Notes under the pieces: generated by a model
What the model saw: the letters and a program-made list of their open reading frames with translations, nothing else
What the model was told of the DNA's origin: nothing
Database searches by the model: none
Shown: positions 1-22,736 of the stretch, piece after piece
Layout: each line of letters opens with the position of its first letter
How positions within the stretch are numbered: position 1 is the stretch's first letter
Source: an uncultured archaeon
GTDB lineage: Archaea > Asgardarchaeota > Thorarchaeia > Thorarchaeales > Thorarchaeaceae
Direction: 5' to 3'
Assembly: GCA_964648855.1 (NCBI GenBank)
Contig: CAZYLT010000027.1
Location: 1-22,736 of the forward strand
DNA length: 22,736 nt
Program-made: the position numbers and the translations under genes

Positions 1-981
1 GAGGAGGTATTCGTTGGAGCACTTCCTTGGTATCATAGCTACGGTCTGACCCTTACACTATTGATGAGCACGTACTTAGCAGGTCAATTAGTATGTATTC
101 CAGACCCGCGTGCTGGAAACCCGCCATTATCTGATTTGCTCAGAGATTTGGAGAAGTATAGAGGTACAATTCTAAATTGTGTCCCTGCATTGTACGCAGG
201 AATCGTGAACCATCCCAACGTAGATGATTATGATTTGACGTCTATCAAAATATGTAGCTCGGGAGCGGCACCTTTGCCACCGGAATTAGCCAAAAACTTC
301 GAAGACGTCACAGGAGCAATACTGTTCGAGGGCTACGGTCTCAGTGAAACCTCACCAGTAACTCATGTCAATCCAACAAATAAGCGTGACAGGAAATTTG
401 GTTCTATCGGCCTGCCAGTACCTGATACGATTGCGAAGATTGTTGATGCTGAAACCGGTACAAAAGACCTCGGAGTGGGAGAAACTGGAGAAATATCGAT
501 ACACGGACCACAGGTCATGATGGGCTACTATGGAAAACCTGACGAAACTGAGAATGTCATGCGAGAATTCGAAGGCAAACGGTTCTTCCTGACTGGTGAC
601 ATTGGTCATATGGATAGTGAAGGATATTTCGTCATTTCTGATCGAAAAAAGGACATGATTAACGTGGGCGGATTGAAGGCATATCCTCGCGAGATTGAGG
701 ATGTGTTCTATGAACATCCCAAGATAGCCATGGCTGCAGCCATCGGGGTCCCACGTGAAGATGACCCATCCAATGAGTATGTGAAAGCATTCATTGTACC
801 AAAGGACGATGTCGAAGTCACACCGGAGGAGTTCATAGAGTGGGCACGGGAACGAATGGCAGGATACAAGAGACCCCGAGAGGTTGATATCGTTGATTCG
901 CTTCCCCTAAGTCAGGTGGGTAAGGTTCTAAGACGGGAACTCCGAAAACAAGAACTTGAGAAGAGAGGAATGGCGGACTGA
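1..981 (+). CDS. fadD: Long-chain fatty acid--CoA ligase (AMP-binding family), 5'-truncated by window edge
   Basis: Frame is open from base 1 (EEVFVGALPWYHSYGLT...). ANL motifs SSGAAPLP, EGYGLSETSP, TGDIG, DRKKDMI and GKVLRR. Confidence 0.9.
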   Translation, partial: EEVFVGALPWYHSYGLTLTLLMSTYLAGQLVCIPDPRAGNPPLSDLLRDLEKYRGTILNCVPALYAGIVNHPNVDDYDLTSIKICSSGAAPLPPELAKNFEDVTGAILFEGYGLSETSPVTHVNPTNKRDRKFGSIGLPVPDTIAKIVDAETGTKDLGVGETGEISIHGPQVMMGYYGKPDETENVMREFEGKRFFLTGDIGHMDSEGYFVISDRKKDMINVGGLKAYPREIEDVFYEHPKIAMAAAIGVPREDDPSNEYVKAFIVPKDDVEVTPEEFIEWARERMAGYKRPREVDIVDSLPLSQVGKVLRRELRKQELEKRGMAD

Positions 982-993
982 ATCCGTCAACGC

Positions 994-1010
994 CTCTTTT
1001 CTTTTTCCCC
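994..1010 (+). terminator. Pyrimidine/T-rich tract after fadD, probable archaeal terminator
   Basis: cctcttttctttttccc about 13 nt after the stop, between convergent genes. Confidence 0.4.
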
Positions 1011-1063
1011 CTTAGAAAGCTGAGAACTCGGTGTATCATTAGAATGAGATGCTTTGATAGCGT

Positions 1064-1597
1064 CTATTCCTCTACATCGTCCACTAGCAGCTTCTTATGC
1101 TGCCTACCGAGTTCAATGTAGAGTTCGGCATTGTTTTTGAATGACTCTCTGAGGGCCTCCGGCACCTCTTTAACCACTTTGCCAGGTATTCCTAATACTA
1201 GCGAGTTTGGAGGGATTTCGGTATTCTCAGTAACTACAGCACCTGCGCCAATCACACTATTGTGACCAATTCTTGAGCCAGATAGTACAATAGAGCCAAT
1301 ACCTACCACAACATAGTCTTCAATTTTTGCGCCATGGATCACACAATTATGACCAGCTGTAACATAGTCACCAATCTCGGTGGGATTCATGAACTCCGTG
1401 TGAACAGTTGCATTGTCCTGAATGGAAGTTCCTTGTCCAACTCTAATATAATTCATATCTCCTCGCAACACAGCAAATTCCCAAATACTGCTATCGGGAC
1501 CAATTTCAACATCGCCGATAATAGAGGCTTGTGGAGAAACATATGCATCTGGGTCCACCTTTGGGGTCTTGCCATCAAATTCATGAAGTCCCATCAT
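1064..1597 (-). CDS. Gamma carbonic anhydrase family protein (YrdA/CaiE-like hexapeptide repeat)
   Basis: IGDVEIG, VLRGD, IQDNATVH and GHNCVIHG (three Zn-ligand His), C-terminal LGIPGKVVK. Confidence 0.92.
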   Translation of the reverse strand: MMGLHEFDGKTPKVDPDAYVSPQASIIGDVEIGPDSSIWEFAVLRGDMNYIRVGQGTSIQDNATVHTEFMNPTEIGDYVTAGHNCVIHGAKIEDYVVVGIGSIVLSGSRIGHNSVIGAGAVVTENTEIPPNSLVLGIPGKVVKEVPEALRESFKNNAELYIELGRQHKKLLVDDVEE

Positions 1598-1695
1598 TCA
1601 AACACCATGAGCGGGGTACAATCTCATATCTATAAGAATATTGAAAGGTATTCGAATGAAATTGGTACCGATAATAAGTACTGTGAGGTCAGTAA

Positions 1696-2286
1696 GTGCC
1701 AGTCACTCCGCTCCATTACCCGATTTCCTATTTATTGAAGCGTATGGACTTGCGCCTTTCCCTCCCTGCAATGGCAGTTGGGACGGTCATTCCCGACTTA
1801 GAGGTCCCCATATTGTACTTCTTCTATCGAGGAGTATTTTTGGACCACTTCATTCTTCATAGTCTACTGGGCGCTCTAACACTAGGTCTTGGCATATCTC
1901 TGTTCACTGTTCGTTACTTCTATGCACCAATTGCAACAAAGGTATTTGGAATAGACCGAGAATTAGCAAAGGATGAATCAAGAATATCAGGAACTGTGGT
2001 ATTCTCTGCGATCATAGGGATACTAAGTCATCTTCTCCTGGACCTTACCTATCATTGGTACAATCCAATTTTCTGGCCGCTGGTTGATCCTTTGGCTGTA
2101 GTGGGACCACTCGCAATCTTACTTGCGCTGGACGGGAGTGTAAGGTTCACAGGATTTCTTCTGGCCAATATCCTTCTAAACACCATAATGGGGATACTCT
2201 GGATATTTGTTATATTAGAGGAAAAGGATAGAGGAATCTGGTACGGCCTTGTAGTAGGCGAACACCCTACCGATATTGGCGGATAA
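1696..2286 (+). CDS. Membrane-bound metal-dependent hydrolase-like protein (DUF4184/YdjM-like)
   Basis: MPxTPxH start, PDLE, HSLLG and SHLLLD motifs, several hydrophobic helices. Confidence 0.7.
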   Translation: MPVTPLHYPISYLLKRMDLRLSLPAMAVGTVIPDLEVPILYFFYRGVFLDHFILHSLLGALTLGLGISLFTVRYFYAPIATKVFGIDRELAKDESRISGTVVFSAIIGILSHLLLDLTYHWYNPIFWPLVDPLAVVGPLAILLALDGSVRFTGFLLANILLNTIMGILWIFVILEEKDRGIWYGLVVGEHPTDIGG

Positions 2287-2290
2287 GGAG

Positions 2291-3076
2291 TTATTTTTTC
2301 GTTGGCGTCTTTCTAGCTCTGACGACAATATTCCTTGAGGTGATTGGGTCAAAATCAGATTCGTCATAGTCTTGATAGATTTCAACTATGCCAAGCCCAG
2401 CAGATTCCAGTAGACTCATTATTGTTGGCATGTCCATTTGGATAACCTGTCTTATGGACACCAGTGGTTTCCAGCTCTCACTAGTCTCAATCAGCGCCGT
2501 CAATACAAGGTTAGTAGTTACGAATTTCTTAAGGTGTTCAAAAAATCGTACAAAGACAACTTCCTTGCCATCAGCCAGTCTGCCGTTCTTGAGAGGAAAG
2601 TACCGATCGTTCTTTCGTCGTATCGCTTCGAAGTTAAGGACTTGGAAGACTAGCGAGCCCTCATCTGAAAGAAGCCCAGCCACGCCAATTAGAACTTGCT
2701 CAACGACTTCTAGAGAGGGAAGAAGGGACAATGAATTACCCAAACAGATAACCAAATCGAATACTTCATCGAATATACTATCCAAGTTAGTCATATCATC
2801 TTGAATGAATTTGATTGGTTGTCCATACTCTTCGCTGTATTTTCGTGCTTGAGCAATCATTTGCTTGCTGTTATCCAACCCGATGACGCTCATTCCCTTC
2901 GTTGAAAGAGCAATTGCATGACGTCCAGTACCACATGCCATATCTAGGACACGAAACGGTTTTTCGCCATGAAAGGAGTCCAATACGAAGGGCATCTCAC
3001 GTTCCAGACGGGCATTCCAATCAATTGAACTATCGTAGGATTTGGCGAATAAATCAAAAGCTGACACCTTGTCCAT
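2291..3076 (-). CDS. Class I SAM-dependent methyltransferase
   Basis: VLDMACGTGRHA, GLDNSKQMI and FDLVICLGNSL motifs. Confidence 0.92.
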   Translation of the reverse strand: MDKVSAFDLFAKSYDSSIDWNARLEREMPFVLDSFHGEKPFRVLDMACGTGRHAIALSTKGMSVIGLDNSKQMIAQARKYSEEYGQPIKFIQDDMTNLDSIFDEVFDLVICLGNSLSLLPSLEVVEQVLIGVAGLLSDEGSLVFQVLNFEAIRRKNDRYFPLKNGRLADGKEVVFVRFFEHLKKFVTTNLVLTALIETSESWKPLVSIRQVIQMDMPTIMSLLESAGLGIVEIYQDYDESDFDPITSRNIVVRARKTPTKK

Positions 3077-3089
3077 ATAACCCCCTCTT

Positions 3090-3470
3090 CTAGCTATTCG
3101 TCTTCAAGGAATTCACTTGAGAGAGAAGTGGACCTAGAATGTATTCAGTTCTGAATCTAATTTCTTCTGTCAGTTGCATGAGATTCTCCCTTCCCTCTTC
3201 GGTTATCCTGTAGGATCTACGTCGTCGGCCAGTTTTTTCCCTTACAGATTGTACAAGCTCTTCTCTTTCGAGAGCACGGAGCTCTGCATATATTGTTCCT
3301 GATTTTAGCTCAACCTGTTCATCCGTGAACTCTGACACTATTCCCATCAAGTCATAACCCGTAGAGTCAGGATTTTGCCAAATGGAAACGAGAAGGAGAG
3401 CTCTAACAAGAGGTAATGGTTCCAGTGGGCTCCTATTAGATTCTGTCATTACTTCGCTCTCATTGTTCAC
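3090..3470 (-). CDS. PadR-family transcriptional regulator
   Basis: TGYDL...SGTIYAELRALEREELV...RRRSYRITEEGR, the PadR wHTH signature. GTG start; ATG 3449 is an alternative. Confidence 0.88.
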   Translation of the reverse strand: MNNESEVMTESNRSPLEPLPLVRALLLVSIWQNPDSTGYDLMGIVSEFTDEQVELKSGTIYAELRALEREELVQSVREKTGRRRRSYRITEEGRENLMQLTEEIRFRTEYILGPLLSQVNSLKTNS

Positions 3471-3486
3471 GCATTTACTGCTAGTA

Positions 3487-3498
3487 AAGGATATCCTT
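3487..3498. promoter_or_regulatory. Perfect 12-bp palindrome AAGGATATCCTT upstream of padR, candidate operator
   Basis: Seen directly, about 17 nt upstream of the padR start and abutting a second inverted repeat TTTACT-N3-AGTAAA (3474-3488). Confidence 0.35.
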
Positions 3499-3527
3499 GT
3501 TTGTTGTCATACTTGAGAGTTGCCATT

Positions 3528-4022
3528 CTACTGCGGTAAAGCTTCTATGGTGCTGAGAGCAGCAGTATAACCGCTGAGCAATAGAACTGCAATGCCAAGA
3601 ATAATATTCAACACGAGCAGGACCATTCCCAATTTTTCTTGCTTTTGCATTGTTCCTGGCGTCATTCGGGATAGTAGCATGTTCCGAACCAATGAAACAA
3701 CCACCATGATTACAATCAATATGTGCTTGGTTGCCAAGAGCATTGAATAGATGTTGCTGAATGCGAGATAGCCCTCAAACAGAGGGGATGAATTGCTGAT
3801 GAAAACGCCTGTTACAAATAGACCTACGATACTAACTAAAGCAACACGGCTTAGCCGTCTTCTGATAGCATCAGTGGCACTTTTCATTTCGGGACCTTTT
3901 CCTAGTGTATTACGTAGAGAAGGTAATACAACAATTCCGAGAATCAGCATCCCACCAATCCATAGAACTGTAAAAAGGTCGTGAAGAAATTTCATCAACC
4001 CTAGTATAATTAAATCAGCCAT
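3528..4022 (-). CDS. Four-TM membrane protein, CopD/DUF4149-like
   Basis: FLHDLFTVLWIGG, LFVTG and Y-x-x-LLATKH motifs typical of CopD-like proteins. GGTGA RBS upstream. Confidence 0.7.
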   Translation of the reverse strand: MADLIILGLMKFLHDLFTVLWIGGMLILGIVVLPSLRNTLGKGPEMKSATDAIRRRLSRVALVSIVGLFVTGVFISNSSPLFEGYLAFSNIYSMLLATKHILIVIMVVVSLVRNMLLSRMTPGTMQKQEKLGMVLLVLNIILGIAVLLLSGYTAALSTIEALPQ

Positions 4023-4117
4023 GAAATCACCGATATGTTGTCATGCAATATGTAGATAATAAATATATTGGATTGTATATAAATTGTGTTCTAGGTCCGG
4101 AAATGGAGATCACTGAG

Positions 4118-4921
4118 TTAGTCCCGGTAGACATCCTCCTTCGAAAACAAGACTCTACCTTCCATTCCACCAGCTACAGTTATTGTCTGACCACTGACAT
4201 GACCTGAGAGTACATCGGATGCCAAGTAGATTATTGCATTGGTTATGTCACTTGGAGTTGCCACCTTTCTCATTGGAATTGTCTGTAATATATTAGATAA
4301 TCTGTTTCTGTCTTCAAGTGCTTCCTCGGCCATGGGGGTGGCAGTCCAACCAGGATTTATGATATTTACCCGACCGTGACGAGCAATGTGAACTATCTCA
4401 TTTTTCAAACTCATCATTAGGCCGGTCATTCCAGCCTTTGATGTTGAATAGTCCGCAAACCAAGCCTCGCCAAAAACCCCTGCAGTAGATCCCACCAAAA
4501 TAAGCGAGGCGTCCTTTCCTGGATTCTCTTTTAGATTCTTGAAGAAATACTTCGCTGTCAGAAAGGTGCCTCGAAGATTAACTCTGAGTGTATTGTCCCA
4601 CTGCTCAGTTGTCATTTCATGAATTCCAACCGGAGTCGGGTTTGCAATACCTGCATTTGCGATAGATACATCCACTCTTCCGAATCGAGATACTGCAGAT
4701 TCGTACAAAGCGGCTATCTCTTCCTCCTGTTTCACATCAGCCTTCACCAAATTCAATGAATCGGGAAATTTGTGTGACAATTGATTCAACTGACGCTTCT
4801 TGGAATGGTAGCATGCAGATACCTTGGATTTTTCTTTCAGGAGTGATTTCACTGTCTGAATGCCAATACCACCAGAGGCTCCAGTAACAAGCACATGTTT
4901 ATTCATGAGTCCGATATTCAT
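4118..4921 (-). CDS. Short-chain dehydrogenase/reductase (classical SDR)
   Basis: TGASGGIG, ANAG, VNL, YSTSK catalytic motif and PGW. Start placed at ATG 4921 (GAAGG upstream) rather than 4942. Confidence 0.92.
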   Translation of the reverse strand: MNIGLMNKHVLVTGASGGIGIQTVKSLLKEKSKVSACYHSKKRQLNQLSHKFPDSLNLVKADVKQEEEIAALYESAVSRFGRVDVSIANAGIANPTPVGIHEMTTEQWDNTLRVNLRGTFLTAKYFFKNLKENPGKDASLILVGSTAGVFGEAWFADYSTSKAGMTGLMMSLKNEIVHIARHGRVNIINPGWTATPMAEEALEDRNRLSNILQTIPMRKVATPSDITNAIIYLASDVLSGHVSGQTITVAGGMEGRVLFSKEDVYRD

Positions 4922-5024
4922 AGCCTTCAGTAGCTCCTTCATGGGCAGTTGCTATTACAACTCTCTTCCAAATAACACATATGTTTTATTGTAATTACTA
5001 GACCATGGTGCTAGGTGAACCAGA

Positions 5025-6035
5025 TTGAGGGGACATCAGCTTCGAGCAATATGGAAACCCGAGATGTATCAGGGATCCATGAGTATGACTAGGTATTTTG
5101 AAGGCTGGTATTTCAAAATCGTCGATGCGTCGGAAAAAAATGCATTTGCAATAATCCCCGGGGTTTCTTTTGGGGGGATTGGAGAGGACAGCCATTCGTT
5201 TATTCAGATTATGAATGGGCGTGATGCGAGTTCTGAATATCATAGCTTCGGAATCGATGAGTTTTGGAGCTCAAAATCACAATTCTTGGTGAGGGTTGGA
5301 GATAATCAATTCAGTAAGCAGGGCATAAAACTGGGCCTACAAGATGATTCCCAGAAAGTAAGCGGGATTCTTAAGTTTGGAGAAACCAAGCCTTGGCCGG
5401 TCAGCCTCTTCTCACCAGGTGCAATGGGCCCCTTCCGATTTGTCCCAAAAATGCAGACATTGCATGGAATCATTAGTTTCGACCATGAAATCAAAGGAAC
5501 ATTAGAGGTAGACGGAAAAGAAATTGACTTTAATGGGGGGAGAGGGTACATTGAGAAAGACTTCGGAAAAGAATTTCCTAGCGCTTGGATTTGGATGCAG
5601 TCCAATAATTTTGATGATGCCAGGATATCTTTCACATCATCAATAGCCAATATTCCTTGGTTAGGCAGCTCCTTCGTTGGCTATTTGATAGGACTGCTCT
5701 ATGAAGAAGAGATTTACAGATTCACAACCTACACTGGTGCGCGTATCTCACAGCCAATTGTAACAGATAATTCAGTGAGCTTCACCGTAGTGGATAGAAA
5801 TTACGCAATTGATATCAAAGCTGTAAAAGCAAACTCAGCAACATTACATTCTCCTGTTCAAGGATTGATGACCGGTAGGATAGAGGAGAGTCTTGATGCA
5901 AGCATATCTGTGAAATTCTACCGGAGAAAGGGGGGAGTATGGGAGAAAAAATACGAGGGCTGTGGAACCAGTGCGGGCCTTGAGGTTACGGGCGATATGA
6001 AGGATATTGACGCCATTGAGATATCAAATGTCTAG
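5025..6035 (+). CDS. Tocopherol cyclase family protein
   Basis: YFEGWYFK, IPG, MGPF, HGIISFDH, GYIEKDFGKEFPSAWIWMQSN, SIANIPW and AGLEVTG. Confidence 0.85.
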   Translation: MRGHQLRAIWKPEMYQGSMSMTRYFEGWYFKIVDASEKNAFAIIPGVSFGGIGEDSHSFIQIMNGRDASSEYHSFGIDEFWSSKSQFLVRVGDNQFSKQGIKLGLQDDSQKVSGILKFGETKPWPVSLFSPGAMGPFRFVPKMQTLHGIISFDHEIKGTLEVDGKEIDFNGGRGYIEKDFGKEFPSAWIWMQSNNFDDARISFTSSIANIPWLGSSFVGYLIGLLYEEEIYRFTTYTGARISQPIVTDNSVSFTVVDRNYAIDIKAVKANSATLHSPVQGLMTGRIEESLDASISVKFYRRKGGVWEKKYEGCGTSAGLEVTGDMKDIDAIEISNV

Positions 6036-6535
6036 CCATCAGGAGAAGCTTTCCAGAGTATTTTATGAAACTTATCTATCAACACTTCTGGCCATGTTCC
6101 TATAGATCGAAGAAGAAGGTCAGCAGTCAATGTAGTGCCTTCGTCCATCTTGAGATCATTGAGTTCAGAACAGTGAAAGAGGGGGGAGAGGTCGACGGAC
6201 CGGATGTTATTGTTCCGTATATCGATTTCTTGCACGTAGGGACATTCGCTGAGAGGGTCGAAATCTATGTCTTCTAGCAGATTGTTCGATAATAGAAGAC
6301 TCTCAAGATTGACACATTTTGACAAGGGAGATAAATCAATCTCCGTGATTCGATTGCATCTAAGGCTAAGCTTTCGCAGTTTTGAACACCAGATTAATGG
6401 TAGGAGGTCAATAGACCGGATATCTCTAAGGTCCAAGTTTATGGCAGTTTCATTGATACTGATTCTCCTTGTATTCTCGATACCAGTGGTTGTACAATAT
6501 CTCACTAATACCTGATCCACATACAAATCCTCCAA
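6032..6535 (-). CDS. Leucine-rich repeat protein
   Basis: About four 22-aa repeats of L-x-x-L-x-L-x-x-N-x-I-x-x-IDLSPL-x-x-C. TTG start. Confidence 0.85.
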   Translation of the reverse strand: MEDLYVDQVLVRYCTTTGIENTRRISINETAINLDLRDIRSIDLLPLIWCSKLRKLSLRCNRITEIDLSPLSKCVNLESLLLSNNLLEDIDFDPLSECPYVQEIDIRNNNIRSVDLSPLFHCSELNDLKMDEGTTLTADLLLRSIGTWPEVLIDKFHKILWKASPDG

Positions 6536-6667
6536 GGCTCAGCAGTTCCCCCTTTCTAAACAGGGACCATTATACATCAATAATTTGCAAGATGATGTTG
6601 TGGTTCTTAAGAATTCGCTTTTTTGTCTTTTCGCCCCCGAATATATCTTGATGGCCATTTCTTCGTG

Positions 6668-6826
6668 CTACTCATTCAACTTAGCCCAACCATTACAAGG
6701 CGGGTAGAAAAGCCACCAATTCAAAGCACATGGTTCAATCCTCATTCTAACTCCACAATGCTCATTACTACATTTGAAGGTGCCTTTTTTCCAAAGAGCT
6801 CCACAAACTGGACACCAACGAATCAT
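6668..6826 (-). CDS. Small CPxCG zinc-ribbon-like protein (about 52 aa)
   Basis: MIRWCPVCG...CSNEHCG...; fills an otherwise empty gap. A longer TTG start at 6883 is possible. Confidence 0.5.
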   Translation of the reverse strand: MIRWCPVCGALWKKGTFKCSNEHCGVRMRIEPCALNWWLFYPPCNGWAKLNE

Positions 6827-7066
6827 CTCTGTAATCTCACTCCGAGACAGGCTATTGGGGTTGGTTGATGTTGTGAAGGTCAATGGACTCGGATATTATT
6901 CAGTTCTCGATAACTTAAGGGCATGAAGCTAAGAAGTATCGAACTAGATAGACAGTAACGGATTTTATTCGTATTTGTCTGATTAATCAATAATACAGAA
7001 GACAGATTCCTATATCGGTGTCAAAGCCCAAGTTTTTATCTTACGTAACCACCTTTCAGAAATGCC

Positions 7067-8449
7067 ATGAAGGAATACGATGTTCTAGTTGTCGGAGCGG
7101 GCGCTGCCAATAAAATCGCAGGAAAGGCACATGAAAACGGCCTTGATGTTGCTCTCGTAGAGAAGGATGCCCTCTTAGGCACATGCGTAAATGAGGGCTG
7201 TGTTCCAAGCAAGATGCTTATTCATGCAGCAGATGTCATTCGGGAAGCCAAAGAAGCGGACAGAATAGACGTGTCGTTGAGCCTACAAGAGGTGCGTTTC
7301 TACCAACTGATGGAAAGGATACGAGCAAGGCGTCAGAGGGTTGTCAAAGCTAAGACAAATATTATCAAGAAAAAGGAGGGTTATGACCTTTATGAAGGCA
7401 AAGGCGTCTTTATTGATGATTATCAGCTGGAAGTAAATGATGAGATTCTAACAGCAGATCAGATAGTCATTGCAACCGGCGCAAGACCGTCAATACCGCC
7501 AATCGATGGAATAGAGGAAGTTGATTACCTTACAAATCGGACTCTATTGGAATTGAAGCAGCAGCCTAGCAGGATAATCATCATTGGGGGTGGATACATC
7601 GGTGTAGAATATGCGCATTTCTTCTCAGCAATCGGTACTGAGGTGACTATCATCGGACGGAGCCCTCACCTTATCAAGAGCGAGGACCGTGATGTGTGTC
7701 AGCTTCTCAAGAATGAGCTTTCAAAACGAGTACAGATATACACAGGCTATGAAGCCAAGGAACTATCGCAGAATGGAGAAACAAAAAAGGTCATTGCCAG
7801 AGATATTGAAACTGGTGATGAAACAGAAGTAATGGGGGATATGATTCTGATAGCAACGGGAAGAACTCCGAATTCCGACATCACTAAACCAGAGAAAACT
7901 GGAGTGAAATCAGATGATAACGGATTCATCATCGTTGATGAGTATATGCGAACATCAAAGGAACGTATTTGGGCAACGGGTGATGCAACAGGAAATCAAA
8001 TGTTCAAGCATGTTGCAGATGAAGAAAACCGGATTGCATGGGAGAATATTAAGAGTGTTCTAAAGGGAAGGAGTGACTTGATTGCAATGGACTATTCCTC
8101 AATCCCTCTTGCACTGTTCACCAAGCCAGAAGTAGCAAGAGTTGGAATGACTTTGAGGGAGGCTCAAGAGAAATATTCCGAGCTTGTCATCGGAACAGAA
8201 GAATACGCCCGTGTGGTGATGGGAGAAGCAATGGGGAAGCCTAAAGGGTTTTGTAGGATTGTCGCCGATAGGAGAACCGAAAGGATACTTGGTGCAACTA
8301 TAATAGGACCTCATGCTTCAATTCTCTTGCAATCAATTATAAATGTCATATACAGCGGCAACAATAATTATCGAACATTGGGAAACGCAATTTACATTCA
8401 CCCATCTCTTTCTAAAATTGTAAGAAAAGCAGCTCTCAATATGAAATGA
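7067..8449 (+). CDS. Flavin-disulfide oxidoreductase (dihydrolipoamide dehydrogenase/mycothione reductase-like)
   Basis: VVGAG FAD motif, GTCVNEGCVPSK redox disulfide, IATGARP, GGGYIGVE, ATGD and C-terminal IHPSLS. Confidence 0.9.
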   Translation: MKEYDVLVVGAGAANKIAGKAHENGLDVALVEKDALLGTCVNEGCVPSKMLIHAADVIREAKEADRIDVSLSLQEVRFYQLMERIRARRQRVVKAKTNIIKKKEGYDLYEGKGVFIDDYQLEVNDEILTADQIVIATGARPSIPPIDGIEEVDYLTNRTLLELKQQPSRIIIIGGGYIGVEYAHFFSAIGTEVTIIGRSPHLIKSEDRDVCQLLKNELSKRVQIYTGYEAKELSQNGETKKVIARDIETGDETEVMGDMILIATGRTPNSDITKPEKTGVKSDDNGFIIVDEYMRTSKERIWATGDATGNQMFKHVADEENRIAWENIKSVLKGRSDLIAMDYSSIPLALFTKPEVARVGMTLREAQEKYSELVIGTEEYARVVMGEAMGKPKGFCRIVADRRTERILGATIIGPHASILLQSIINVIYSGNNNYRTLGNAIYIHPSLSKIVRKAALNMK

Positions 8450-8600
8450 AACGAAGTTCTGGCGTCATATAGATAGATACAAGAACTGGCATTCATTCAT
8501 GGAGTTTCCTAATTGCACTGGGAAAATCAAAATCATCAAAAATGATGCTTCCATCTGCTTTATTTATGGGTTGATTCCAAGAGGGTATTGAGGCGAAAAC

Positions 8601-9026
8601 ATGCTGATAAAACCGCTACTAGACGCGCTTGGATCTATGGATACAGAATTGCTTGCACATATTCATGATACTCTACCAGTTGAATTCTCAGTGATTGACG
8701 CAGACGACCAAGTTCTCTACTGGAATAAACATGGAGAACGTTTGTTTCCACGTGGGCCTGGAGTCATTGGCAAGAGTGTGCAAATGTGTCACCCAAAAGA
8801 GAGCCTTGACAAGGTAAACGAGGTCATCTCCTTATTGAGAACCGGCGAACGCGACCATATTGATTTCTGGATTGATATGCCCGAAGATGGTAAACCCAGA
8901 AAGATTTTGATTCGATATTATGCAATTCGGGATGCCGATGGAAATTATCTCGGGACTCTAGAATCTTCCATGAACATAACTCCCTTCAAATCAATTGAAG
9001 GTGAAAATCGACTTGGGGATATGTAA
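8601..9026 (+). CDS. Stand-alone PAS domain protein (PAS_10/DUF438-associated type)
   Basis: DTLPVEFSVIDADD, FPR...IGKSVQMCHP, FWI and IRYYAIRDADGNYLGTLE. Confidence 0.85.
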   Translation: MLIKPLLDALGSMDTELLAHIHDTLPVEFSVIDADDQVLYWNKHGERLFPRGPGVIGKSVQMCHPKESLDKVNEVISLLRTGERDHIDFWIDMPEDGKPRKILIRYYAIRDADGNYLGTLESSMNITPFKSIEGENRLGDM

Positions 9027-9111
9027 TCGTCAATTACAGGTTTTCATGAAGATAGCTAGTAGAGTAAGACCTGAGACAGACGATATAAGATAGGCTGGAA
9101 AATAGCAGATT

Positions 9112-9453
9112 GTGCCAATCGATAAATCATATCGTAAAAACTGGAAGGTCAGTAATGTCACAAGCGGTTTCCAGGTTTGGACTAATGATGCTTCAGAGGG
9201 CAAAATATATGGAACTCAAGTAGGAGTTCACACTTCTTCTTGTATCGGGTGTATGAAGTGTATTGAGGTATGTCCTACGGATGTCTTTAGAAGCGCGGAA
9301 GAAGATGCAAACATCGTTGTAGTTCCAGAAAATGAGAAAGATTGTATTTTGTGCAATGCCTGTGAGTTGATTTGTCCCACAGATGCGATTTCCGTAATAC
9401 AAGAGGGAGGATCCCAAGACACCCTAGACTCTTTATTACGGGGTTCTTCATAG
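9112..9453 (+). CDS. Dicluster ferredoxin with Zfx-type N-terminal extension
   Basis: CIGCMKCIEVCP and CILCNACELICP. The N-terminus PIDKSYRKN...VW...IYGTQVGV resembles archaeal zinc-ferredoxins. Confidence 0.88.
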   Translation: MPIDKSYRKNWKVSNVTSGFQVWTNDASEGKIYGTQVGVHTSSCIGCMKCIEVCPTDVFRSAEEDANIVVVPENEKDCILCNACELICPTDAISVIQEGGSQDTLDSLLRGSS

Positions 9454-9475
9454 AAACAACAGTGAGGTTCAGATA

Positions 9476-10735
9476 ATGTTTGATGTTTTGCTTACAGAAG
9501 CAGAGAAAAAGCTCCGTGATGAAGTGAGATCTTTTGTTCGTGACAAAGTAGACCCAGACCTACTAATTGCGATGGATTCAAAGAAGAAAGAATACCCGTA
9601 TGAATTCATCAAGGTAGCAGCAGAAGCGAATCTACTAGGCTTAAGATTCCCAAAGGAATACGGGGGAAGAGGACTCGATTGGGTTTCAGAGATTATTGCT
9701 CTTGAGGAAGTTGGTGTCCTCGGTATCGCATTGGGCTGTGCATATTCTCTCCCAAGCATTGTGGGGGAGGCTATTGACAGGTTTGGCTCTGAGTACCAAA
9801 AGAATGAGTATCTGAAACCCACACTCTCTGGTGAAAAGATATGTGGTGAAGGATTAACCGAACCACGTGGTGGGTCCGATTTCTTCGGAACGATTACTAC
9901 TGCGGTGCATAGAGATGACAGCTATGTTTTGAATGGAGAGAAGCGTTTTGTGGCTGGAGGGGTTGGAGCCGATTATTTCATCGTATACGCCAAGACTGAC
10001 TTCGACGCACCGCCGCACAAATCACTTAGTGCATTTCTTGTGGATCGAAACTCGGGGGTGGATGTTGAGGAAGAATATGAGCTTATGGGCTGTAGAGGAA
10101 TGGGCGCTGCTCGTATTGTCATGGAAAATACGGAGATTCCTGAAGAGAACTTGGTTGGAGAGATTAATGGTGGGACAGATATCTTCAATGCAATGATGGT
10201 TCCTGAGAGGATTACTTCTGCTGCAGGGCCAATTGGCATGGGCCGAGCTGCTCTAGAAATTGCGGTGCGCTATTCAAACAAGAGAGAAGCCTTCGGTAGA
10301 CCGATTCGTAAGTTCGAGGGGATCAGCTTCAAGGTTGCAGATTGTGCCATCGAGTTAGATGCAGCACGGGGTCTCGTGTATAGGGCTGCTAAGGCGGCAG
10401 ATACAGGGAAGTGGTGTAGGAAAGAGGTTTCAATGGCCAAGACATATGCCACAGAGGCAGGATTCAAGGCCGTACATGAGGCAATGCAGATACTCGGTGG
10501 AATTGGATATACCGATATTTATCCAATTGAAAGGCTATATCGAGACGCCCGACTAGCATCGATCTGGACTGGAAGCAACGAAGTACAGCGACTCATAATT
10601 CAGAACGAGGTTTTCAATGAGATTCTAAATGAAGACAAATCACTCAAGCGTGATATCGAACTTGACACGCCAGGCGCACACAAGACAGTAGAAAAAGTGT
10701 ATACTGAACCAGCGGATAAATACATGCCAGATTAG
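9476..10735 (+). CDS. Acyl-CoA dehydrogenase
   Basis: GLTEPRGGSD, LNGEKRF, REAFGRPI, AMQILGGIGY and IERLYRDAR...IWTGSNEVQR. Confidence 0.95.
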   Translation: MFDVLLTEAEKKLRDEVRSFVRDKVDPDLLIAMDSKKKEYPYEFIKVAAEANLLGLRFPKEYGGRGLDWVSEIIALEEVGVLGIALGCAYSLPSIVGEAIDRFGSEYQKNEYLKPTLSGEKICGEGLTEPRGGSDFFGTITTAVHRDDSYVLNGEKRFVAGGVGADYFIVYAKTDFDAPPHKSLSAFLVDRNSGVDVEEEYELMGCRGMGAARIVMENTEIPEENLVGEINGGTDIFNAMMVPERITSAAGPIGMGRAALEIAVRYSNKREAFGRPIRKFEGISFKVADCAIELDAARGLVYRAAKAADTGKWCRKEVSMAKTYATEAGFKAVHEAMQILGGIGYTDIYPIERLYRDARLASIWTGSNEVQRLIIQNEVFNEILNEDKSLKRDIELDTPGAHKTVEKVYTEPADKYMPD

Positions 10736-10836
10736 TGTGCAGCAAAACTCGAGAGTTCCCGCCCCATTTAATAAGAGTTAAATATAGTTAATGCTATACA
10801 GCTGTAAAAGTCGTTTGTGATTGAAGGTGAAGATAA

Positions 10837-11004
10837 ATGGGAAAACTCGTATGTGAGATTTGTGGAGAAGAGGTATCGGTTCCAGTCCATTGTGGCAAAG
10901 AAATGCATAAAGAAGGAGATCAACTAGTATGCTGGATGGGGTCTGCTTGCGGCCATCAGCCAATACCAGAGCATTGTGGACAATTTATGAAAATTAAGAC
11001 CTAG
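10837..11004 (+). CDS. 55-aa Cys/His microprotein with tandem desulforedoxin-like motifs (absent from ORF track)
   Basis: Manual translation MGKLVCEICGEEVSVPVHCGKEMHKEGDQLVCWMGSACGHQPIPEHCGQFMKIKT*. RBS GAAGGTGA at 10823-10830. Confidence 0.8.
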   Translation: MGKLVCEICGEEVSVPVHCGKEMHKEGDQLVCWMGSACGHQPIPEHCGQFMKIKT

Positions 11005-11040
11005 TTTAAGCCACCAACTCATTTGTAGGGGTGAGACACA

Positions 11041-11589
11041 TTGGTACAACTATTAGAAGAGATAGAAAAAAGAACAAGCGGACGGGCCTTTTCAGACAAG
11101 CCTGTCCCAAAAGAGATGGTTGATTCAATTCTTGAAGCGGGAAGATGGGCTCCCTCTTGTGCAAACACACAGGCTTGGGACTTTGTGGTGTTGACGGATA
11201 CAGAGGCATTGAGCACAGCACATGAAGGAGTAAGCAGAGGAAATGCGTGGGGTGAACGGGCTCCTGTCATGGTCCTTGTTGTGACCAAGGAGAGTGGCGG
11301 CTGTACATCCCACGGACTGCCCTATTACATGATGGATGTTGGATTAGCCACAGAGAACATTTTGTTGCAAGCCGTACATCTCGGACTGCTTGCACATCCA
11401 ACAGCAGGGTGGGATGAACAAGTCCTCAAAAAGTCGTTGAATATACCTGAAGATTATAGAATTGCCACCGTTATATTCATCGGATATGAAGGGGATTTCG
11501 ACAAACTAGACGAAAGAACCAAGGAGAAGGAGAAAAAGCCAAGAACCCGCAAAGAATTCGCTGATATAGTTCACAGAGATGGCTGGTAG
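11041..11589 (+). CDS. Nitroreductase family protein
   Basis: KRTSGRAF, AGRWAPSCANTQAWDF, DVGLATENILLQAVHLGL, IGY and RK. GGTGA RBS. Confidence 0.93.
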   Translation: MVQLLEEIEKRTSGRAFSDKPVPKEMVDSILEAGRWAPSCANTQAWDFVVLTDTEALSTAHEGVSRGNAWGERAPVMVLVVTKESGGCTSHGLPYYMMDVGLATENILLQAVHLGLLAHPTAGWDEQVLKKSLNIPEDYRIATVIFIGYEGDFDKLDERTKEKEKKPRTRKEFADIVHRDGW

Positions 11590-11642
11590 TGGCCACAAGC
11601 AGACAAAAAAGCCTACGAGCCAACTCGGTAGAGGTTGCAGTT

Positions 11643-12008
11643 ATGCAGGGAATATTTGATATTCAAATAATTCAATTCTGGTCAATTCCATTGTTCATAG
11701 GATTAGGCGTTGGGTATACTTTAGGAGGGATGACCGAATTCAGTCATGTCTTCAAAATGACAGCCATACCAATTATGTCCATTATTGGAGGTTATTTACT
11801 TGCAGCATCCTTCGCGCTCTCTCTTTCAGTGGAATGGAATCTAGTGATTCTCTCAATTCTCTCATTCCTAGGGGGTGGCATTCTGGGAATGGTGGTAAAC
11901 TGGAAAACGACTGCTGAAGAACCCCTAAAGCGGGCAATCAGTTTCACCCCTGAGGATGACGAGGATTTTGATCGGGAGATAAAGGAAGTGTTGGGTGATG
12001 AAAAGTAA
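11643..12008 (+). CDS. Hypothetical 3-TM membrane protein with acidic C-terminal tail
   Basis: Three hydrophobic segments. ATG 11643 is preceded by GAGGT; the track start is GTG 11589. Confidence 0.7.
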   Translation: MQGIFDIQIIQFWSIPLFIGLGVGYTLGGMTEFSHVFKMTAIPIMSIIGGYLLAASFALSLSVEWNLVILSILSFLGGGILGMVVNWKTTAEEPLKRAISFTPEDDEDFDREIKEVLGDEK

Positions 12009-12081
12009 CCTAGTGCTAATAGACGAGATGAACATTAAAGGGCAACCTGCATACATGGACCCCTGCAAGAAATAGGAGGCA

Positions 12082-13215
12082 ATGACACTGAAGAAAAATC
12101 TACCACATAGGTTACTAATCTTGATAATGTCTGTTTTACTCTGGTCAATGATATCGATGCCCGCAAATGCACAACCCCCGGGTTGGAGTGGAGATGACAA
12201 TCTCGCCTTTCTGCTTGAGGTAAATGAGATTTCTGCAGCATACTCGAATTCAACCAGTCCTATCCCGGTTAATATTTCGACTCCAATCGACTTGGAATTG
12301 ACCCTTGATGTTCAAAACAATATGACCCTGCACTCAGGTGCTTTTTCTATGGAATATCTTGGAATTCCTATATTCAGTCAATCCTTCGATATCAATCAGA
12401 TAGTTCCAGCGGGCGTAACAGTGCCTGTACTTAATGAATCGATGGATTTGAGTTCCTTGTCCGGACCAGAGGGAATAGATCTCTTTTCTGGAACAATAGT
12501 GGGTACTTTCACATTCAATTACTCCCTTCTCACCAGTCCTGACGAGTACGTGCAAGTGGGAGAAGACTTTGTTCTGAGAGTTGGTCCGCAAGGCGTGGCT
12601 GCGATTACATCACTTAATGGGCTGGTAACGGTTGGCTTCACAATAATGGGTGTGTTCAGTCTCCTCCTTTCACTGGACAATTTTCAAGGAGCAATTCTGT
12701 CTGCTAGGAAAGTTAGAGGAGCAAAGTCGGCGTCGGATGTGGGGATATTTCCGAAAGAGCTTGTCCTTAGACGTAGTCCGAAGAAGAGTGATGCAGAGAA
12801 AATCAGCAAGGACGATCTTATTGAACGAACAAGAAACGCCGCCACAGAGTTTTCGGATGAGATTGCAGAATATGCTCCAAAGGCATTGAAAGCAGTACCA
12901 CCAAAATCAAAGATTCCAGTTGGAAAATTTGCAAAGCGAATTGGCCTCAGACCAGACAAGGCGGGTGCCCTTGCAGCAGCCCTTACAACTATAGGAGTAT
13001 TTCATACCAAGAGTATGAAAGTCCCCTTAATGAAAGTGGCATTTGCGGGTTTAACTCTTTCAGCTATGTACTACAGCTGGCAACAGCTGTTATATGGAGC
13101 AACACCCAGTCTAATTGACATGCTTCTGCTTAGCACAGCAGGTCTTGTGGTATCAGTTCTCTTCGCCTATTTTATGAATTGGCTAGCACGAATTCACGAA
13201 CTGGGCAAAGCATGA
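12082..13215 (+). CDS. Hypothetical membrane protein: signal peptide, beta-rich extracellular domain, TM, basic cytoplasmic domain, 2 TM
   Basis: 377-aa ORF with GGAGG RBS, a basic-hydrophobic N-terminus ending ANA-Q, and the hydropathy pattern. Confidence 0.8.
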   Translation: MTLKKNLPHRLLILIMSVLLWSMISMPANAQPPGWSGDDNLAFLLEVNEISAAYSNSTSPIPVNISTPIDLELTLDVQNNMTLHSGAFSMEYLGIPIFSQSFDINQIVPAGVTVPVLNESMDLSSLSGPEGIDLFSGTIVGTFTFNYSLLTSPDEYVQVGEDFVLRVGPQGVAAITSLNGLVTVGFTIMGVFSLLLSLDNFQGAILSARKVRGAKSASDVGIFPKELVLRRSPKKSDAEKISKDDLIERTRNAATEFSDEIAEYAPKALKAVPPKSKIPVGKFAKRIGLRPDKAGALAAALTTIGVFHTKSMKVPLMKVAFAGLTLSAMYYSWQQLLYGATPSLIDMLLLSTAGLVVSVLFAYFMNWLARIHELGKA

Positions 13216-13253
13216 TGAGAATCAATAGATAGGAATATGCTTCTGGTAGGACA

Positions 13254-13292
13254 GGCCCTCCTTAGAGGGCCGCTTCTCACCAAGTGGAGAGG
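13254..13292 (+). other. Tandem GC-rich hairpins in intergenic region (candidate structured RNA)
   Basis: GGCCCTC-ctta-GAGGGCC (perfect 7 bp), followed by CTTCTCAC-caa-GTG(G)AGAGG. Confidence 0.4.
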
Positions 13293-13402
13293 TTTGAAGA
13301 GTACGCCCGTTGATGCGACATGTTTTTGTTGTCTTCTGTCTAGCTGCAAAATAATCAATTCCAGATAAAATTGGATGGTACTTACTGCAAAATGTGATAG
13401 CT

Positions 13403-14158
13403 ATGCCGACAATGAAAAAATACTCTGCTAGTTGGGAAAATGATGAAGTTTCGGTCGATATTCCGTATAGCACCGCTGGAATTGGTACAACTATAGTAGT
13501 TACATCTAAGTTTACAGGAAAGATTCTGCTCATTGATGTGGGAGATGGTGCAGTCCGGGATTTGGTTGAAACAGGAGAAATAGACTTCGTTACAGAGATA
13601 GACCTTATTGCCATCACTCACGGGCATTTTGATCACATGGGCGGGTTATGGACCCTTCTTGGTTTCCTGAGAATGTTTCACCGCAAAAATCCGCTCCATA
13701 TACTTATTCCTAATGGATGCGATGAGGTTTCCAACCTAGTAAGTGCGTTTAAGGAGTCGTACTCAGAGACACTCCCCTTTCAAATTCGCATTTTTCGCCT
13801 GCAGCATAATTCAGGCTTTGATACGGATTTCTTCAAGCTGAGATCGCTATCTGTAGAGCATTATGGAATGGAGAACCAATCGGATCGAGAAGTTCTCATG
13901 CCGGCAGTGGGATACAGGGTTGGTATAGGTCAGACCGTTATTGCATATACAGGAGATACTAGGATGTGTGATAGCGCGGAACAACTGGTGGATGATGTTG
14001 ATTTTGCTATAGTCGAGGCCACTTTTGAACGACATCCTGATCCAGAGAAAAGAGTGCATTTGACAGAGATGGAAGCCAAATCACTTGGAAACAAGGCTAA
14101 GGAGTATGTTATCATCCACAAGAAACCTGAAGCAGGTAGGGATGTAATCCTTGGATGA
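13403..14158 (+). CDS. MBL-fold metallo-hydrolase (RNase Z/Lactamase_B_2-like)
   Basis: LIDVGDG, THGHFDH (HxHxDH), VEH, YTGDT, VEATF, HLT and IIH. Start uncertain (13394/13403/13412). Confidence 0.88.
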   Translation: MPTMKKYSASWENDEVSVDIPYSTAGIGTTIVVTSKFTGKILLIDVGDGAVRDLVETGEIDFVTEIDLIAITHGHFDHMGGLWTLLGFLRMFHRKNPLHILIPNGCDEVSNLVSAFKESYSETLPFQIRIFRLQHNSGFDTDFFKLRSLSVEHYGMENQSDREVLMPAVGYRVGIGQTVIAYTGDTRMCDSAEQLVDDVDFAIVEATFERHPDPEKRVHLTEMEAKSLGNKAKEYVIIHKKPEAGRDVILG

Positions 14159-14216
14159 GGGTTTTTAGTCAATGGTGTTTTCTGGCGTCTTTGATTCAAG
14201 TTTCATTGAGTTGATA

Positions 14217-15059
14217 ATGAAATATGAAAGGGACCCATCCGAAGTACTTCTCGCAGAATTAATAGACCACGATGCTGCTATAGGCGTACATGAACACGCA
14301 ATACAGTTCAATAATACAACTCAAAATCTCATCCCCTTCTGGAAATCAATTCTGGATGATGTATTCAAGAATGGCTTACAAGTGAGAGAAAGAATTGAAT
14401 CTTCTCTGCAATACTTAGTGAAAAATGACAAGCGCCTAACTGAGCTCCTTAATGAGGTGGCTGAATTCTTACCCACCGATATTGATCTATACTTGAAAAT
14501 CCATGGAATAGTCGGCTACGATATCGGTATTGTTTCCAAAGGGAATGCATTCCTGAACTTGGCCGCGAAACATTATGAAGAAGATAGGCGGGAATTGCTG
14601 TATTTCGCAATGCATGAGAGCCATCATGTTGGTTATACTCACTATAATCCAATATACTCACTTTCAACTCTTAACACAACGAAGGATTTGCTTGATATTG
14701 TGAGATATTCAACTCACCTAGAGGGGTTGGCTACGTATGTTCCCCTTCAGAGGAGGCTCAAAGACAATGGGGTTGAGCACCAGGATTATGCAACACTTGT
14801 TAATCCAGAGAGAGTTGCTGAGAGGTGCTCTTCCTACTGGGCTCTTCTGGAGCAGGTTGAAAATGAGGAGGAGAGAAGAATTGTGGACAAGGATTATGAT
14901 ACTATCGAGAGAATGAGCGGTCGGAATGAACGACTATGGTATATTGCTGGTGCTGAAATGTCTCGCACTATTGATGAAAAGCTTGGCCGGGGCAGACTCC
15001 GTGACACAGTCAAGAAAGGCCCTCTAGATTTCTTTAAAGCTTATGAAGAAGCCACTTAG
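14217..15059 (+). CDS. Putative zinc-dependent protease (HEXXH; DUF5700/DUF2268-like)
   Basis: MHESHHVG, a downstream LEGLATY and WYIAGAEM. Alternative start 14172. Confidence 0.7.
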   Translation: MKYERDPSEVLLAELIDHDAAIGVHEHAIQFNNTTQNLIPFWKSILDDVFKNGLQVRERIESSLQYLVKNDKRLTELLNEVAEFLPTDIDLYLKIHGIVGYDIGIVSKGNAFLNLAAKHYEEDRRELLYFAMHESHHVGYTHYNPIYSLSTLNTTKDLLDIVRYSTHLEGLATYVPLQRRLKDNGVEHQDYATLVNPERVAERCSSYWALLEQVENEEERRIVDKDYDTIERMSGRNERLWYIAGAEMSRTIDEKLGRGRLRDTVKKGPLDFFKAYEEAT

Positions 15060-16084
15060 AATACCATTATTACAACAGCAAAGACCATTGCGCCCAAAAA
15101 GGCAGAGATTGGAACTGTTATGACCCAAGAGATTAGAATATTACGAACCTGTTTCATCTTCACAGGTGTTTTGGCGACATATCCAACTGCAATAAGGGCA
15201 GCCACGAGAACATGAGTACCACTTAGAGGGAAGCCCAAGAGGGTTCCGATAAACATAACCAAAGCTACGGAAATACTGGCTGCCAGAGCTGTCGTTGGTT
15301 CCAATGTTACCACCTCTCTTGCTAGCGTTCTTATGACCTTCCTACCAACCACAATCAGACCTAACGCCATTCCCAATCCACCAACAATCAGTGGTATGAT
15401 TGTGCCCGGAATGGCAATAATGCCAAAATCGAATGTGGTCTGGAATCCTTCAAGGCGCACCAAAGGAGCCACTGCATTTGCTACATCGTTCCCGCCTCTA
15501 CTAAGGCCTGTGAATATGAGAAATGCGGTGAGGCCATAGGCAGCAATTTGCTCGATACGTTCTCGTCCCGCAAATCCTCGTGCTTTATGGAGCACATTCC
15601 TTATGATCGAGATAAAGACACCTGAAATAAGGAATCCAATAATTGGAGAAACAACCCATCCAAGAAAAATCTGAATCATGACCTGCCAATCAATTGCTCC
15701 CGCCCCCCAGCCAGATAATCCCAATACCGGAGATGCCAACACAACGCCAATAACAGACCCCACGATACATTGAGTAGTACTGATTGGAAGACCCTTCGTA
15801 CTCGATGCAACAAGAAGCCAGATAGCCATCGAGATTAGTATCGCCAGAACCATATCTATGTTCAAGACATTTCCAGATACCAAATCAGAGCCAACCTTTT
15901 CAGATACACCGCCTCCCAGAAAGACAGCTCCTAGCAGATTGATTAGTGCGCCTAGGAGTACAGCTGCCTTTACAGAAAAAATCTGAGCTCCAACTGCAGG
16001 ACTCATTGTTTCATCGTTGCTTCCAATTGCAAATGCAACAATAAAGCCAATGACAAGTAGGACTGCAAGGATTACGATATCCAA
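15056..16084 (-). CDS. pit: Inorganic phosphate transporter (PiT family)
   Basis: Duplicated PiT signatures IGSND and GGNDVANA, plus GLPISTT and GFPLSGTH; polytopic. Confidence 0.92.
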   Translation of the reverse strand: MDIVILAVLLVIGFIVAFAIGSNDETMSPAVGAQIFSVKAAVLLGALINLLGAVFLGGGVSEKVGSDLVSGNVLNIDMVLAILISMAIWLLVASSTKGLPISTTQCIVGSVIGVVLASPVLGLSGWGAGAIDWQVMIQIFLGWVVSPIIGFLISGVFISIIRNVLHKARGFAGRERIEQIAAYGLTAFLIFTGLSRGGNDVANAVAPLVRLEGFQTTFDFGIIAIPGTIIPLIVGGLGMALGLIVVGRKVIRTLAREVVTLEPTTALAASISVALVMFIGTLLGFPLSGTHVLVAALIAVGYVAKTPVKMKQVRNILISWVITVPISAFLGAMVFAVVIMVF

Positions 16085-16101
16085 AAGAGGAATTCCTCCG
16101 A

Positions 16102-16764
16102 CTAAGAATATCTCACAGCCAGCTCACGAATGAAATCTCCAGTAATTTCGGCATTTATGGCCACCTGCAAGATTCTATCCGCTACAGTCTGGAAGAACAT
16201 GAGCTCCTTTGTGTCATGTCCTGCTCTTTGATACAAATAGTCGAGCAAATGGAATGCAGTGTCCCTAGCTTCTTCACGAACTTCGTCGACTTTGTGAGTA
16301 TACTTGACCGATTTATCAAAATCCTTGAACAGGTATTTCAAAGCATCCTGAAGATGATCAGTACACACCCAGCATTTTTTGGCAATTTCAGCAATCTCCT
16401 TTGGGGGCTTAATTCCCTTCCCCACCGCCATTACTCGTATTGCATCTTCGCTTGCATCAACAATTGCATCCATCAGATTGACAAGCTTGTGACGCTCTTG
16501 CGTCTGCTGGGGCAAGTAAGCATGCTTTGTGAGAATATCTTCGACGATGCGTTCTTTCTTTTGGTCGGTTTCCCGCTCTAGCTCGATGATTTCCTCCTTG
16601 AGTTCGTCGAGCATATCGTAATTTTCATCTCGCCACTCATTGGCAGCAACACACAGCTTTGCACTGGCTGACTGGAATGCCTTGCTGATGTCAAGGAGCA
16701 GTTCATCTGCCTTCTCCTGGAGTTCTTTATCTCCACTTCCAAAGATTCTCGAAAAGGTTCCCAA
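16102..16764 (-). CDS. DUF47/PhoU-like phosphate transport regulator
   Basis: LERETD, MDAIVDASED and VREEARD motifs in an all-helical protein directly upstream of pit, the canonical pairing. Confidence 0.85.
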   Translation of the reverse strand: MGTFSRIFGSGDKELQEKADELLLDISKAFQSASAKLCVAANEWRDENYDMLDELKEEIIELERETDQKKERIVEDILTKHAYLPQQTQERHKLVNLMDAIVDASEDAIRVMAVGKGIKPPKEIAEIAKKCWVCTDHLQDALKYLFKDFDKSVKYTHKVDEVREEARDTAFHLLDYLYQRAGHDTKELMFFQTVADRILQVAINAEITGDFIRELAVRYS

Positions 16765-16836
16765 TTTAGCTCACTATCCACTACTAGTCATGTTGTCTTA
16801 TGAATCATTCAGTCGTCTAAAATGAGATAAAGAGTG

Positions 16837-18621
16837 TCAGTGTTCATCATCGACTAAGACTCCTCGAATCCTAACCAATCCCGCGCCAATGTTTTCTTGT
16901 TTCTTGATTCTGAAGCCACCAATTTCGCCAGTATGCTCAACATGCGGACCTCCACAAAGCTCCATGCTGAAATCATCCACCTTATACACAGAAACTTTGT
17001 CCCCATACTTTTCTTTGAAGAATGCTAGAGCTCCTTTTTCGATTGCTTTGTCATAGAGCATAACCTCTCGTTCAACCTTCATATCCTGGTCGATTGCCCA
17101 ATTGACCAAGTCTTCTACTTCCTTCAATTCCTCGTCTGTCAGCTTGCGGGGAAAGGTGAAATCGAACCGAGTCCGTTCCTTCGTAATATTGCTCCCACTC
17201 TGCTTGACTTTGGGGCCAAGCACCTTCCTCAGTGCTGCCTGTAATAAGTGTGTGGCAGTATGGAGTTTAGTAATGATTTCACTATGGTCCGCTAGGCCAC
17301 CTTTGAATTTGTCCTTTGTAGCACTGCGTGACTTCTCTCTATGCTCTTCAAATTGGCGATGAAACTCTTCCATGTCAATCTTGATACCATGTTCCCGGGC
17401 TATCTCTCGGGTCATCTCAGGAGGCAATCCAAAACTGGTGAAGAGCAAGAACGCATCCTCGCCTGTAATGGTTCCTGAGTTTTTGAGAATTCTGTTCAGT
17501 TTTCGCAGGGCTTTTCGCAGTGTTCTACGGAACTTCTTATCTTCTCGCTCCGCATGCTTCAGGATAAATTCTTTATTCCGCTCTAGTTCATCATAAGTTT
17601 CCTTGTAGATGTCGATAACTATCTCCGCCAATTTACCTATGAAGCCTTTGCCGATTCCTAATCTATCTGCACTATGAATTGCATTTCGCAAGAGCCTACG
17701 TACAATATATCCTCGCTCCACATTGGAGGGCGCAATCTTGCGGTCGTCTGCCATTATGAAGGTGGCAGAACGCACATGGTCTGCTACAGTCCTCACAAGC
17801 CTATCATCCGTTTCATCAATTTCTTCTCTATCTGCCATCTCTCGAATTTTCGCTACTATGGGCGAGAATAGGTCGGTTTCATAGACGGTAGCAACACCCT
17901 GAAGCATTGCGGTTGTTCTTTCCACTCCCATTCCAGTATCGATATTTTTCCGTTCTAGGAGATCGTAAGTACCATCTGCTTTCTTGTTGTATTGCATGAA
18001 GACGTCGTTCCATACCTCAACAAAATGACCACAGTTGCACCCAGGGGTACAATCTGGACCACATCGTGGGATGCAATCATTCTCTATGAACATCTCCGTA
18101 TCTGGCCCACATGGCCCTGTTGCTCCCGCTGGTCCCCACCAATTGTCTTTCTTAGGCATATAGAAAATCCGTTCTTCTGGAATTCCACATGCCTTCCAAG
18201 CCTTTGCCGATTCCTCGTCACGAGGAGCATCATCATCGCCTTCAAAGACAGTGACATACAGCGATTCAGGATCAAAGCCAAGCCATTCATCCGATGTGAG
18301 AAATTCGTAGCTCCATTTGATTGCTTCGTCCTTCCAATAGTCATCTAGGCTCCAATTACCCAGCATCTCAAAGAACGTTAGATGGGTTGTATCACCCACT
18401 TCATCAATATCAGTGGTGCGTACACACTTCTGAACACTCGCGAGTCGTTTTCCCATTGGATGGGATTGGCCCAGAAGATATGGCACTAGCGGGTGCATTC
18501 CAGCAGTTGTGAAGAGTACTGTGGGGTCGTTCTCAGGCACAAGTGATGCTGATGGAATAACTTCATGGTCCTTCTGTCTGAAGAATTCTAAGTACTTCTT
18601 CCGTAGTTTATCTGATTGCAT
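16837..18621 (-). CDS. alaS: Alanine--tRNA ligase, short form lacking C-Ala domain
   Basis: DPTVLFTTAGM, QKCVR, FFEMLGNWS, GPCGP and IDTGMGVER; editing motifs HTATH and ELCGGPH. GGGTGA RBS. Confidence 0.97.
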   Translation of the reverse strand: MQSDKLRKKYLEFFRQKDHEVIPSASLVPENDPTVLFTTAGMHPLVPYLLGQSHPMGKRLASVQKCVRTTDIDEVGDTTHLTFFEMLGNWSLDDYWKDEAIKWSYEFLTSDEWLGFDPESLYVTVFEGDDDAPRDEESAKAWKACGIPEERIFYMPKKDNWWGPAGATGPCGPDTEMFIENDCIPRCGPDCTPGCNCGHFVEVWNDVFMQYNKKADGTYDLLERKNIDTGMGVERTTAMLQGVATVYETDLFSPIVAKIREMADREEIDETDDRLVRTVADHVRSATFIMADDRKIAPSNVERGYIVRRLLRNAIHSADRLGIGKGFIGKLAEIVIDIYKETYDELERNKEFILKHAEREDKKFRRTLRKALRKLNRILKNSGTITGEDAFLLFTSFGLPPEMTREIAREHGIKIDMEEFHRQFEEHREKSRSATKDKFKGGLADHSEIITKLHTATHLLQAALRKVLGPKVKQSGSNITKERTRFDFTFPRKLTDEELKEVEDLVNWAIDQDMKVEREVMLYDKAIEKGALAFFKEKYGDKVSVYKVDDFSMELCGGPHVEHTGEIGGFRIKKQENIGAGLVRIRGVLVDDEH

Positions 18622-18753
18622 GATATTTCACCCAACCGCTAGTAGATTGTTAATCTTAGCTCAAAGAGACTGTGATTAAAACGCTTTTGATAGCGTTAAA
18701 TGTAAAGAGGAGGGACGTGCTCTCAGATTCTGAGAAAATCATTGTGTAGATGA

Positions 18754-19251
18754 TCAAAGAAGGATTAAGCCTGACGGAGTCATACGATACCTAATGAGTC
18801 GCGAGTCCAATTGGGGATATCGTTCACGCCAATCGAGAAACCGATCATTGCTGATGATATTTGCGTTCCTTTGTTTGGCAAGCTGGATGATGGTAAGGTC
18901 ATCATCAGTTCCACGAGGAGACTCAATTACAATCTTCCTATTCTTAAGCGATTGCAAAATGTCTGGTTGGTCTATCCTATACTTCAATGCAGCAGATACA
19001 ACAATGATGGGTCGATAACCAGTTGATTTCAGGCTTTGATACGCCCGCAAAAGATTGGATACCTGAGGAGTGCCATTGGTAGACATATAGAAAGCAATAT
19101 TGTTGCCATCTAAGACCAGCTTCCTTCTTGTAGATGGCTTCGGGACGGAATCTCTTTGGCTATTGCCTCTACGACATCGCTGTACATGTGCATCCAACTT
19201 ATCACGATTGAATAGCCTTCCACAACAAGGACAACGCGCTCTTTTTGGCAT
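18754..19251 (-). CDS. C2HC zinc finger + NYN/PIN ribonuclease (Zc3h12a/Regnase-like)
   Basis: N-terminal CPCCGRLF...LDAHVQRC. Catalytic motifs VLDGNNIA, TDDDLTII and IISNDRFLDW. Confidence 0.82.
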   Translation of the reverse strand: MPKRARCPCCGRLFNRDKLDAHVQRCRRGNSQRDSVPKPSTRRKLVLDGNNIAFYMSTNGTPQVSNLLRAYQSLKSTGYRPIIVVSAALKYRIDQPDILQSLKNRKIVIESPRGTDDDLTIIQLAKQRNANIISNDRFLDWRERYPQLDSRLIRYRMTPSGLILL

Positions 19252-19300
19252 ATTTGACCATTTATAACGTCAGAAGCCCTCTTTTTCATGTTTTTGTATT

Positions 19301-19314
19301 AAAATGCGCATTTT
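19301..19314. promoter_or_regulatory. Perfect 14-bp palindrome AAAATGCGCATTTT adjoining the putative TATA box of the NYN gene
   Basis: Seen directly. It overlaps the minus-strand TTTTAATA about 45 nt upstream of the NYN ATG. Confidence 0.4.
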
Positions 19315-19378
19315 TTCTCAAAACCATCTGATTTTGAAACATAAGGAAGTTTCAAAAGGAAAGTATACTATAATGTAT

Positions 19379-19473
19379 TGTCATACTGTTTACTAAATAG
19401 TATGATACGGCGTCCGATCTAGTTGTTTCCGTCCTCCCGGCGGTTTAGGCGGGCGCCACTTTTTGACCTTTTT
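19379..19473 (+). ncRNA. Candidate small structured RNA or leader: two stem-loops followed by T-tracts
   Basis: Hairpin 19379-19407, then a GC-rich stem-loop 19409-19457 whose non-Watson-Crick pairs are all G-U on the + strand, then TTTTT-GACC-TTTTT. Confidence 0.45.
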
Positions 19474-19576
19474 AGAAATTAATATACCAAGAACAACCAG
19501 TAAGATACGATATACCAAATCTTTGATATTGAGATGGTGATATCTCAGTATCTAGTTTCCATGATGAGGAATAAGA

Positions 19577-21223
19577 ATGAGTAATCAAATTAAGGCGAGA
19601 GCGCTAGAAAGAGTGGATTTGTCAGCAGTCAAAATGGTAACTGATAAGGAGGAAATCAGAGATACTTATGCACTCTATTTGGATGACGAGAGTCATTCAT
19701 TTGACGGCGACGCTGATAAGCTTGTTTTTCCTACCAATGAGGCGGAACTTGCAACTATCCTTAGGGACACCTATGAGAATGGGATTCCTGTGACAATTCA
19801 GGGTGGGAGAACTGGTCTCACTGGGGCGGCGGTTCCATTAGGCGGTATCGCACTCAATCTCGAAAAAATAAACAGATTGCTTTACTTGAAATGGAATCCC
19901 GAGGAAGAGCTCTATTCTGTTGCAGCTGAGGCAGGAGTCCTGCTAGAGGATTTAGTCAAGGTTGTTTCTGGCAAGAAAATGGATGAGTTGAGTGGGGAAA
20001 AAAAGAGCGCTTATGAGGAGGGCATAGAGAAGTTCATGCAAGAGGAGGGTGAGTATACGTTCCCAGTTGATCCGACTGAGATGAGCGCATGGATAGGGGG
20101 TATTACCGCCTGCAACGCATCGGGCGCCCGTACATTCAACTATGGAGCAGTGAGAAACTGGGTACATAGAATTAGGGTGGTACTACCTAATGGAGAACTA
20201 ATCGATATCAAACGCGGCGATGTGATTTCAGAAAATGGTGAATTTGAAATCATTCTATCTACTGGCAGCACAATTCTGATTCAAGTACCCACTTATGAAA
20301 TGCCAAATACGAAGAATGCAGCCGGCCTATTCGCCCGGCATGAGATGGATTTGATAGACTTGTTTGTCGGATCCGAAGGCATCTTGGGGGTAATCACCAT
20401 GGCTGAATTGGGTTTAGTGAAACTCCCCGAAGAAATCATGACTGTGATGGCATTTTTCCCTAGTGAAGAAGATGCCGTCAACTTTGTGTATGATATTCGA
20501 TCTCCGGATACGCCCGTAAAAATGAATTTCTTGGAATACTTTGGTCCGAACGCGTTAGACATGATTCGTGAGAAAGCAAGTGACTCAGGAATTACCGTCC
20601 CAGCCCTGTCTGAGGACACTAAAGCAATTGTGTTCTTTGAGTTCGAATATACAGAAGAGAATATGGAAGACCTCGTAATGGGATTGGAGATGGTTCTCAA
20701 CGAGCATAATTCCTCATCGGAGTCAAGTTGGGCGGGATTGGACCGCACCGAATTAGAAAAGATGAAGACAGTACGTCACTTCGTGCCTGAAACTGTCAAC
20801 GCACTCATTGCACAACGAAAAGCACAGTATCACAAGGTACACAAAATCGGTACAGACATGGCTGTTCCAGACCAAGCACTTCGGGAATATATCAAGTTCT
20901 ACCGAGAATTATTAGAAGAGCAGGGAATGGAGTATGTCATTTTCGGACATATAGGAGATAACCATCTGCATGTCAATATGCTCCCAAGGAATAATGAAGA
21001 AGTCGAACAAGGCATGGACAACTATATGACCTTTGCAAAACGGGCCGTGGAATTGGGAGGAACTGTTGCAGCCGAGCATGGGATTGGAAAATTGAAACGC
21101 AATTTCTTGAAAGTCATGTATGGAGATGAGGGCATTAAAGAGATACAAAAGGTTAAGCAAGCTATAGATCCTCAATGGTTACTTAATAGAGGGAATATGG
21201 TAGAGGTCCCTCCTGATAGATGA
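19577..21223 (+). CDS. FAD-binding oxidoreductase (GlcD/D-lactate dehydrogenase family)
   Basis: GGRTGLTGAAVP, FPVDP, NASGA, FVGSEGILGVI, FGHIGDNHLHVN and AEHGIGKLK. GAGGA RBS. Confidence 0.92.
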   Translation: MSNQIKARALERVDLSAVKMVTDKEEIRDTYALYLDDESHSFDGDADKLVFPTNEAELATILRDTYENGIPVTIQGGRTGLTGAAVPLGGIALNLEKINRLLYLKWNPEEELYSVAAEAGVLLEDLVKVVSGKKMDELSGEKKSAYEEGIEKFMQEEGEYTFPVDPTEMSAWIGGITACNASGARTFNYGAVRNWVHRIRVVLPNGELIDIKRGDVISENGEFEIILSTGSTILIQVPTYEMPNTKNAAGLFARHEMDLIDLFVGSEGILGVITMAELGLVKLPEEIMTVMAFFPSEEDAVNFVYDIRSPDTPVKMNFLEYFGPNALDMIREKASDSGITVPALSEDTKAIVFFEFEYTEENMEDLVMGLEMVLNEHNSSSESSWAGLDRTELEKMKTVRHFVPETVNALIAQRKAQYHKVHKIGTDMAVPDQALREYIKFYRELLEEQGMEYVIFGHIGDNHLHVNMLPRNNEEVEQGMDNYMTFAKRAVELGGTVAAEHGIGKLKRNFLKVMYGDEGIKEIQKVKQAIDPQWLLNRGNMVEVPPDR

Positions 21224-21228
21224 GATGT

Positions 21229-21507
21229 CTATGCCGATAGAACGGCTTTCTCCACACGCCTGATCTTCTTGCATAGATCAGGTTCCTCCTCACATAGTCT
21301 ATCCATGTCTCTGATACCAAGCTGACCCCAGAATTTATCCATAGCTGCTCTCTTTGAGCTATATTCCGATTTCTTACAGGCCTTGATACTGCTGGTGGCC
21401 TCTTGAATAAGACTCTTGATTGTCTGCTGATCGATTCTGATTCTCGCCCAGAAATCGCAGTTTTTTCCTCGACATGGCCCTTTTACCAGAACACAGTAAT
21501 TAGACAT
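21229..21507 (-). CDS. Hypothetical Cys-rich small protein (92 aa)
   Basis: MSNYCVLVKGPCRGKNCDFW... with GGAG upstream of ATG 21507. The track uses GTG 21534. Confidence 0.65.
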   Translation of the reverse strand: MSNYCVLVKGPCRGKNCDFWARIRIDQQTIKSLIQEATSSIKACKKSEYSSKRAAMDKFWGQLGIRDMDRLCEEEPDLCKKIRRVEKAVLSA

Positions 21508-21671
21508 TCTCCAATCAGCTCGATTAGCTGCCACTCTGTCATTATCTTAAGACTTGTTGTATCAACCGTAGAAAGCCAAGCCAGTCGGCATCTATATAAT
21601 CCTATATGTGCTTATATACCGAAAAGGTTGTTTGAGAGAAACTCTTTAGTGCGATTGATACAGAGATATGA

Positions 21672-21754
21672 GAGGTGGCAGCTCGCAGGGATCATCATGG
21701 TAACGCGTCTACCATTGTTACCACACCCAAAAGATGCCTTGCTGGCTCCACCTC
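21672..21754 (+). ncRNA. Candidate structured RNA: 83-nt long interrupted hairpin
   Basis: Nested stems GAGGTGG/CCACCTC, AGCT/GGCT, GCAGGG/CCTTGC, ATC/GAT and TGGTAAC/GTTACCA. Confidence 0.5.
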
Positions 21755-21850
21755 ATTGTAGCAAATTTTGCCCAAGACCAGAACCCTATACGTCATTACA
21801 AACATAGCCCAAACGTAATAAGAAAATGACGAGAAATCTGGTCGATAACA

Positions 21851-22027
21851 ATGTCAGATGAGGAAGTTCCTGAGGTACATCAAAATTCTGAAGTAGAATG
21901 TTATCAACAACCCAGCTGCTCGTTCTGTAGAAACATGGGGACGCAAAAAGGAAATCAAATGCTTTTCCTCGTGTGGGTGCTGATTCCAGTTCTCCTCTTG
22001 GTGTTGGTACTAGCTAGTCAATTTTGA
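21851..22027 (+). CDS. 58-aa tail-anchored membrane microprotein with CxxC (absent from ORF track)
   Basis: Manual translation MSDEEVPEVHQNSEVECYQQPSCSFCRNMGTQKGNQMLFLVWVLIPVLLLVLVLASQF*. Confidence 0.65.
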   Translation: MSDEEVPEVHQNSEVECYQQPSCSFCRNMGTQKGNQMLFLVWVLIPVLLLVLVLASQF

Positions 22028-22209
22028 GCTACATCCGGATTGCCAAAGTCAACTCACAATAGCTTCTAATCGCCAATTGAAATACGCCAATGTCAGATAT
22101 TTGTATAATGGCACATTTTCTGATGGCAATATGAGTGTAGGAGCACGGATTGCTGAAGACGAGAGCCTGAATGGAATTTGGGCTTCTTGCCAAATCAATT
22201 ATCTAGGAT

Positions 22210-22461
22210 TTACTTGCGTCCCTCTACACCATGAATACAGAACCAACCACCTTCGAGCTCGTATTTTTTGAATACGCCACATCCAAAGCAGTTGCATCCT
22301 TTGTCTTCTATCTTCTCAGCTGGTTTCTCAGAGGCCCCACGTGCACAAAACAGAGCATGCGGTTTTACTTTATTCAGTTCATTTGGCTTGAATGTCGGGC
22401 AGGGACCACAGAATTGCTTACAAATCTCCATGTTCTCCTCGGTATCAGGAACAGGTTTCAT
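22210..22461 (-). CDS. DUF2769-like Cys-rich protein
   Basis: VPDTEEN...C...CGPCPTF...LFCARG...GCNCFGCGV...Y.L...WFCIHG. AAGGAG RBS before ATG 22461. Confidence 0.8.
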   Translation of the reverse strand: MKPVPDTEENMEICKQFCGPCPTFKPNELNKVKPHALFCARGASEKPAEKIEDKGCNCFGCGVFKKYELEGGWFCIHGVEGRK

Positions 22462-22683
22462 GATATATTCTCCTTGACGTATATCTAGGGTACTCATAAT
22501 TGTTTAACTATCGTTATAAAACTTGCTAACAAATCTATAGTCTATGCCACCCGAATACTTTCAAGCCTAAATGGATACAAATTGTCAGAAAACAGCACGT
22601 TACAGATGACCGTTAGCAAAAATACAGAACTCTGAATTAGTAGCAGGATGGAGAACTGCATCTACAAGCGAATACTCCGGATT

Positions 22684-22736
22684 TCAATCAGAGCTCTTCG
22701 TGGCTGCCGCCATCTTGTCCGGATCGATAAGAACCT
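22684..22736 (-). CDS. Possible 3' end of a gene entering from the window edge
   Basis: An open frame reads ...VLIDPDKMAAATKSSD*. Too short to identify. Confidence 0.3.
   Translation of the reverse strand, partial: VLIDPDKMAAATKSSD

Follow-up and report, generated by a model that had tools for sequence, protein, structure and literature searches.

A Conserved Hairpin RNA Gene Divergent from a Regnase-Type NYN Nuclease Gene in Thorarchaeota

The hairpin at positions 19409–19460 (+ strand) of the contig analyzed here is a conserved + strand RNA gene in its own right. It is apparently an undescribed non-coding RNA family of Thorarchaeota, and it is arranged head-to-head (divergently) with the gene of a small protein, ZF-NYN, composed of a zinc finger and a NYN ribonuclease domain. 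The window, i.e., the whole stretch of DNA analyzed, is an entire 22.7-kb contig from a 3.1-Mb archaeal genome; the source names on its proteins and contigs are those of Candidatus Thorarchaeota, an Asgard lineage.

To our knowledge, very few structured non-coding RNAs from Asgard archaea are known, and for none of them has a tie with an RNA-decay enzyme been described. As the family has covariation support and a defining model, it can now be annotated in Thorarchaeota genomes. The 60-nt RNA and the 165-aa protein pose the question of whether Regnase-type nucleases already worked together with stem-loop RNAs of their own before the origin of eukaryotes. Should the RNA and the nuclease be unrelated, the hairpin would still be a novel sRNA, restricted to one lineage, whose loop is anti-Shine-Dalgarno-like and whose natural knock-outs can be compared with their relatives.

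Structure of the Hairpin

The hairpin is located in the 325-nt spacer between the ZF-NYN gene (18754–19251, − strand) and the start, at 19577, of a gene for a GlcD-like FAD-linked oxidase (19577–21223, + strand). The oxidase, recognized by its domain matches, lies outside the conserved unit; in the window genome its gene begins ~115 nt downstream of the hairpin and on the same strand. The RNA gene was delimited by its fold, by covariation and by a covariance-model match of 47.9 bits, which is the sole match in the genome.

The hairpin is GC-rich and rod-like, with a length of 52 nt in the window genus (short form) and 58–66 nt in other genera. Its three helices are all formed by the + strand. 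In the outer helix, P1, positions 19409–19416 (GGCGUCCG) pair with 19450–19457 (CGGGCGCC); the middle helix, P2, joins 19418–19422 (UCUAG) with 19445–19449 (UUAGG); and the inner helix, P3, is formed by 19429–19433 (CCGUC) and 19439–19443 (GGCGG), which enclose the invariant loop CUCCC (19434–19438, + strand). The hairpin is followed by two T5 runs (19461–19465 and 19470–19474, + strand), a likely archaeal terminator of the RNA; the trailers of orthologs are pyrimidine/T-rich at the same place.

An earlier, sequence-only reading of this DNA had described a GC-rich stem-loop followed by two T5 tracts, and the sequence and the helices read as it claimed. Its further claim, that mismatches of the G–U type favor the + strand and speak for selection on RNA structure, is borne out by the folding energies given here and by the comparative data below. 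Folding of region 19360–19480 yielded −38 kcal/mol for the + strand (z-score −4.4; none of 200 shuffles as good) vs. −23.1 kcal/mol for the − strand (z-score −0.9; 33 of 200 shuffles as good). Since the two energies differ, the strand asymmetry arising from G–U pairs is real.

The same reading had pointed to a second, 13-bp hairpin. This AT-rich structure is indeed present just before the element (19379–19407, + strand, by fold), but its conservation does not extend beyond the genus: among the 19 RNA-bearing loci (24 loci compared) it was found in that of G001 alone, a genome of the same genus. It overlaps the likely promoter/transcription start region of the hairpin RNA, and it is probably outside the conserved RNA.

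A 41-aa open reading frame (19393–19518, − strand) runs antisense across the hairpin RNA. It is very probably a by-product of the GC-rich hairpin sequence and not a gene.

Conservation and Covariation

The ZF-NYN protein was searched for in 40 related genomes, and the DNA upstream of each ortholog was inspected. The same hairpin element was found upstream of ZF-NYN in 19 of the 24 genomes of the family, with an invariant core, GUCCUCCCGGCGG, and with ends that read GGCGUC...GCGCC. All 19 orthologs, when folded singly, form the same three-helix rod of 52–66 nt.

A covariance model was built initially from nine sequences and rebuilt with 18. In the alignments obtained, 92.4% of the paired cells (18 sequences) and 90.5% (32 distinct sequences) hold a base pair, and both-sided (compensatory) changes are present at 10 of the 21 base pairs; since these are model-fitted alignments of related genomes, the counts lean towards structure. 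The folds of single sequences, obtained independently, are in accord with the counts. None of 500 shuffles reached the observed values for pair types, both-sided pairs, percentage paired or covariation, and in a control with the pairing partners slid, pairing fell to 31–70%. Read on the − strand, the identical columns are 70.9% paired vs. 92.4% on the + strand, because many of the pairs are U–G; one U–G pair is found unchanged in each of the 32 distinct sequences.

The terminal helix (GGCGUCC/GGRCGCC) and the apical hairpin (CGUC-CUCCC-GGCG) have a fixed sequence, in contrast to the covarying middle helix; this pattern suggests that a partner recognizes the two fixed parts. An alternative helix of the 5′ strand of P3 and the 3′ arm could form in 93% of the cells; one concerted change was observed, in genus g2, and it amounts to a single lineage event.

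Occurrence of the RNA

According to the covariance model, the RNA is present at one copy per genome, and the window genome has exactly one. It was detected in 58 of the 87 genomes of the class, all of them in a single family (f1), where 13 of the 17 genera are represented. None of 124 genomes from 26 other families of the phylum carries it by the same model. A comparison with Rfam, which the sequence-only reading had proposed, placed the hairpin in no Rfam family: at gathering thresholds the window has no match in Rfam 15, and at E up to 10 nothing overlaps 19409–19460. ARAGORN predicted no tRNA or tmRNA at the element. The genes for the canonical RNase P RNA and for SRP RNA are at other places in the genome. 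A description of this hairpin RNA was not found in a literature search.

A gapped DNA pattern was also run over genome contigs. Its matches were mostly in GC-rich bacteria. Among the 80 pattern loci re-scored by the covariance model, these matches reached at most 30 bits and are due to chance; four Thor/Promethearchaeota loci alone reached 55–72 bits. Two matches on viral contigs obtained no covariance-model score.

Genome G062 contains two RNA–NYN pairs, on contigs C70 and C239, both of them divergent. They probably belong to two strains binned together, because the contamination estimate of this genome is 7%.

Transcription Signals

Over 41 loci the A/T content has its maximum (0.88–1.00) at −28 to −25, counted from the initial G of the hairpin, and in 23 of them the most A/T-rich 8-mer is centered at −27 to −24. 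Archaeal TATA boxes canonically occupy the region from −28 to −25. At the opposite end, the 3′ trailers of the orthologs are pyrimidine/T-rich (41 loci). In the window, inspection pointed to AAAGTATACTATAATG at 19360–19375 (+ strand; position inferred here) as a candidate BRE/TATA box for the RNA. The best TATA candidate in the window genus (19364–19373) stands ~14 nt further upstream than in other genera, so the RNA of this genus may have a short 5′ leader.

The hairpin RNA could be transcribed from its own TATA box, transcription ending at the oligo-T/pyrimidine tract. The promoter-like box and the T-rich end would fit an independently transcribed archaeal small RNA gene, the expression, ends and stability of which are deduced from its sequence.

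A perfect 9-bp palindrome, TTTTGAAAC-N8-GTTTCAAAA, is located in the divergent promoter region (19332–19357, no strand assigned). Its half-site, TTTCAAAAGG, recurs ahead of the RNA promoter in three genera (g1, g7 and g8), which suggests that the palindrome may serve as a transcription-factor operator.

The ZF-NYN Nuclease

The product of the ZF-NYN gene is 165 aa long and combines an N-terminal C2HC zinc finger with a Zc3h12a-type NYN RNase domain, as judged by Pfam, AlphaFold, Foldseek and invariant residues. Its match to Pfam RNase_Zc3h12a (PF11977) scores 57.7 bits (cut-off 23, E 1.5e-15); that to zf-C2HC_2 is sub-threshold (20.7 bits vs. a cut-off of 27). Residues D48/N51, D117/D118 and N135/D136 are invariant in 30 orthologs, and the catalytic motifs (D-x-x-N, DD, N-D) align with those of KHNYN and ZC3H12C. 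Of the zinc ligands, C7, C10 and H22 are invariant and C26 is present in at least 90% of these 30 orthologs. The AlphaFold model has a pLDDT of 85.9, and the best Foldseek matches were ZC3H12B/C, MCPIP1/Regnase-1 and KHNYN, then PRORP (E 2e-8 to 4e-6); the top structures 6sjd, 7ndh, 3v33, 5h9v and 8wzc have E 2e-8 to 2e-6 and a TM of about 0.65.

The protein is, by its predicted activity, a minimal Regnase-type NYN nuclease in which an N-terminal C2HC finger stands in place of a C-terminal CCCH one. A CCCH finger C-terminal to the nuclease domain, which marks the Regnase subfamily proper, is absent from ZF-NYN. The sequence-only reading had called the gene an intact zinc-finger/NYN nuclease; the Pfam match and the catalytic residues agree with it, with the correction that the finger is N-terminal and of the C2HC type, unlike that of Regnase.

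The eukaryotic Zc3h12a-type NYN RNases (Regnase-1/MCPIP1, ZC3H12B/C, KHNYN, N4BP1; PF11977) resemble ZF-NYN in the Pfam match, the predicted fold, the acidic catalytic residues and the attached zinc finger. The thorarchaeal protein differs from them in being archaeal, 165 aa long, provided with a single N-terminal C2HC finger and no further domains, and encoded beside alaS. The RNase_Zc3h12a-type family comprises 2,488 representatives at E up to 0.001. A survey of PIN-like domains described the function of the bacterial members as unknown and counted only 23 archaeal members (PMC5499597).

The neighboring alaS gene (16837–18621, − strand) codes for a short, 594-aa alanine-tRNA ligase, recognized by its Pfam and NCBIfam (NF002436) matches. 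It is the sole AlaRS catalytic gene of the genome, and its product has no C-terminal C-Ala domain. A conserved BRE/TATA-like sequence, CGAAAGCGTTAAAATC, at 18672–18693 could be its promoter box, as judged by sequence conservation.

Linkage of the RNA and ZF-NYN Genes

In all checkable loci (19 of 19 and 29 of 29, i.e., 48 loci spanning 13 genera), the RNA gene is divergent from the ZF-NYN gene and lies 96–204 nt from its start codon. ZF-NYN is followed by alaS on the same strand in nearly all loci. The other flank of the RNA has been rearranged several times across the relatives. It is occupied in most genera by the 3′ end of a convergent gene for a CitMHS-type permease, and in other genera by a metallophosphoesterase gene, with the FAD oxidase gene ~1.1 kb away.

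The RNA has been lost in several lineages. In G100, as compared with its sister species G003, the RNA gene has been removed by a clean deletion of ~150 nt between conserved flanks (loci L223 and L014), and decayed copies remain in G079 (L228) and G077 (L221; 28 bits). These three genomes represent natural RNA knock-outs. Beside NYN, no copy was detectable in genera g6 and g11 and in a part of g4, even with filters off. At the RNA-lacking loci NYN keeps its catalytic residues in all cases and its zinc finger in all but G052. Full-length ZF-NYN orthologs are also encoded in two other Asgard families, where they have no upstream GC-rich hairpin and do not adjoin alaS.

Since the RNA has been lost where NYN is intact, and since orthologs exist without it, the RNA is unlikely to be an antitoxin or an obligate cofactor of the nuclease. 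It is possible that the hairpin RNA is a substrate, decoy or regulator of ZF-NYN, the evidence for this being their linkage. A spacer of 100–200 nt with two promoters in it could, for its part, resist rearrangement without any functional coupling of the two genes.

Possible Functions of the RNA

It is somewhat probable that the hairpin represents a dispensable, independently transcribed trans-acting regulatory sRNA with an invariant C-rich (anti-SD-like) loop. Such an RNA would act in trans through this loop and the apical stem, and two modes of action could be proposed. The loop could pair with G-rich ribosome-binding sites, as is known for the C-rich loop sRNAs of Gram-positive bacteria and Methanosarcina; the loop and its 5′ neighbor, CCUCC(C), match the anti-Shine-Dalgarno sequence letter for letter. 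Alternatively, the RNA could be bound by a protein, the adjoining ZF-NYN nuclease being the first candidate. Several points count against the sRNA reading. The sole conserved unpaired stretch, of 5 nt, is short for a base-pairing seed, and a conserved target was not found by complementarity: when the genome was searched for sequences complementary to the invariant core, only tRNA 3′ ends and scattered chance sites came up. The invariance of the paired regions, moreover, would be more in keeping with recognition by a protein or with a conformational switch than with a simple antisense mechanism.

Protein recognition is central to a rival explanation, according to which hairpin and ZF-NYN form a dedicated RNase–RNA module, the hairpin being a specific substrate, decoy/sponge or guide whose loop or stem is read by the zinc finger. 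The linkage unbroken in 48 loci of 13 genera despite the changing other flank, the intact and Regnase-like nuclease, the invariant paired regions, as expected for recognition by a protein, and the known action of Regnase-family enzymes on stem-loop RNAs are in its favor. However, a NYN with finger and catalytic residues stays where the RNA has been deleted or has decayed, the ZF-NYN orthologs of two other Asgard families have no upstream hairpin, and linkage over a 100–200-nt, two-promoter spacer can last without function. In addition, Regnase-1 prefers pyrimidine-purine-pyrimidine triloops, which the CUCCC loop does not resemble. On balance, a module of this kind is conceivable but rather doubtful. 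That hairpin and ZF-NYN are a dedicated pair in Thor-type Asgard archaea, the nuclease being tuned, titrated or targeted by its own stem-loop RNA, is unlikely; if true, such a pair would give the stem-loop-directed RNA decay of eukaryotic Regnase/Roquin a prokaryotic counterpart, in the archaeal lineage closest to eukaryotes. A type III-like toxin–antitoxin system, with the RNA neutralizing a toxic NYN nuclease, is very improbable. The analogy had been drawn in the sequence-only reading, and the adjacency of an RNase gene and a structured RNA gene is its sole support. The RNA is a single hairpin with no tandem repeat array, and it is divergent from the nuclease gene instead of preceding it on the same strand; the nuclease belongs to another type than ToxN/AbiQ; each of the two genes is present once and passed on vertically, next to the sole alaS; and the RNA has been lost while the nuclease stayed intact (G100, G079, G077, genera g6 and g11). 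The analogy had to be abandoned.

The element could also work at the level of DNA or transcription, either as a bidirectional terminator/insulator between the convergent upstream gene (CitMHS permease or phosphoesterase) and NYN–alaS, or through divergent transcription tuning the NYN promoter. In most genomes a same-strand gene ends 10–60 nt from the hairpin, and read-through from it would face the complement of the hairpin and then the T-rich complement of the RNA promoter. This explanation is nevertheless improbable, as the G–U pairs favor the + strand (92% vs. 71% paired), the element is retained at loci that lack such an upstream gene, the window among them, and an invariant loop and an invariant U–G pair are not needed for a terminator. 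The position of the convergent gene bears equally on the suggestion, made earlier from the sequence, that the element is a 5′ leader/attenuator of the FAD-linked oxidase gene. The two are on the same strand and directly adjacent in the window genome only; in relatives the oxidase gene is ~1.1 kb off with another gene in between, has the opposite orientation or is missing from the locus. Even in G001, a genome of the same genus, the RNA is followed by a convergent gene, which is CitMHS permease-like by sequence similarity only. Where the next gene is convergent, as in most genomes, the element cannot be a 5′ leader. The synteny comparison that the earlier reading had outlined is decisive here: when synteny breaks, it is the NYN gene, not that of the oxidoreductase, that the element accompanies. 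Conserved and covarying, it follows NYN, and therefore the leader/attenuator alternative fails; a role of this kind can hardly be credited at all.

Three further candidates were tried and rejected. A tRNA-like minihelix or AlaRS substrate, with a 7-bp end helix and an NCC tail, was dismissed by inspection, as position 3:70 is C–G or U–A, not G–U, and the loop is unlike an anticodon loop. A replacement of RNase P (the PRORP-like idea) was discarded owing to the canonical RNase P RNA in the genome. A decoy of the alaS leader was also considered, as the motif CGUCCCUCC occurs in the NYN–alaS spacer of the window genome; it is not conserved in other genomes.

Comparison with Known RNAs and RNase–RNA Systems

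The favored reading of the hairpin as a trans-acting sRNA brings it close to the RsaE and RNAIII hairpins of Staphylococcus and to Methanosarcina sRNA41, whose C-rich (UCCC) loops pair with Shine-Dalgarno sequences. The likeness consists in a stable hairpin, in a CUCCC loop within GUCCUCCCGG complementary to GGAGG-type sites, and in a promoter and terminator, which are predicted here. Unlike these C-loop sRNAs, to which it has no sequence or Rfam relation, the thorarchaeal hairpin has a single 5-nt loop, and its paired regions are invariant as well.

The type III toxin–antitoxin systems (ToxIN, CptIN, TenpIN) share with the locus the adjacency of an RNase gene and a structured RNA gene. They differ in nuclease fold; the thorarchaeal RNA has no repeat array and is divergent, the genes are vertical and single-copy, and the RNA can be lost while the nuclease is kept. 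The bacterial Y RNAs encoded beside rsr (Ro60) are similar in their long conserved stem of the 5′ and 3′ ends, their U-rich tail and their maintenance beside the gene of an RNA-binding protein. However, the Thorarchaeota locus contains neither a Ro/TROVE gene nor a tRNA-like module, and no Rfam Y_RNA match was obtained at threshold.

Other Genes

A second, distant NYN paralog of 132 aa, which has no zinc finger, is encoded in the window genome, G000 (C3:243108–243485; L034, 1534–1932). It stands directly behind a gene for a 193-aa protein, LigD phosphoesterase domain-like by eye, which leaves no room for a hairpin element.

ARAGORN predicted 17 tRNA genes in G000 without the intron mode and 42 in that mode, which means that introns are present in most of its tRNA genes. 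A tRNA-SeC gene is located on its contig C6.
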